DNA of 64,000 nucleotides, taken from assembly GCA_050951805.1 (NCBI GenBank), contig JBMNJT010000002.1:448001-512000 (forward strand). Reading direction: 5' to 3'. Position 1 is the stretch's first letter. Every line of letters begins with the position of its first letter. Below are positions 1 to 64,000 of the stretch, in pieces. Under the pieces are notes generated by a model that was given only the letters and a program-made list of their open reading frames with translations, had not been told where the DNA came from and made no database searches. Origin of the DNA: Bacillota bacterium. GTDB lineage: Bacteria; Bacillota; DTU025. Both the position numbers and the translations under genes were made by a program.

Positions 1-516
1 ACCTCTGGCGAATACTGGCTGGATGGCTGCTTAGTTGGGAGCCTTGGCTCAGACGAGCTGGCAGAAGTTAGAAACAAGATCATGGGCTTTGTCTTTCAGT
101 CCTTTAATTTGCTGCCTAAACTGACTGCCGTAGGCAATGTGGAGCTGCCGTTGGTATATGCGGGAGTCCATCCTCGCATCAGACGGGAAGAAGCCATCCG
201 CGCCTTGGACATGGTGGGCCTTGCGGACAGGGCATCCCACAGACCAAATGAGCTTTCTGGAGGCCAACAGCAGAGGGTCGCCATCGCCCGTGCCCTGGTA
301 AGCAATCCCCGCGTAGTTCTGGCAGACGAACCCACTGGAAATCTGGACACCAAATCGAGCTACGAGATCATGGACATCCTTGCCGACATGAACAAACGGG
401 GGATAACTGTGGTAATCGTTACCCATGATCCTGACATTGCAGCCCATACACCTAGAGTGCTGACGTTCAGGGACGGCGAGTGCATTGAGGATGTTCGCGC
501 TTTGGAGGGGGTGTAG
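1..516 (+). CDS. ABC transporter ATP-binding protein, MacB/LolD-type (5' partial)
   Basis: Frame is open from base 1 (TSGEYWLDG...); Q-loop GFVFQSFNL, signature [15 protein letters not shown], Walker [14 protein letters not shown]-loop VTHD. Confidence 0.95.
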
Positions 517-520
517 ACAA

Positions 521-1693
521 GTGAGGCCTGCCGACTATCTGAGACTCGCCTTGAGCGGGGTTACAAGTAATCCGTTTCGTTCAATACTGACGGCTCTCGG
601 CGTGATAATCGGTGTATCGGCTGTGATCATCACCGTATCGATAGGCACTGGGGCTAAGGTGCAGACGCAGTCGCAAATACAGAGACTAGGTTCGAATCTG
701 ATAACCATAAGCAGCGGATATAGAAGCTTGAGATCTGTTATTACCTCCGATATTCTGCCGATCATTGAAAGCATCAACACCGTTGGCGAGGTAGTGCCAC
801 AGGTGCAAAGGCAGAGCACAGTAGTGCACGGAGCAGAAGGTCTCAGCACAACCGTAACTGGCACCTCAGCAAACTATCCTTCGGTAAGGAACCTGAAGTT
901 AGCGCAAGGCTCCTTTCTGACTGATGCGGATATCGACAAAGGTTCATGGAATTGCGTTCTCGGGGCGGATCTGGCGGAAGAACTCTTCGGAGATGATAAT
1001 CCCCTGGGTCAGAAAGTCCGGCTTGACAGAGTGCGTTTCACGGTGATAGGCGTCGCGCAACGCCAGGGCGACAGCGGATTCGCAAGTTCGGATAACGCCA
1101 TGTATGTGCCGTATACGACGATGCAGCGTCGTATAACCGGGAGCAAGAACATAAACACAATCATTGCCCAAGCAGTAGACGCTTCATCAATGGATCTTGC
1201 CTACAGTCAGATATACGCCATGCTCATGATGGCTACCGGCGACGAAGACTCATTCAGGATATCTAACCAAGCCGATATGCTGGAAGTAGCATCTGATGTG
1301 ACTGACACCATGACATTGCTGTTGTCAGGCATTGCAGCGGTGTCGCTGGTCGTGGGGGGTATCGGGATCATGAACATAATGCTAGTTTCAGTGACTGAAC
1401 GGACTCGCGAGATAGGCATACGCAAGGCTATTGGAGCAAAGGAGCATGAGATCTTGTCCCAGTTCATGTTGGAGGCCGCTGCTTTGAGTCTTGCCGGGGG
1501 CCTTCTTGGAATCGTTGTCGGTTTGGTTGGGTCCCGCATCGTGAGCCAAGTGTTCAGCTGGCCCACTGCGGTGGACATGAAATCAGTGGCGTTGGGATTT
1601 ACTCTGTCATTGATAGTGGGAGTGTTCTTTGGGGCATACCCTGCATACAAGGGGGCAAAGCTCGATCCCATCGTGGGGTTGAGATACGAATGA
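521..1693 (+). CDS. MacB/FtsX-family ABC permease
   Basis: RSILTALGVIIGV N-terminal TM; GGIGIMNIMLVSVTERTREIGIRKAIGA; C-terminal LDPIVGLRYE; GTG start at 521 after GAGGGGG. Confidence 0.95.
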   Translation: MRPADYLRLALSGVTSNPFRSILTALGVIIGVSAVIITVSIGTGAKVQTQSQIQRLGSNLITISSGYRSLRSVITSDILPIIESINTVGEVVPQVQRQSTVVHGAEGLSTTVTGTSANYPSVRNLKLAQGSFLTDADIDKGSWNCVLGADLAEELFGDDNPLGQKVRLDRVRFTVIGVAQRQGDSGFASSDNAMYVPYTTMQRRITGSKNINTIIAQAVDASSMDLAYSQIYAMLMMATGDEDSFRISNQADMLEVASDVTDTMTLLLSGIAAVSLVVGGIGIMNIMLVSVTERTREIGIRKAIGAKEHEILSQFMLEAAALSLAGGLLGIVVGLVGSRIVSQVFSWPTAVDMKSVALGFTLSLIVGVFFGAYPAYKGAKLDPIVGLRYE

Positions 1694-1715
1694 TAAGGAA
1701 TGTGAGGGATGGCGC

Positions 1716-3095
1716 ATGAGGGCTAGCGTTGGCAGAAGAAAGCCGATTTTCATCATCATGCTGATTCTGGCGGCCTCTTCTGGGGCAGCGGCTGACGGGA
1801 CATTCGGGGCACGCTGGTCAATCGACACGTTTGCGGATGCTGCTGTCAACGTCTGGAAGAACAGTCCGCAAGCTCGACAGCCGCTGGAACTTGCGCTGAT
1901 TGGCGAGGGACTGAGCGTGCCCGTTCGTTCAGCATCCATAACCATCTCCAGCGGAATGTCGAGCGCTAGTCAGTTAACTGAATCCACAGGAGACCGCGGC
2001 GATGCTGAGAAGGTTTCCGCCAAACTCCCGATAACTGACAGGATCAGCTTGAACGCAGCTTACGATTTGAACAAGTCTTCGGGTTCTCTCAAGCTATCAT
2101 ATACCCTTCCACACACTTGGCTTGCGGGTTCGGATGAAGGTATCGCTCAGCGACTGTTTGGCCATTCGGGAGCCAGTGAGGACGCCAAGGTATCGACGGA
2201 TATGGCAAGGATGAAGCTGGATGCATCAGAGTCGTCAATAAAGCTCAAGGCGCAGAAAGCCTATATTGGCGCGCTGAAGTCCCAGAAGAATCGGGAGACG
2301 GCTGAAGGGGAGTGGCGGCTTGCCCAGACTGCACTTGAGATAGCAACGAAAAGATGCCAGGTTGGGCTCTCTACGGAAAGAGACGTGGAGCAAGCAGAGC
2401 TTTCTGTACTCGATGCTGAAATCGCCCTGGTGAAGGCGGAAAACGAGGAGCGGTGGGCTAGGAGAGAACTGAGCAAGCTGGCCGGTGTCGACATGTTAGA
2501 GGCAGAGCTGGAAGATCTTCCGCAGTTTTCGTTGGACATGCCTTCGCTTGATGTGATGATCGAGGCAGCGTTCGAGAGCGATGTCGAGCTTGCTCAGGCA
2601 GAATTGGGCCTAGATTCGTCCATCCGGGAACTTGAAGCAATCAAAAGTCTGCTTCCTACGGTGTCTGCAGAGGTTCAATTTCCGTCAGGGAGCAGCGTTC
2701 CCAAGTTTGTAGCGTCGGCCACATGGAGCATCTCGCTTTCGCGCTCTCTCGAAGCACAGAAGGCAGAGATCAATGTGGATCAAAAGAGGCAGTCGGTAAC
2801 TGAAAGGCGTGAGGCATTGGCAGAGAATGTGGAGAAAAGCCTTGAGCAATTGCATATTTCGGTATGGTCCGCAACCAAATGGGTGAAGCAGCTTGAGCAA
2901 TCCCAAGAGTCCTATGATACAGCTTTGAAGTCGTATAAAGACGGCGAATTGCTGTTAGTGGACCTGGAGCGAGCGCAGCTCAATTTGAAAAAAGCTCGCA
3001 ATAGCTATATTGCAAACTGGTATGGTGTGTGGGAGCTCTGGTACACGCTGGCCAATACGTGCCGGGTTGAAGACCTGGGCATGGGGAACCGATAG
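1716..3095 (+). CDS. TolC/outer-membrane efflux family protein
   Basis: Signal peptide, alternating beta-strand and coiled-coil segments, OEP-like motifs (QKAYIGAL, RCQVGLSTERDV, SYKDGELLLVDL); lies in an efflux operon. Confidence 0.7.
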   Translation: MRASVGRRKPIFIIMLILAASSGAAADGTFGARWSIDTFADAAVNVWKNSPQARQPLELALIGEGLSVPVRSASITISSGMSSASQLTESTGDRGDAEKVSAKLPITDRISLNAAYDLNKSSGSLKLSYTLPHTWLAGSDEGIAQRLFGHSGASEDAKVSTDMARMKLDASESSIKLKAQKAYIGALKSQKNRETAEGEWRLAQTALEIATKRCQVGLSTERDVEQAELSVLDAEIALVKAENEERWARRELSKLAGVDMLEAELEDLPQFSLDMPSLDVMIEAAFESDVELAQAELGLDSSIRELEAIKSLLPTVSAEVQFPSGSSVPKFVASATWSISLSRSLEAQKAEINVDQKRQSVTERREALAENVEKSLEQLHISVWSATKWVKQLEQSQESYDTALKSYKDGELLLVDLERAQLNLKKARNSYIANWYGVWELWYTLANTCRVEDLGMGNR

Positions 3096-3125
3096 TCATC
3101 AAAAAACGATCCGGAGGTGTGTTGG

Positions 3126-4217
3126 GTGAAACGAAATTGCATGTTGAAAATGGTACCCGTCTTGCTGGCAGTAACGTTGGTGCTAAGCGGCATTGCGCTC
3201 GCGGGGGAATATGTAGATGAAACACTGGAGGTGACTTTGGCTCAGTATGTCGAGGCATATGTGGGAAACAGCGATGCAGTGAAGGCAGCTCGGGAAGATG
3301 CTGAGAATGCGCAGACCCAGTGGCAGCGGGCTGTTGATGAGAAGAAGGCTGCATTGACTGTGAAAGAGCTTGAGAATGCTGCTGAGACTAAGCGACTCGC
3401 TTTGGATGAGGCGGTGAACAATGCAGCTTTGCAGGCTGTTCAGGCCTATGTAGGACTCGGACAGGCACTAAGGGAGCTGGAGGCCAAACGCGTTTCTTTG
3501 GCTGTGTCACAGGAAAGGCTACGAGTTACGAATTTGCGGTATGAAGCAGGGCTTACTACCAAAGATGCCGTATTAGAACAGGAAAACTCGTATCTTTCAG
3601 CTTCCGATTCGCTTTTAAAGGCAGAGCAGAGCCTGAGGCAGACGAAACGGAGCTTCTGCCAGAACATCGGAGCTGAACTTTGTGATGATATTGTGCTGGC
3701 CACTGACGTTAGTACATTATATGGCGGCGTGCCCGAGTACGGCCTTAACGACTCTATCGAGGCTGCGCAGGGAGTTGGTTCCTCATACTTTTCAGCGGCC
3801 GCAGGCAAGGAATTGGCAAGAAGGAAGTGTGAGGCGCTTCAAGATCCGCTGATTGCTACGCCTACGGAGCGTGAGACAGCGGAAAAGTCATGGAAGGACG
3901 CCGAGACCCGATTTGCCAGCGCCGAGCAGTCTTTGATAGATTCCATAGAAAATGCTCTGGTGGAGCTGGAATCGCTGGTCAGAAACTTGAACATGCAGAC
4001 CATCTCCGCGCAGCGCGCTCAGAGCAACCTAGAGGTTGCCAGAATCAAGTTTCAACACGGAGAGATGCTCCAGTATGAACTCGATAACGAGACAAGCTCA
4101 GCTAATCAGGCACTATACAGAATGGCCAAAGCAAAGGAAGACCTGTTTGTACATATGTTGAAGTTGGAATCGCTCATAGGCGGCAGCGTCCTGGACATCG
4201 TGATGAGCAAGAAATGA
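3126..4217 (+). CDS. Second TolC-family/coiled-coil efflux protein (short)
   Basis: Signal peptide; QAYVGL, LRYEAGLTTKDAV and IKFQHGEMLQYEL OEP-type repeats; GGAGG at 3113 before GTG 3126. Confidence 0.7.
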   Translation: MKRNCMLKMVPVLLAVTLVLSGIALAGEYVDETLEVTLAQYVEAYVGNSDAVKAAREDAENAQTQWQRAVDEKKAALTVKELENAAETKRLALDEAVNNAALQAVQAYVGLGQALRELEAKRVSLAVSQERLRVTNLRYEAGLTTKDAVLEQENSYLSASDSLLKAEQSLRQTKRSFCQNIGAELCDDIVLATDVSTLYGGVPEYGLNDSIEAAQGVGSSYFSAAAGKELARRKCEALQDPLIATPTERETAEKSWKDAETRFASAEQSLIDSIENALVELESLVRNLNMQTISAQRAQSNLEVARIKFQHGEMLQYELDNETSSANQALYRMAKAKEDLFVHMLKLESLIGGSVLDIVMSKK

Positions 4218-4227
4218 GGCGAGATTC

Positions 4228-4902
4228 GTGACCAAAGTTCTTCTGGCGGATGATGAGGCAAGAATGCGCAGGCTCGTATCGGATTTTCTCAAACGGGAGG
4301 GCTTTGTCATCCTTGAAGCTCAGAATGGCCGGGAGGCTTTGGATCTTTTCCTCAGCGACCAAGAGATAGAGCTCGTGATATTGGACGTAATGATGCCGGG
4401 CATGGATGGTTGGGTGGTCTGCCGCGAGATACGCAGGAGATCACAGGTGCCGATAATAATGCTTACAGCAAGAGCCGAAGAGAGTGATCAACTCTTCGGC
4501 TTCGATATTGGGGCTGATGAGTACATTACAAAACCCTTCAGCCCCATGATACTCGTAGCTAGGGCTAAAGCCTTGCTCAGACGCACGCAGGCGGGCGATG
4601 GAGGACTCAGGCATCTTGGATTGCTGGAGATAGATGAAGGCAGGCACGTGGTGAGCGTGGACGGTGAAAGACTGGAGCTGAGCCCCAAGGAATTCGAGCT
4701 TCTGGTCTACTTTGCCGACAATGCCAACCTAGCCTTGTCGCGGGATCAGATACTTAGCTCTGTGTGGGACTACGACTATTTCGGGGATGCCAGGACAGTG
4801 GATACTCATGTGAAACGTCTTCGGGCCAAGCTGGGCCCTGCAGCAGGCTATATTGAGACTGTACGTGGCATAGGCTACAGATTTGAGGCGACTGAAGAAT
4901 GA
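4228..4902 (+). CDS. OmpR/PhoB-family response regulator
   Basis: ADDE...LDVMMP...LTA...KPF receiver domain; C-terminal wHTH RTVDTHVKRLR...TVRGIGY. Confidence 0.97.
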   Translation: MTKVLLADDEARMRRLVSDFLKREGFVILEAQNGREALDLFLSDQEIELVILDVMMPGMDGWVVCREIRRRSQVPIIMLTARAEESDQLFGFDIGADEYITKPFSPMILVARAKALLRRTQAGDGGLRHLGLLEIDEGRHVVSVDGERLELSPKEFELLVYFADNANLALSRDQILSSVWDYDYFGDARTVDTHVKRLRAKLGPAAGYIETVRGIGYRFEATEE

Positions 4903-6449
4903 AGTCTATAAGAGCACGCTTATTCCTGGGAATCGTTGGCCTGGTCGTAGGCTACGTATTACTCTCCTGGTTGCTCAACTCGCAGTTGCTGGATGTGTAC
5001 TATCACCGTATCAAGACCAATTCACTCGTAAGCGGATACAAGCATGTGAAGCAGGCATACGATAGTGGCGACTTGGCCCAGTTGTTGCTGGATCTGGAGA
5101 CAATGGAGCGCAAGGAGGGCCTGATGGTGGTTATAGTGGATTCCTCCTACACGCTCCAGTACGCGTCGAGGCCTGTCCAATCCGCCAGGCATGGCTCTGC
5201 GGGTCCGACGGGCCCTATGGATTCTGCACTACTCGATTCGCTCGATCAGCAAAGAATGCCGCCGCCAGGCCCTGGGCCTAATCCTGCTCCAAACCCGGAC
5301 CCGTTCCCCGTAAATACGATCGAACGCGCGATAGCTGATCTAGAGGGTGAATACGAGGTCCTCAGTTTCACCCGCGACGACAGGCTTAAGCTGGACTTCA
5401 TAAGCCTAATTGGAAGGCTGCCTGATGGGGGTTATGTATTCCTCAGCGCACCGATCTCGTCGATTGAGGAGAGTGCATCGGCAGCTAATAGGTTCTTTTT
5501 GGTAAGCGGAGCATTGATGATAGCAGTGGGGAGTATCGCTGCCTATTGGTACGCCGGACGGTTTACACAACCTATCCATGACATGAAAGTCATTGCTGAG
5601 CGCGTGGCAAAGCTCGATTTCAGCAAGGAGTATGTCGGCAGCACCGATGATGAGATCGGCGCTCTCGGCGAGAGCATCAACATCATGTCGCGCCAGCTGG
5701 AGTACTCCATAAACGAACTGGTGCGCGCCAATGAACGCTTGCAGCAGGACATTGAGCGCGAACGTCAGATCGACGAAATGCGCAAGGAATTCATCGCAAA
5801 TGTGTCGCACGAGCTGAAAACGCCCATTGCGTTGATTCAGGGATATTCTGAAGGACTAAAGCTCAATGTCAACGATGACGAAGAGAATAGGGATTTCTAC
5901 TGCGATGTAATAACGGACGAAGCTGCCAGGATGAATCGTCTTGTAGGCCAGCTGCTTAAACTGGCCCAGATTGAATCGGGGAATATTGCACCTCAAAAGA
6001 TCTGCTTCGACATCGTTGAGTTCATCAACCATATCGTCAGAAAGAACGGTTTGGCGTTGCAAGAACGAGGAGTTGACTTGGGGATAGAGGGCGAATCGTG
6101 TGTGGAGGTTGTGGCCGACATCGACATGATGGAGCAGGTGTTGGTCAATTACATTACCAACGGCATCGACCATTGCGGCGGGGAGCGCAAGATGACCATC
6201 ACAATAGAGGAGGTCGATGAGAAAGCGCGGATCAGTGTTTTCAATACGGGACAACACATACCTGAGGATTGCATGGATTCAATATGGACTAGTTTCTATA
6301 AGACTGACAAGGCGCGCACACGTGACCATGGCGGGACAGGGCTTGGGCTGAGCATAGTGAAAGCAGTGCAAAAGGTTCACGGCAATGATTGCGGATGTAA
6401 GAACGTTGCGGGCGGAGTAGTATTTTGGTTCGATGCCGACCTGTGTTGA
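4899..6449 (+). CDS. HAMP-domain sensor histidine kinase
   Basis: Two TMs, HAMP (DEIGALGESINIM), H-box ANVSHELKTP, G2 box GGTGLGLSIV; ATGA overlap with the regulator gene. Confidence 0.97.
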   Translation: MKSIRARLFLGIVGLVVGYVLLSWLLNSQLLDVYYHRIKTNSLVSGYKHVKQAYDSGDLAQLLLDLETMERKEGLMVVIVDSSYTLQYASRPVQSARHGSAGPTGPMDSALLDSLDQQRMPPPGPGPNPAPNPDPFPVNTIERAIADLEGEYEVLSFTRDDRLKLDFISLIGRLPDGGYVFLSAPISSIEESASAANRFFLVSGALMIAVGSIAAYWYAGRFTQPIHDMKVIAERVAKLDFSKEYVGSTDDEIGALGESINIMSRQLEYSINELVRANERLQQDIERERQIDEMRKEFIANVSHELKTPIALIQGYSEGLKLNVNDDEENRDFYCDVITDEAARMNRLVGQLLKLAQIESGNIAPQKICFDIVEFINHIVRKNGLALQERGVDLGIEGESCVEVVADIDMMEQVLVNYITNGIDHCGGERKMTITIEEVDEKARISVFNTGQHIPEDCMDSIWTSFYKTDKARTRDHGGTGLGLSIVKAVQKVHGNDCGCKNVAGGVVFWFDADLC

Positions 6450-6971
6450 CTGTGGAGTACAGGTGTTGCGTCCATTATCACTCCGAACAGTTTCAAGGAG
6501 AAGCGAGATTTGAGCTACCAATGATGATGGCACTCACATAAAGCAATCATGACCGGGTACAGGATACGGGCGGATGAGAGTTGAATCGCGTGATGCCGAA
6601 TCGGGGTGTGATCATATCTGCCAGCCGCTGCCGTAGCGTTCTACACATTCCTCCCTGGCAATGGGATTTTTGCGCCGGGCTTGTGCAGTAATACGGAAGC
6701 AGGCTCATTCCTTAATGCTTCTTGAAGTGGCTTCATTGCGACGAGAAGAGGCCGATAGATAAGTTCACAAACAGGCCAGTTCCCTTCTTTCACTATAGAA
6801 TCATCTGTCAAGATTGGCAACTCCTATCGAGTCTTTAGACCTTAATAGACCGCCGCCTCTGTCTAGCTTTTTATTTGAGGTCTGCATCCCCTGCTTACCC
6901 TGTAGGGCTTGGAATGGGATGCATTTTCTCAGTGAGGCGGCGTACAGGCTAACGGGTGGATCCGGTTTCGA

Positions 6972-7814
6972 CTATCTGACCTGGCTCTCAAAGATTTGGG
7001 CCTTGTCAAGTCTCTTCGTGATGGCCATCAAGAGGGCGTAGTCGACGATGATGAGAGCTGCTCCGATGGCCAGCAGCACTTTTGCATCGAGCAGCATGAT
7101 GCCGGTGAACTGCCCGATCATCAGGGCAATCACTGGCAGAACGAGAAAGCCGCTCATTTGATACCCAGCCTGAAACGTAGATACGCGCGCGCTGATGAAG
7201 ACGTTTATGAGCATGGCGAGAAGCCCAATTGCCGGCATTACCAAAAGGATGAGGGGAGCCCAGGCGATGCTAGGGAAGAATAGTCTGCCAAATATGGGCC
7301 AGGCGAAGACGTTCGCGCATACCGCGAAAAGCACGAAGGAAGTGAGGGAAATGGCGATAGCGGGAATAAGTGATGCCAAAGCCTTTGCCGCAAATATGCT
7401 CCGCATGTCGACTGGAGACAGAAGAAGCCCTTCCAGGGTGCCCCTTTCCTTTTCACCCACGAAGCTGTCGACACTGATTGTGCTGGCGGCCATGAGCGGT
7501 ATCATCAGGAAAAACGGGGCCATGAAATAGTTGAACATCATGTAGGCGATTCGCTGCTGATCGGTGATGAGTGAGTCGAATATCCCATTGAGGGAGTCAA
7601 GCGACGACTGGGGCAGCTTTTCAAGCACGTCGAGCAGCTCCTGAAAATCACTGGAGGTGCTGGTGTCGGTCGCCCTTATGGCGAAGGATGCCCCAATAGG
7701 AAACAAGACAGCAAAGACGAGAGGGATTATTAGCATGGGCAGCCACACTTGAATGTTGGAAGTGATGCTCATGATATCTTTCCGGGCAATGGCCCGCACA
7801 GCGCGCCTATTCAT
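6972..7814 (-). CDS. ABC-2 type permease
   Basis: Multiple TMs, FVGEKERGTLEGLLLSP motif; overlaps the ATPase gene. Confidence 0.93.
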   Translation of the reverse strand: MNRRAVRAIARKDIMSITSNIQVWLPMLIIPLVFAVLFPIGASFAIRATDTSTSSDFQELLDVLEKLPQSSLDSLNGIFDSLITDQQRIAYMMFNYFMAPFFLMIPLMAASTISVDSFVGEKERGTLEGLLLSPVDMRSIFAAKALASLIPAIAISLTSFVLFAVCANVFAWPIFGRLFFPSIAWAPLILLVMPAIGLLAMLINVFISARVSTFQAGYQMSGFLVLPVIALMIGQFTGIMLLDAKVLLAIGAALIIVDYALLMAITKRLDKAQIFESQVR

Positions 7815-8712
7815 CTTTCTCTCCCTCCAATAGCCTGAAATAGACTGATTCTAGGTCATGGCCCTTCAACTTAACCGAGTAGACGTCTGCGTCTTGCGAG
7901 AGTTGACGGATCAACTTAGGAACTTCATTCCTGCTTGAAACGGTAAATTGAATGTCGCCGACCGGCAGCGGTCTTGCTGGAATGCCCCGGTAGGCTTCTC
8001 CATCCAGAATGCAATCGGCATCTACTTCCACAATGGTGGGCCCGGGACATTTTTCCGCCAGCTCGGGCAGGGTTCCCTGGGCCACAGTGCGGCCCCGGTC
8101 GATGATCACGTAGCGTTGGCATACCGTTTCCAGCTGGTGCAGGACGTGGGAGCACAGGACTACCGTCACGCCTTTCTGGCTGTTCAGGCGCTCGATCTCA
8201 TCGAGAACCATGGCGATCCCCGCCGGGTCCAGGCCTGATGTGGGTTCGTCCAGAAGGAGTATCGGCGGATTGGCGAGCAAGGCCTTGGCAAGCCCTAGAC
8301 GTTTCTTCATCCCAGTGCTGTAGGCACCGGCCTTTTTTTCTTTGTGATCCGCGAGCCCGAATTCTTCCATCAGCTCATGCGGTCTTCGGGGATCGTCTAT
8401 TCCATACAACTCCGCAAAGAATCGGAGGTTTTCGATCCCGGAGAGGTTGGAATAGAGCTCGGCAGTCTCGGTGAGGACGCCGATTTGGGAACGAACTTCA
8501 TCCCCCTGGCTTTGGGGATCAAGACCTGCAACCCTGACTTGGCCTGCATCAGGCTTTACAACGCCGCACAGCATCCGGATTGTGGTGGTTTTGCCTGCGC
8601 CGTTAGGGCCGATGAGGCCCAGAATCTCTCCACGAGCCACGTTGAAACTGAGGGCGTCAACGGCGCGTTGCTCTCCATATCGTTTGGTTACGTCCTTGAT
8701 CTGAATCATCAT
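7807..8712 (-). CDS. ABC exporter ATP-binding protein (YxlF-like)
   Basis: Walker A GPNGAGKTT, YSTGMKKR signature, LLLDEPT. Confidence 0.96.
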   Translation of the reverse strand: MMIQIKDVTKRYGEQRAVDALSFNVARGEILGLIGPNGAGKTTTIRMLCGVVKPDAGQVRVAGLDPQSQGDEVRSQIGVLTETAELYSNLSGIENLRFFAELYGIDDPRRPHELMEEFGLADHKEKKAGAYSTGMKKRLGLAKALLANPPILLLDEPTSGLDPAGIAMVLDEIERLNSQKGVTVVLCSHVLHQLETVCQRYVIIDRGRTVAQGTLPELAEKCPGPTIVEVDADCILDGEAYRGIPARPLPVGDIQFTVSSRNEVPKLIRQLSQDADVYSVKLKGHDLESVYFRLLEGEKDE

Positions 8713-8803
8713 GCCACACCTTCACATTGATCTAGTAGCCGATTTCTGTATTCGATAGCTTGCGCTCGTTTCAAAGTGGGAGGAGATGCCTAAAAGAGTT
8801 ACG

Positions 8804-9070
8804 CTACTTCTCCGCTTTGATTGATCCACAGTAAGGACAGATCTCCAATTCCCGGGGGATCGGCTTGCTGCATCCGGCGCATCGGACGTTGTTGCGCCTG
8901 GTAACCAGGATGTAGACGATTATGGAAGACGGGATGTTGATCAGCCCGAATAAACCCCACAGCCACGCATAGTCTTCACGGCGTAGGCGCGCGTCACGGA
9001 ATATCCATGTAGCTTGCGCAATGAGCAGCGCGCCCAGAAAGATCCAGAGAATCGGATCGAGTTCATTCAC
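8804..9070 (-). CDS. YxlD-like small membrane anti-sigma component with C-terminal zinc ribbon
   Basis: Q-x-x-W-I-F-x-DA...AWLWGLFGLINIP pattern resembles B. subtilis YxlD; CAGC...CPYC zinc ribbon. Confidence 0.8.
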   Translation of the reverse strand: MNELDPILWIFLGALLIAQATWIFRDARLRREDYAWLWGLFGLINIPSSIIVYILVTRRNNVRCAGCSKPIPRELEICPYCGSIKAEK

Positions 9071-9573
9071 GCTACATCACCTCTTCCCTCTCGCAACACG
9101 TGGAGAGGCAGGTAGAAAAGGGCTATGCCGAAGAATCCGATTGCCTGAAGGTCCAGAAACGCATCGGGGTTTGAGGCCAGAAGCGGAACCCACACGGAAG
9201 TGAGAATACCCGTGGCAGTCAGCGCGAACAGTGCCATATTCCGACGTTCCCGGGCAATTCGCATCTTGATTCCCCGTTCGATGGTCGCATCCAGCCTCGG
9301 CCAAGCGGGGGCGATGCCTTCAATTCCTAGGTCCGTCGTGGCGGGACGCTCAGCGCTTCCAGAAGGTACATTCACATGCGATGATGGCAGCAACGACGCG
9401 ATATCTACGAGGGCGTCAGCGTAGTCTCGACACTCGGGGCAGTTTTTGAGGTGTCTGGCCACATCGGTCGTGCTTATGTCTTTGTCAAGCCTACCTTGGC
9501 CGTCGGCCTCGCCGGACTCAGGGTACGCCATGTCGAGCAGCATATCTTGAACGTTCCTGCAATCTATGTTCAC
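9067..9573 (-). CDS. Anti-sigma factor with zf-HC2 (ZAS) domain and C-terminal TMs
   Basis: HLKNCPEC (HxxxCxxC); two C-terminal hydrophobic helices; translationally coupled to the sigma gene. Confidence 0.88.
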   Translation of the reverse strand: MNIDCRNVQDMLLDMAYPESGEADGQGRLDKDISTTDVARHLKNCPECRDYADALVDIASLLPSSHVNVPSGSAERPATTDLGIEGIAPAWPRLDATIERGIKMRIARERRNMALFALTATGILTSVWVPLLASNPDAFLDLQAIGFFGIALFYLPLHVLREGRGDVA

Positions 9574-10109
9574 TTCATGTCCCTCCTGGAGATTTCACGC
9601 CTGAGTATTTCAACGGAATCATGCAGCCGGGACCGTACTGTCCCTATTGGGCAGCCAACCGCGTCGGCTATCTCCTCATATTTGAACCCGTAGTAGTGTC
9701 TTAAGACGAACACTTGTCGTTTTTCGGGCCCGAGTGCATCGAGGAGGCTCATCGCCTCGTCTACAGCCATGTTCCGAAGAGCCTTCTCCTCCGCGCTCTC
9801 TTCCTCGGAACCGGTTTCGAAGACGTCCTCAGTCAAAATCTCGCGCCGCGCGGTCCTAAGCCTGTTCTTGTGGGTGTTCAGGGCTATGGTGATCAGCCAT
9901 GTGGAGAACTTCGCTCGCGGCTCGTAGCGTTCTAGGTTGACGATGGCGCGGAGCACCGTCTCCTGTACTATGTCTTCTGCGGATCGGGGATCGCCCGTGA
10001 TGCGGATCAATGCACCAAGGAGAATTGGGTAGTTGATCCGGAAGAGCTCTTCCAAAGCTTGCCTGTCGTTTTGTTGCGCGCGGCGCACTAGCGAAGTCTC
10101 GTCGGGCAT
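9570..10109 (-). CDS. ECF RNA polymerase sigma factor, SigY-like
   Basis: AEDIVQET, KFSTWLITIALN (region 2), YEEIADAVGCPIGTVRSRLH (region 4); gene context matches sigY-yxlCD-yxlFG; ATG 10109 has an RBS. Confidence 0.93.
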   Translation of the reverse strand: MPDETSLVRRAQQNDRQALEELFRINYPILLGALIRITGDPRSAEDIVQETVLRAIVNLERYEPRAKFSTWLITIALNTHKNRLRTARREILTEDVFETGSEEESAEEKALRNMAVDEAMSLLDALGPEKRQVFVLRHYYGFKYEEIADAVGCPIGTVRSRLHDSVEILRREISRRDMK

Positions 10110-10133
10110 CTCCAGTCCCCTTTTCGTTAATTG

Positions 10134-10158
10134 AACACAGCTGGCCCGCAAATAGTTC
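10134..10158 (-). promoter_or_regulatory. Candidate autoregulatory ECF promoter
   Basis: On the minus strand GAAC-17 nt-TGTT lies just upstream of the sigma gene RBS; AAC is typical of ECF -35 elements. Confidence 0.4.
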
Positions 10159-10508
10159 GGTCGCCAGAAGCATCATGAAGGACGATATCAGACTATATCA
10201 TACCGTGTGTGGCAAATGGCATTGAATGATTGCCCACCAAATCGCGCATTCTCTTTTCGTTGTTGCAAGTCCTGTAAGTGTTTGGCCATGCCAGAAAAAC
10301 TTCCGCTGAATTGCCGGGGCCTGTGGCGTGGTTGGACGCGTATTCTGCGTCTGCCAACACGATCAGGATGGCCCCAGGGCCGGATTGGCCAACCGCGAGC
10401 GAAAAGCTCCAGCGTTCGTCCTCGTCGAGGTCTGGCAAGTCCATATTTTGCAGGAATGAGATGAGTCAGATAAAATCAGGGTATAAAGGAGTATTTGCAG
10501 GTGAGAGA

Positions 10509-10973
10509 ATGTATGTCGCGCAGGTTGAAGCACAAGATCGGAAGGGATGGATATCCCGACAGATTCTCGATGATTTAGGGGAATGGTTCGGCATCCCCGA
10601 GGCCGCGGAATCCTACGCAAGGAGAAGCTCGGAACTGCCCTTTTGGGCAGCTTTTGATGGCGGGAAACCGGTTGGTTTTGTCGCAGTCTTGAAGCACTTC
10701 GATCAAGCCGCTGAGATCTATGTAATGGGGATCCTCAAAGCATACCATCGCAAAGGAATTGGAAGACTTCTCGTAGGAGAAGTTGAAAAGTGGTGCGCAG
10801 ATCAAGACATTAGTTATCTTCAAGTCAAAACGCTCTCAGCTTCTCATCCCGATACTCATTATGAGAAAACCAGAGCATTTTACCGGTCGGTTGGATTCGT
10901 AGAGATAGAGGAGTTTCCTAACCTATGGGGAACTGCGAATCCGTGTCTGCTGATGATCAAGGCAATCCGATAG
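10509..10973 (+). CDS. GNAT family N-acetyltransferase
   Basis: MGILKAYHRKGIGRLL acetyl-CoA motif; LQVKTL...YEKTRAFY...GF; ATG 10509 after GCAGGTGAG. Confidence 0.92.
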   Translation: MYVAQVEAQDRKGWISRQILDDLGEWFGIPEAAESYARRSSELPFWAAFDGGKPVGFVAVLKHFDQAAEIYVMGILKAYHRKGIGRLLVGEVEKWCADQDISYLQVKTLSASHPDTHYEKTRAFYRSVGFVEIEEFPNLWGTANPCLLMIKAIR

Positions 10974-11147
10974 GGCGATCAGTATTGCCGCTCAGAACCT
11001 CTTTCGGGGCTTCACTCTTTTGGCTATGGAATCCAGGTTCGTTCAGTATGCTCTTAATATCTTGTGCCAGGGTTTGTCCGGACATAACCGCTGCGATCAT
11101 GCACCGATTCTGCAAACGCAGTTGTGGAATCGCAAAGTACGATCTAG

Positions 11148-13022
11148 GAATCTGCTCGGAAACTCCTCAAGGGCAGGCGTGAAGTTCGCTGGACCGAGTT
11201 GACTGAGAGCGATGTATCATCATGTGCGGACGTATAGGACGGCTATGTTGGGTTTGCCATCGTAATACGCAACATTGCTTTCAACTTCGTGGTATTACGC
11301 CCATATATGTGCTATAACATCAGCATAACATGTGTTTGGAGGCTACATCCATGCAAGGCCGGCGCGAACAACAGTTGACGTTTTCCGATGCTCTCTGGCC
11401 CAACGAAATACCCGAGAATTCCTACTGGGCAAGAATGCGAAAATACCTCCTTCAAATAGATGAATCAGTGTTCAGCCCTTTATTCTCGCATACGGGGCGT
11501 CCCTCGATTTCACCTGTGCTCACCTTTGGCGCAATGCTCATTCAGCTTGAAATAGGCTGGTCAGATAGGCAGTTGGAGGAAGAATCCCGGTTTGACGATC
11601 GCTGTAAATATGCCTTCGGGGTGAGTCGGGATTTCGCGGGGATTGATGCAGTTACCCTCTGCGAGCATAGGGCAAGGTTTATAGAATCAGGCATCATATT
11701 CACCTTGTTTCGCGACTTGCTGGCCGACGCCAAAGCAAAAGACCTCATCTCCGAGGACAAGCTCGAGATCGTCGATTCCTTTATGACCTATGGAGCCGCC
11801 GCTGTCCAAGATACATATACATTGCTACGCAAGGGAATCGTGCGGGTTCTCAAGATAGCCGAGTTCCATGAGTTCGATTCCAAGCTGACGCCTGTGCTTG
11901 GCCGCAAGGATTACACAACTGATGCAAAACCCAAGATCAACTGGGATGACCCTGAGGAAAAGCGCCTTCTGTTGGAATCTTATGTTGTTGACGCACGTAA
12001 CCTTGTAGCCGCCGTCCGTGCTTTGCAGCCTTTGCCCCGGGATTTGAAGGATGCGGCTGACCTGCTGGAACGCATTGCAAAGCAAGATATCGACGACGAT
12101 GATGGCCAGATCAACAGGATAATATCTGTTAATGACCCAGATATGCGACACGGGCGCAAGACATCGTCCTCCAAATTCGATGGGTACAAAACGCGCATCA
12201 TGACCGATGGCAATTTCGTAACTGCCGTGGTTGAGACGCCTGCCAACAAGGCTGACTCCGAACCATTCCCTGATCTTATGGATCAATGCGAGGCAAATGG
12301 AATCAAGTTTACGGAGGTCATGGGCGACAGCGCCTACAGCAATTGGCTGATTATCGACAGAAAGGCCAAGGATGGGATAACTGTGATAGCCAAAGTGCCA
12401 TCGGAACCGATAGTGGATGGAAGATACCCAAAGGGCAAATTCGACATAGACACGGAAAACGGTGTGGTTGCCTGCCCAGAGGGGTTTGCAGCTCAGTTTG
12501 ATCCATCTGCGATTGAGAGGCGAAAAGGGACCGTTGCTCGTTTTTCAGACTGCACGGAATGCACGAGTTCCTCAAGAGGCCGCAGCATATCGATCCACCC
12601 CTATGAGCCGGAGATAGCTACAGAACGGAAAAAGCAGGCGACGCCCGAATTCAAGGAATTCTACTCAGAACGCGCTGACGGCGAGAGGGTCATAAGCCAC
12701 CTGACAAGGCACGGGGGCAGACAGGCAAGGTACATAGGAGCCTTCAAAGTGTGGTGCCAGGAGGTCCTCACAGCGCTCAATCACAACATCAAGGCCTTCT
12801 ATAGACTGGCGCCAGCCACTGGCTAGATGTTGCAGGGGAGGACTGCCTGCAGAATCGGATAAATAGGCGCAAACGGGAAGCGCCTGGGGTGATGGGGGCC
12901 ATTAAGTTAGGCCCATGATGCCCTAAGCTATTGCTGGCAGCCTCTAGATAACCACATACTGCCTTTTCTTGATTGTCAAAGATTGCTCCGGGTTGATATC
13001 AGCTCTGTTGGCGAGCAGATTC
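11148..13022 (+). mobile_element. IS1182-family insertion sequence with CTAG flanks
   Basis: Left CTAG|GAATCTGCTCGGAAAC (11144-11163) and right GTTGGCGAGCAGATTC|CTAG (13007-13026) are inverted repeats (18/20 including CTAG); a single transposase lies inside; the exact TIR/TSD boundary within CTAG is ambiguous. Confidence 0.88.
11351..12826 (+). CDS. IS1182-family DDE transposase
   Basis: GRPSISP...LIQLEIGWSDRQ (DUF772-like), IVDS, RIISVNDPDMRHGRK...FDGYK, GDSAY, ERVISHL; GGAGG before ATG 11351. Confidence 0.92.
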   Translation: MQGRREQQLTFSDALWPNEIPENSYWARMRKYLLQIDESVFSPLFSHTGRPSISPVLTFGAMLIQLEIGWSDRQLEEESRFDDRCKYAFGVSRDFAGIDAVTLCEHRARFIESGIIFTLFRDLLADAKAKDLISEDKLEIVDSFMTYGAAAVQDTYTLLRKGIVRVLKIAEFHEFDSKLTPVLGRKDYTTDAKPKINWDDPEEKRLLLESYVVDARNLVAAVRALQPLPRDLKDAADLLERIAKQDIDDDDGQINRIISVNDPDMRHGRKTSSSKFDGYKTRIMTDGNFVTAVVETPANKADSEPFPDLMDQCEANGIKFTEVMGDSAYSNWLIIDRKAKDGITVIAKVPSEPIVDGRYPKGKFDIDTENGVVACPEGFAAQFDPSAIERRKGTVARFSDCTECTSSSRGRSISIHPYEPEIATERKKQATPEFKEFYSERADGERVISHLTRHGGRQARYIGAFKVWCQEVLTALNHNIKAFYRLAPATG

Positions 13023-13037
13023 CTAGGAGGGACCGAG

Positions 13038-13081
13038 TTGAGCACACAGCAAGTCATTAGGAGATTGGCAGTCGTCTGCTC
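13038..13081 (+). pseudogene. Probable 5' fragment (signal peptide start) of the interrupted PHP-like gene
   Basis: AGGAGG RBS then TTG and MSTQQVIRRLAVVC (basic n-region entering a hydrophobic stretch), cut at the IS21 end; the link to the downstream fragments is inferred. Confidence 0.55.
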
Positions 13082-13163
13082 TGTTTGGCAATCGAAAAGT
13101 TCATAGTTCGGCAGTCAAAAAGTGCATAGGCTACCACCACGCCCGGGGTCGGATCTCAGGGCC

Positions 13164-13955
13164 CTATTGGGCCGGGTCGTTTTTGTAAATAGTGTTTTGT
13201 TGGGGGTGGGCACCTCCAACGTCATCTGGGACATGCAATTGGGAGAGGGCGTGCCGTAGACGGTAGCTCTCCCCTGTGAATGCAAGCACATGTCCGTGAT
13301 GAACAAGCCTGTCAATGAGCGCGGCAGTGAGCCGGCTGTCGTTGATTACCGTGTTCCATTGTCCGAACTCAAGGTTCGTAGTGATGGCTACGCTTCGGCG
13401 CTCATAGCAGCTGGCGATTACTTGGAACAAGAGCTCTGCTGCGTGACGGGGTAGAGGCAAGAAGCCCAGTTCATCCACGATAAGCAGATCGCATGATTCG
13501 AGATCGCGTATTAAGCTTCCAAGAGTCCCTTTTGCGTTCTTCTCCAGCAAGCGGTTTGCCAGATCAACTGTCTGAAAGAATCGGACCTCCTTTCCGCTGA
13601 GGACAGCCTTAAGCCCCAGCGCTATCACAAGATGAGTTTTGCCTGTCCCCACGCCGCCCATGCAAATCAGGGACTCCTTCTCATCGATGAACCTCAGTTC
13701 GGTTAGATGTTCTATCGTGGTTTGGGGCGGCAATATGATGTTGTCACAGGAGAACTCCTCCAGCGTCTTGGTTTGCGGAAACCCTGCACGCTTCAACCTT
13801 CGCCGGTTTCGATTTTTCTCTCGGTTTCTTAGCTCTTCTGCAAATAGATCAGTCAGGAATTGCTCTCTGCTTTCAAAGGATATTTCATTGTAGGTCTGGC
13901 TCACCGAACCGAGTTTGAGCATCTTGCACTGTTTCTGAAGCAAAGAGTCTGTCAT
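13164..13955 (-). CDS. istB: IS21 helper AAA+ ATPase IstB
   Basis: GGVGTGKTHL Walker A, LLIVDELGF Walker B, ITTNLEFGQW, ALIDRLVHH, GESYRL. Confidence 0.97.
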   Translation of the reverse strand: MTDSLLQKQCKMLKLGSVSQTYNEISFESREQFLTDLFAEELRNREKNRNRRRLKRAGFPQTKTLEEFSCDNIILPPQTTIEHLTELRFIDEKESLICMGGVGTGKTHLVIALGLKAVLSGKEVRFFQTVDLANRLLEKNAKGTLGSLIRDLESCDLLIVDELGFLPLPRHAAELLFQVIASCYERRSVAITTNLEFGQWNTVINDSRLTAALIDRLVHHGHVLAFTGESYRLRHALSQLHVPDDVGGAHPQQNTIYKNDPAQ

Positions 13956-15475
13956 GCCTTGACCACTCCTTCAGCCCGTGCAGGCAAGAGCTTGTCGTAG
14001 ACTGCGGAATCTGGATTGTAAGCTGCTACTTCAATTGGCGTGTATCCCTCGGCAATAGGTTCGGGAAGCCCGTTTTCGGGGTTAAGCGCATACAGCTTGA
14101 GCTCAACGTTCGCGGGGTTGGCGCGCCTATCGGCTGGCAACACCTCAAGCGCCTCAGCTACTTCGTCTATGGAATACATCTTCAGCATGTCTCTCGCGAA
14201 CCGCACTCTAGCTGACCGTTCCGATGCATTCGCCTCCTTGAGGTAGGCTTGGACCGCCTTCGGAAGATAGCGGAACATAGCTGAATGCACGGCGGCTCGT
14301 GGCCTACGTGAGTAGATCTCAAAATGGGCCAGCCAGTCAATTGGTTGCTCTTTGAGCATGTAGTGCCTTGGCAGCGTTGTGAGCGCTTCGCCTTCCCGGT
14401 TCCGCACCTCGATGCGATCCCAATACACACTGAGCAAAACCTTCTGCCGTGGTTTCCCCTGTGGCACTGAATAGGTTTCCGACTCGAAGCGGAATTGAGC
14501 ATAGTTGTTTAATACTGCAGCATCAAGCCGCACAGCCTCGAATGGAACGCTTGGGAGCGGCAGCAACGCTGATTGCTCTTCTCGCCACATGTCGGCTATA
14601 GTCCTGCCCTTCTTGTAATGAATGCGATCCATGTCGCGGATAGCCTTAATTGCCAGTTGTTCGCCGAGCTCCTCGAAACTGTTGAGGGGGTGAAGAGGGC
14701 ATAGCCATTGCCGGCGTGAGTATCCTACCTTGTTTTCAACATTTCCTTTCTCGTTGCCTCGAGCCGGCGCACAGAAATCAACATCGAAGCGATAATGGAG
14801 CTGAAAGCGCATGAACGCCTCCGTAAGCGTGCGTTCTTCGCCCTTCCCTATGGTTGCTACCATAGTCGTCGCATTGTCCAACACTAGCCTCTGCGGCACA
14901 CCCCCTGCCTGCTCAAACAGAAGGCGAAGACCCTCCAGAAGGCACTCACCGTTCTCTGATGGCATTGGAACCGCAAAGCCAGCGTTTGACCATGGAAACG
15001 AAAGAACAAGCGCCTTGGCTTCCACGATCTTTCCATCCCGAACACAGCGGATTGTTCCGAAATCCGCCTGGGCTTCTCCAGGTTCGTGCATGAGTTCAAC
15101 GTAGGCCGTGGGTTCGGGTTCTTCCTTGAGCAACTCTTTCCGCCGATTTCGAACATACTCCCTAACTGTGCGTTCACTGCCTTCGAAGCCATGCTTCTCT
15201 CTTAGCTCACTGTAAATGGCTGCAGCATTTCGCCGATCCTTTCTCTGCAGCAACTGATCCTCAAGCAGCCAGGTATCTACAATGTCTGCCACGGGATCCA
15301 TTACAGGCCTACGCTTCTTTCTAACCGTAGGCGGCGATTCATTCCAGTCCTCCTTGTAAGCATATTTTGCCGCCGTTCTCCAACACACGTCGACTTTCCT
15401 GGCAATTTCGCTGATAGATGCACCTTCGTTTTCGAAGGCATGCTTGATATAATACTGTACAGGCATAGCGATCAC
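13952..15475 (-). CDS. istA: IS21 transposase IstA
   Basis: N-terminal HTH, PGEAQADFG, GGVPQRLVLDN, GNEKGNVENKVGY; overlaps istB. Confidence 0.97.
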   Translation of the reverse strand: MIAMPVQYYIKHAFENEGASISEIARKVDVCWRTAAKYAYKEDWNESPPTVRKKRRPVMDPVADIVDTWLLEDQLLQRKDRRNAAAIYSELREKHGFEGSERTVREYVRNRRKELLKEEPEPTAYVELMHEPGEAQADFGTIRCVRDGKIVEAKALVLSFPWSNAGFAVPMPSENGECLLEGLRLLFEQAGGVPQRLVLDNATTMVATIGKGEERTLTEAFMRFQLHYRFDVDFCAPARGNEKGNVENKVGYSRRQWLCPLHPLNSFEELGEQLAIKAIRDMDRIHYKKGRTIADMWREEQSALLPLPSVPFEAVRLDAAVLNNYAQFRFESETYSVPQGKPRQKVLLSVYWDRIEVRNREGEALTTLPRHYMLKEQPIDWLAHFEIYSRRPRAAVHSAMFRYLPKAVQAYLKEANASERSARVRFARDMLKMYSIDEVAEALEVLPADRRANPANVELKLYALNPENGLPEPIAEGYTPIEVAAYNPDSAVYDKLLPARAEGVVKA

Positions 15476-15613
15476 TCCACGTTACCTCCCCGATTGGTCA
15501 CAGTCAAATCTAGGGAGGTATTCTTGTGGCGTGGTGGTTATGCCTTCTTAATCTTCAATTTCTCCTGTGACATTTTGGCTGCCGTTCTCTGTATTGCCAT
15601 TATGCCGAAAACA

Positions 15614-17459
15614 TTCAAGCGCAACAGCACGCGTGAGGATGCCATAGCTGGAGTTCGCTGGCTCAATGAACACTATCGAGACTCCAGCTATGCGGTGATA
15701 AACCATCCTTCGCGCGCTATGAAGTATGCGCCGTCCGATCTGAGGGATCTGAACAATGCAAGCCCTGACGTCTGTTTCGGCTTTGAAGGCCTGCCGGGAA
15801 GACAGAAGAAGAGCTTCGGGTGCGGCTATAGCCAGGATTTTGCCGGTATGACACCACTATGTCGGACATATGGCGGAGCCGATCCCTTCCTTGCTACAAT
15901 TGGAGGGGTGTGGGATAGCTTGCTGGGAGAAGGTCGCAGATTTTGGGTTCTTGCTAATTCCGATTTTCATGAGGCTGGGTCCGATTCTGATTTCTACCCG
16001 GGCGAATACGCAAAGAACTACGTGAAGGTTGACGAGAACAGCCCAAAGGGAATAGTGGACGGATTGAGGTCCGGGAACTGTTTCGTTCGCCCGGCATGTT
16101 TGTTGAGCCGATGGACTGAAAGAAGTCCTGTCACCTAACCAGCGGGAAGACAACCCCAAGGCAAGGGCGTCGCTGGTAACGGCGGGGTCTGAAGGAAGCT
16201 TTAAGGGGGAACACGGAACGTAGCGAAAGCGAAGCGAAGTTGGGCTGTCAGGTGGGTAACCTTGCGAAGTATGGGAAAGCCCGAAAGCTGGATAACCTGC
16301 GGGTTAGGACGGACGGGTTCGTGTACAGGCAGACAAACTTAACCGGGGAAGCCCTGCATCATCCAGATAGCTGGTAAGCCCAAACAAGCGGAGACGCAAG
16401 GATGGGAATATGTGGTGTGGGGTGGCAGATGAGTCCGTAGTAGTTATGAACCCTCAGCCCATGAAAGCCGGCAACAGACCGGAGGATAAAACTGAGGGGA
16501 CAGCGGCCGGGAGCTGCTGGGCTGCATTGGCCAAAAGCCTATGCAGTTGCGAAGGGACGAAGGCAAACCAAAGCGTGCAACCTAGTTACAGGCAAGCATG
16601 GGAGAAAGATAACAGAGGCTGAAATGCCGATGGGAACGGGGGAGCCGGGGGCGACGAGTCTGCTGGTCCCTGCGCCCGCTCAGCAGAGTATCAAAGTTTC
16701 GCGGGGTAGATTGCCTTAGAGCTAGAGACGCCTCGCAAGCCTTGGGAAGAAACTGCAACCATGCAAGCTTGATGGCCAAGGAAGCACGGCGAGATGAATT
16801 GACCTCACGAAGTATGAGGTCGGCGTCTTGCATCTCTTCTATGAAGCGAAGTGACTAGGGTTTGCCAGGAGCCGTGTACGGGGCCCGTACGCACGGTTCT
16901 GTGAGAGGGATGACGCCAGGCTAATCACCCTGGCGCCACCCTACTCGATGTTGTCCATGGAGATCTTATTGACCACCTCGATTTCTGGGCCGAGTGCGGC
17001 AGCAGCGCCGCAACTATGGGCGAGTCAATATGGGTTCCGGCTGGGTCAGATGTGGTTGTTACTGTGCGTCTAAGAAGTCCCCATGAAGATGGGGTGGATC
17101 ATGTGGACTTGATCGCCGGAAGAGTATCCGGCCTGATTGTGCCCGAAGATGCGAGATACAACGTGGGAAACAACCCATCTACGCACGTGGTTGCAAGATT
17201 CTTCACAAAAGGCAAGCTTCTTGATGATGAGGGGTTTGCCAGCATGAGCCATGTGATCCGGAATGTGCGGAGTAACATGTATGTGAGGCTCCGAGGTACG
17301 AATCTTCCGGTAGGGGCGGCGCTGGAGACAGACTTCGACGGCGATCCGCTATCTGATGATCTCGCCCACCTAGGCGGCTATGACAACGAAATGGAAGCCT
17401 ATCACGATCTGTGGTTTTATTCGAACCCGATCAACATAAGGGTTGAGGGTGCTTGCTAA
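15614..17459 (+). pseudogene. PHP-like metallo-phosphoesterase (histidinol-phosphatase-like family), 5'-truncated by IS21 and split by a group II intron
   Basis: Exon 15614-16084 (INHPSR, FEGLPG, TYGGAD, WDSLLGEGR, NSDFH, DFYPGEY, LRSGNCF) joins in frame to exon 16950-17459 (VVHGDLIDHLDF...YVRLRGTNLP...DLWFYSNPI). Confidence 0.8.
16085..16949 (+). ncRNA. ORF-less group II intron (865 nt)
   Basis: 5' end GTTCGCCCGGCATG; domain V GAGCCGTGTACGGGGCCCGTACGCACGGTTC (16869-16899) with AGC triad; domain VI with bulged A (CCCTACTC); 3' end GAT; excision restores the host frame; no reverse transcriptase ORF. Confidence 0.92.
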
Positions 17460-17600
17460 GTGCTATGCGCGGGAGCTGCATACCGAGAGCAAGACCAAAT
17501 CTCATGTCCCCTTCCTGTTTTGCATCTGTTATGATGTGGTATGATAATCCACAGGTAGCTGCATAGGAGCGTTATTGCTCCAAAACAAAGGAGTTTTTTG

Positions 17601-18521
17601 ATGGGTTCAGTTGACTCTACAGTTCCAAGCTATGTTGGCCTTTACCGCACAGGCGAGCTGGCGAGGCGTGCTGAGGAAGCGGTAAGACGGCTTTCCCGTT
17701 GCGTGATATGTGCCCAAGCCTGCAACGTCAACCGTATAGAAGGCGAGCTGGGGTTCTGCCGAACGGGAAGGCTAGCTGTGGTGTCAAGTGCCGGCCGGCA
17801 CTTCGGTGAGGAGGACGTTTTGGTGGGAACCGGCGGCTCGGGAACGATCTTCTTTGCCAACTGTAACCTTGCGTGCGTCTTCTGTCAGAACTACGATATT
17901 AGCGCGTGCGGTTTCGGAAAAGAGGTCTCGCGTCGTAGATTGGCCGACATGATGTTAAGCTTGCAGGCCAAGGGCTGCCATAACATCAATTTAGTCTCCC
18001 CGAGCCATGTCGTGCCCCAGGTTTTGGAGGCGTTGGTCCTCGCGGTAGAAGAAGGGCTGAGGCTGCCGCTTGTGTACAACACAGGGGGTTATGATGCACT
18101 TTCAACTTTGAAACTGCTTGATGGGATAGTTGACATCTACATGCCTGACTTCAAGTTCGCAGATGCCGATGATGCAGAGCGGTTTTCCGCCGCACCGCGA
18201 TACCCGACTGTGGCGCAGGCTGCGATAAGGGAGATGCATCGGCAGGTAGGTGACTTGGTAGTCGATGAAGATGGGGTTGCCCGACGTGGGCTTATTCTGC
18301 GGCATTTGGTGATGCCGGGGAAGTTGGACGATACACGTGAGATAATGAGATTTGTGGTCCGGTATATCTCGCGCGACACTTATGTGAATGTAATGGGCCA
18401 GTATCGACCTGCCCACCTTGCTTCTCGGTATCCCGAGCTTAGCAGGGCGCTTGGGATATCCGAACACCAGAGGGCCATTGAGATCGCGCGCGAGGAGGGG
18501 CTGTATCGATTTGCGAGGTAG
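17601..18521 (+). CDS. PflX-like radical SAM protein (PFL-activating-like)
   Basis: N-terminal CVICAQAC, HFGEE, GSGTIFF, CNLACVFCQN (CxxxCxxC), NINLVSPSH, DIYMPDFK, RHLVMPG. Confidence 0.92.
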   Translation: MGSVDSTVPSYVGLYRTGELARRAEEAVRRLSRCVICAQACNVNRIEGELGFCRTGRLAVVSSAGRHFGEEDVLVGTGGSGTIFFANCNLACVFCQNYDISACGFGKEVSRRRLADMMLSLQAKGCHNINLVSPSHVVPQVLEALVLAVEEGLRLPLVYNTGGYDALSTLKLLDGIVDIYMPDFKFADADDAERFSAAPRYPTVAQAAIREMHRQVGDLVVDEDGVARRGLILRHLVMPGKLDDTREIMRFVVRYISRDTYVNVMGQYRPAHLASRYPELSRALGISEHQRAIEIAREEGLYRFAR

Positions 18522-18659
18522 ACTTCACTGGCTTCGTGAAGTCGAAGCTGAGTCCGTATGCCATAAGCCGTTGCGCAGGTGCCATTGATGCACGTCTAGG
18601 TGGTTCCTGATCTGTCTTTGAATTGTTGGCAAGCATCAGCTTGCTGCCAAATCTAGGCA

Positions 18660-19301
18660 TTATCGTTTGAAAGCGTTCAGGCCGCTATTGTGTCTGCCTT
18701 CGGATGGTGTACATACTATGTAGATATTTCGGAAGCCCGGAATGTGAGTGTTCCACAATTTCAAGAACTGTTCTTCTGCCAATATGCGATTTCCTGGGTC
18801 TTTGCCGTTCCCGTCTTCAGCTATCTCAGGGTCGTAAAAATGCAATTCCTTGGTGGGCTCATCGTATCCAACAAGCACAAAGTAGTGCATCCACTTCAAT
18901 CCATCGCCGGTTATCACTATTATTGGGTTTCCCATTGAGAGCCTGGCCTTGAGGGTATTGAGTGTCCCGGTATAGACTTGAGCTTGGATGCCGTGTCGAC
19001 GAAGCTCATTAATGGGTCCCCTCGGCAAGACCCTGCCAGACGGGAGCTTGAACCTGACAGCGTCGTAGATTTCCTTGCCGGTTACCTCGATTTCGAAGTG
19101 GCGGAGCACATACGCGACTGCAAACCCTGTGCACTCGTTCTTGCCCTGAATTTCAAATCGGTTGGGCGCTTCGATCCAGACGGATTCACGGATAACCTGC
19201 GTCACAGTATCAGCTCGTGCTAGGGGACCGCTTGCATAAAACCCAAGACCAGCAAGGACAAGGAATATGACGATGACGATGCTCTTCCACGGAATTTGCA
19301 A
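18660..19301 (-). CDS. Secreted or membrane-anchored C39-like cysteine peptidase
   Basis: N-terminal hydrophobic segment; QGKNEC, MHYFVLVGYD and YDP give the Q/C/H/D catalytic pattern. Confidence 0.82.
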   Translation of the reverse strand: MQIPWKSIVIVIFLVLAGLGFYASGPLARADTVTQVIRESVWIEAPNRFEIQGKNECTGFAVAYVLRHFEIEVTGKEIYDAVRFKLPSGRVLPRGPINELRRHGIQAQVYTGTLNTLKARLSMGNPIIVITGDGLKWMHYFVLVGYDEPTKELHFYDPEIAEDGNGKDPGNRILAEEQFLKLWNTHIPGFRNIYIVCTPSEGRHNSGLNAFKR

Positions 19302-19791
19302 ATCGAATGCACCTCCCCATCTTTGCCCATCTCAGTCTCTGCATATAGATTTTGCGATGCTCCTTGAGGGTTCTTTCAGGCCCCAGTTGCCCAATGAAAG
19401 CCGGGACACTTCTTGTGACTTGCCAAGAATAAGACTATTCGCTGCCTACCCTATGCCATTTTTTCAGACGCGAGCTCAATTTGGGTCAACAGGTCAGGCC
19501 CCGGGCATGCGCCCTTAAATCCCTGCCCCAAACGATCATTATGCAGCCATGTATATTCCATGGTGTGGCTTAAGATGGCATGCTATAGCAGATCATGATC
19601 GGGCACATGTCGAAATGGAGCCCGAACCCGTTGCCATGTCGAAAAACCGCCACAATGTCACTTCCAAAGCCAGCGGGGCTATCAGCTCTCTCGCCGGTTA
19701 CAGATCGGGTTGGCTTCAATATATATTACCTTTTCATGCGGGATGTGGAGTATGCGATTCGTGCCTGACTTAACATGACGTCTAGTTGCTC

Positions 19792-20697
19792 TCATCCAAT
19801 GGCCAAGGCTACCACGCCTGCCGCCATTGCAACAGATGCCCACAAGCGTTTTTTTCTTGAGCTGGGGTCTCCTTCCTCGAGCATCCGAGTCCCGGCAAGT
19901 GTGCCCAGGAGGATGCTGATTTCCCGTGCCGGGGCGACGTAGCTTACAGGCGATGTTGCCAGGGCCGTGAGGACCAAAAGATACGATAGGGGTGATGATA
20001 TGGAGACTATGAGGGCAGGTTTCCATTGAGTGCGCATGGCGGTGCTCACTTCAGCTCGACGCTTCTTCGATAATAGGAAAAACGGCGCCATTCCTATGGC
20101 ACGCACACAATTGGCAGCCGACGACAGAAACGCCGGTTTGACGCCGACCACATCAAGAGCGTACTTGTCCCACATAGTGTAACCTGCGATCAAAACCCCG
20201 GTGAGGAGCCCGTACACTATTGCTTTGCTGCTGCCGTCATCAGAAGGCGTAGCCTGCGGCTCCTCGGCGCCTGCAAGAAAGAATGCGCCTACTCCTATGA
20301 GCAATGCGCCTGCCAACGCTAATCCTGATGGGCGCTCTCCATACAAAAGCATCGCCGCCAACGTGGATAACAGCGGGCCTGTCCCGCGCGCCAGCGGATA
20401 GACGAGGGATAGATCCCCACATCCGTATCCCGCTTGTAGAGACAGGAAATAGGCTGTATGGATTGCTCCACTGACACTGATTGCGACGACTACAGAGAAA
20501 GGGGATGCTCCTGCTCCTGGCGTGGTCACGTTCCCGGTCATCAACAGCCACGCTGCCAAGGGAAACCAACACAATGCCGACCCGGCAGCCATCAGAAACA
20601 CGTATGCCGCGCCGCCTTCAGCTTTCTTAGTCGCCAGATTCCAGCCTGCGTGGATCACAGCCGAAACGAGTACCAAGATAAGTGCGGAAGTTGTCAC
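19792..20697 (-). CDS. EamA/DMT family transporter
   Basis: SAVIHAGWNL, GDLSLVYPLARGTGP, SYVAPARE; about 10 TMs. Confidence 0.93.
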   Translation of the reverse strand: MTTSALILVLVSAVIHAGWNLATKKAEGGAAYVFLMAAGSALCWFPLAAWLLMTGNVTTPGAGASPFSVVVAISVSGAIHTAYFLSLQAGYGCGDLSLVYPLARGTGPLLSTLAAMLLYGERPSGLALAGALLIGVGAFFLAGAEEPQATPSDDGSSKAIVYGLLTGVLIAGYTMWDKYALDVVGVKPAFLSSAANCVRAIGMAPFFLLSKKRRAEVSTAMRTQWKPALIVSISSPLSYLLVLTALATSPVSYVAPAREISILLGTLAGTRMLEEGDPSSRKKRLWASVAMAAGVVALAIG

Positions 20698-20926
20698 TGC
20701 TTCACCTCCTTCCGACGAATATTCTCTTTTACCGATTCAATCCCTGCTTGCGTCAGGCGGATGAAGTGGTGCCGGGGGCATGGCAGCACTTTGCCTCTAA
20801 AGTCGGAAGTGATATAGTCTACATGCAGCGCAGGGCCTGGTTATGATGGAGTTGGGAAGTGTCTGAGGATGGGTTTCCCGGATGCACTGCGTTCTGCATG
20901 AGACTGCAAGGAGGATGAGTTGGAAT

Positions 20927-21664
20927 ATGCTCTGCCACAGACTTATAGCCCTCGATCTCGATGGTACGGTGCTCACAGACGACAAAAGAATTGCGGACAG
21001 TACGAAGTTATGGGTCGGAAAAGCCGCAGATGCCGGGGTCATCGTCACGTTTGCCACGGGGAGGGGAAGGCAAGACGCGCTTTCATTCGTGCGCGAGCTC
21101 GATCTCGATTCGCCGATGGTGTTCTTGAATGGGGCTGAGATTTGGGGTGGACCTGGACAGCTGTTGGAAAGGCACTTCATGGATACTGAGGACATTTACC
21201 GGTTACACCAACTGACGGCGGAGACTGGATGCTGCTTTTGGGGATACACCGTGGAGACCCTAATACAGAATGACTGGAGTAACGACATGCTTCATCAAGA
21301 GTGGATGAAGTACGGCATGTACTGCGACGATGTCGACTTAATGGCCCAATTACGCGACTACGTCGACAGCTGGGGGACGGTCGAGGTAACCTGCACGTCT
21401 GATGCGAACATGGAAGTCACTGCTCGGGGAATCACGAAAGCCCGAGGAGTCAGGAGAATATGCGAACAGATAGGCATCGAGATGGAGGCGGTCATGGCTG
21501 TTGGAGATGGTCTCAACGATCTGGACTTGATTGAAGGCGCAGGATTGGGCGTGGCAATGGGCAATGCCGCAGAAGAGCTGAAGCGGGCTGCCGACTTTGT
21601 CACTGAATCCAACGAGGATGACGGTGTGGTTCTGGCGATTCGCCGTTGTATCTTTGGCATGTAA
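20927..21664 (+). CDS. Cof-type HAD-IIB hydrolase
   Basis: LDLDGT, ATGR, NGA, TKARG, GDGLNDLDL, AMGNA, NEDDGV. Confidence 0.95.
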   Translation: MLCHRLIALDLDGTVLTDDKRIADSTKLWVGKAADAGVIVTFATGRGRQDALSFVRELDLDSPMVFLNGAEIWGGPGQLLERHFMDTEDIYRLHQLTAETGCCFWGYTVETLIQNDWSNDMLHQEWMKYGMYCDDVDLMAQLRDYVDSWGTVEVTCTSDANMEVTARGITKARGVRRICEQIGIEMEAVMAVGDGLNDLDLIEGAGLGVAMGNAAEELKRAADFVTESNEDDGVVLAIRRCIFGM

Positions 21665-21962
21665 TTGCTATTGGCGAAGGGACAATGGCGACCGAATATC
21701 CCCCCCGATTGGCTTCCAAATTTCATTCTTGTATTGTTTCCCAGACGACAGTCTATAAAACTGATGATGGCGCTTGAAAGCCTCTAACCTGAGGGCCTAG
21801 CGGAAGTGTATCACGGAGTGACATCGCTGGCCGGCGACCTATGGTGTTCCCTAGGAAGCCGCAAAGAGCGCCCCAGCCTTATCAAGAAACTCTATCGAGG
21901 CCTGTCCAGACACATACGACGTGCGTTGGGCCGTGCCCCATTATTATAAGCATTCTTTGTAC

Positions 21963-22014
21963 AATTATTGTGAATAATTTTCTGTTTGACTTATCTAGCT
22001 CGCACACGTATAAT
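21963..22014 (+). promoter_or_regulatory. sigmaA promoter of the peptide ABC operon with an upstream inverted repeat
   Basis: TTGACT (21986-21991)-17 bp-TATAAT (22009-22014); AATTATT-GTG-AATAATT inverted repeat at 21963-21979. Confidence 0.8.
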
Positions 22015-22071
22015 TACAGACTAATATCTATTAACGATTTATCATTAGATGCAGCAAGGGGGCAACAGGAC

Positions 22072-23652
22072 ATGTCGAAAAGGACAGTTCTAGCAATCGT
22101 GGCAGCACTTCTATTGGTGTCTGCATCAACCGTGGTTTTGGGAGCCGGTCCGACTAAGGGCGGCACTCTCAAGATCGCGGCGTCATCCATCCAACAGCTT
22201 GATCCATACAAGACTGCCGCCAATGACGAAACCAATCTGTGCGGCCTCGTCTTCGATCCCCTCGTGGTTATCGGCAAAGATAGTTTCGAGCCGAAACCCC
22301 ACCTTGCGCAAAGTTGGGAAATGCCTGATGAGAACACTTGGGTTTTCCATATTCGCAAAGGCGTGTACTTCCAGGAGGGCAATGAGGTTTTCAAAAAGGG
22401 CGCCAAACGTGAAGTGACGGCGGACGACGTCGTGTATTCCATTAATCGTTTCATCAACGTTAGCACTGCTTTCACCCTTGGCCCAATCAAGAGTGTCAAG
22501 GCACTCGATCGTTATACTGTCGAGATCAAGACGCCTGAGCCGTCGCCGTTTCTGGTCAGCGATCCCAACCGATTGCCAAGTGTGGGCATAGTGCCTCGTG
22601 AGGCAATCGAGAAGCTTGGCGAAGATGGCTTTGCCAGAAAGCCCATAGGCTCAGGGCCATTCCAGCTCAAGAGCTTTTCACCTGATAAAGGCGCTGTTCT
22701 TGAACGGAATCCTCGCTACTGGTTGCCGGTATATCTCGATAAAGTTGAATTCGTCGTCATACCTGATCCGACGGTTCAGGTAATGGCCGTTACTTCGGGG
22801 CAAGTGGACATAATCACGTATCTTGTGAACATGGACGCCATGCCCACGATTTCGAAGAACCGCAAGCTGGCTGCTGTGAGAGGTCGTGGCGGCTCATATA
22901 GGGGTCTTGGTTTTAACGTGACTGTTTCGCCTTTCGATGAATTCGCGGTGCGCGATGCGATTTCGAAGGCCATGAACATTGATGCCGCGTTCAACGCAGT
23001 GGTAGCGCCCCATGGCCAGCGGGCATATGGGCAGTGCCCTCCCTGGGTTGCCCATGGCTATGATCCAAGTCTGAAGAGCCTGTGGAAATATGACCCTAAG
23101 GAAGCCGTAGCAATACTGAATAAGGCCGGATTCCGAGACACAAATGGCGATGGAATACTTGACCGAAATGGGCAGCCCTTGAAAGTGGAGATGAAGACTG
23201 TCCCCGGTTCGCAAGTGAGGGTGCTCACAATCCTCGCTACACAGCTCAGGCAGATCGGGATAGATGCATCAGTAGTGCAGCAGGATACGGCCGTTTGGGT
23301 GTCTGACATCATGGGCGGGAAGTCCGGCGTGTTCTTCGACTTCAGTTTCGCAGGAACCACTGGTCTGCATTCGCTCTTCCACAGTGAGGCGATTGGGAAG
23401 ACGAATGGCCACTTCTATGCCGATTCCACTGTAGACTCCCTGCTCGATCAGGCGCTAAGGACCACTGACATGAAGAAGCTGTCGAGCCTCTGGAAGCAGG
23501 CGCAACGCAAGATCATGGAGGACAGGGCCTCGATACCGCTCTACTTCGAATGGGGATACTCGGTTGTAAACAAGAAAGTCAATGACTACGTGTCGCCGTG
23601 GGGCGGTCTCCACCTAGTGACACTCGAGAACAACGTCTGGATTTCAAAGTAG
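22072..23652 (+). CDS. Peptide/nickel ABC substrate-binding protein (family 5)
   Basis: Signal peptide without lipobox, LDP, PHLAQSW, TADDVVYS, PIGSGPF, DTNGDG; ATG 22072 after GGGGG. Confidence 0.95.
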   Translation: MSKRTVLAIVAALLLVSASTVVLGAGPTKGGTLKIAASSIQQLDPYKTAANDETNLCGLVFDPLVVIGKDSFEPKPHLAQSWEMPDENTWVFHIRKGVYFQEGNEVFKKGAKREVTADDVVYSINRFINVSTAFTLGPIKSVKALDRYTVEIKTPEPSPFLVSDPNRLPSVGIVPREAIEKLGEDGFARKPIGSGPFQLKSFSPDKGAVLERNPRYWLPVYLDKVEFVVIPDPTVQVMAVTSGQVDIITYLVNMDAMPTISKNRKLAAVRGRGGSYRGLGFNVTVSPFDEFAVRDAISKAMNIDAAFNAVVAPHGQRAYGQCPPWVAHGYDPSLKSLWKYDPKEAVAILNKAGFRDTNGDGILDRNGQPLKVEMKTVPGSQVRVLTILATQLRQIGIDASVVQQDTAVWVSDIMGGKSGVFFDFSFAGTTGLHSLFHSEAIGKTNGHFYADSTVDSLLDQALRTTDMKKLSSLWKQAQRKIMEDRASIPLYFEWGYSVVNKKVNDYVSPWGGLHLVTLENNVWISK

Positions 23653-23785
23653 CGTTCATTCCTGACAGATCGATTCGTACGGGAAGATGAACCCAGGAAG
23701 CTTCGATGGGGAGGGATACGTTGCTTGGCGACGCAGCCTTGAAATGTAGCGCCCTCCCCTGTGAAGTTAGGGGGGAAGGTCAGAG

Positions 23786-24733
23786 TTGACCAGATATATT
23801 GTACGTCGTCTTTTGGCGACAGTGCCGGTTATAATCGGCATCACCTTCATAGTGTTTGCGATGGTCAGTTTCGCTCCCGGCGACCCGATCGAGCTTATGC
23901 TCGGATCGGAGACTGTAAATCCGGAATACGCCGAGCGAATTCGGATAGAATTGGGCCTCGACAGGCCATGGTACGAGCAGTATTTGCGATATATGAGTGG
24001 ATTGCTCCGTGGCGATATGGGAAGATCGATAGTCTACAATCGTCCGGTAGCAGGGCAGGTCAAAGAGAGGTTTGCAAACACGGCCATTCTTGCCGTGTCG
24101 TCCGCGATATTTGCGCTACTGATCTCGATCCCGTTGGGCGTGTTGGCCGCTGCAAAGAGGCGCACTTGGATAGATTACACAGCGACGACCCTTGCAATGC
24201 TAGGAGTCTCGCTTCCAGGGTTTTACCTTGGACTTCTGCTGATTCTTCTTTTTGGAGTGAGGCTCGGATGGCTTCCCATCACAGGAATGGGCGCTGCGGG
24301 ATCGGGCGCTTGGGAGTATATCAAACACTTGATACTGCCATCTATAACGTTGGGCAGTGGAATGGCCGCGATTCTGACGCGTCTCACAAGATCGTCCGTG
24401 CTTGAAGCGCTATCACAAGACTTCGTGCGTACTGCCAGGGCCAAAGGGGTCCGTGAGAAGACGGTCCTTTACAAGCACGCTCTCCGCAATGCGCTGTTGC
24501 CCGTAATTACCACCTTCGGGCTGCAATTCGGATCATTGCTCGGAGGAGCTGTGATAACAGAGACGATCTTTTCGTGGCCGGGCATAGGCATGTTGGCTGT
24601 GAACGCAGTCAAACAGCGAGACATTCCGGTAATCCAGGGGACAACCCTTGTTTTCGCTCTCAGCTTTGTGCTGATTACACTCATCGTCGATATAGTATAC
24701 GTATTCATAGATCCGAGGATTAGATATGAGTAA
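23786..24733 (+). CDS. Peptide ABC permease (DppB/OppB-like)
   Basis: PGDP, LGLDRP, TARAKG...KHALRNAL, IDPRIR. Confidence 0.96.
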   Translation: MTRYIVRRLLATVPVIIGITFIVFAMVSFAPGDPIELMLGSETVNPEYAERIRIELGLDRPWYEQYLRYMSGLLRGDMGRSIVYNRPVAGQVKERFANTAILAVSSAIFALLISIPLGVLAAAKRRTWIDYTATTLAMLGVSLPGFYLGLLLILLFGVRLGWLPITGMGAAGSGAWEYIKHLILPSITLGSGMAAILTRLTRSSVLEALSQDFVRTARAKGVREKTVLYKHALRNALLPVITTFGLQFGSLLGGAVITETIFSWPGIGMLAVNAVKQRDIPVIQGTTLVFALSFVLITLIVDIVYVFIDPRIRYE

Positions 24734-25622
24734 AGAAAGAGAAAGAATTGAGGAAACAGAGGGAACGATAAGGTCTGAGTTTGCCCATGTCGTGCAAGTG
24801 TTCTTCAGGCATAAGCTCGGCGTTTTGGGACTTGTCATGCTCGTGGCATTCGTGGCCATAGCCATCTTTGCGCCGGTCGTTGCGCCATGTGACCCATATG
24901 AGATGGACCTTGCGAATCCATTCCTGCCGCCGGGCTCGCCAGGACACATCCTCGGCACCGACAACTTTGGGCGAGACATGCTGTCACGGCTCATATACGG
25001 CTCAAGAATATCTCTTCTTATCGGCATTGTAGTTGTGTCGATATCGAGTGTTCTCGGGTCGTTGCTTGGCATGGTTGCGGGCTACTACGGCGGATGGGTT
25101 GACGCATTGGTAATGCGTCTTGTTGAGGTGTTCTATTCATTTCCGTTTCTCATTCTCGTGATAGCGGTCATGGCTATTTTGGGCCCCAGCATATTCAATG
25201 TCATGTGGGTGTTGGGCGTTGTAAGCTGGCCGCTGTACGCACGTTTGGTGAGGGCCCAGGTAATGGCCCTTAAATCCGAAGATTTCATTAAAGCTGCGAG
25301 CGCGTTAGGATGTAGCGACGCCAGGATAATGTTCAGGCACATACTCCCCAACGTGCTGACGCCCGTGATAGTCTCGGCAACGCTTGGAATACCCAGCGCG
25401 ATACTTTCCTCTGCATCTCTGGGTTTTCTGGGGTTTGGAGTTCAGCCGCCAACCCCTGAGTGGGGTGCGATGGTGAGCGAGGCCAAGGATTTTATGTTGA
25501 TCAACTCCAACATGATTATCTGGCCGGGCCTCTGCATTTTTCTGGTTGTTCTCAGCTTCAACTTCGTGGGCGATGCATTGCGGGACGCTCTCGATCCGCG
25601 CCTTGCCAAACAGCTGAACTGA
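24726..25622 (+). CDS. Peptide ABC permease (DppC/OppC-like)
   Basis: HILGTDNFGRD, RHILPN, PPTPEWG, GDALRDALDPR. Confidence 0.96.
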   Translation: MSKERERIEETEGTIRSEFAHVVQVFFRHKLGVLGLVMLVAFVAIAIFAPVVAPCDPYEMDLANPFLPPGSPGHILGTDNFGRDMLSRLIYGSRISLLIGIVVVSISSVLGSLLGMVAGYYGGWVDALVMRLVEVFYSFPFLILVIAVMAILGPSIFNVMWVLGVVSWPLYARLVRAQVMALKSEDFIKAASALGCSDARIMFRHILPNVLTPVIVSATLGIPSAILSSASLGFLGFGVQPPTPEWGAMVSEAKDFMLINSNMIIWPGLCIFLVVLSFNFVGDALRDALDPRLAKQLN

Positions 25623-25707
25623 ACGCAGTCGAGTGGATAGCACCAATGCCGCGAAGGTTACGGCATGCGAAAGCACTAGCACTATATGTAGCTTGGGAGG
25701 TTTGCAA

Positions 25708-27126
25708 ATGAAAGCAGACTTGACGATAGAAGAACGATTGGCTGCAGTCCCTGAATACACGCGATTTGTGACAGTTGACGAGCTTTATGCACGCGCCAAG
25801 GCGGTGGCGGAGGCCCGTCCTGACATTGCAAAACTGGCCATTGTCGGAAAATCTACAGCCGGCAGCGAGATACCTATGGTCTCCATAGGCGACGGGCCTG
25901 TGAGCATATTGATCTTTGCCTGTCCGCACCCGAACGAACCCATCGGGGCGATGATGACTTACTTCCTAATGGAAGAGCTCCTGAAGGATGAGGACCTGCG
26001 TGCGGGTCGCACGTGGCATATCATGCCGTGTGTCGATCCTGACGGGACGCGTATGAACGAAGGATGGTTTGCAGGCCCATTCAACATCAGAAACTACGCG
26101 CACGATTTCTATAGGCCGCGGCCTCAGGATCAGGTGGAGTGGACTTTCCCAATAGAATACAAGACTCTCAAATGGGATACGCCCAAACCTGAGACGCAGG
26201 CCTTGATGAAGGCAATAGAGACGACACGTCCGGACGTGATGTACTCGCTGCACAACGCCGGCTTCGGAGGAGCTTATTACTATATATCGAGCGGGCTGAG
26301 CAAGGAAGACTACGACGAACTCCACAGAATTCCGATCGATCGCGGCCTTCCGCTCTCATTGGGTGAGCCTGAAGTGCCTTGGGCGGTTGAACTCTATCCG
26401 GGAGTGTACGAATCGTGCCCGATAACGGCTTCCTATGATTACTACGAGCAATTCGCGCCTGGCGACCCGGCACAGTATATCACGGCTGGAGCTGGCAGCG
26501 ATGAGTGGGCCAAGACAGTATGTGATCCGTTTTCGATCGTCACTGAAGTGCCGTATTTCGTGTCTGCCAAAATAGGGGACGAGACTCCTATTGGACGGAC
26601 GAGACGAGAGGTGGTTCTGGAGGGCATAGATAGGGGTAGGCGCATATACGAGTTGCTTGCCAAGGACCTAACCGCGACTGAAGGTCTGATAACAAGGCCT
26701 GAGGGAAAGCTCCTTCGAGGTGCAGTCGAAACATTCGTCGATTCGGAACTGAAGTCCATTCCAAGCCAAGAGCGGTGGGCGCGGGAGACTTCCGGGATGG
26801 ATCAGCCTGCTACAGTTGCTCAGGAGGTTGACTCGATCTATGTGGGCGTGTTCTACAAGATGATAGTCGCCAGCATGTTGGCTCGAGCCATAGCGGGCGA
26901 ACTTGGTGCGGAGAGTCAGGAGGAATGCTGCGATGGGGGATATGGATGCAGCTGTGCGCCTAAAAGGCAGATCCTGCGGTCCGTTCTGTACGACCTCAAT
27001 GCCCATATTGACAGATGGGCCACTGATATAGAAGAGAATCTTGCATACGAAGTGGTCCCCATAAAGGATCTGATCGAGGTTCAATATGGAGCGCTTCTTG
27101 TAGTTCTCAATGCGAAAGGATTCTAA
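25708..27126 (+). CDS. M14-family zinc carboxypeptidase-like protein
   Basis: [14 protein letters not shown] (HxxE), DPDG, PETQAL, SLHN, TEVPYF; GGAGG before ATG 25708; no signal peptide. Confidence 0.88.
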
Positions 27127-27140
27127 GGGGGGGCACAAGA

Positions 27141-28136
27141 GTGCCAGAACTGCACGAACCGTTGTTATCAGTCAGAAATCTGATCACTCGCTTCATGACT
27201 GAAGACGGAGAGGTAACAGCCGTCGATGACGTGAGCTTTGATGTATGGCCAGGCGAGACCTTAGGCATAGTCGGCGAGAGCGGATGCGGCAAGAGCGTGA
27301 CATCCCTTTCGGTAATGCGACTTGTTCAGAGTCCTCCCGGGGTGATCGCTTCCGGGCAGGTGATGTTCGGAGGACGAGATTTGTTATCCATACCAGAACA
27401 TGATATGCGGAAGATCAGAGGAAACGAGATATCCATGATATTTCAGGAGCCGATGACAAGCCTCAACCCCGTATTCACCGTGGGTGACCAGATTATGGAG
27501 GCAATACTGCTTCACCAAGAGGTAGACAAGCGTACTGCAAGAAAACTCGCTATAGAGATGTTGCGGAAGGTGGGAATTCCTTCGCCCGAGCGGCGTGTGG
27601 ACGAGTATCCGCACCAGATGAGCGGCGGAATGAGGCAGAGGGTCATGATCGCCATGGCAATTGCTTGTAATCCCAAGCTGTTGATAGCAGATGAACCCAC
27701 AACTGCCCTGGACGTGACGATTCAGGCGCAGATCCTGGACCTCATAGCGCAGTTGAAATCGGATAGCGGAGCGTCGGTGATGCTCATCACCCACGATCTG
27801 GGCGTGATCGCCGAAACGGCTGACAGGGTGGTAGTGATGTACGCATCCCAGATAGTGGAGACAGGCGATGTGATGACGATATTCGAGAAACCGGTGCATC
27901 CCTACACCGCAGGTCTGCTTCGTTCAGTTCCCAAGCTGAATGAAGAGACAGAACGGCTCCATCCTATCGATGGCGTCGTCCCGAGTCCGTTGCGAATGCC
28001 GGAAGGGTGCCGGTTTGCGCCTAGATGTCCTAATGCCCAAGCGGCCTGCAGGCGCGAAATGCCTCCCTTGAGGAGAATCGCTCCTGGGCACGAGGTAAGG
28101 TGTATCAGGGCAGAAAAGGAGGCGGACCAGAAGTGA
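27141..28136 (+). CDS. Peptide ABC ATP-binding protein (DppD/OppD-like)
   Basis: [37 protein letters not shown]. Confidence 0.97.
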
Positions 28137-29137
28137 GCAAAGGATCAGCTGAAGCTCTGCTCCGCGTAGATAATCTGACAAAGCACTATCCGATTACTCA
28201 GGGGATAATTCGCCAGAAGCAAGTAGGCGCAGTCCGGGCGGTTGATGGAATATCCTTCGAAGTTCGAAAGGGCGAGACTTTGGGCCTTGTAGGCGAGAGC
28301 GGATGTGGCAAGTCAACCACCGGGCGGCTGCTGATGCGGCTCGAGGAGCCTACGGAAGGATCGATCCGTTTCGACGGCTGTGATTGGCTTTCAATGGGCA
28401 AGGAAGATCTCCGGAGAGCGCGCAAGGATATGCAGATAGTCTTCCAGGATCCATTTTCATCTCTCAACCCTCGGATGACCGTGGGTGAGATGGTTGGCGA
28501 GCCCTTGCTGGTTCACGGGATTGCAAAAGGCGCCGAATTGGAGCGGAGGACTGCAGAGCTTTTGGGAGTTGTCGGGCTTGACAGATCGCATGCACACAGG
28601 TATCCGCACGAGTTTTCCGGCGGGCAACGCCAGCGAATCGGCGTTGCGAGGGCGCTCGCACTCAATCCCAAGCTGATAATCCTGGACGAACCCGTATCGG
28701 CTCTGGACGTTTCCGTTCAGGCGCAGGTCATCAACTTGCTCCAGGATCTGCAGCAAGAGTTCGGGCTGACGTATATCTTTATCGCCCACGACCTTGCTGT
28801 AGTTCGGCACATAAGCAACAGAGTGGCCGTGATGTACCTGGGAAAGATTGTAGAGCTGGCGCAGAAGGATGAACTATGTTCAAGCCCTCTGCATCCGTAT
28901 ACGGAGGCGCTGCTATCTGCGGTGCCGATACCCGACCCGAAGCTGAGGGGCGGGAGACAGAGGATAATACTTGAAGGAGACGTTCCTAGCCCGGTTGACC
29001 CCCCGAGCGGCTGCAGGTTCCATACGAGATGTCGGTTGGCTCAGGACATATGCAGCGAAAAGGAACCGGTGCTCGAGGATGTTGGCGGAGGACATATGTG
29101 CGCCTGCTGGGTGCGAGGCCGCACAGAGGTTGCATGA
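28133..29137 (+). CDS. Peptide ABC ATP-binding protein (DppF/OppF-like)
   Basis: [37 protein letters not shown]. Confidence 0.97.
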
Positions 29138-29146
29138 TGTGAATAT

Positions 29147-29452
29147 GCCGCTGAGGTTTCCGGCGGAGTTTCGCCAATCCCATGAAAGCTTTCATGTGGA
29201 TTGGCCGTTAGTTGGGCGTGTCGCTTCTGCAAGAATGACCTGTCGACGGGTCGCCCCACTCTGAGGACTGGGGAAAAGAAGCGACGCGCCGGCGTCGCCG
29301 TCAATATGCCAGCCTTCGGAGGTTGCTGCAATTGACACTCGCATACTTGGGGATTCTTAGGCGCTCGAACCGTAGCCCACGACCTATGCCAGGCTGTGGG
29401 CTGCCGGTGAAAGGACTTGGATCTCACAACTAGCATGTGACGCGAGAGTCTT
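29147..29452. other. Highly structured intergenic region (candidate ncRNA or hairpin array)
   Basis: At least five consecutive stem-loops, including a 14 bp stem closing a three-way junction (29215-29290), between convergent genes. Confidence 0.45.
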
Positions 29453-29456
29453 AATA

Positions 29457-30353
29457 TCAGTCCTTGTCATCTACGAACATGTCAGCACGCTTGAACCAGT
29501 TGAACCCTGCTTCCTCAGTGGCCCGGACAAGGTCCTCATTCCCATCAGGCAGTTTGTCTGCACGGTAGTGCAGGCCAAACCTGTATTGCGCTGCATTTAT
29601 CAGTCCAGCTTCCCGGACTCGTTCCAGGCATTCAACAGCAAATTCATCGCCGTGCACTGCTTTGCATACTTCCTCCAGAATTGCTACTCGCTCTTCGGTG
29701 GCTTCAAGGGCAAACCCTTCGTACTTGTTTTCATAGGCCCGCAGCAATTCTTCAGCATCCAGATCCCGGTAGACCTCATCATGCACTACAACGTCTGCCC
29801 CCAACTTCCTGCGGGGCATTGGTCGTTCTCGGGGATACCCAATAGCCAGCAACACTACGGGAAGCACTCCATTTGGGAGTTCGAGCAGTTCGCGAAGTTC
29901 ACGAAGGCATTCCAGGACGGTTCCAATGTAACACGAGCCGAGCCCGACGGCGTCGGCGGCGGTGCAGATGTTTTGAGCACAAATGACAGTATCCTGAAAT
30001 GAGATCCAAAAGTGGCGGAACGACTGTGTGGCGGAGAACGGAGCGTCCTCCAAGGATGCCCACCGTTCTAGTCGGTGCCAATCAATGCAGAATACTAGGT
30101 TGACCGGGGCTTTGGCAATGAAACCCTGATCGCCGCAGAATTCGGCCAGGCGGATGCGCATGTCATGATTTTCGACCTTTATTATGGAATATGGCTGTAG
30201 ATTGCCGCCGGTTGGCGCATGGATTCCGGCATTGAGCACTGCATTAATCGTCTCTTGCGGTATCTTCTTGTCAGAAAAATCGCGGCAGCTCGCCCTCGAC
30301 GTAAGCAGACGAAGGGTTTCGTTGCCATTCGCATAGCCATTGGCGCAGTTCAT
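29457..30353 (-). CDS. Nitroreductase family protein (NfsA/Frp-like)
   Basis: SRASCRDF, APTGGNLQPYSII, QNICTAADAVGLGSCYIG, LAIGYP. Confidence 0.93.
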   Translation of the reverse strand: MNCANGYANGNETLRLLTSRASCRDFSDKKIPQETINAVLNAGIHAPTGGNLQPYSIIKVENHDMRIRLAEFCGDQGFIAKAPVNLVFCIDWHRLERWASLEDAPFSATQSFRHFWISFQDTVICAQNICTAADAVGLGSCYIGTVLECLRELRELLELPNGVLPVVLLAIGYPRERPMPRRKLGADVVVHDEVYRDLDAEELLRAYENKYEGFALEATEERVAILEEVCKAVHGDEFAVECLERVREAGLINAAQYRFGLHYRADKLPDGNEDLVRATEEAGFNWFKRADMFVDDKD

Positions 30354-30455
30354 GTGCCTACCTCCTCAAAGCCATACTATTGTTCCCGCGGGCGTAGCAA
30401 AAGATATGCTGAAAGCCGCGTGGAAGGCTGCGCATCATTTGATCCCAGTTAAGGT

Positions 30456-30483
30456 TTTAGGGGCGCCTTCCGACGCCCCTAAA
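30456..30483. terminator. Stem-loop downstream of the acidic lipoprotein gene
   Basis: TTTAGGGGCG-ccttccga-CGCCCCTAAA inverted repeat; no clear U-tract. Confidence 0.45.
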
Positions 30484-30555
30484 TCGAATAGATCTAGTCA
30501 GTTATCCAACTGCATTACGGCAACATAAGACCGTAGTATGTTTTTACCGGACGAA

Positions 30556-30807
30556 CTACTCGAACGATCCGCCCCAATCGTAATCATCGTCTTCTTCGTC
30601 GGTCGTATCTTCCCAGTCGAAATCCCAAGAGTCACTGTCGAAATCTGTGGACTCAGTGTCGTCTTCGTCGTAGTCCCAGGTTTCCGTTTCCTCAAAATCG
30701 TTGTCCAGGATGTCCTCTTCGGGCTCTTCTTTCTTGCCGCAGCCGACGAGCGACAACGACAGCAGGACTACCAGGAACAATGCGAGCAGCCTACTCAGCC
30801 TTTTCAT
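30556..30807 (-). CDS. Small, extremely acidic lipoprotein (83 aa)
   Basis: MKR n-region, hydrophobic h-region, lipobox LVGC; mature part is about half D/E with recurring W/F/Y; AAGGGAAG RBS. Confidence 0.85.
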   Translation of the reverse strand: MKRLSRLLALFLVVLLSLSLVGCGKKEEPEEDILDNDFEETETWDYDEDDTESTDFDSDSWDFDWEDTTDEEDDDYDWGGSFE

Positions 30808-31062
30808 GACAATCTTCCCTTTCCAGACATGTGTAATGAGTCGAAATTAGGAGTAGCCTCCTACTCTATAACTAATAATACTACTATGGACTTATTTGTG
30901 AAGAGCTAAGTTTACATATTACCTAGGGTTTTGTCTGGAAGGTCAGAAAGATGAGCATTTTAGCCGCTAAAAGCAGGATGGCCAGTCTCTGCACCAGAGG
31001 AATTGGATTATAATAAAGCATGGAGTCGCGTGCTTTACAAGGAAAAGTATGGTGTTGGAGAG

Positions 31063-32697
31063 ATGAAAGTGCAAAACGATGAGAAAGAGCTATTGCTGAA
31101 AAACGGACAAATTCTAGCTATTGACGAACCGAACCTCCAGGGCGACGCAATACTCGTTCGCAACGGCAGAATAGCTTACGTTGGCGCGGAAGAAGGGGCA
31201 TTTTCGCGATGCCATGGTAGACCAGAGGTTATTGACCTTGAAGGCCGGGCCGTTGCGCCGGGCTTTGTGGAATCACACATGCATCCGTCCATATTGGCCG
31301 GAATGATGCTCGATGTGGATTGCACATACCCTTCTGTGAAATCTGTGGCCGATATTGTCGATAAGATTGCAGAACGCGTAGATGAGACCCCGAAGGGCGG
31401 ATGGGTTCGTGGGTGGGGATACGACGACAGTAAACTGGAGGAACGCGTGCATCCGACTAGATGGGATCTGGACAAGGTTTCGCCTGACAACCCGGTCTAT
31501 ATAAGGAGGACTTGTGTACACATGGGCGTTGCCAACAGTCTCGCGCTGAGGCTGTCTGGAATAACGGCGGATACGCCTGATCCTGAGGGAGGGCGGATCG
31601 ACCGCGATCCGGCCACTGGTGAACCCACTGGTTTGTTGATGGATCGTGCACAAGATCTGATAGCCATACCGCCGTACACCGATCAGGAAGTGGAACGCGG
31701 ATTCGCACTCGCTCTCGGGCAGTTGCCGAAGTGGGGGATAACAACAGTCCACGACATGCTCGTCGATGCGGACGCGTTCGCAACCTACCAAAGACTAGCT
31801 GAAAGCCATAGCTTGCCTGCTCGGGTCCGCGTGTGGCTTGAAGGCATCACTTTCGGGTCGCGGGATGCGGGGCTTATCCCCTTTGTTTTAGGATCCGGAC
31901 TCAAGAGCGGGTATGGAAACGACATGTTGAAGTTCATGGGCGTAAAATTCATCCTGGATGGCAGCATAGGCGGGTGTTCGGCAGCTGTGGAAGAGGATTA
32001 TGCAGGCCGAAAGGGTGAAAAAGGGGTTCTCTATGTTGAAAGGGATGAGCTTTCACCCCTTGTGACAGAGTGTGTGAAAAATGGCATCAGGGTATCGATC
32101 CATGCAATAGGTGAAAGGGCCATAGAGCTTGCTATATCCTCTTTGGAGGATGCCGCTCGGGAGGTCTCCGTAGAGAGTGTGCGAGCTATGCGAAACAGGA
32201 TAGATCATTGCGTATTGCCTACTCGAGACCACTTGAAGAGGATCCGAGATCTTGGGCTGGTGATCGAGGCGTCCACGTCTTTCATGTATGCTTTGGGCGA
32301 CAGCTGGATATCGAACCTCGGCTACGAGAGGGCATGCCGCACATTCCCTCTAGGGAGCGCTATGGACATAGGCATTCGGGTGGCCGGCAATTCTGATTCG
32401 CCGGTGTGCGATGGCAGTCCTCTTCTGGGGATGTATGCGGCGGTGACAAGGAAGACTTCGAGCGGTATGACACTCGGTAATTCAGAGAAGATGACAGTGG
32501 ATGAAGCTCTCCGTTCGTATACGGCAATAGGTGCCTATGCAGGCTGTGAGGAGAATCTTTGTGGCAGCATCAGCCCTGGCAAGTTTGGCGATTTAGTTGT
32601 CTTGTCGGAAAACCCTAGGTCGGTTCCTCCCGAGCACCTGAAGGATATAGATGTTGAAATGACATTCGTCGGAGGAGTCAAAGTCTTTTCCAAGTAA
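31063..32697 (+). CDS. YtcJ-like amidohydrolase (Amidohydro_3)
   Basis: PGFVESHMH, HMGVANSLAL, KFILDG, IHAIGERA, RIDHC, NSDSP, GSISPGKFGDLVVL. Confidence 0.94.
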   Translation: MKVQNDEKELLLKNGQILAIDEPNLQGDAILVRNGRIAYVGAEEGAFSRCHGRPEVIDLEGRAVAPGFVESHMHPSILAGMMLDVDCTYPSVKSVADIVDKIAERVDETPKGGWVRGWGYDDSKLEERVHPTRWDLDKVSPDNPVYIRRTCVHMGVANSLALRLSGITADTPDPEGGRIDRDPATGEPTGLLMDRAQDLIAIPPYTDQEVERGFALALGQLPKWGITTVHDMLVDADAFATYQRLAESHSLPARVRVWLEGITFGSRDAGLIPFVLGSGLKSGYGNDMLKFMGVKFILDGSIGGCSAAVEEDYAGRKGEKGVLYVERDELSPLVTECVKNGIRVSIHAIGERAIELAISSLEDAAREVSVESVRAMRNRIDHCVLPTRDHLKRIRDLGLVIEASTSFMYALGDSWISNLGYERACRTFPLGSAMDIGIRVAGNSDSPVCDGSPLLGMYAAVTRKTSSGMTLGNSEKMTVDEALRSYTAIGAYAGCEENLCGSISPGKFGDLVVLSENPRSVPPEHLKDIDVEMTFVGGVKVFSK

Positions 32698-33459
32698 TCT
32701 TGCTCCTACCTGAACCGGATCAGTGGAGAGAGCATGCCGGCAGAGGATGGCGTCTGACCCCGCGGGGGCTGCACAGGCCTTGCCCGGGGCGGCGCCAGGT
32801 CCTTGTCACATTGCATGCCTCCGGGCCGTGACACTCACCATGCCTGAAGGAAGGGGATTGTCGGGTGATCAAACCGAAGCCTGTTTCCGGCATAGGAGCA
32901 TGTGCCTGTCCAGGCTGGAAGACCGTTATTGCCTGCTACAGCTTGGAAAATAACCTTCAAAGCCCCAACTTTGTCCTGGCGGGCCCGGTATCCCATTACC
33001 GGCTTTGTTCAGATTGAGTGAGGCCTGTTAGTTGGAGCCCAGTTTCATGCCGCCAGACGACGCAGGATCAGCGCCCATGCGCATGAAAAAGCGCGAAGCC
33101 TGAGAACACTCCTGTTGCTGCAAACCATCGCATATGTGCTATAGCCGGCTGCAAAGGATCTATGTTAAATGCCGACATTTCCTGGACTGATTTGTATGAC
33201 CAGGGCACTGGCGATAAGTCCCGAGCAGGGGGTGGGTGGGGAAAGCATTCGAAGCGCCGCGGTATTATCCTGGCTACAGGAATCATGTTCGCCTTCTTGG
33301 TTTATACACAGGTCCGATATGGTCATGATCAGGAGACAGAAATGCTATAGTTCTATCTGTGGGAAATTGATGAGCCGTATTCCCCCGAGTGCACTCTCTA
33401 CCCACTTGGATGCCTGTGTGTGATGCTTACTATGGCGCGCTGCAAAGGAGCAGATTTCG

Positions 33460-34530
33460 ATGGAGATTTCGAAGATAGGAGAGTTCGGCCTGATATCCCG
33501 GATCGATGATGGATGCGTGAATGATCCGTCCTCAGTAGTTCAGGGAATCGGAGACGATGCGGCTGTCGTGAGGGTTTCCCCCGGATGCATGCTTCTTATA
33601 TGCACTGATATGCTTGTAGAGGATGTCCATTTCATAAGATGCGCTGCTCCCTGGACACATATAGGATACAAGGCTGTGGCTGTAAACCTGAGCGATATTG
33701 CCGCCATGGGCGGCGAGCCTAAGCATTGCGTAGTGTCGATCGCTCTTCCGCCATCGGAGAGGGTGGAGAATGTGGACCGGCTATATGAGGGAATGAAGTG
33801 CCTGCTTGCGAAGGACCGAGTCAATCTCGTCGGGGGCGACATGGTTGAATCCAGCATCCTTGCGATAAGCGTGACCATGGTGGGCCAGGCAGATGAGAAG
33901 AAGATAAAGTACCGCTATGGCGCAAGGCCCGGCGATGTAGTGATGGTCACCGGGGACCTGGGCGCGTCAGCAGCGGGCCTGCATCTTCTCGAGGCCGAGC
34001 TGAAAAGTGGAACATGGACTATCAATTCGGCGCCGGACATGGAAGAGCAGCCTCACCAAGAAGACCCCCGTTCAACTGCTTTGCGCGCTCATTTCCTGCC
34101 GGTTCCGAGGCTGGAAGAATCGAGAACCCTAGTAGGCCTTGGCCCTGGTTGCGTCACGGCTATGATCGATGTCAGTGACGGACTGGCCAGCGAAGTGGGG
34201 CACATATGCGATCGGAGTGGGACCGGTGCCTTGATCTATTCTGATCTCGTGCCAGTATCCGAGTCCGCCAGGATGATTGCGGACGAGGCAGGAATTGATC
34301 CACTCGAGTGGGCTCTTTTTGGAGGCGAGGATTTCGAACTCCTTTTCACCGTCTCCAAGGGTTATGTACGAGATGTAGAAGATGCATTCGAGGCAGCTGG
34401 CCTTTGCCGTGTTACCGCTATCGGCGAAATAACTGAGCCTTCTCTGAGACGGTCCATTGTTATTGCAGGCGGCGAGAGGGTGGACTTGGCCCGGGACGGG
34501 TACGTCCATTTTAGGCAGGCTTTTAGATAA
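33460..34530 (+). CDS. thiL: Thiamine-monophosphate kinase
   Basis: GEFGLI, GIGDDAA, DMLVEDVHF, NLSDIAAMGG, MIDVSDGL, GGEDFELLF. Confidence 0.97.
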   Translation: MEISKIGEFGLISRIDDGCVNDPSSVVQGIGDDAAVVRVSPGCMLLICTDMLVEDVHFIRCAAPWTHIGYKAVAVNLSDIAAMGGEPKHCVVSIALPPSERVENVDRLYEGMKCLLAKDRVNLVGGDMVESSILAISVTMVGQADEKKIKYRYGARPGDVVMVTGDLGASAAGLHLLEAELKSGTWTINSAPDMEEQPHQEDPRSTALRAHFLPVPRLEESRTLVGLGPGCVTAMIDVSDGLASEVGHICDRSGTGALIYSDLVPVSESARMIADEAGIDPLEWALFGGEDFELLFTVSKGYVRDVEDAFEAAGLCRVTAIGEITEPSLRRSIVIAGGERVDLARDGYVHFRQAFR

Positions 34531-34872
34531 ATTTGTCGTGGAGCATTGTACTGAGGTCGGCTTGTCTCGGGGTGTTTTAGACATCATCCGAATCAGCGCA
34601 GATAGGGGAGAGCACGACGCTGAACGAGTCATTGGGCTGTACGAGGATGGCCTCGTGCTATTTTTCTGCCCGGCAGAGCCGAGATGCGTCTGTGAAATGA
34701 CGGAGAAATGGTGCAGCAGGGAATTGGTTCGCCATCAGGCGCAGACTGGCAAACATCGACAAACTGGCTTAAGTGATGATACTATGGGCATGTGATCACG
34801 CGAAGATGCCATTTGGGCGTCTGCGCGGCCAGTGATCCTCTCTCAAGTGCTAGATCGTCGGGGGATAATCAA

Positions 34873-36225
34873 TTGGTTTCAGTTAATGGGGATTCCCCAT
34901 CGATGCCCGAAGGGCAGAAGCGCTCGTCTCGTCTGATTAATCGAACCCTGATGACATTTCTCGTAGCCATGATTTTCGCAAATATTGCATCTGAGATGGG
35001 GCAGCCCCTCATGTCGCTGTATGTGCAGTCGCTTGGCGCCAACGTGCAGCAGGTGGGGCTCTTGTTTACGATTGCATCTGTCGTGCCATTGGCATTTCAG
35101 ATTCTCGGCGGATTTGTGTCAGATTCAATTGGGCGTCTTCAGGCGATTGCAATTGGCAGCGTTGCAGGGATTGTAGGGTATGCGCTTCACGTAGTGGCGC
35201 CAACGTGGCAGTGGATTATCCTGGCGCAGAGCATATCTTCTCTTGCAGGCTGTTTTGTGGCCCCAAGCTTTCGAGCGTTTATCGCCGAGCAATCGTCAGA
35301 GGAGATGCGTGCAAGGTGTTTCGCTCTTACGGACTCGATATACATGATAGTAGGGGTTGTTGGACCGCCTATCGGGGGCATTGTGTCGGAGAAGTACGGG
35401 TACCGCGCGATGTTCGCAACGGCAGGAGTACTTTACGCAGTCGCGACAATCATACGGTTTGCCATGGCCAGATCCGCTCAAAACAGGACAGGTCCTGTGA
35501 TGGAGAGGATGACCTTTCCGAAACTCAAGAAAGACATCGCGTTCATGATGTCGTCTGTATTCGCTGGAGGCATACTCACGTGGCTCTTCATCTCTGATGG
35601 GGTCTTCGATGTGGCCTACAGCACGTCATATAGGTTTGAGCCGCTCTACCTCGGAAACATAGTGGGTCTGAGCAACAGGCAGATCGGACTCTTGAGCTCG
35701 TTGTTCTCTGGGGCGATGATGATATTGTTGCCTTTTGGCGGATGGTTTGCGGACAGATTCGGCGAGCGAGCAGGATTGGTATCCGGGCATGCCTTACACG
35801 CGATAGGGTATCTGATTCTGCTGCTGTTTGCCAGAGAACACTGGCATTTCGCGCTTATCTGGATTCTGTACGGAATCGGGGCTGCGCTGCTCAGCCCCGC
35901 CTACAACTCCTTGATTTCAAAAGTTGTCCCACTCGAACTGCACGGAACCGCATTTGGCTTGTTTTCAACGAGCCTGGGACTGATATCGCTTCCTGCGCCA
36001 TACATAGGAGGCCTCATGTGGGATAACATCGGTCCAAAGGCGCCATTTATCGTCCCCATGGCTGCGAGCGCGATAATGATTCCGGTTCTGTGGAGTAAGC
36101 TTGATCCGGGCAAAGCTGAGGATTGTGGCCGAGGTGGAATTGCGGAGAATGAGGGGGAACTTTCTGATTCTTCAGGTGGAGACGTTTCAGGGGATTCGTC
36201 TACTCCTCAGGACGAACTGAGTTGA
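34873..36225 (+). CDS. MFS transporter
   Basis: 12 hydrophobic segments, GGFVSDSIGR and GWFADRFG motif A copies; start uncertain (TTG 34873 or ATG 34903). Confidence 0.93.
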   Translation: MVSVNGDSPSMPEGQKRSSRLINRTLMTFLVAMIFANIASEMGQPLMSLYVQSLGANVQQVGLLFTIASVVPLAFQILGGFVSDSIGRLQAIAIGSVAGIVGYALHVVAPTWQWIILAQSISSLAGCFVAPSFRAFIAEQSSEEMRARCFALTDSIYMIVGVVGPPIGGIVSEKYGYRAMFATAGVLYAVATIIRFAMARSAQNRTGPVMERMTFPKLKKDIAFMMSSVFAGGILTWLFISDGVFDVAYSTSYRFEPLYLGNIVGLSNRQIGLLSSLFSGAMMILLPFGGWFADRFGERAGLVSGHALHAIGYLILLLFAREHWHFALIWILYGIGAALLSPAYNSLISKVVPLELHGTAFGLFSTSLGLISLPAPYIGGLMWDNIGPKAPFIVPMAASAIMIPVLWSKLDPGKAEDCGRGGIAENEGELSDSSGGDVSGDSSTPQDELS

Positions 36226-36489
36226 TTCCTTTAGGGCAGCAATAGAGGAGTTGCGGGCAGTGTATAGAAAAAGACAAACATGTTGGTGATTTAGGCCGAA
36301 TCATGCCTATTTAAAAAAGGATAATGGCGCGGACCGGGAGAGCAGGAGAGGTCTGTCATGTTGGCGCATACGGCCTGATCGTCGTTTGTTGCCGAAGATG
36401 GCAGGCTTTTTCATTATTATGCTCAAAGTCTGGAAGACGGGACATCGATGGGATGCTGAGATCAATTGTGTAAGGGGTGTATATCCTGA

Positions 36490-37281
36490 GTGGCGGAAGA
36501 GATCAGGTGCCTTTTGGTCGACCTTGACGGGACGATTTACCTTGGGGACAGACTCATTGACGGCGCTTTGCGGTTGAAAGATGTGGCGGAGGAAAAGGGC
36601 ATACAAGTATTCTTTATGACGAACAACTCTTCAAGGTCTGTGAATTTCTACTCGGAAAAGCTGACTAGGCTAGGCTGGCCCGTAGGCACAGATTCGATTC
36701 TCAGCTCGCAGGAGGCAACAGCCTTGGAATTGAGCCGGCGAGGAGTGTCGAGCGTGTATTCGGTGGGCACCGAAAGCCTCAAGGCAGAGTTGGAACGCTA
36801 TGGTATGACAGTTCATGCAGGCTATGATGAATCTGCTGAGTACGTTGTGGTGGGGTTCGATACTACGCTTACATACGAGAAACTAGTGATTGCCGGCAGA
36901 CACATACAACGGGGGGTGCGTGTCATTGCTACGCATCCCGACACTGTGTGCCCGGTAGGAAAAACCGAGTTCATACCGGATTGCGGGTCGATAATCGCTT
37001 GCCTCAAAACCGCCTACGAGCAGATGACGGTGGAGGTCATGGGGAAGCCTGAAGCTGGAATGGTGAAGTTGGTCGAGTCGCGGACCCCGTTCCGGGGCAA
37101 ACAGATAGGGGTTGTTGGCGATAGGCTTTACACAGATATGAAGTTCGCCAAAAACTGGGGCATGCGCTCAGTGCTAGTGCTTTCGGGGGAAACTAGCCGA
37201 GATGACATCACCGAAGAGAACAAGCCCGACATAGTCGTGGACCACGTAGGCGTATTGGCGGACATGCTATTGATGGAATAA
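36490..37281 (+). CDS. HAD-IIA hydrolase (NagD-like)
   Basis: DLDGTIY, TNNSS, ATHPD, GKP, VGDRLYTD, LVLSGET. Confidence 0.95.
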   Translation: MAEEIRCLLVDLDGTIYLGDRLIDGALRLKDVAEEKGIQVFFMTNNSSRSVNFYSEKLTRLGWPVGTDSILSSQEATALELSRRGVSSVYSVGTESLKAELERYGMTVHAGYDESAEYVVVGFDTTLTYEKLVIAGRHIQRGVRVIATHPDTVCPVGKTEFIPDCGSIIACLKTAYEQMTVEVMGKPEAGMVKLVESRTPFRGKQIGVVGDRLYTDMKFAKNWGMRSVLVLSGETSRDDITEENKPDIVVDHVGVLADMLLME

Positions 37282-37294
37282 CCAAAGGGAAGGA

Positions 37295-37324
37295 GGGGCG
37301 GATACGATCCGCCCCCCCGGTTTT
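37295..37324 (+). terminator. Rho-independent terminator
   Basis: GGGGCGGAT-acg-ATCCGCCCC stem followed shortly by TTTT. Confidence 0.7.
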
Positions 37325-37968
37325 CAGTTGCGATTTGCTTTGCGCCATTTACATCCTTCAAAGCTCGTATTCTACCAGGCGTTGCATGTTTACAGGCTCA
37401 AAATCAATCCAGGCAAAGCCGCAAGGCCGGATGCTGCGGTCCCTTCGCAGACGGGACTATGCACATGCTCTGAATCTGCTGTGGTTACCAGATCCCTTGC
37501 GGCCTAATCGGGCGTGTGCTGTCATGTCGGGATGAAATAGGATGCTGGCAACTCGGCGAGCGGGGTTCTTTGTACGAAGAGTGTAATAGCTGTAGGGCCG
37601 CTCCACGGTACCACACCCAAGTAGCGCGAGGTCTGCGATATGCCCCAAGTGAGCCCATCTCCAAAACAAGTGCTTTTCCTGATCTACTATGAGCCAATCA
37701 GAGCCCTTCGTGACATGCTTCAGGGCGTCCTTTACAACGAGTCAACGGTCTCATGGGATGGAGGCAGCGCAAGGATCTTGCCAAGCTAGTATATTATGGA
37801 TACCCGTGCGAACGTTTGAGGGCTTGAGCGATCCATCGGCAGACTGCAACTGACTCTACTTACTGAGAAGGATTTGTACAATGAAAGAAGAAGTGGCAAT
37901 TAATACAGGTTGTACGGTCTTGTTTCGTCGCAGCAAAAAGTCTGGCTTATCGGAGGGGGTGACTATCC

Positions 37969-39381
37969 GTGCGAACCAAAGCCAAAGGGGTGCTGCTTAT
38001 CGTTGTAGTCGTGGCGCTCTGTGCGCCCCGAATTTGCTCAGCCAATATGTACCCTGGTTCTGAATGCCATGGTACGCTTGATTTCAGCGCAGATTTAAAC
38101 AACATAGAGGAGATCATCCGAGAACTCGCTTCTGAAAAGTATATGGGTCGTCTTCCCGGTACCCAAGGGAATTGGGATGCAGTAGAATACGTAGCCGACT
38201 ATTTCCGCCGACTCGGGCTTGTTTGCCCTGAAAGCCTCGATGGTTATCTGCAGCCATATGTCCAGCCGGTCCGGATGTTTCGGCGTGCTCCAGAGCTTCA
38301 GATCGTAGACGCAGTTGGCAATCTGGTATCGAACTTTGATTATGTAGAACAATACGCCCCAGCGCCTATGCAAGGTTGGATGGTATCTAAGGAGGTTGTG
38401 GGGAAAGGAGTTGTCCTCGAGAGACTGAGCCATCTTGATGATATGGAAGACGGGAAGATCCTGCTCATTCCGCTGCCCATATCGGAGAGCGCCGCAGATA
38501 TGCACATTCTATATAATCGCCTCGCATCAGAAGATGAAGATCCGCCGGAATTTGCCGGCATTGTCCTGGAGACAGACATTGCTGAGATCGGTTATTTCCC
38601 CGTATACGGTCTGATATCGCAGGACGTCGAGTTTCAGGACCGTGATGCCCATCTCTCGTCGGGACCTGTGATCTTCAAGTGCGATGTTGACGTCTTCTCG
38701 CGGCTCGTTGAAGCGAGCGGATGTGGGCTGCGCATCAGGATGGACTGGGATTTCGCGGTGGAGGATGTTATTGCCGCTAATGTCGTTGCTGTGCTTTTGG
38801 GGCCTGATGGAGAGGTGGACGAAGACCACGTTATCATCGGTGCCCATATCGACCATATGGGCAGCAACTTCAACGGCACGTATAACCCGGGGGCCATGGA
38901 CAATGCCTCAGGGATGGCGGCTATGATGGAAATAGCCAGGCTGCTTGCGGAAACTGCGCATCGCCCGAGGCGGGCGGTGGTCTTCATTGCCTTCAACGGG
39001 GAGGAAGAGGGGATGTGGGGATCGAGGTATTACTCGAACAACCCGTGCTATCCTCTGGATGAAGCAGTGATGATAAACATCGACAATGTCGGATCGAAAT
39101 ACGATGTTCCCCTAGTCATCGAGGAATACGCCATGATGCTCACTAGTCTTGTCTACCATCTTTATGGCATAGCCCTGCAGCACGGAATCGACTCAGAGAT
39201 GGGAAGCGGTTCAATGTGCGACAACGCCTCGTTTGCGCTTGCCGGCATTGAGGCTGTAAGCCTCATTCACCCTGACTACAGTTACGGCTTCCACGGGCCT
39301 GCTGATACGCCGGACCGTGTTGATGCTAGACGAGTTGCTGAGATCGTCGACATCATACTCAACTATTTATACAGCTACTGA
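37969..39381 (+). CDS. Secreted M28-family metallopeptidase
   Basis: Signal peptide; GRLPGTQG, IGAHIDHMG, GAMDNASG, FNGEEEGMWGS, NIDNVG, FHGPADT. Confidence 0.93.
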   Translation: MRTKAKGVLLIVVVVALCAPRICSANMYPGSECHGTLDFSADLNNIEEIIRELASEKYMGRLPGTQGNWDAVEYVADYFRRLGLVCPESLDGYLQPYVQPVRMFRRAPELQIVDAVGNLVSNFDYVEQYAPAPMQGWMVSKEVVGKGVVLERLSHLDDMEDGKILLIPLPISESAADMHILYNRLASEDEDPPEFAGIVLETDIAEIGYFPVYGLISQDVEFQDRDAHLSSGPVIFKCDVDVFSRLVEASGCGLRIRMDWDFAVEDVIAANVVAVLLGPDGEVDEDHVIIGAHIDHMGSNFNGTYNPGAMDNASGMAAMMEIARLLAETAHRPRRAVVFIAFNGEEEGMWGSRYYSNNPCYPLDEAVMINIDNVGSKYDVPLVIEEYAMMLTSLVYHLYGIALQHGIDSEMGSGSMCDNASFALAGIEAVSLIHPDYSYGFHGPADTPDRVDARRVAEIVDIILNYLYSY

Positions 39382-39574
39382 TTTTGGCAACTTGCTGCTG
39401 CAATGGAGTTCTCTCCAATAGATTTACCCCGACATATGTGGTATGATTTTGGCAATTGTGTTAGTGCCTTGTTCATACTTTGTTATGCAGTAGACGGTGG
39501 CACGCCATAATCGTGTAGGGGAAAACCTTTAAATGGAATAAATAGGAAGGCGGACGTCGAAAGGGTGGAATCGT

Positions 39575-40417
39575 TTGATCGAAGTGAGGGACCTCGTCAA
39601 GCACTACGGAGATGTAAGGGCTGTTGACGGCGTGAATTTCGTCTGTTCTGATGGCCAGATAACAGGATTGCTGGGCCCGAACGGGGCAGGGAAGACGACC
39701 ACGCTTAGGATGATATGTGGGCTGATTCGTCCGACGCGTGGCACTGTTGTCGTTGACGGACATGACGTGATACAGGACCCTGCGTCGGTTCGCAGGGTCT
39801 TAGGAGTGCAAACGGATTCGAGCGGCGTTTACCCGCGACTCACTCCGAGAGAGCATCTCAGGTACTATGGTGCGTTCTACGGAATTGCCGGAGATAGGCT
39901 GGAGCAGAGGATTCAAGAAGTCATTGACGCCTTGGACATGGGAGAATTCGCTGACAGGAGGGCCGAGGGTTTTAGCCGCGGGCAGAGGCAAAAGGTAGTT
40001 CTCGGCCGTGCCCTCGTGCATGACCCCAAAAACATCATCATGGATGAGCCCACCACTGGCCTTGACGTGATGGCTGTGCGGGAGACCCGTAGCATGATTC
40101 GGGCTCTTAGAGACAAGGGCCATTGCGTGCTCTTTACCACTCATTACATGGATGAAGCCGCAAGATTGTGCGACAGGATCGCTGTAATCATCCGCGGCAG
40201 GATAGCCGCGTTCGGCAGCCCGCGCCAACTGATGGAGCAGACAGGCCGGGACTCGCTCGAAGACGCCTTCGTCGAACTTGCCGGGGGCGGCGAAGGGCTG
40301 CTGGTGAGCGGAGATGCGGGAAACGGCGACAACGATGATCAAACGATCGTGGCTAATGGCCTTGACGGATGCACAGAGGATTCTGCTCGGGTCGGTGCTG
40401 CGGTGGACCGGAGGTGA
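39575..40417 (+). CDS. NatA-like ABC exporter ATP-binding protein
   Basis: GPNGAGKTT, FSRGQRQKV, MDEPTTGLD, THYMDEA. Confidence 0.95.
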   Translation: MIEVRDLVKHYGDVRAVDGVNFVCSDGQITGLLGPNGAGKTTTLRMICGLIRPTRGTVVVDGHDVIQDPASVRRVLGVQTDSSGVYPRLTPREHLRYYGAFYGIAGDRLEQRIQEVIDALDMGEFADRRAEGFSRGQRQKVVLGRALVHDPKNIIMDEPTTGLDVMAVRETRSMIRALRDKGHCVLFTTHYMDEAARLCDRIAVIIRGRIAAFGSPRQLMEQTGRDSLEDAFVELAGGGEGLLVSGDAGNGDNDDQTIVANGLDGCTEDSARVGAAVDRR

Positions 40418-40424
40418 GGAGAGC

Positions 40425-41612
40425 ATGTGGACGGATTTTGTGAACATTTGGCGCAAGGAGATGGTTACTACAGTACGTGACCGAAAGGGAATGACCCAGG
40501 CCATACTCGTGCCGCTGATCATTGCGGTCTTCTATGCCAGTTTTACGCCACTGTTGAATAAGGCGATGTTCGAGAGGAGCCAGAAGCCCCTGATTATTCC
40601 GGCAAAAGGGGTTGCGTATGTGGATAGTGGGTTTCTGGACACGATGCGGGAATTCGGCATTACACTCGAGGAGTATGAGGGAGATCTCGAGGCGGTCATA
40701 CGCCGCGGCGACAAGGAATCGGGATTGATATTCGAGCCAGGATTTGCCGAAAATGTAGCTGAAGAGAGGCCTGCCCAGATCAGACTTGTGACAAACGGAA
40801 CGGCAGGCGGCATCTTTGGAGGTGGGTTTTCCGATAGCCGTCTTCAGCTGGCAGTGAGCGTTTTCAACCAGAAGGCGGCTGCACAGCGTGTGGCAGTTCG
40901 GGGGATAGATCCATCAGCTCTTGTGCCGGTGGTTTTGGAGACAGAGGATGTTGCGACTCCGGAGCAGGAGGGGGCGCTTTGGGCCTCTTTCTACCTTCCG
41001 ATACTTGTGGCGGTGGTGTTGGCCCAGGGCGGCTTGTTTGTAGCAATAGATGTGACTGCGGGCGAGAAGGAGAGGGGAACTCTAGATGCTTTGCTTGTCA
41101 CGCCTGCATCTGATTGGGCGATTCTCCTTGGCAAGATGGCGGCGGTTTTTGTTATAGGGCTCATTCCTCTTTTGCTCAGCGTGACGGCATTCTGGGTCGT
41201 AAGCAACATGATGCCGTCTGTGGCCGCTGTATCGCAGCAAGGCTTGCCCGTTTTCGTGCTCTGGGGTTCGTTGCTCATAGGCATCCCTATGGCATTGGTA
41301 ATGAGTGTTGCACAGATGATAGTAAGCGTTCGAGCACGAACCTTCCGTGATGCGCAATCGGCTGCAAGTCCGCTCGTGTTCGCCATGATGATTCCCGGAT
41401 TCGTCGCTGCTTTTGCTCCTCCAAAAGCCCTATGGCCGTGTCTGGTCCCTCTATATGGCCCGTTTGCCGCTCTGAGCAGGATGACGCAAGCCGGCAAATT
41501 GCAGTGGGATTCGCTTGCGCTTGCGACTATTGGCAGCATTGTCTTGGCAGTGATCTTGATGACCGTGGCGGTCAAGCTTTTTGACAGAGAGAGGCTGCTT
41601 TACGGGGCCTAG
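40425..41612 (+). CDS. NatB-like ABC-2 permease
   Basis: KEMVTTVRDR, DVTAGEKERGTLDALL, ARTFRDAQ; ATG 40425 after GAGGAG. Confidence 0.92.
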   Translation: MWTDFVNIWRKEMVTTVRDRKGMTQAILVPLIIAVFYASFTPLLNKAMFERSQKPLIIPAKGVAYVDSGFLDTMREFGITLEEYEGDLEAVIRRGDKESGLIFEPGFAENVAEERPAQIRLVTNGTAGGIFGGGFSDSRLQLAVSVFNQKAAAQRVAVRGIDPSALVPVVLETEDVATPEQEGALWASFYLPILVAVVLAQGGLFVAIDVTAGEKERGTLDALLVTPASDWAILLGKMAAVFVIGLIPLLLSVTAFWVVSNMMPSVAAVSQQGLPVFVLWGSLLIGIPMALVMSVAQMIVSVRARTFRDAQSAASPLVFAMMIPGFVAAFAPPKALWPCLVPLYGPFAALSRMTQAGKLQWDSLALATIGSIVLAVILMTVAVKLFDRERLLYGA

Positions 41613-41995
41613 CTAAGTCTTGATAATGTGTTGCGTCATTCTCGAGCTCTTCGTAGCCTCGGCTTTCCCCGGTTGGCCTGCGCCAGGCAAATATCAGCCG
41701 TTAGAGTATTCCCACGAGATGCTCAATACTGGGGATGTAAACGGCCTTCATGATCAGTTGAGTAGTTGTTTGTTTGCGAAAGTATACTCAGATAAGCATT
41801 TCGTCCCCGGCTATCCCGAACGCCTGAGTATCGCTCCAAACAACTTCTTCCCGCTTGTTTCCTCATTCGAATCATCCTGGACGATCCTCTTACACTGCTT
41901 GAACATTACCCATAGGAAACGGTGTTATGCAAAGGCTTGCATCCCGATCGCAAAACTAGGCAGATTATGTCATGCTGGTTTATCGCAGGGTTCTA

Positions 41996-42050
41996 TTGAC
42001 ATAAGCGGAACCATATTGTACTATTGTCTTACGAACTATAACGTTATAGT
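41996..42050 (+). promoter_or_regulatory. sigmaA promoter plus LacI-type operator
   Basis: TTGACA (41996)-17 bp-TACTAT (42019); perfect 16 bp palindrome ACTATAACGTTATAGT (42035-42050) with central CG, upstream of a LacI gene. Confidence 0.85.
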
Positions 42051-42224
42051 AAATGCTATTTTAGCGATTTATCAATACAAATGCCAGCCATTTATACACA
42101 CATGCACTACCCGCCACTTGCGCGCAAGTATGTTCGGCGGGTCTGGGTTCCCGGTTTGACCGTCGTATTGCGCACGTTGCTTGAAGAATGTTACTACAGA
42201 CCTTCGGGAGCATGGGAGGCGGCC

Positions 42225-43466
42225 ATGATTAGCTCAGACAAATGTGAGTGCAATTCCAATAGCGAGAGTTTTGAAGGTGCAGAGGCTGTAGCGCATCGGA
42301 GTGGAAAGTCGGATACGGCCCAGGTCCCGGACGGCTCACGTGTTGCCGGCCAAGCATGCGACAAACGCGCAAGACGTGTCACCATAAGGGAGATTGCTGA
42401 AGCTGCAGGCGTATCTGTGAGCACAGTATCCCATGTCTTGAACGAATATGGGGATATTAGCCCCGATACGGAACGCCGTGTTCGGCAAGTCATGAAAGAT
42501 ATGAATTACTATCCGAGTGCGCTTGCCAGGCGACTGGTAAAGAAACGAAGCTACCTCTTCCAATTGCTCATTTTCTCAGCAGAAGGCCTCCACCATCCCT
42601 TTTTCTATGAAGTTATATGCGGAGTAACGGACGAAGCCGAGAAGGCAGGATACGAGCTGTTGCTCAGCGTCAAGGATTCGGGCGACAGGCGATGGCGCGA
42701 TTCCCTCAAGCGATGCTATGAATCGAAGGTCGAAGGTCTTATCGTCATGGGATCGCTGCCCGGCCCTGAGCTGTTCGAGGAGATCGGGGTCGGCGGGATC
42801 CCCACCGTATTCATTGATATTCCGTACGAAGGGCCCCGTGCTACTTATGTATCCTCTGACAATGTATGTGGTGCGCGGATGGCGACCGAACACCTCATTT
42901 CCTTAGGCCATCGCAACATAGCTTTTCTCGACGGATATGACACGGGATTGCCTGTTCAGCCTCTATTGCATGGAGGACCTGCCGTAGATGGATGCGGAAC
43001 TGATTCTGCTACGCCAATGTGGGGGATCTCCGAAGCACGCCGCGCAGGGTATGCTGAGGCTTTGGATGCCCACGACATCATCTTCGATCCGGACTTGATA
43101 CTTTACGGCGACTATACTCAGGAAGGGGCGAGACGTGCCGTGTTTCAGATGCTTCAGGAGCGTCCGGATGTCACGGCAATCTTTGCTATTAGCGATGTGA
43201 TGGCTATTGGCGCCATGCAAGCTGTGCGTGAGTCGGGGCGGAAGGTCGCCAGGGACGTGGCAGTAGTCGGTTACGATGACATAGAGTCTGCCTCCTATGT
43301 ACGGCCTGCACTTTCCACCGTCAAGCAACAGGGAGAGGAGATGGGGAGGAGTGCTGTCCGACAGGTTTTGCGCCTCATAGGCAACCCTGCTGAGGCGCCT
43401 GCAAAGGTTATTCTTCCAGTCGAGTTGGTGGTTAGAGAGTCTTGTGGTGCGGGGCGGGGCCGGTGA
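42225..43466 (+). CDS. LacI-family transcriptional regulator
   Basis: VTIREIAEAAGVSVSTVSHVLN HTH, YYPSALAR, VVGYDD, LSTVKQ, LVVRES; ATG 42225 after GGGAGG. Confidence 0.95.
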   Translation: MISSDKCECNSNSESFEGAEAVAHRSGKSDTAQVPDGSRVAGQACDKRARRVTIREIAEAAGVSVSTVSHVLNEYGDISPDTERRVRQVMKDMNYYPSALARRLVKKRSYLFQLLIFSAEGLHHPFFYEVICGVTDEAEKAGYELLLSVKDSGDRRWRDSLKRCYESKVEGLIVMGSLPGPELFEEIGVGGIPTVFIDIPYEGPRATYVSSDNVCGARMATEHLISLGHRNIAFLDGYDTGLPVQPLLHGGPAVDGCGTDSATPMWGISEARRAGYAEALDAHDIIFDPDLILYGDYTQEGARRAVFQMLQERPDVTAIFAISDVMAIGAMQAVRESGRKVARDVAVVGYDDIESASYVRPALSTVKQQGEEMGRSAVRQVLRLIGNPAEAPAKVILPVELVVRESCGAGRGR

Positions 43467-43661
43467 AGTTGGCGTTGGCCCTGCTACTCGTCGATCAGGA
43501 GGTGGTAAAGGACTTCAGAAGTCTCGAGATTGAGGAATCCGGTTTGGTATGGGCTATGTTGTCTGTGAGCGATTAATGTTGACTCGAGTACGGCGAGGTT
43601 TGAAGGGTCCGATGTTGTCTCCGACCGTGCGACGGTCGAACTTGGAAGGAGGTAACCAATA

Positions 43662-44924
43662 ATGAAGCGGGCGATTGCATTCATATTGACGGGTGTCCTG
43701 TTCTTCGCTCTAGCGGTGCCGATGGGCGCTTTGGCTCAGAAGAAGGTCACGTTCACTCTTTGGACCAAGGAAGGCGAAGTGACAGGAGGGGTGCTGGAGG
43801 ACATTGTCGAGCTGTCAAAGGAGTTTGCTAAATCCCGTCCCGGGCTCACCATTGAAGTGGTCAGTTATGGCGTCGAGGAATTGAGGCAGAACTTCCAGGC
43901 TGCTGCCTTTGCCGGGCAGGGGCCGGATCTTCTTTGGACTGTGTCGGACCATGCTGGCCCATTTGTCGCCATGAAAATTATCAAACCTGTCGACAACATC
44001 TTTGGGAAGGATTTCTTGAAGGAGTTTGTAAGGCCAGGGCTTGAATGCGTGGAGCTTGACGGCAAGACGTGGGGAGTCCCCATTAGCGTTGGGAACCATC
44101 TGATGCTTCTGTACAACAAGAATCTGCTTAAAACGCCTCCTAAGAATACCGACGAGATGATCAAGGTCGGCAAGGAACTGACGCGCGACCTGAACAAGGA
44201 CGGCGTGCCCGATCAGTACGGACTCGTTTACAATCTGAACGAGCCGTTTTTCTTTGCTCCATGGCTTGGAGGGTTCGGAGGCTGGCCCCTCGATGGCACA
44301 AAGCCCACGCTGAACACTCCGGCGATGGTTAATGCTCTTCAGTTCGTGCACGATCTGAAATTCGTCCACAAGATTGTGCCTGTGGAATGCGACTATGATG
44401 CAGCGGATGCACTATTTAAGGAAGGCAAGGCCGCCATGTTGATCAATGGTGACTGGTCACTCACGAGTTACCAGATGCCTGAGGTTAGGAAAAAGGTTGA
44501 TCTTGGTGTGGCCCGCATACCCATGATAAGCCAGACAGGGCTCTGGCCGACGCCCATGACATCGGGAATATACTTCATGCTCCCCGATTACCTGACGGGC
44601 GAGAAACTCCAGATCGCAAAGGAGTTTGTGGAGTTCATCTCATCTGACAAGGTTCAACTCCGTTTCCTCGAAAAACACATGCGTCTCCCAGCTACCGCGT
44701 CGGCGCTCAAGAACCCGAAGATAGCCTCTGATCCGCTTCTCAAAGGCTCTGCGGATCAGATGGTTGTTGGCAAGCCAATGCCAACCGTCCCTGAAATGAG
44801 GGCGGCTTGGGACGCCATCAGGCCTAATCAAGAAGCGGTCATGGCGGGCAAGATGTCGCCTAAGAACGCTGCCAAGGCAATGCAGGATGCTTGCGAGAAG
44901 TTGATTCGAGAAATGACGAAATAG
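43662..44924 (+). CDS. Sugar ABC substrate-binding protein (maltodextrin/MalE-CycB-like)
   Basis: Signal peptide without Cys; GQGPDL, LLYNKNL, FKEGKAAMLINGDW, PMPTVPEMRAAW. Confidence 0.92.
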   Translation: MKRAIAFILTGVLFFALAVPMGALAQKKVTFTLWTKEGEVTGGVLEDIVELSKEFAKSRPGLTIEVVSYGVEELRQNFQAAAFAGQGPDLLWTVSDHAGPFVAMKIIKPVDNIFGKDFLKEFVRPGLECVELDGKTWGVPISVGNHLMLLYNKNLLKTPPKNTDEMIKVGKELTRDLNKDGVPDQYGLVYNLNEPFFFAPWLGGFGGWPLDGTKPTLNTPAMVNALQFVHDLKFVHKIVPVECDYDAADALFKEGKAAMLINGDWSLTSYQMPEVRKKVDLGVARIPMISQTGLWPTPMTSGIYFMLPDYLTGEKLQIAKEFVEFISSDKVQLRFLEKHMRLPATASALKNPKIASDPLLKGSADQMVVGKPMPTVPEMRAAWDAIRPNQEAVMAGKMSPKNAAKAMQDACEKLIREMTK

Positions 44925-45000
44925 ACGGAAACCATGAAGCGAACGGTCCGGGTTGTTTTTTCGGCACAGCCCGGACCAATTTCCCCAGGAGGCGATTGAC

Positions 45001-46026
45001 GTGATCCCTTTGACTTGGGAAATTGCGTCCCGTGGGCTGACAGAAGCGGGAAGGATCCTCGTGATGCTGGCCGTCGGGGTCGCAGTCATTGAAGCGCTTG
45101 CGTATCTGATTTTGCACAAATGGCTGAAGCTAAAGAACGCGTTGCCTTTCATGCTGATACTCCCGGCATTCATTGCCGTGGTTGCACTGGTCATATACCC
45201 ATTCCTATTCAATCTTCAGCTCGCGTTCAGCAACATGAGCATGTACAGATTCAAGGAGTTCTCGGTTGGCCTTTCGTATGGCATCCAGAATTTTCTTGAT
45301 GTGTTCAGGGCACCGGTGCTTCAAAATGTGACCTTTGCCCAACTGCTCCTTCGGACGGTGGTGTGGACAGCGGTGAACGTCTTCTTCCATGTTCTAGGGG
45401 GGCTCTTTCTGGCGATCCTTCTGAACAGACCGCTCCGCGGCAAGGCGATATACCGCACTTTGCTCACAATACCTTGGGCGATTCCCCAGGTCATTGCCGC
45501 CCTTGCCTGGAAGAACGAATTCCATTATCAATACGGGTTTATAAATGTCTTGCTACAGAAATTAGGATTCGCTCCAGTTCAGTGGTTGTCGGATCCCAAA
45601 TGGGCTTTTGTTGCAGTCATAATAGTCAATATCTGGTTGGGCATCCCATTCATGATGGTGATAATACTGGGCGGACTCCAGAGTATATCGCCGGACTACT
45701 ATGATGCTGCTCAGATAGATGGAGCATCAGGGTTTCAGCAATTCAGGGCGATCACTATGCCGCTGCTCAAACCCGTTTTGACGCCTGCGATTATTCTCGG
45801 GGTAGTTTGGACCTTCAATAATTTCAACGTCATTTATCTCATAACCAAGGGCGGGCCTATGGAGGGAACTGATATTCTGGTCACTTCGCTTTACAAGGCA
45901 GTTTTCGAGTTTTATAGATATGGTTTTGGGGCTGCCTACTCCACTGTGATTCTCATCATCCTCCTTATCTTCACGTGGATATACCTGAAGGTGACCAAAG
46001 GGATGGGGGAGGTTGCGGACGCATGA
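45001..46026 (+). CDS. Sugar ABC permease (MalF-like)
   Basis: IPWAIP, NIWLGIPFMM, EAA-like loop DAAQIDGAS, FNNFNVIYL; AGGAGG before GTG 45001. Confidence 0.94.
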   Translation: MIPLTWEIASRGLTEAGRILVMLAVGVAVIEALAYLILHKWLKLKNALPFMLILPAFIAVVALVIYPFLFNLQLAFSNMSMYRFKEFSVGLSYGIQNFLDVFRAPVLQNVTFAQLLLRTVVWTAVNVFFHVLGGLFLAILLNRPLRGKAIYRTLLTIPWAIPQVIAALAWKNEFHYQYGFINVLLQKLGFAPVQWLSDPKWAFVAVIIVNIWLGIPFMMVIILGGLQSISPDYYDAAQIDGASGFQQFRAITMPLLKPVLTPAIILGVVWTFNNFNVIYLITKGGPMEGTDILVTSLYKAVFEFYRYGFGAAYSTVILIILLIFTWIYLKVTKGMGEVADA

Positions 46027-46898
46027 AAAAGGAAAGTTCGAGGATACACAGCTTCTTCAGGAGCGGGAAGGGAGACAGCCCCGCAAAGAAACTCTTGATT
46101 CATCTAATCTTGATAATGGCGTCAGTGATCGCCGTATATCCGTTTCTGCGAGTGGTGGCCATTTCGTTGCGACCGGGGTCGCAGTTGCTCTCGACTGATC
46201 TTTCGCTGATACCGTCCAATGCGACCTTGGAGAACTACCGTACACTCATATTTGAGAAGGATTTTACGATCTGGCTTTGGAACAGCCTTGTTGTCTCGCT
46301 TACCACTGTGATTGTTGGCATCGTGCTATCGGCCAGTGCCGCCTACGCTTTTTCAAGATGGGATTTTCCCGGGCGAAAACAAGGCCTTGTCTTTCTCCTG
46401 ACAACGCAGATGCTCCCCCCGAGCATGTTGTTGCTTCCTATCTATGTGATGGTTGTGAGGCTTCAGCTGTTCAACACCTATACGGGAATGATACTTGCGC
46501 ATTCTGTGGGCGCTGTGCCGTTTTCGATCTGGCTGCTCAAGGGATATTACGATACTATTCCCAGGGAACTCGAGGAAGCGGCCCTCGTTGACGGCGCCAG
46601 TCGCCTTGAAGCCTTCTACAAGATAATCATCCCTCTATCTACTCCGGCATTGGGTGTTTGCGGGCTGTTCAGTTTCATGACCTCGTGGAGCGAATTCATG
46701 ATGGCCAGAGTCATGCTGCAGAAGGCCGACCTGTTTACGTGGCCATTGGGTTTCCAGAAGCTTCTTGATCAGTTCACTACCCAGTGGGGAGTTTTCTCAG
46801 CGGCTTCGGTGTTGGTAGCCGTGCCGGCTATGTTGCTGTTTATGTATTCCTCGAAATGGCTCATATCAGGGCTCACGCTTGGAGGGGTGAAGGAGTAA
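46023..46898 (+). CDS. Sugar ABC permease (MalG-like)
   Basis: LKGYYDTIPRELEEAALVDGA, SGLTLGGVKE. Confidence 0.95.
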   Translation: MKKESSRIHSFFRSGKGDSPAKKLLIHLILIMASVIAVYPFLRVVAISLRPGSQLLSTDLSLIPSNATLENYRTLIFEKDFTIWLWNSLVVSLTTVIVGIVLSASAAYAFSRWDFPGRKQGLVFLLTTQMLPPSMLLLPIYVMVVRLQLFNTYTGMILAHSVGAVPFSIWLLKGYYDTIPRELEEAALVDGASRLEAFYKIIIPLSTPALGVCGLFSFMTSWSEFMMARVMLQKADLFTWPLGFQKLLDQFTTQWGVFSAASVLVAVPAMLLFMYSSKWLISGLTLGGVKE

Positions 46899-46984
46899 CG
46901 ATATCTGGGGGTCATCGTGGATACTGATGCAGTACAGATGGGAAGACGAAAAACCTTGATAGCTCCAATGTCCATTGGGGCAGT

Positions 46985-47030
46985 ATGGCAGCCAGGTGTA
47001 GCTTCAAATGAAGCTCAGCCTGGCTGCCAT
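46985..47030 (+). terminator. Long stem-loop after the mal-like operon
   Basis: ATGGCAGCCAGG...AGCTTCA-aa-TGAAGCT...CCTGGCTGCCAT. Confidence 0.55.
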
Positions 47031-47434
47031 GGTATTAGAACTGAGCATGGGTGCACTTTATGAAGTACTGGCGGCAGTCTCATGCGCTTTATGTCGTGGG
47101 TCACAGATGGAGACTACATCTGATTAACCTTGACTGCATTCAAGTTTGCCATGACACCCATACGCATGTTCAGTGCCACATCTCCGTGGGAACCGTTTCT
47201 TTAGGTTTTTATCGAATTAATGGTAGACGCCTTCATCTATATAGTGACAATGGAAATAGCATATAGGACAAAAGGAATAACAAGGGCGGTAGCGAATCTA
47301 CTTCCGTACTGCATGTCCAGACACGTAGTTTCGGGCAGCAAGCGTGATGTTGCTCTTTTCGATGCCTTCGTCAAACATGCGCAGCAAGGCAGGACGTGTA
47401 ATCCTATGTGGAAGGGGCGTTTGCGGTATTGCAG

Positions 47435-48331
47435 ATGGACCGTGCTAGCAGGAAACACCGTGAATTGAGGAAGTTTGTGCAGGGGTTCCTTTACCTAGTT
47501 CCTGCGATTGTTGTGTTTGTTGCTTTCGTCTTCTACCCGTTGGCCAACAGCATTAAGCTCAGCCTTTACCAAACGGATTTGTTTGGTAAAGGACAGGTGT
47601 TCGTGGGTGTGCAGCAGTACAAGGACATCTTTGCCAGCGGCGATTTTGGCCGGAGTCTCAAGATCACTTTCCTGTATGCCCTGTACACCGTCATACCGGG
47701 AATCGTGATTTCGCTGCTTTTGGCGCTAATGGCAAATTGGCGACTTGCCGGCATTCGGGTCTATCGAATGATATTCTCGTCTCCAATTGTTGTAGCGGTG
47801 GCTTCGGCCTCCATAATCTGGGCAATGATATTCAGTCCGGCCCAAGGCATGCTCAGATACATCCTTAGCCTCTTTGGACGCCCGCCTGTCAATTGGCTTG
47901 CAGATCCTAAATGGGCCTTGCTATCAGTTTCGATGGTGGCAGTCTGGCGCGGATTGGGCTTCAACACAATCCTACTCCTAAGCGGGATACAGTCTGTGTC
48001 AGAGGAACTATATGAGAGTGCAAAGCTTGATGGGGCTGGGCCATGGACGATGTTTTGGAAGATGACATTGCCGATGATCTCCCCGGTCTTGATGTTTCTG
48101 TTGGTCGTGTCTACCATAAATGCCCTCCAGTCGTTCGGGGAGATAAACATATTGACCCAGGGTGGCCCGGCAGGTTCCACCAAAGTGGTGGTTTACTCCA
48201 TATACCGAGAGGCCTTCTTCAACTACAACTTCGGTTTTGCAGCTGCTGAGGCCATGGTCCTATTCCTGATAGTTTTGATCCTCACCATCATACAGTTCGG
48301 GCTGATGGAAAGGCAGGTGTTCTATCAATGA
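47435..48331 (+). CDS. CUT1 ABC permease, UgpA-like
   Basis: ELYESAKLDGA, INALQSFGEINILTQGGP, VYSIYREAF; start approximate. Confidence 0.92.
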   Translation: MDRASRKHRELRKFVQGFLYLVPAIVVFVAFVFYPLANSIKLSLYQTDLFGKGQVFVGVQQYKDIFASGDFGRSLKITFLYALYTVIPGIVISLLLALMANWRLAGIRVYRMIFSSPIVVAVASASIIWAMIFSPAQGMLRYILSLFGRPPVNWLADPKWALLSVSMVAVWRGLGFNTILLLSGIQSVSEELYESAKLDGAGPWTMFWKMTLPMISPVLMFLLVVSTINALQSFGEINILTQGGPAGSTKVVVYSIYREAFFNYNFGFAAAEAMVLFLIVLILTIIQFGLMERQVFYQ

Positions 48332-49188
48332 CAACGACGCGCCACGTTACTGCCAATCAACACAGGAAAAGGGCGATGTGGCAAAAGGCCATATGTTACG
48401 TTTTCCTTACGCTTGCTGGGGTAGTGGTCTTTTTCCCGATTTACTATGCTATTGCAACGAGCTTTTTCACTCCAGCTGAGAGCTTGTCATATCCACCCAC
48501 GCTTTTCCCATCCAAGATTACGCTGGTCAGCTATGAGGAGGCCTTGAGGCGGGCCCCTGTATTCAGATTCATTCTCAATAGCTTCATAGTATCGGCCTCA
48601 GTCATGTTTGGGCAGCTTATTACGGCAAGCTTGGCCGCATACTCTTTCAGTTTCTTGGAATACAAGGGCCGTCAGGTTCTTTTCTACATAGTTCTATCCA
48701 CGATGATGGTTCCTTGGGAAGTGACGATAATATCGAACTACTTGACTATCAAGGCACTAAACTGGACTGATACTTACCTGGGTCTTTCAGTGCCGTTCAT
48801 GGCATCGGCATTTGGCATATTCCTCCTCAGACAAGGGTTCATGACGATACCGCGAGAGTTGAAAGATGCTGCAGAGATTGATGGATGCAGCGATCTGCGG
48901 TTCTTTACCACAATTGTGCTGCCGTTGTCTAGGCCCATGATGGCCACATTGGCCGTCTACACATTTCTTAATACCTATAACCAATATCTTTGGCCGCTTC
49001 TGGTTACCAATGTTGATAGAATGCGCACTGTCCAGATTGGCCTTGCCATGCTGCAGTGGGATGAGTCGGTAGCCTGGAACAGTACGATGGCGGGCGTCGT
49101 GATGGTCCTGGTTCCTACAGCCATATTAATGCTATTCGGTCACAAACAGCTGGTAAGCGGGCTTACGTCTGGGGCACTCAAAGGATAG
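48328..49188 (+). CDS. CUT1 ABC permease, UgpE-like
   Basis: AFGIFLLRQGF, DAAEIDG, YNQYLWPLL, RTVQIGL, GLTSGALKG. Confidence 0.93.
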   Translation: MTTTRHVTANQHRKRAMWQKAICYVFLTLAGVVVFFPIYYAIATSFFTPAESLSYPPTLFPSKITLVSYEEALRRAPVFRFILNSFIVSASVMFGQLITASLAAYSFSFLEYKGRQVLFYIVLSTMMVPWEVTIISNYLTIKALNWTDTYLGLSVPFMASAFGIFLLRQGFMTIPRELKDAAEIDGCSDLRFFTTIVLPLSRPMMATLAVYTFLNTYNQYLWPLLVTNVDRMRTVQIGLAMLQWDESVAWNSTMAGVVMVLVPTAILMLFGHKQLVSGLTSGALKG

Positions 49189-49322
49189 ATGACGAATCTG
49201 AGGCCTGCATGTGAGAAGAAATGTCTGGGGAAGGCGGTGATATGCGGCGGAGGATTGGCTAAACGTTAGGGTGTGCAGCCTGTGGTTTCGACCCGACCGA
49301 ATAATGTGGGGGAGGATTAAGG

Positions 49323-50651
49323 ATGTCCAATAAGCTGAGAACATGTCTACTCCTGTTGACCGTGTTGTTTCTCTCCGGGCTTGTGATGGATGTCAGCTCC
49401 GCGGGTCCTACAAAGATCGTCTTCTGGTATTCCGTAGGCGGTAAGGTCGCCGAGACTACGCGTGTGTTGGTGGACCGGTTCAATGCTACTCACCCTGATG
49501 TGTATGTGGATGCGATATATCAGGGGAGTTATGACGATGCCATGAACAAACTGAAAGCGAGCATACAGGGCAAGTCTACTCCGAATGTCATGCAAATATA
49601 CGAAATCGGCAGCAAGTTCATGATCGACTCAAATGCGATCGTGCCTGTTCAGAAATATATCGACAAAGAAAACCTCGATGTTTCTTCCTTCGAAAGGAAT
49701 ATACTAGCCTATTACGAGATCAATGACCAACTGTACTCTATGCCGTTCAATGTATCGACTCCTATTCTTTACTATAACAAGAATATGTTCCGTGAAGCTG
49801 GTTTGGATCCCGGAAACCCCCCGGTTACCTTCGATGATGTGGCTCGGTACGCCAAGATCTTAACCGTGCGTGACTCGGCGGGCAGGGTTTCCCGGCCGGG
49901 AATGGCGCTTGCAGTTTACGGCTGGTTCTTCGAGCAGTTCCTCGCCACATCCAATCTACTCTACGCCAATAATAACAACGGCCGGGACGGCGTTGCTACA
50001 GCAGTGGCATTTGCCAACCCTCAGGCTGCCTCGATTATAGATTGGTGGGTTGGAATGGTTCGGGAGGGCGTATGTGCTAATCTGGGAAGGAAGACAGCCG
50101 ATACCCAAAAAGCCTTTATATCCGGGCAGTGTGCCATGACTATTGACTCCACAGCTGTGCTGGCCACGATACTATCCGGTGTGGACGGCAAGTTCGAGGT
50201 GGGCACTTGTTATCTCCCAAGGCAAGCAGGGGCAAAGGGCGGGGTGATCATTGGCGGCGGCTCACTTTGGCTTCTAAAGGCTACTTCTGCGCAAGAGGCA
50301 GCATCATGGGAGTTCATCAAATGGATGAGCTCCCCCGAACAGCAGGCATTTTGGCACATCAACACTGGGTACTTCCCGATTACAAAGAAGGCATACGACA
50401 TACCAGCGGTCAAGCAGCACCAGGCCAAATACCCTCAGTTCACTACGGCGGTTAGTCAGTTGCGTGATAGCCCAATAACCAGGGCTACACAGGGTGCGCT
50501 GCTTGGCGTCTTTACTCAGGCTCGGGAAATAGTGGAGGACGCTATAGAGCAGGTTCTTGCTGGCAGGGCCACTTCACTCGAGGCTTTGAAGAAAGCAGCC
50601 CAGCAGATTGATGCAGCTATAGGTCGATACAACATGACTGTAGGCCGGTAG
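49323..50651 (+). CDS. ABC substrate-binding protein, UgpB-like (glycerol-3-phosphate/sugar)
   Basis: YQGSYDD, SMPFNVSTPILYYNK, IGGGSLW, WHINTGYFP; signal peptide without lipobox. Confidence 0.9.
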   Translation: MSNKLRTCLLLLTVLFLSGLVMDVSSAGPTKIVFWYSVGGKVAETTRVLVDRFNATHPDVYVDAIYQGSYDDAMNKLKASIQGKSTPNVMQIYEIGSKFMIDSNAIVPVQKYIDKENLDVSSFERNILAYYEINDQLYSMPFNVSTPILYYNKNMFREAGLDPGNPPVTFDDVARYAKILTVRDSAGRVSRPGMALAVYGWFFEQFLATSNLLYANNNNGRDGVATAVAFANPQAASIIDWWVGMVREGVCANLGRKTADTQKAFISGQCAMTIDSTAVLATILSGVDGKFEVGTCYLPRQAGAKGGVIIGGGSLWLLKATSAQEAASWEFIKWMSSPEQQAFWHINTGYFPITKKAYDIPAVKQHQAKYPQFTTAVSQLRDSPITRATQGALLGVFTQAREIVEDAIEQVLAGRATSLEALKKAAQQIDAAIGRYNMTVGR

Positions 50652-50752
50652 TCACTGGGCGCCTTGGCACATGGTTCTTCTTGCAACAGTGTTCGTGCTT
50701 TGAGTCTGGCCAATTTGTGCTCTAGACGACTTCAAAACGTTCGATCGGGCAC

Positions 50753-50787
50753 GCAAAAGCAAGGGCAACCCAGCTGTGGGTTGCCCT
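50753..50787 (-). terminator. Intrinsic terminator between convergent genes
   Basis: AGGGCAACCCA-gctg-TGGGTTGCCCT stem (50762-50787); U-rich tail on the minus strand. Confidence 0.75.
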
Positions 50788-50823
50788 CAATCGTGCCTTG
50801 TTTTGGCTATTGAGCAGTGGTTC

Positions 50824-52449
50824 CTATAGCCGTTCGTCCGGGTATATCGCGGCTTCAACGACGCGCTCGATTTCCTTTTCGACAGTGTTGTCCCAGACAT
50901 TGGCGTTCTTCTTCACAAGCTGCAGTACGTCTTCTGCCGCCTTTCCTGACCGCGTGCCAGGATAGGCTTTTGCGTGGTAGGCAAGTGCGCTTATTGCCTC
51001 GGGGCGAATCGATCCGTCGCTGCCATGATGGGGAGTGTTGTTCGTTCCCAGCAGCAACGCTCTTGCAGCCGCGTTGAATCGGATCCTTGCTTCGTCTGCA
51101 AAAAGTGAGTATGGATTGCTCTCGAGATATGCCTCCCACCCGGCTGTTCTACGACTCAGCTCCTTCATGGAGACTACGAGAGCGCTGTCGACAAGCCATG
51201 GCTCGTTCCTTTCCACGTCATCGAGCTCGACGAATCTCGCGACCGACGGAGTTAGCATCGTCCCGAACTGTTCTGCGTAGAATCCGGCACGGGGCTGTAC
51301 AGTCCACAGCCCTTCGCCAGCGTAAACCGTTGTAAGGCCGGCACGTTTGTATGCGTGTGACACGTTCTTGTCTGCGGCGATGTGGGGAAGACGGGCGTAG
51401 GCGGCGAGCATGTCGTCTGAGTCCTTCGCATCGACAATTCCCGCTATGCGCTCCAGTGATTCAGCTTCTGCTTGTGCTATTGCCAAGTGGAACTTCCTAA
51501 ATTCTGCGAAGGCTAGTTCTCGGAATGCCGGAGGAGCGTTCCAGAACCTGAGCTTGTAATCAGAAATGGCTTTCTCCACAGCGTCAGCAGGATCTGAGTG
51601 GTCTATGGATTCGAGGTACTCAGTGTATGCGTCGGGCACGAGGACCGGAGTAACGTCGATTGAGGCGATCTTGAGCTCGCCGTCGACATATCTCCAAGCG
51701 GTGCGAATCATCCCTACAGAGTTGGCATGGTAGATTGCCCATACCTTCTGATACGTCACAAACTCGCACAGTCCGCTCTTGCCGTCGATCGGCGCGAGCT
51801 CTGCTGCGGAGACATCATCAATACAAATGTCTATAGGTTGAAGCAGTTTTCCGGATTCTGAGTAATACTCACTGTACGGATCGAACTCGTCAGACTCATC
51901 TGGCTTGATGAGTCCGAGGAGAAATCGATCGCCCTTGGATTTGTCGACAAGTTCTATAGTAAAGTGGTCCAAACTGCGGGTATCAAGCTTAGGCCCGCGG
52001 GCAAGCTCCTCCGCGTCGACGAGCATACGCACATTACCGTCTCTCGCGGATACGATGAAGTGATTGGTGATCCCTCCCGAACCGCCGGTTGGGATTGCTA
52101 CGACGATCTCGGAACCGCAGGCCCCGTCGAGCTCGCCCACTGAGAGCGAACCGGGATACCCGGCGCCCAGATCGCCTAGATCAAGGGTTGCCTTCTTTTG
52201 GGTTGCGCCGTCTTCTACTACGACTTCATGCGAACGGCAGAACAGACCCCCAAGTTCAGACTGATAACCTACAAGGAGAATGGCGTCATTTATGCCGTCG
52301 CCTGTGACATCTGCTTCAACACGAGCATGGACGATGCCTGGCGATGACTGTTTGCTTTCGGCGAATCCTCTCACAGGTATGGTTAGGAGGGCGATTACGG
52401 CTATGGATATCTTTGCGATTCGGTTGAATCGGGTATTGCTCATATTCAT
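50824..52449 (-). CDS. Secreted hypothetical protein, N-terminal FG-GAP/VCBS-like domain plus helical C-terminal domain
   Basis: Signal peptide; ADVTGDGINDAILL and GELDGACGSEIVVAIPTGGSGG motifs; 541 aa ORF with its own terminator. Confidence 0.75.
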   Translation of the reverse strand: MNMSNTRFNRIAKISIAVIALLTIPVRGFAESKQSSPGIVHARVEADVTGDGINDAILLVGYQSELGGLFCRSHEVVVEDGATQKKATLDLGDLGAGYPGSLSVGELDGACGSEIVVAIPTGGSGGITNHFIVSARDGNVRMLVDAEELARGPKLDTRSLDHFTIELVDKSKGDRFLLGLIKPDESDEFDPYSEYYSESGKLLQPIDICIDDVSAAELAPIDGKSGLCEFVTYQKVWAIYHANSVGMIRTAWRYVDGELKIASIDVTPVLVPDAYTEYLESIDHSDPADAVEKAISDYKLRFWNAPPAFRELAFAEFRKFHLAIAQAEAESLERIAGIVDAKDSDDMLAAYARLPHIAADKNVSHAYKRAGLTTVYAGEGLWTVQPRAGFYAEQFGTMLTPSVARFVELDDVERNEPWLVDSALVVSMKELSRRTAGWEAYLESNPYSLFADEARIRFNAAARALLLGTNNTPHHGSDGSIRPEAISALAYHAKAYPGTRSGKAAEDVLQLVKKNANVWDNTVEKEIERVVEAAIYPDERL

Positions 52450-52752
52450 CTTTTCTCACTCCGACATAGAAGATTTTGCCGCGGCCGCAAAGCACGCTGC
52501 AATTAGATTATATCGACAATTGCATGCAAAATGCAGGGTATGTTATGGAAAAGCAACCTGCCCAATAACGGGCGGAGGAGGCTTTTAAATCTCGGCTGGG
52601 CTTGGGCGGTTTAGGCGTGTAGGCGATCTCGAATTCTAAGAACACTCCCAGTCAAGCAATAATCACTAAAATAGAGCATTTGCACGGATCTGTCGACAGG
52701 ACCTTTCAACATGTTCCTCCCATTCCTATAGCAAGGTTTTCCTTGACCAGTA

Positions 52753-52798
52753 TTGACATGCAACTCTATGTTTGCTATTCTAACCTTAACCGGTTAAG
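52753..52798 (+). promoter_or_regulatory. sigmaA promoter plus LacI-type operator O1
   Basis: TTGACA (52753)-17 bp-TATTCT with extended TG; perfect palindrome CTTAACCGGTTAAG at 52785-52798. Confidence 0.85.
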
Positions 52799-52946
52799 TT
52801 GTCCTCAGAAGGTTGTCCAAGACAACACGAAGCTGCTTTAACTGCATGCTCGAGTATGCTAGGATGGCTGGATTTGGTAGGATGTCCCTGGCACAGAGCC
52901 GGGGCGAGCGGCGGGAATGAATGCCCGCCTTCTATTGGAACTCGTG

Positions 52947-52960
52947 CTTAATCGGTTAAG
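52947..52960 (+). promoter_or_regulatory. Auxiliary LacI-type operator O2
   Basis: CTTAATCGGTTAAG, 13/14 identical to O1, 162 bp downstream. Confidence 0.75.
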
Positions 52961-53047
52961 TGGAGAATTATTCGTTCCTTGAAGATACGATTGCGAGGAT
53001 TTTCGCGGTTCGGCTACCCAATCTTGATTTTGGAAGGTGGCTTGGTT

Positions 53048-54073
53048 ATGTCTCCCACGATCCGTGACATTGCCGAGGCAGCTGGCGTATCGACGGCGGC
53101 AGTCTCTTACGTCATCAACGATAAGCCCGGTGTGGGCGAGGAGACTCGTCGCAGGGTGCTCAAGATAATGCGCGAGATGAACTACAGGCCTAACCCGCAG
53201 GCAAGGGGGCTCGCGGCCCGACGCACGGGAATGATTGGGCTCATGATCCCCGACATTACCGACCCATTCTATGTCAACATCGTCCGCGGCGTGGAGGCTA
53301 AAGCCAACGAGCTCGGGTACACCTTGAATCTGTGCACCACCCACGGAGATGCCGAACGCGAACGTGACGTGGCAGAGCTCTTTGCCAGCGGAGGAGTGGA
53401 CGGGGTTATCATGATGACATACAAGCTCACGCCCTCTGAGCTTAAGGAGCTAAGCGAGGGGCGGGCCCCCGTAGTGGCCATCGATAACCCCGAGGCTGCA
53501 GGGTGGGTGCCATCAGTACTCGTCGACAATATTGCGCTGGGGCGGACCGCTACATCCTATCTGACAGAACTAGGCCACACACGGATAGGATTCATCCATG
53601 GCGTTGAAGGGTCGATTGCGTCTATGCGGCGTTATGAAGGCTATGTGCAGGCGCTGAAGTCGCAGGGAGCTGAATTTAGCCCTGAATTGGTTGAATATGG
53701 GGGGTTTACGCATGCAGGGGGAGTCGAAGCAGCGCGCGTACTCCTGTCCCGTCCCCAGCGGCCTACAGCCATTTTTGCCGCAAACGATCAGATGGCGCTC
53801 GGAGCGATGAGCGCTGCAATGGAGCTTGGCCTTTCGGTGCCTTCGGATCTATCCATAATCGGGGTCGATGATATTGAGGCGGCGGCTCTCGTGGTCCCTG
53901 GCCTCACAACGTTGAAACAGCCTACGTGCGAGATTGGGGCGTGTGCCGTCGGGATCCTTGCCGATCTGATCCGTAGTCCCGAAGGCGATGACGAGGCAGG
54001 CGCTTCAGACGTTGGTCAACGGGTATTCGAGGCTAGGTTGATTGTTCGCGGATCATGTGCTCCCCGGCAATAG
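53048..54073 (+). CDS. LacI-family transcriptional regulator
   Basis: PTIRDIAEAAGVSTAAVSYVIN, YRPNPQARGL, AANDQMALG, IGVDD, LIVRGS. Confidence 0.96.
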   Translation: MSPTIRDIAEAAGVSTAAVSYVINDKPGVGEETRRRVLKIMREMNYRPNPQARGLAARRTGMIGLMIPDITDPFYVNIVRGVEAKANELGYTLNLCTTHGDAERERDVAELFASGGVDGVIMMTYKLTPSELKELSEGRAPVVAIDNPEAAGWVPSVLVDNIALGRTATSYLTELGHTRIGFIHGVEGSIASMRRYEGYVQALKSQGAEFSPELVEYGGFTHAGGVEAARVLLSRPQRPTAIFAANDQMALGAMSAAMELGLSVPSDLSIIGVDDIEAAALVVPGLTTLKQPTCEIGACAVGILADLIRSPEGDDEAGASDVGQRVFEARLIVRGSCAPRQ

Positions 54074-54128
54074 GATTGACAGCGGGAACCTTTACATACA
54101 GAAGCGATGAGAGGCGGCTGAAAGTCAT

Positions 54129-56531
54129 ATGAGGAGATTCGAATCGAAATACGGCTACTTCGATGAAACGGCGCGAGAATACGTGATAACGACTCCCCAT
54201 ACCCCAAGGCCCTGGGTGAACGTGATATGTCCGGGAGACTGGGGCCTTGTCCTTTCCCAAACCGGCGGCGGTTACAGCTGGCGCACGCATGCGTCGCTCA
54301 ACGCCATCACCCGCTGGTCTCAAGACATTGTGCGCGACAATTGGGGAAAATACATATACGCGCGTGATGATAACTCAGGCGAGATTTGGTCTCTTTCGTG
54401 GATGCCGGCAAGGCGCAAGCCCGACCGATATCGCGTAAGGCATGGAATTGGTTATTCTGTCATAGAATCCGAGAATTCGGGTATTTCAAGTGAGCTCACG
54501 GTCACCGTGCCGCCAGGCGAGCCTCTAGAAGTGTGGCTTGTCGAACTTTCGAATGACGGCAGTGAAGACCGTGAGCTCTCGCTTTTCACGTATTTCGAAT
54601 GGTGTTTGGGCGCATCGCCCGACTGGCATCGTGAGTTTCACAGGACCTTCATCGAGACCTCTATCGAACCGGATGCGAGCACCATGTGGGCACGCAAGAG
54701 ACTGTGGGAGATCCCCAATGATAGGGGAGAGGCTTGGAACAGGCCGTGGGAGTATTCGGCGTTCCATGCATCGAGCCTCGATGCTGCTGGTTTCGAAGGC
54801 GACAAAGAGGCTTTTCTCGGAATGTATGGGGATTTGGCAAGGCCCGCAGCGGTGGCGCGTGGCGTTTTGTCCAATTCACATGGCAAATGGACCGATGCAA
54901 TCGGGTCGATCCATGTGAAAATCAAGCTGCCCGCCGGTGAAAAGAGGCGTGTGTCCTTCCTGCTCGGTGCTGTGGAGGCGGGCCGTGAAGATGACGCCCG
55001 CGCTCAGATCGCACAATACCGTGATCCGGGTGAGGCGGCAGACGCCATGCGGCGCGCCTCGGAGTTTTGGTGCGATCTTCTCAAACCATACGAAGTTAGG
55101 ACGCCGGACGAGGCATTTAACATCATGAACAATACCTGGCTTCCCTATCAAGCAATCTCCGGGCGGATGTGGGGTAGGACCGGGTATTATCAGGCAGGTG
55201 GGGCTTATGGATTCCGTGATCAGCTCCAAGACAGTCAGGTTTTCCTCCCACTCGATCCTTCTGAAACGGCAAAACAGATAAAGCTGCACGGGGCGCACCA
55301 GTATGTTGACGGCCATGTCGACCATTGGTGGCATCCGATCTCTGAAATAGGCGGCGGCGGCCTCTATTCCGACGACCTTCTTTGGCTTCCTTTTGTTACT
55401 ATTGGCTATCTAAAGGAGACAGGGGACTATGCCTTGCTCGATGAGGAGGTCCCATACCGCGACGGAGAGCCCGAAAGTATTTGGCAACACTGCATCCGCG
55501 CTATCGACCTCAGCCTGTCGCGCCGAAGCGAGAGAGGGCTTCCGCTCATGCTTGGTGGCGACTGGAATGACGGAATGAATGCCGTAGGAACCGAGGGCAG
55601 GGGAGAGAGTGTGTGGGTGGCGGAGTTTCTCTGTACCATTCTTCCGGATATTGCGCATGTTGCGCGTCGTCGCGGTGAAGAGGAAGTGGCTAGCCGTTAT
55701 GAGCAGGCATGGCGCGAGCTTGCTGACGCGGTTAACACCCACGGCTGGAGCGCTGAGGGGGGATGGTACATCCGCGCCATATGCGATGACGGCATGCTCA
55801 TAGGCGATCCTGGTTGCAAATACGGGAAGATATTCTTGAATGCCCAGGTCTGGGCGATAATGAGTGGTATTGCTACAGGCAAACGCGCCGAGTCTGCCTG
55901 GCGGGCAGTGGTCAAACACCTTTCAGTGGATTCCGGCCCTGTGCTTTTTGCGCCAGCCTACGGCGAACCGGACGAGAGAATAGGCTACTTGACCAGGTAT
56001 GCGCCTGGAGTTCGGGAGAACGGCGGCCGTTATACCCATGCTGCCACGTGGGCCATGATAGCTGCGGCTATTATGGGAGATTCATCGGAGGCATGGCAGA
56101 TGTATAGCAGGATCTGCCCGGTGAGGTGCGGATCGTCGCCAGATGTGTACAAGGCGGAACCGTACGTTACTCCAGGCAATGTTGCCGGGCCGGACTCAGA
56201 TAGGTACTGCGAGGGGGGATGGACCTGGTACACTGGTTCGGCAACATGGCTGTTCCGTGTAGGCTCAGAGTGGCTCCTCGGCGTCCGTCCCGAATGGGAT
56301 GGGCTCAGAATCGACCCTTGTATTCCCGCGCATTGGGACGGGTTCTCCATGAGACGGAATTTCAGGGGCGCTACGTATGAGATTCACGTGAAAAACCCCG
56401 ATCACGTTTCGTCCGGAGTCTTTAGGATGATCATGGACGGACGCAAGATCGACGGCTGCCTGTTGCCGATTGTAGGCGACGGCAGGGTTCATCGTGTCGA
56501 GATCACCCTTGGAAAGTCAAATAAGGATTAG
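54129..56531 (+). CDS. GH94 glycoside phosphorylase (resembles the phosphorylase domain of cyclic beta-1,2-glucan synthase)
   Basis: TPRPWVN, YQAGGAYGFRDQLQD, SDDLLWL, GDWND, RENGGRYTHAATW, EPYV, GGWTWYTGSA. Confidence 0.92.
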   Translation: MRRFESKYGYFDETAREYVITTPHTPRPWVNVICPGDWGLVLSQTGGGYSWRTHASLNAITRWSQDIVRDNWGKYIYARDDNSGEIWSLSWMPARRKPDRYRVRHGIGYSVIESENSGISSELTVTVPPGEPLEVWLVELSNDGSEDRELSLFTYFEWCLGASPDWHREFHRTFIETSIEPDASTMWARKRLWEIPNDRGEAWNRPWEYSAFHASSLDAAGFEGDKEAFLGMYGDLARPAAVARGVLSNSHGKWTDAIGSIHVKIKLPAGEKRRVSFLLGAVEAGREDDARAQIAQYRDPGEAADAMRRASEFWCDLLKPYEVRTPDEAFNIMNNTWLPYQAISGRMWGRTGYYQAGGAYGFRDQLQDSQVFLPLDPSETAKQIKLHGAHQYVDGHVDHWWHPISEIGGGGLYSDDLLWLPFVTIGYLKETGDYALLDEEVPYRDGEPESIWQHCIRAIDLSLSRRSERGLPLMLGGDWNDGMNAVGTEGRGESVWVAEFLCTILPDIAHVARRRGEEEVASRYEQAWRELADAVNTHGWSAEGGWYIRAICDDGMLIGDPGCKYGKIFLNAQVWAIMSGIATGKRAESAWRAVVKHLSVDSGPVLFAPAYGEPDERIGYLTRYAPGVRENGGRYTHAATWAMIAAAIMGDSSEAWQMYSRICPVRCGSSPDVYKAEPYVTPGNVAGPDSDRYCEGGWTWYTGSATWLFRVGSEWLLGVRPEWDGLRIDPCIPAHWDGFSMRRNFRGATYEIHVKNPDHVSSGVFRMIMDGRKIDGCLLPIVGDGRVHRVEITLGKSNKD

Positions 56532-56544
56532 GGAGGCGGCTCGT

Positions 56545-59500
56545 ATGAAGTGGTCTGAGAGTAAGGGCAAGCGCGCGTTGAATGCGTCGATCTGCGCTCT
56601 TGCATTGGCTGTCGTGTTCGCCTTTTCATGTCACTGGCCGGCGAACGCAGCCGGGATCGATCGGACATATCTGTTTGGAATGGATACTGAAGAGGAGATC
56701 GCAAAGTTCGATAATGACAATACCGGTGCCAGGCTCGAGCTCACTCGGGAAGTCGTGAGACAGGGTTTTGGGGCTATGAAAGTGACTCCCAGCGGCAAGG
56801 CTCTGGAGACTAAGGTCGCTGTCGATATCGACGGAGTGACGCTCAACGAGTGGATAGGCAAAGATGTGCTGGCGGTCCACGTTTACATCCCAGAGGACAT
56901 GGCGATTGCGCCCAATTCTTTCTTCTTGGGCATGGCGGATCTGTCGGATGGATGGGCGTGGGTGGACGGAGTCTTTCCCAAAGTGGAGGTTGTGCCAGGT
57001 TGGAATGACGTAGTCTACAAGCTTTCTGACGGGATGAAGAAGGTCAAGGAAGGCGGCCATTACAAGCTGTATTTCTCCTTCTTTGCCGTCGACGAAGGGG
57101 GCGCCAAGATTCCGCTGACAGAGTCGTTCTTCTTGGACGGGATCTGGCTGGAGACCCTCGATGGTGATGCTTCCGCTTCGTCGGGAGCTCCCGTGGGGGA
57201 TTGGCTTTGGGCTATGGATGACGAGGCTGAGTTGGCAGGATACGAGAACGATAACACTGGGGCCAAGTTCGAACTAGATGCAGGGATAGTCTGCCAGGGA
57301 CTCCGTTCTGTTGCGGTCATTCCTGACGGAAAGGCTATCGAAACAAAGCTAGCTCTCGACCTGACCGGAGAGAGGCTCGAGAGATGGATTGGCGAGCGTG
57401 AAGTGGTTCTCAATGCTTACCTGCCTCCAGAGAACGAATTCAATCCCACCATGTTCTTCCTTGGCATGGCGGATCTCTCAAATGGTTGGGATTGGGTGGG
57501 GGGCATATTTGCCAAGGTCGAACCGGGCCCGGGTTGGAATCGCATAACCTATCCTCTTCCCGATGAAATGAGCAACCTCAAACCTGATGGCAAATACAAG
57601 CTCTATTTTGCCTGGGCTCACGTAGATGAGGCAGGGAAGAAGCTTCCGCTGAGGGAGAAGTTCTACATAGACGGCATAGGGCTCGCAGAGGCCAGAGTCT
57701 CCCGAGATGACCTTATCCAGCGGATTCCCGAGGCAACGAGGTTAGAAGTAGCAGCAATGCTAGAACTGGATGATGAAGAGCTTATAGAGGCGGTAGCGCG
57801 GAAGACCTTCGATTATTTCTGGCGCGAGGCAAACCCGGCTAACGGGCTGATTCGGGACAGAAGCACCAAGGATTCGCCGTGCAGCATTGCGGCTGTAGGC
57901 TTTGGCTTGTCGGCGATTCCAGTGGGGATAGAGCGAGGTTGGATCACCAGGGATGAAGGATATGAACGCGTGCTCGTCACCTTGAGAACGTTCGCCAGTG
58001 GAGGGGTTGAGGGCAAGAACGGATTCTACTACCACTTCGTCGACATGTCCGAAGGACGACGGTTCGGAGACTGCGAGATCTCTTCGATAGACACGGCGAT
58101 CTTTCTTGCGGGTGCTCTTACCGCCGGACAGTATTTCGCAGGAACCGAGGCAGAAGCTTTGGCGAACAAGGTTTACGCGGCCGCGGACTGGGAGTGGATG
58201 ATGAACGAAGGCGACACCCTGTCGATGGGCTGGAAACCGGAGATCGGGTTCCTCTCGGCAAGATGGAACTCGTTCAACGAAGGCTTACTCGCCTATGTTC
58301 TGGCGATAGGCTCTCCCACGCATCCTATATCGGCTTCAGCATGGGATAACATCTTCCGTCCGGTAAACGAAAACTACATCTGTCTTCCTCAGGAGACGCT
58401 TTTCGTCTACCAATACCCTGCTGCATGGATCGATTTCCGCAACAAAGAGGACAGTTACGCAAACTACTTCAACAATGCGGTGACGGCCACAAGGATGAAC
58501 CGCTTGTTTGCCGTGTTGCGCAGGTTTAACTATTCAACTTACGACATGGACATATGGGGAATCTCCGCATGTGACGGACCTGCAGGGTACAAGCCTTATG
58601 GTGCATCCGAAGGAAACCACGATGGCACCGTGGCTCCGTACGCGTCCATCGCATCGATGCCGTTTACGCCTGAGCTTTCTATGGCTGCAATCAGGGCCAT
58701 GCTAGAACGTGAAGGCGGGCTGGTGTGGGGCGAGTACGGCTTCGTGTCGGGATTCAACGTGGACCAGAACTGGTATTCCGACCAGTATGTGGGGATAGAC
58801 CAAGGGATCATCTTGCTGATGCTGGAGAACTACCGTTCGGAGTTGATCTGGAAGCACTTCATGGCCCATCCTGCCATCGAAGAGGCCATGGAGAGAATCG
58901 GATTCGTGAAAAGCGATTCGGATTACGCAGTTACCCCGGCATACCTTGATGCATGGGAGAGGATGCGCCTCGCTCCTTCGGAAAAGAAGGCGGTGGCGAA
59001 GCGGGCCGCCACGCCAGTCGTTATAGACGGGGATCTTTCGGAATGGAAAGGCCTCGAAGGCTACGTGGTGGATGAAGACATGAATGTTCCCGCCGGTGGC
59101 ATAGAGAAGGTCGACAAGAAGAAGCAGGTGCTCAATTCGACTTTCTATGTGCAGTATGACGAGGAATACCTGTACATTGCCGCAAATGTGGCAGACGAAT
59201 ACATCGTAATCAACATCAAACCCGAGGATAAGGCGGGCTACTACCGTACAGACTCAGTCGAGTTCTATATAGATCCTTCAAGGGCTGGATCTGGTGCTGG
59301 ATTGATGAAACTCGCCATCCTGCCTTTTGACACGGAAGGCAATGTTCAGGCTGTGCGGCATGAGGACACCAAGCCCGGCCCAATCGCCAAAACGAACCCC
59401 CGGATCCGTGTGGCCTCGAGCCGGACGGAGCGGGGATACGCAATAGAGGCGGCGATACCCCTTGCTGATCTGGGGATAAAGGCTGAACCAGGGACGAAAC

Positions 59501-59643
59501 TCGGGTTCTGCCATACAGTGCACAACAGTAATGACAGGGAAGCGAAGATAGGGCAGTACGTGAGAACTAACGTGATTGCGTGGAACAACCTTCCCGAGAT
59601 CTGGGCCAACCCGGACCTGTGGGGAGAACTCGTATTCGAGTAG
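56545..59643 (+). CDS. Secreted multidomain GH144-like (glucoamylase-family) glycosidase: two tandem N-terminal modules, catalytic domain, CBM9-like C-terminal domain
   Basis: SIAAVGFGL, GFYYHF, EISSIDTA, LFVYQY...WIDFR, WGISACDGP, DGTVAPYA, GIDQG; C-terminal VIDGDLSEW...YDEEYLY...DSVEFYIDP; ATG 56545 after GGGAGG. Confidence 0.88.
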   Translation: MKWSESKGKRALNASICALALAVVFAFSCHWPANAAGIDRTYLFGMDTEEEIAKFDNDNTGARLELTREVVRQGFGAMKVTPSGKALETKVAVDIDGVTLNEWIGKDVLAVHVYIPEDMAIAPNSFFLGMADLSDGWAWVDGVFPKVEVVPGWNDVVYKLSDGMKKVKEGGHYKLYFSFFAVDEGGAKIPLTESFFLDGIWLETLDGDASASSGAPVGDWLWAMDDEAELAGYENDNTGAKFELDAGIVCQGLRSVAVIPDGKAIETKLALDLTGERLERWIGEREVVLNAYLPPENEFNPTMFFLGMADLSNGWDWVGGIFAKVEPGPGWNRITYPLPDEMSNLKPDGKYKLYFAWAHVDEAGKKLPLREKFYIDGIGLAEARVSRDDLIQRIPEATRLEVAAMLELDDEELIEAVARKTFDYFWREANPANGLIRDRSTKDSPCSIAAVGFGLSAIPVGIERGWITRDEGYERVLVTLRTFASGGVEGKNGFYYHFVDMSEGRRFGDCEISSIDTAIFLAGALTAGQYFAGTEAEALANKVYAAADWEWMMNEGDTLSMGWKPEIGFLSARWNSFNEGLLAYVLAIGSPTHPISASAWDNIFRPVNENYICLPQETLFVYQYPAAWIDFRNKEDSYANYFNNAVTATRMNRLFAVLRRFNYSTYDMDIWGISACDGPAGYKPYGASEGNHDGTVAPYASIASMPFTPELSMAAIRAMLEREGGLVWGEYGFVSGFNVDQNWYSDQYVGIDQGIILLMLENYRSELIWKHFMAHPAIEEAMERIGFVKSDSDYAVTPAYLDAWERMRLAPSEKKAVAKRAATPVVIDGDLSEWKGLEGYVVDEDMNVPAGGIEKVDKKKQVLNSTFYVQYDEEYLYIAANVADEYIVINIKPEDKAGYYRTDSVEFYIDPSRAGSGAGLMKLAILPFDTEGNVQAVRHEDTKPGPIAKTNPRIRVASSRTERGYAIEAAIPLADLGIKAEPGTKLGFCHTVHNSNDREAKIGQYVRTNVIAWNNLPEIWANPDLWGELVFE
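56668..57690 (+). repeat. Tandem intragenic duplication of a ~165 aa module
   Basis: Copies at 56668-57153 and 57202-57690 share NDNTGA, GKAxETK, FFLGMADLSxGWxWV, PGWN, YKLYF, VDExGxKxPL, DGI. Confidence 0.92.
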
Positions 59644-59690
59644 CGATAGATTGAGGAGAGCGGCGTCGACTGTATAAATCAAGGAGGGAC

Positions 59691-60911
59691 ATGAATATGC
59701 GAAGAGCGGCATCAATGATTCTGTGTGGCGCGTTGCTCCTTGGGATCATGGTGTCATCCGCTGCTGCAGCCCCCGTCAGACTGACAGTTTGGGCAATGGG
59801 TGCGGAGGCTCAAAAGATCGGGGAGATGACCGCCAAGTTTGAGCAGGCCAATCCCGACATTCGCGTGACAGTTCAGGCCATACCGTGGAGCGCAGCTCAT
59901 GACAAGATCATCACTGCGGTGGCAGGCGGAACCGGGCCAGATGTTGCACAGATGGGCACCACGTGGATGGCGGAGTTCGGATCTATAGGAGTATTCGAAG
60001 AGCTGTCCCGGTATATGTCGAAATCAAAGGTAGTAGACAAGAGCCAATTCTTCTCAGGATCTTACGGCACGTGCGTTGTGGGCGGGAAAGTGTACGGTGT
60101 GCCTTGGTACGTAGATACTAGGGCCCTGTTTTACAGGAAGGACTTGCTTGCGCAGAAAGGCTTCAAGCAACCCCCTCAGACCTGGGACGAACTGAGGGCG
60201 GCCGCGGCGGCTCTGGCTGCGGACGGAAAGGGATACGGCATGGCCCTTTCAACCAATAATTACCAAGAGTTCTTGCCGTTCGTATGGCAGAACGGCGGAC
60301 GGATTCTGGATGAGAAGGGCCGACCGCAGGTGACGGAACCAGAGTTCGTGGAAGCGTTGGACTTCTACGCTAAGCTCTTCCACGACAAGATAGCCCCGAT
60401 CGACAGCGGCGGCAGCGATCTTTTTCAGGAGTTCGCGAAGGGCACTATGCCAATGTATTTCAGCGGACCATGGATGATCAATCTCACTCGTGAACAGACA
60501 CCGGAGATTGATGGCAAGTGGTCGGTAGCGCTATGTCCCAAAAAGAAGACGAGAACGTCATTTGTGGGCGGGTGCAATCTTGTAGTATTCAAAGACTCGC
60601 GGAACAAGGATGCCGCGTGGCGTTTCGTGGAGTTTATGAGCGATCCCAGGACTCAGCTGGAATGGTTCAGGGTTTCAGGATGTCTTCCTGCGGTGAAAAA
60701 GTCGTGGGATGCTAGAGACCTGGCGGGAAACCCCATGATGGCGGTCTTCCGGGAGCAGCTGGATGACGCCCGTGCGCCGGAGAACGTGCCGCAATGGGCC
60801 CAGATAGAGGTCGCTGTCCAAAGGAGGGTGCAGGAGGCGTGCTATGGCAAGAAGACTGCCATGGAAGCTGCCCGTGCTCTCGAAGCGGACATAAAGGCGA
60901 TCATGAGGTAG
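59691..60911 (+). CDS. Sugar ABC substrate-binding protein
   Basis: Signal peptide AAAA-P without Cys; IPWSAAHDKI, PDVAQMGTTWMAEF, VPWYVDTRALFYR, SGPWM, SFVGG. Confidence 0.94.
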   Translation: MNMRRAASMILCGALLLGIMVSSAAAAPVRLTVWAMGAEAQKIGEMTAKFEQANPDIRVTVQAIPWSAAHDKIITAVAGGTGPDVAQMGTTWMAEFGSIGVFEELSRYMSKSKVVDKSQFFSGSYGTCVVGGKVYGVPWYVDTRALFYRKDLLAQKGFKQPPQTWDELRAAAAALAADGKGYGMALSTNNYQEFLPFVWQNGGRILDEKGRPQVTEPEFVEALDFYAKLFHDKIAPIDSGGSDLFQEFAKGTMPMYFSGPWMINLTREQTPEIDGKWSVALCPKKKTRTSFVGGCNLVVFKDSRNKDAAWRFVEFMSDPRTQLEWFRVSGCLPAVKKSWDARDLAGNPMMAVFREQLDDARAPENVPQWAQIEVAVQRRVQEACYGKKTAMEAARALEADIKAIMR

Positions 60912-61110
60912 ATCACGTGGGCAAGTGAGGCGGAACTTGCCGCCGCGCTCACCCACGCGCAGCCTGCGCCGAGGGGCATGAACCTCTCGGCGCAGGCGAT
61001 CCGGCCCTGATCTTGAATTTTGGATCCGGTTTTGGTTTTCGTTATTAGCCGCGCTGCGTGAAGCCGATTGCTGGCTGGCAAGGCATGTGCGGCGTTTGGA
61101 GGTCGTTGCC

Positions 61111-61992
61111 ATGCAGCGAAATGCTAAGGTGGCATACATGTTCTTGGCGCCTGCTCTGGTATTGATGATGGTGTTTGTCGTAATACCGGTGGTTGCTTCT
61201 TTCGTGATAAGCCTGACCGATTTCGACATCTTTGCCCTGGCCGATTGGAGCAATGCTAAGTTCATCGGGTTCGACAACTATGTCCGGCTTTTCCAGGACG
61301 AACTGTTTTGGAAGGCTCTGAGCAACACCCTTTACTTCGTGGCAGTGGGAGTTCCCCTCGCAATAGTGTTATCGCTTATTCTCGCAGTCCTTCTCAACTC
61401 TCCATTCAACCACGCGAAGGACTTGTTTAGGGTGGGATATTACCTTCCTAGCATTACTGAGACTGTGGCCATCGCCGTGGTGTGGAGATGGGTCCTCAAT
61501 CCGAGGTATGGAATTCTCAAACGCGCCCTGGAGATCTTCGGGTTGCCTTCGCCCAACTGGCTCGGGGATCCACGATGGGCGATGCCTGCAATAATCATGA
61601 TGGCGGTGTGGAAAGGACTGGGTCACAACGCTCTGATATTTCTCGCCGGCCTTCAGAGCATCCCGTCAACGGTGTATGAAGCGGCGCAGATCGATGGGGC
61701 AGACGGCTGGGAGCAGTTCAGGTTCATCACATTGCCGCTATTGGCACCTACCACGTTTTTTGTGGCGATAATGACTCTAATCGGCTACCTGCAGCTCTTT
61801 GCCGAACCTTACACCCTTACAGACGGTGGGCCATTGGATGCAACCCTGTCCATAGTGCTTTACATGTACAGGCACGGGTTTAAGTTCTTCAACCTTGGAT
61901 ATGCCTCTGCCATGGCTTACGTTCTGTTTGCCATGATATTCGTTGCCACACTGCTATCGACGAGGTCAAGGGCCGAAGAGGTGACTTACTGA
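61111..61992 (+). CDS. Sugar ABC permease
   Basis: YEAAQIDGA, IGYLQLFAEPY, GYASAMA; GGAGG before ATG 61111. Confidence 0.95.
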   Translation: MQRNAKVAYMFLAPALVLMMVFVVIPVVASFVISLTDFDIFALADWSNAKFIGFDNYVRLFQDELFWKALSNTLYFVAVGVPLAIVLSLILAVLLNSPFNHAKDLFRVGYYLPSITETVAIAVVWRWVLNPRYGILKRALEIFGLPSPNWLGDPRWAMPAIIMMAVWKGLGHNALIFLAGLQSIPSTVYEAAQIDGADGWEQFRFITLPLLAPTTFFVAIMTLIGYLQLFAEPYTLTDGGPLDATLSIVLYMYRHGFKFFNLGYASAMAYVLFAMIFVATLLSTRSRAEEVTY

Positions 61993-62041
61993 TGAGGGAG
62001 CTGTTTGAATCGTTAAAGGACAGGAATGGAGGGAATCGGGG

Positions 62042-62872
62042 ATGAAGGCAGCACGAAACATTCCCATGACAGTCCTCGTCAACTTCTTGCTCATTGTGGG
62101 GCTTGTGGGCATGGCCGCGCCTTTCGTGTGGATGTTGTCGACGTCGTTCAAAGGGACGAAGGACATCTTCCGGTACCCTCCCCAATGGATACCCCAAGAG
62201 CCCACACTCGACAATTACAGAAAGCTGTTCAGAACGGTCAACATCGGCAGACCCTTGATGAATACGGTGATTACTGCCCTATCAATCACTGGACTTTCTC
62301 TGATTATCTGCTCGATGGCGGGATACGCTTTTGCCAAGTTCGAGTTTCCCGGGAAGAATGTGCTTTTCATGGGCGTTCTCGGAACGTTGATGGTTCCAGG
62401 GCAGATCACCATGATACCTGTCTTCCTCCTCTTGAAGAAACTAGGGCTCCTAAACACCTATTCGGGCCTTGTTCTGCCCGGCATAGCCAGCGCTTTCGGG
62501 ATATTTTTCATGAGGCAATTCATGGTGACGCTGCCAAACGAGCTTTTGGAGGCGGCGCGGATAGACGGGGCGGGGGAGTTTTTCATATTCAACCGCATAG
62601 TATTGCCTCTGTGCAAACCGGCCCTTGCGACCCTGGGAATCCTCAATTTCACTGGCTCATGGAACAACTTCCTGTGGCCGTTGATCATATCGACCGATGA
62701 GAGCATGTATACATTGCCTGTTGCCGTTGCCAATCTGGCAGGGCAATACGCGACCGAATACGGATTGCAGATGGCAGGCTCTGTGATGGTGATAATGCCT
62801 ATCGTGATATTCTTCTTGTTTGCGCAGCAGTGGTTCATGGAAGGGGTTGCGATGACGGGAATGAAGGGCTAG
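62042..62872 (+). CDS. Sugar ABC permease
   Basis: AFGIFFMRQF, LEAARIDGA, WNNFLWPL, GVAMTGMKG. Confidence 0.95.
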   Translation: MKAARNIPMTVLVNFLLIVGLVGMAAPFVWMLSTSFKGTKDIFRYPPQWIPQEPTLDNYRKLFRTVNIGRPLMNTVITALSITGLSLIICSMAGYAFAKFEFPGKNVLFMGVLGTLMVPGQITMIPVFLLLKKLGLLNTYSGLVLPGIASAFGIFFMRQFMVTLPNELLEAARIDGAGEFFIFNRIVLPLCKPALATLGILNFTGSWNNFLWPLIISTDESMYTLPVAVANLAGQYATEYGLQMAGSVMVIMPIVIFFLFAQQWFMEGVAMTGMKG

Positions 62873-62944
62873 AACTGGTTGAGGTTGAGCAGTCGGGACT
62901 TGGTGCAATTGTCTCACGCTAAGCACGACGCTCAACCCCTATCT

Positions 62945-63214
62945 TCAGAGCCGGTTCAATGTCCGATCCCGACTGCGAGCAACTTGTTGAGAGGCCGGGC
63001 GCATCAATCCCAGAACGCTGCCTGCTCTTTGGTCAAGAACATGGCCAATAGCTTCTTCGATCGCTTCATCCCAGGCAGACTTCGCAAAGAATGCCCAGTT
63101 CGCCCCGGCGCTGTTCCTCCGGGAAGATCTCCGCATCTCTTCGCAGGCTTCCGCCACGGTGCGTTCGACGGCATCGAGAAACTTCTTGTCCAATTGCAGC
63201 GTAAACTGGTTCAC
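62945..63214 (-). CDS. Small hypothetical protein (89 aa)
   Basis: GAAAGGTGG RBS before GTG 63214; MNQFTLQLDKKFLDAVERTVAEACEEM... amphipathic, protein-like composition. Confidence 0.55.
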   Translation of the reverse strand: MNQFTLQLDKKFLDAVERTVAEACEEMRRSSRRNSAGANWAFFAKSAWDEAIEEAIGHVLDQRAGSVLGLMRPASQQVARSRDRTLNRL

Positions 63215-63407
63215 GGATGTTCCACCTTTCTCTGTTGCAGCATGGAAATAGGCATTCGCATTATCCAAGGGCACGAGCTACAGGGAGCCGTAGGCTTCCG
63301 GCGACTGCGCTGCGCCCCGTTTCATCCCCATTAGAATTCTCTCAGCGGCTGTGAATGTCCTTCTTGGATAATGGTAATTGCGCCGACTGCACGTGCATAT
63401 CTGTGTA

Positions 63408-63467
63408 TTGACAGAGAGGTGAAACAACCCTATCATTATGACTGACTAGTCAGTCATAATGATAGGG
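63408..63467 (+). promoter_or_regulatory. sigmaA promoter overlapped by a perfect 40 bp palindrome (TetR-type operator-like)
   Basis: TTGACA (63408)-17 bp-TATCAT (63431); CCCTATCATTATGACTGACTAGTCAGTCATAATGATAGGG at 63428-63467. Confidence 0.85.
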
Positions 63468-63528
63468 CGGTTAACCAACGCAATGCTTCAAAACCCTGAC
63501 AAAGGGGTTACTAGGATGGAGTGAGATA

Positions 63529-64000
63529 ATGAGTTTCATTGCAGGATTCGTGTGCCGCCGACCGTGGGTTGTTATTGCCGCTGTAATCGCCATAACGTGC
63601 ATATCAATCCTAGGTACAATGCGCATCAGAGTCAGTTCCGGACTACGTGAGTTCTATGCGCAGACAGACCCGCAAATCAAATCGATGGACCTGATAGAAG
63701 AGACTTTCGGCGGATCCGAGTACATCATGATCGCCTTCCCTTCTGAACAGGTATTCACTGTAAGAGGCCTTCGGGCTTTGTCCGCACTCTCCGAGGGATT
63801 GGAGGAGATTGAAGGAATAGCAAGGGTGAGGTCGATTACCAACATCGCAGAGGTTACAGGTACGCCGTGGGGCCTGGAAGTCTCGCAGACACTCGAGGAC
63901 ATGCCTGAAACCGAGGAAGAGGCAGAAGCCTTTAGGGTGCGAATTGAAGAGAGCAGCGAAATATCGGGCGCCTTGCTTTCCGGAGATGGAGACCATGTCC
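63529..64000 (+). CDS. MMPL/RND-family exporter (3' partial; absent from the ORF track because it runs off the window)
   Basis: Manual translation MSFIAGFVCRRPWVVIAAVIAITCISILG...EETFGGSEYIMI...IEGIARVRSITNI, a typical RND/MMPL N-terminus. Confidence 0.85.
   Translation, partial: MSFIAGFVCRRPWVVIAAVIAITCISILGTMRIRVSSGLREFYAQTDPQIKSMDLIEETFGGSEYIMIAFPSEQVFTVRGLRALSALSEGLEEIEGIARVRSITNIAEVTGTPWGLEVSQTLEDMPETEEEAEAFRVRIEESSEISGALLSGDGDHV

Follow-up and report, generated by a model that had tools for sequence, protein, structure and literature searches.

A coding sequence interrupted by a ribozyme that carries no gene for its own maturase raises the questions of what the interrupting element is, where it came from and whether it still splices. 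The case considered here lies in a window of 64,000 nt from contig JBMNJT010000002.1 of a Bacillota bacterium (DTU025), an uncultured anaerobe of digester, sludge and landfill samples. A reading of this stretch without database searches (the sequence-only reading) had proposed an ORF-less, non-autonomous group II intron, and the comparison of copies in the same genome supports that proposal. Taken together, the evidence indicates that positions 16085-16949 of the forward strand very probably hold a non-autonomous element that arose by deletion from a class IIC group II intron retroelement (Table 1).

In a search against Rfam, both the domain I model (RF02001, group-II-D1D4-3; 50.1 bits, gathering threshold 32) and the domain V-VI model (RF00029, Intron_gpII; 16867-16949, 48.6 bits, gathering threshold 40) matched above threshold, and the RF00029 match stops precisely on the proposed 3′ end of the intron. 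The genome's 12 family copies all start with GTTCGCCCGGCATG and the 10 complete ones all end with CCTACTCGAT, and the flanking DNA differs from copy to copy; shared termini within differing flanks mark these ends as the boundaries of the element. The 5′ end, GUUCG, departs from GUGYG at its third base, and the 3′ end is AU. The non-canonical start remarked upon earlier is thus present but is no oddity of this copy, as GUUYG occurs in 19 of the 23 related introns with a placeable 5′ end. An uninterrupted allele was identified in another assembly: its 501-aa product (P0001) matches both exons without a difference and runs from ...LRSGNCF directly into VVHGDLIDHLDF..., which indicates, by DNA and protein comparison, that the intron boundaries and the in-frame excision are right. 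That P0001 represents intron-free DNA rather than spliced RNA is suggested by the 26-kb length of its contig. Four more distant homologues are likewise colinear across the NCF/VVHGD junction, bearing out the join that had been read from the letters.

Table 1. Coordinates of the intron, its parts and its surroundings in the window
Feature	Position	Strand	Basis
IS21-family element (istA 13952-15475, istB 13164-13955)	13076..15613	-	Pfam; abuts host codon 176
Exon 1 remnant, host codons 176-332 (157 codons)	15614..16084	+	tblastn of P0001 against the genome of the window
IBS1 TTTC, final 4 nt of the 5′ exon	16081..16084	+	pairs with EBS1 GAAG
ORF-less group II intron assigned by sequence to class IIC, 865 nt	16085..16949	+	Rfam matches; ends common to 12 copies; uninterrupted allele P0001
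Domain I	16085..16348	+	closing helices, compensatory changes in 9 sequences; RF02001 match 16170-16338
AGGAA of the epsilon-prime bulge, IIC hallmark	16193..16197	+	sequence
EBS1 GAAG, intron nt 182-185	16266..16269	+	covaries with exon positions -4 to -1 in 20 introns
Domain II	16352..16422	+	outer stem 16352-61:16413-22 covaries in relatives; name inferred from order
Domain III (approximate limits)	16424..16499	+	follows domains I and II; name inferred
Domain IV (approximate limits)	16500..16866	+	contains the ORF-deletion junction 16798/16799
IEP remnant, last 17-18 codons and stop TGA (16852-54)	16798..16854	+	matches the C-terminus of the 423-aa IEP, IDLTKYEVGVLHLFYEAK and stop
Domain V, 31 nt, AGC triad 16870-72, non-GNRA loop	16869..16899	+	RF00029 alignment
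Domain VI, bulged branch-point A 16943	16903..16946	+	RF00029 alignment, fold
Exon 2, host codons 333-501 and stop	16950..17459	+	169/169 identical to P0001

The limits of domain I were drawn from nine sequences, in which the closing helix 16090-94:16343-47 shows compensatory changes at three of its five pairs and a second helix, 16098-16104:16332-38, is also paired. The AGGAA of the epsilon-prime bulge stands in the context UCUGAAGGAAG. Domains V and VI are as the sequence-only reading had described them, the former with an AGC triad, a short upper stem and a non-GNRA loop and the latter with a bulged A. The distal stem of domain V has 3-4 bp, its sequence is the same in nine of 10 aligned copies (copy J differs by one base) with the AGC kept in all 10, and the bulged A is the seventh nucleotide counted from the 3′ end. 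No RT ORF lies within the intron, again as read before, and what is left of one is the C-terminal remnant of the IEP.

The origin of this form can be traced in the same genome. A search of the whole genome with the intron recovered three identical full-length copies of 2092 nt, each with an identical, intact 423-aa RT/maturase, as well as four further 865-nt ORF-less copies, to which the copy in the window is 97.7-98.3% identical; the siblings suspected earlier therefore exist, ORF-containing ones included. Each of the five ORF-less copies has a site of its own, and all carry the same 1227-nt deletion, with the junction GATGAA/TTGACC in 5/5 (714/1942 in full-length numbering) and at most 1 nt of microhomology. 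This deletion starts 12 nt 5′ of the IEP start codon and ends 18 codons before the stop. In the fold predicted for the ORF-less RNA, the junction lies between the stem 16789-96:16824-31 and the hairpin 16799-16823, and on this model the deletion would take out exactly the giant bulge between two domain IV helices. ORF-less copy B is the same as full-length copy G over 866/866 shared columns and copy C shows one difference. No substitution was found that sets all five ORF-less copies apart from the full-length copies, and the argument for their single origin is therefore the identical junction itself.

That junction bears directly on the alternative that no trans mobilisation took place, a full-length intron having reached each site and lost its ORF there independently. 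Although ORF loss does recur in the family, with at least four junction types, the junction considered here is identical at five unrelated sites with 1 nt of microhomology at most, and the recognisable separate events (K, L, M, O and I/J) all differ in junction, which makes independent loss extremely unlikely. The intact masters speak similarly to the proposal of a self-sufficient ORF-less ribozyme without need of a maturase, like C.te.I1 of Clostridium tetani. C.te.I1 is also an ORF-less group II intron within a coding sequence, and robust self-splicing is described for some ORF-less bacterial introns (PMC4424553). However, C.te.I1 self-splices in a genome for which no related IEP is reported, and the same source presents it as the sole known exception to the rule that ORF-less bacterial introns are nearly always accompanied by related IEP-encoding introns (PMC4424553), whereas three intact cognate IEP genes are present here and the ORF-less form is a recent deletion, copy B matching master G outside it. 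We consider self-sufficiency highly improbable.

The genome also contains decayed relatives, comprising copies K, L, M, N and O and several 5′ fragments. The ORF-deletion junctions of the diverged relics (K, L, M, O and I/J) are all different, which indicates that ORF loss recurred, with at least four independent deletion types (that of copies A-E, M, O and I/J; probably also K and L). Three of these lie within ~6 nt of the domain IV helix junction, a pattern that RT template switching across the base of a helix would give.

Members of the family have landed behind terminators, beside or within resident introns, in one CRISPR repeat and in a coding sequence. Copy J is the one inserted inside a CRISPR repeat; a literature search found no report of IIC introns in CRISPR repeats, which is weak evidence of absence. 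A metagenome contig carrying the ORF-less junction at the CRISPR-repeat site (L104) was set aside, as it continues into sequence resembling rRNA and appears to be a chimera.

Judged by its sequence, the intron family is of class IIC, a membership that the sequence-only reading had passed over. The IEP of the full-length copies comprises RVT_1 and GIIM only, without an endonuclease domain, and its best PDB relatives are all IIC proteins (GsI-IIC RT 6ar1, E 8.4e-103, then 7uim, 5hhj and 5hhl), followed by LtrA at E 1.1e-46. According to PMC1702495, IIC introns have AGGAA in the epsilon-prime bulge as a class-specific motif and, in domain V, a distal stem that lacks 2 bp relative to IIA and IIB and a basal stem in which CGC takes the place of AGC. 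The present family shares the AGGAA bulge and the shortened distal stem, its ~420-aa IEP likewise combines RT and maturase without an endonuclease, and it inserts a few nucleotides past GC-rich, T-tailed hairpins, as B.h.I1, GsI-IIC and the Eubacterium rectale IIC intron do. It differs from the IIC introns so described in that domain V has AGC rather than CGC and a non-GNRA loop and that the ORF site lies ~300 nt into domain IV; the copy in the window differs further in lacking an ORF and in lying within a coding sequence, behind a weak hairpin.

Recognition of the 5′ exon had been tentatively ascribed to GCAACAG (16471-16477). The CCGG hairpin and the 6/7 pairing with CTGTTTC are present, but a role as EBS1 does not hold. 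The segment is outside domain I, whose closing helix ends at 16347; the same loop sequence, GG(Y)AACAGACCGG, is kept in eight relatives regardless of the 5′ exon; and it pairs poorly with the other 11 target sites of the family, never at position -2. The misread hairpin (16468-16482) falls in domain III. Two further guesses from alignments by eye, GAAU (16406-09) and GAAC (16447-50), were dropped when the end of domain I proved to be 16348. A k-mer scan against the 12 target sites was uninformative since G-rich words pair with any pyrimidine run. Class IIC has a short IBS1-EBS1 pairing of 3-4 bp and no EBS2-IBS2 pairing, and by eye the 12 sites show no consensus at positions -5 and beyond. Among 21 genomes of the same order, four (this genome included) gave matches, mainly fragments; these were too few for covariation, and loci found through the IEP in genome contigs were therefore used. 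Across 20 introns, the position held here by GAAG, the first four nucleotides of a hexaloop in the hairpin CCUUGC/UGGG, formed 73 of 80 possible pairs with the exon ends, as against a shuffled mean of 59.8, and none of 20,000 shuffles reached 73. Its pairing with IBS1 in this copy is 4/4 (three Watson-Crick pairs and one G-U), which equals the best family sites. Similarly, the E. rectale IIC intron has a 4-nt EBS1 in a terminal loop, placed at nt 184-187 in its cryoEM structure (PMC10190682).

Removal of the intron joins 157 and 169 codons in phase 0 into a segment of 326. The claim that excision exactly restores the host frame is thus confirmed as to phase but is moot in this genome, where the gene is cut by an IS21-family element (IstB_IS21 match, E 4.9e-61) whose ends at 13076/13080 and 15613 were set by three other full copies at ~99% identity. 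Searching P0001 against the genome of the window by tblastn returned residues 176-332 and 333-501 only, and no part of the assembly contains host codons 1-175. An assembly gap could in principle explain this, because the genome is 97% complete in eight contigs. The host gene in this genome is a 5′-truncated pseudogene, and the intron therefore now restores nothing in it. No Pfam families were identified on the two exons, P0001 or the two short intron ORFs, and when an allele reading through with its N-terminus intact was sought (a protein of ~350 aa), none appeared as a cluster of its own.

Besides this genome, two or more metagenomic populations carry the intron-bearing allele, and in one of these the IS21 junction is missing. 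One metagenome contig (L103) is identical over 278/278 positions in the intron's 3′ part and continues into exon 2. A contig of the DNA run spans 15613-16110 and then has 786 letters that are not on IS21 sequence, and a second spans 16893-17600 with the private domain VI changes of this copy. Since the same copy occurs elsewhere without the IS21 junction and another population has an empty site, allele comparison places the intron insertion before the IS21 event.

Because IIC introns normally insert after terminators, a copy in coding sequence is the unusual point of this locus. In 11 of the 12 copies, strong terminator-like hairpins precede the intron, with folding energies of -9.9 to -16.0 kcal/mol over the 45 upstream nt. 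The corresponding 45 nt of the copy in the window form an interrupted, weak hairpin of -4.8 kcal/mol, no better than random 45-mers (mean -4.26 kcal/mol, 5th percentile -8.5). The terminator hairpin, which is a property of the site and not of the ribozyme, therefore characterises the family (11/12) and is wanting here; this copy is an off-rule insertion on the sense strand of a ~500-aa coding sequence.

The copy also carries 11 private substitutions relative to its siblings. Two of these, at 16234 and 16244, replace a C found in 7/7 siblings and in 8/8 and 7/8 relatives, respectively, and the RF02001 score is 11.6 bits below the 61.7 bits of four siblings. These domain I changes and the low score suggest that the copy may already be inactive. 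The RF00029 score, 48.6 bits, is level with that of the siblings (48.5-48.7), and a private T to C change at 16469 converts a G-U into a G-C pair in its hairpin.

On part of this evidence the copy could be a working intron that, in strains with an intact host gene, is spliced by the maturase in trans with efficient exon ligation, so that the 501-aa protein is made. The exact, phase 0 boundaries, the full IBS1-EBS1 pairing, the sibling-like scores of domains V and VI, the strengthened hairpin pair at 16469 and the persistence of the allele in other populations are all consistent with efficient splicing, and ORF-less introns in dnaN of Trichodesmium are reported to be spliced by the maturase of another intron (PMC12584367). 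This is possible rather than likely. In self-splicing of the IIC intron B.h.I1, neither a natural copy whose 5′-exon stem-loop is mispaired nor a mutant that has IBS1 but no stem-loop yielded ligated exons (PMC1702495). The random-like upstream fold and the changes at two conserved domain I positions, with the lower domain I score, count against it as well.

The opposite reading, that the copy no longer folds or excises and is decaying within a pseudogene as a dead relic, also appears doubtful to us. It would account for 11 private differences where copies B and C have 0-1 relative to a master copy, for the RF02001 score below that of the siblings and for the company of many decayed relatives in the genome, and the truncated host gene leaves no selection for splicing here. 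However, the full length, the ends, domains V and VI, the branch A and EBS1 are all intact, the identity to active-looking siblings is 98%, and both Rfam matches are well over their gathering thresholds. Our own reading is that this copy is in slow decay. With domains V and VI, the ribozyme core, intact, the IEP can probably still excise its RNA, and ligation of its exons is likely to be inefficient; the weak 5′-exon hairpin and the private domain I substitutions argue for caution on splicing.

No contig joining 16084 to 16950 was found in three metatranscriptome runs and one DNA run over 15300-17600, where RNA coverage of exon 1 was nil and that of exon 2 had a depth of ~3; this result speaks neither for nor against splicing. 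RNA depth over the intron is high but family-wide and hence cannot be assigned to this copy. From the pattern of copies, the biology of IIC introns and other ORF-less bacterial introns, a scheme in trans can be proposed. The RT/maturase of a master copy would bind the ORF-less RNA at domain IV and the EBS loops and aid its splicing. The RNP could then reverse-splice into DNA where a short spacer separates a stem-loop from a 4-nt IBS1, and the cDNA would be primed by replication intermediates because the protein has no endonuclease.

Trans mobilisation of ORF-less introns has been demonstrated experimentally in Thermosynechococcus elongatus (PMC2882425). Similar to the ORF-less TeI3 and ORF-containing TeI4 introns of that organism (PMC2882425), the deletion derivatives described here keep remnants of the ORF ends, outnumber the ORF-containing copies and coexist with close IEP-encoding introns, mobilisation in trans being shown there and suggested here by the copy pattern. 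Unlike the present family, TeI3/TeI4 are not of class IIC and choose sites by long EBS-IBS pairing, and all 17 have a single breakpoint (PMC2882425), where at least four independent ones occur here. The dnaN introns of Trichodesmium erythraeum are also ORF-less and lie in sense orientation within coding sequence, but they belong to another class, interrupt an essential gene and have documented splicing by the maturase of a RIR intron located elsewhere (PMC12584367), whereas the host gene here is non-essential and truncated and such dependence would be expected by analogy. The IIC-attC introns of integrons resemble copy J in that a non-terminator hairpin, in this case that of a CRISPR repeat, serves as landing mark (PMC4424553); the present family has targeted terminators, a single CRISPR repeat and a single coding sequence, and no attC sites were seen.

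A broader scenario can be offered tentatively, as one that we think less likely to be right than wrong by some distance: ORF loss would have been repeated under the guidance of RNA structure through RT template switching, the ORF-less forms would have been spread by the protein of the masters, and the copy in coding sequence might, in strains whose host gene is intact, be kept harmless by maturase-assisted splicing. If so, nature would here provide an example of a terminator-seeking IIC retroelement that has become a gene's protein-dependent intron. The family leaves present understanding of group II introns unaltered. It presents a whole life cycle in one genome, with masters, a young and more numerous non-autonomous lineage, older relics that lost their ORF independently and off-rule insertions, and the empty, filled and filled-then-truncated alleles of the coding-sequence site are all found in nature. 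These introns thus offer a natural system for the stringency of the IIC hairpin requirement, the rescue of hairpin-less ligation by a maturase in trans and the origin of ORF-less derivatives.

Copy A, the group II intron without an open reading frame (ORF) at 16085–16949 (+), is a real element with exact boundaries. All features listed for it in the sequence-only reading are present in the window, and its assignment to group II was confirmed by covariance models: RF02001 (group-II-D1D4-3; 16170–16338 (+), 50.1 bits) and RF00029 (Intron_gpII, domains V–VI; 16867–16949 (+), 48.6 bits) are the only two Rfam matches in the whole window at gathering thresholds, and the latter stops exactly at the proposed 3′ end. 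No ORF of at least 50 aa inside copy A has a Pfam family, in agreement with the reported lack of a reverse transcriptase (RT)/maturase ORF. The GUUCG 5′ end, previously called non-canonical, is normal for the clade: 5′ ends were placed in 23 of 41 loci with relatives of the intron-encoded protein (IEP), 19 being GUUYG and four GUGYG.

Features of copy A, its surroundings, and related introns in the genome (C numbers are contigs; a slash marks a deletion junction)
Feature	Position	Strand	Details
IS21-family element, complete	13076/13080–15613	−	istA 13952–15475; istB 13164–13955; IstB_IS21 E 4.9e-61
Domain V	16869–16899		31 nt; AGC 16870–72; distal stem 3–4 bp; non-GNRA loop
Domain VI	16903–16946		bulged A 16943, seven nt from intron end
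Private differences of copy A	16234, 16244, 16298, 16300, 16325, 16469, 16606, 16858, 16923, 16926, 16928		
Other 865-nt copies	C7:28591–29455	−	
Other 865-nt copies	C2:930928–931792		
Other 865-nt copies	C4:16381–17245	−	
Other 865-nt copies	C2:1101225–1102089		
Junction of A–E			GATGAA/TTGACCTCAC
Relic K	C4:98677–99460		junction GATGAAGG/GCCTCATC
Relic L	C2:1485624–1486640		junction GATGAAGGA/CC; additional 9-nt gap
Relic M	C8:451087–451743		junction GATGAAGGAGCT/CACCAAC
Relic N	C2:1021800–1022286		
Relic O	C2:860750–861260		~nt 655 fused to the same right-hand region via CCTCRC microhomology
Deletion in I and J	nt 640 to ~790		lost between 10-nt direct repeats CCTTAGAGCT

With exon 2 as query, a protein of 501 aa (P0001) was retrieved from a different public assembly; it is identical to exon 2 at 169/169 residues and uninterrupted across the intron site (GIVDGLRSGNCF directly followed by VVHGDLIDHLDFWAE). 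In the window's own genome (tblastn), its residues 176–332 lie at 15614–16084 and 333–501 at 16950–17456, so that excision of 16085–16949 gives 157 + 169 = 326 codons in phase 0. P0002, P0004, P0005, and P0008 (45–54% identity) are also colinear across the exon junction; both the exact frame restoration and the colinearity of homologues anticipated from sequence alone are thereby upheld. No Pfam family was found for the host protein, some relatives of which are named 'S-layer protein', 'DUF3604', or 'CehA/McbA family metallohydrolase' by their sources.

Host homology begins at 15614, where the gene is truncated at codon 176 and adjoins a complete IS21-family element, whose ends are set by at least three other full copies (~99% identity) in the same genome. 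Codons 1–175 of P0001 were found nowhere in the assembly (2.75 Mb, 8 contigs, 97% complete), which, together with the IS21 end at 15613, argues that the host gene is a 5′-truncated pseudogene in this genome. On the left side of the IS21 element, the sequence bears no relation to the host gene. There, next to the element, is a second transposase gene (11330–12826 (+); domains DDE_Tnp_1, DDE_Tnp_1_6, and DUF772), making this stretch a mobile-element cluster. The 3′ neighbours, encoding a radical SAM protein (17598–18521 (+)) and a C39-like peptidase family protein (18660–19301 (−)), look ordinary, with no link to the intron seen.

One contig from a sludge DNA run matches 15613–16110 without differences, and its remaining 786 letters, which are not on the window, may encode the missing N-terminus. 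A second contig from the same run covers 16893–17600, including the private domain VI changes of copy A, and a JGI metagenome contig (L103) is identical at 278/278 positions from intron nt 588 into exon 2. The same insertion thus occurs in other populations too, in at least one case lacking the IS21 junction, and the empty site is represented by P0001. The stretch occurs in runs annotated as metagenomes of sludge, anaerobic digester, wastewater, landfill, and sediment.

Siblings in the genome, suspected from the window alone, comprise four more 865-nt copies (A–E are 97.7–100% identical) and three ORF-encoding 2092-nt copies (F, G, and H), besides two shorter ORF-bearing variants (I and J) and several fragments; all 10 genomic RF00029 matches over the cut-off belong to this family. 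All three masters (F, G, and H) have the same 423-aa product, in which RVT_1 (E 2.7e-40) and GIIM (E 3.6e-22) are the only domains. The alignment shows one deletion of 1227 nt common to the five short copies; it begins 12 nt before the IEP start codon (junction GATGAA/TTGACC, window 16798/16799) and spares the last 17–18 IEP codons and stop (16798–16854). Short copy B equals full-length copy G at all 866 shared columns, and copy C departs from it at a single one, so the ORF-less form is of recent origin from the masters. This form occupies five unrelated sites, a distribution that would be expected from trans mobilisation, and the master IEP may mobilise it in trans, as shown experimentally for Thermosynechococcus elongatus ORF-less introns (PMC2882425). 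Bacterial ORF-less introns are described in PMC4424553 as rare and nearly always accompanied by related IEP-encoding introns in the same genome. Copy A belongs to class IIC as an ORF-less member predicted to depend on help in trans, a kind of element known before.

Membership in class IIC is settled by the terminator-like hairpins flanking the introns. Folded as DNA, the 45 nt preceding the intron reach −9.9 to −16.0 kcal/mol for 11 of the 12 copies, compared with a mean of −4.26 (sd 2.3, 5th percentile −8.5) for 500 random genomic 45-mers. The hairpin ends 2–8 nt before the insertion point, often followed by T's, and a same-strand ORF of at least 80 aa ends 16–164 nt upstream at seven of nine sites tested. 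By eye, an inverted repeat and T run also precede most 5′-placed relatives with flank. Such sites are the habit of class IIC according to PMC4424553, PMC1702495, and PMC10190682. The best solved relatives of the IEP are all IIC (6ar1, GsI-IIC RT, E 8.4e-103; 7uim, 3.9e-87; 5hhj; 5hhl), and LtrA ranks after them (E 1.1e-46). Among IIC features named in PMC1702495, copy A has the AGGAA bulge (16193–97), a shortened domain V distal stem, and a short EBS1, but AGC instead of CGC in domain V.

GCAACAG (16471–77), earlier proposed as EBS1, does pair with its own exon at 6/7 positions, but its identity as EBS1 is ruled out. With the other 11 family sites it forms 1–5 of 7 pairs, never at exon position −2 (T at 10 of the 12 family sites), and its loop GG(Y)AACAGACCGG is kept in eight related introns whose exons end in ATTT, TTAT, GTGT, CTTT, GCAT, or TTTT. 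Helix 16090–94:16343–47 pairs in 9/9 aligned sequences, with compensatory double changes at three of five pairs, and the next helix (16098–16104:16332–38) covaries too; domain I therefore ends at ~16348, and GCAACAG lies ~120 nt beyond it.

Covariation with the exons instead identifies GAAG (16266–69, intron nt 182–185) as EBS1 of copy A. It lies in the domain I hairpin CCUUGC(GAAGUA)UGGG, whose loop is variable and whose first four loop bases track the last four exon bases (AUAA/UUAU, AAAG/CUUU, CAAA/UUUG twice, AGAA/UUCU, AUGA/UCGU). Loop and exon pair at 73 of 80 positions over 20 introns (copy A, 8 close, and 11 more distant relatives); exon shuffling gave a mean of 59.8 and reached 73 in 0 of 20,000 trials, a control that overstates independence since the introns are related and many exons are UUUU. 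The count left out three loci without exon flank, one with an unalignable domain I, and 18 without a placed boundary. Fits are poor at L059 (1/4 in this register) and L101 (2/4). GAAG pairs 4/4 at site A (UUUC) and sites C, F, and L, 2/4 at B, and 1/4 at J. In the E. rectale IIC cryoEM structure, EBS1 is A184–G187, in the loop at the D1d tip (PMC10190682), compared with nt 182–185 here.

Of the nine sites tested, that of copy A alone lies, when empty, within a long frame on the same strand (462 codons stop to stop). Its upstream fold (−4.8 kcal/mol) is no better than random, so that the site combines a good IBS1 (4/4) with a poor hairpin. Self-splicing of the IIC intron B.h.I1 yielded no ligated exons from a natural copy with a mispaired stem-loop, nor from a mutant without the stem-loop but with IBS1 (PMC1702495). 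By analogy, insertion of copy A probably damaged the host gene, rather than being silently spliced out.

Eleven private changes distinguish copy A from its seven near-identical siblings. Two of these positions, 16234 and 16244, are G in copy A but C in 7/7 siblings and in 8/8 and 7/8 relatives, respectively. Its RF02001 score is 50.1 bits versus 61.7 for C, D, E, and G, with RF00029 unchanged; the domain VI changes lie in its loop, and that at 16469 improves a hairpin pair. The catalytic core looks intact, and domain I is slightly degraded. In three sludge metatranscriptomes, intron-body contigs have word depth far above the flanking exons or the IS21 element, which hints at abundant intron RNA as a family-wide signal not assignable to copy A.

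Diverged relics of 69–92% identity (K–O) are also ORF-less, with deletion junctions differing from that of A–E. The deletion in M certainly arose independently, since M still has, on the left side, 6 nt that A lacks. At least four independent events are counted (A–E, M, O, and I/J), unlike T. elongatus, in which all 17 ORF-less introns share one breakpoint (PMC2882425). K and L are probable further events, which could also be mutated A-type junctions. In the ORF-less RNA fold, GCGAGAUG (16789–96) pairs with CGUCUUGC (16824–31), and a hairpin (16799–16823) follows two unpaired A's, so that the ORF of the masters is a 1.2-kb bulge between these helices, which the deletions remove almost exactly. 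This pattern fits RT template switching across the helix base; it also fits survival of only those deletions that keep domain IV intact. A tRNA gene lies immediately upstream of each of the relics M and K. The I/J lineage occupies two sites (C3:143717–145566 and C4:101073–102895) and shares three in-frame IEP deletions, through one of which the maturase domain has lost its RGWINYFR stretch. This lineage, too, probably depends on master copies.

At C7:28591–31547(−) (L002/L006), full-length F is followed by ORF-less B with zero bases between; most simply, one terminator site was used on two occasions, and the later arrival inserted 5′ of the resident intron and took that intron's first base as its 3′ exon. 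Copy D (C4:16381–17245(−), L004) sits after GTTC, the first four bases of another intron fragment, which is far more diverged and is itself preceded by a terminator hairpin; this is a nested insertion using the resident's 5′ end as IBS1. Copy J (C4:100981–102895, L011) interrupts a CRISPR-like array of two repeats. It splits the second of them between GGGTGCGTGGAT and the TGAAAC expected next, with the hairpin of the repeat taking the place of a terminator; nothing more of the array is left. A limited literature search found no report of IIC introns in CRISPR repeats.

Some of these features may already be in print in surveys of ORF-less or IIC introns. Three points make the element more than ordinary: its position in a coding sequence for which empty, filled, and truncated alleles occur naturally; the young non-autonomous lineage, more numerous than its masters; and the repeated loss of the ORF.
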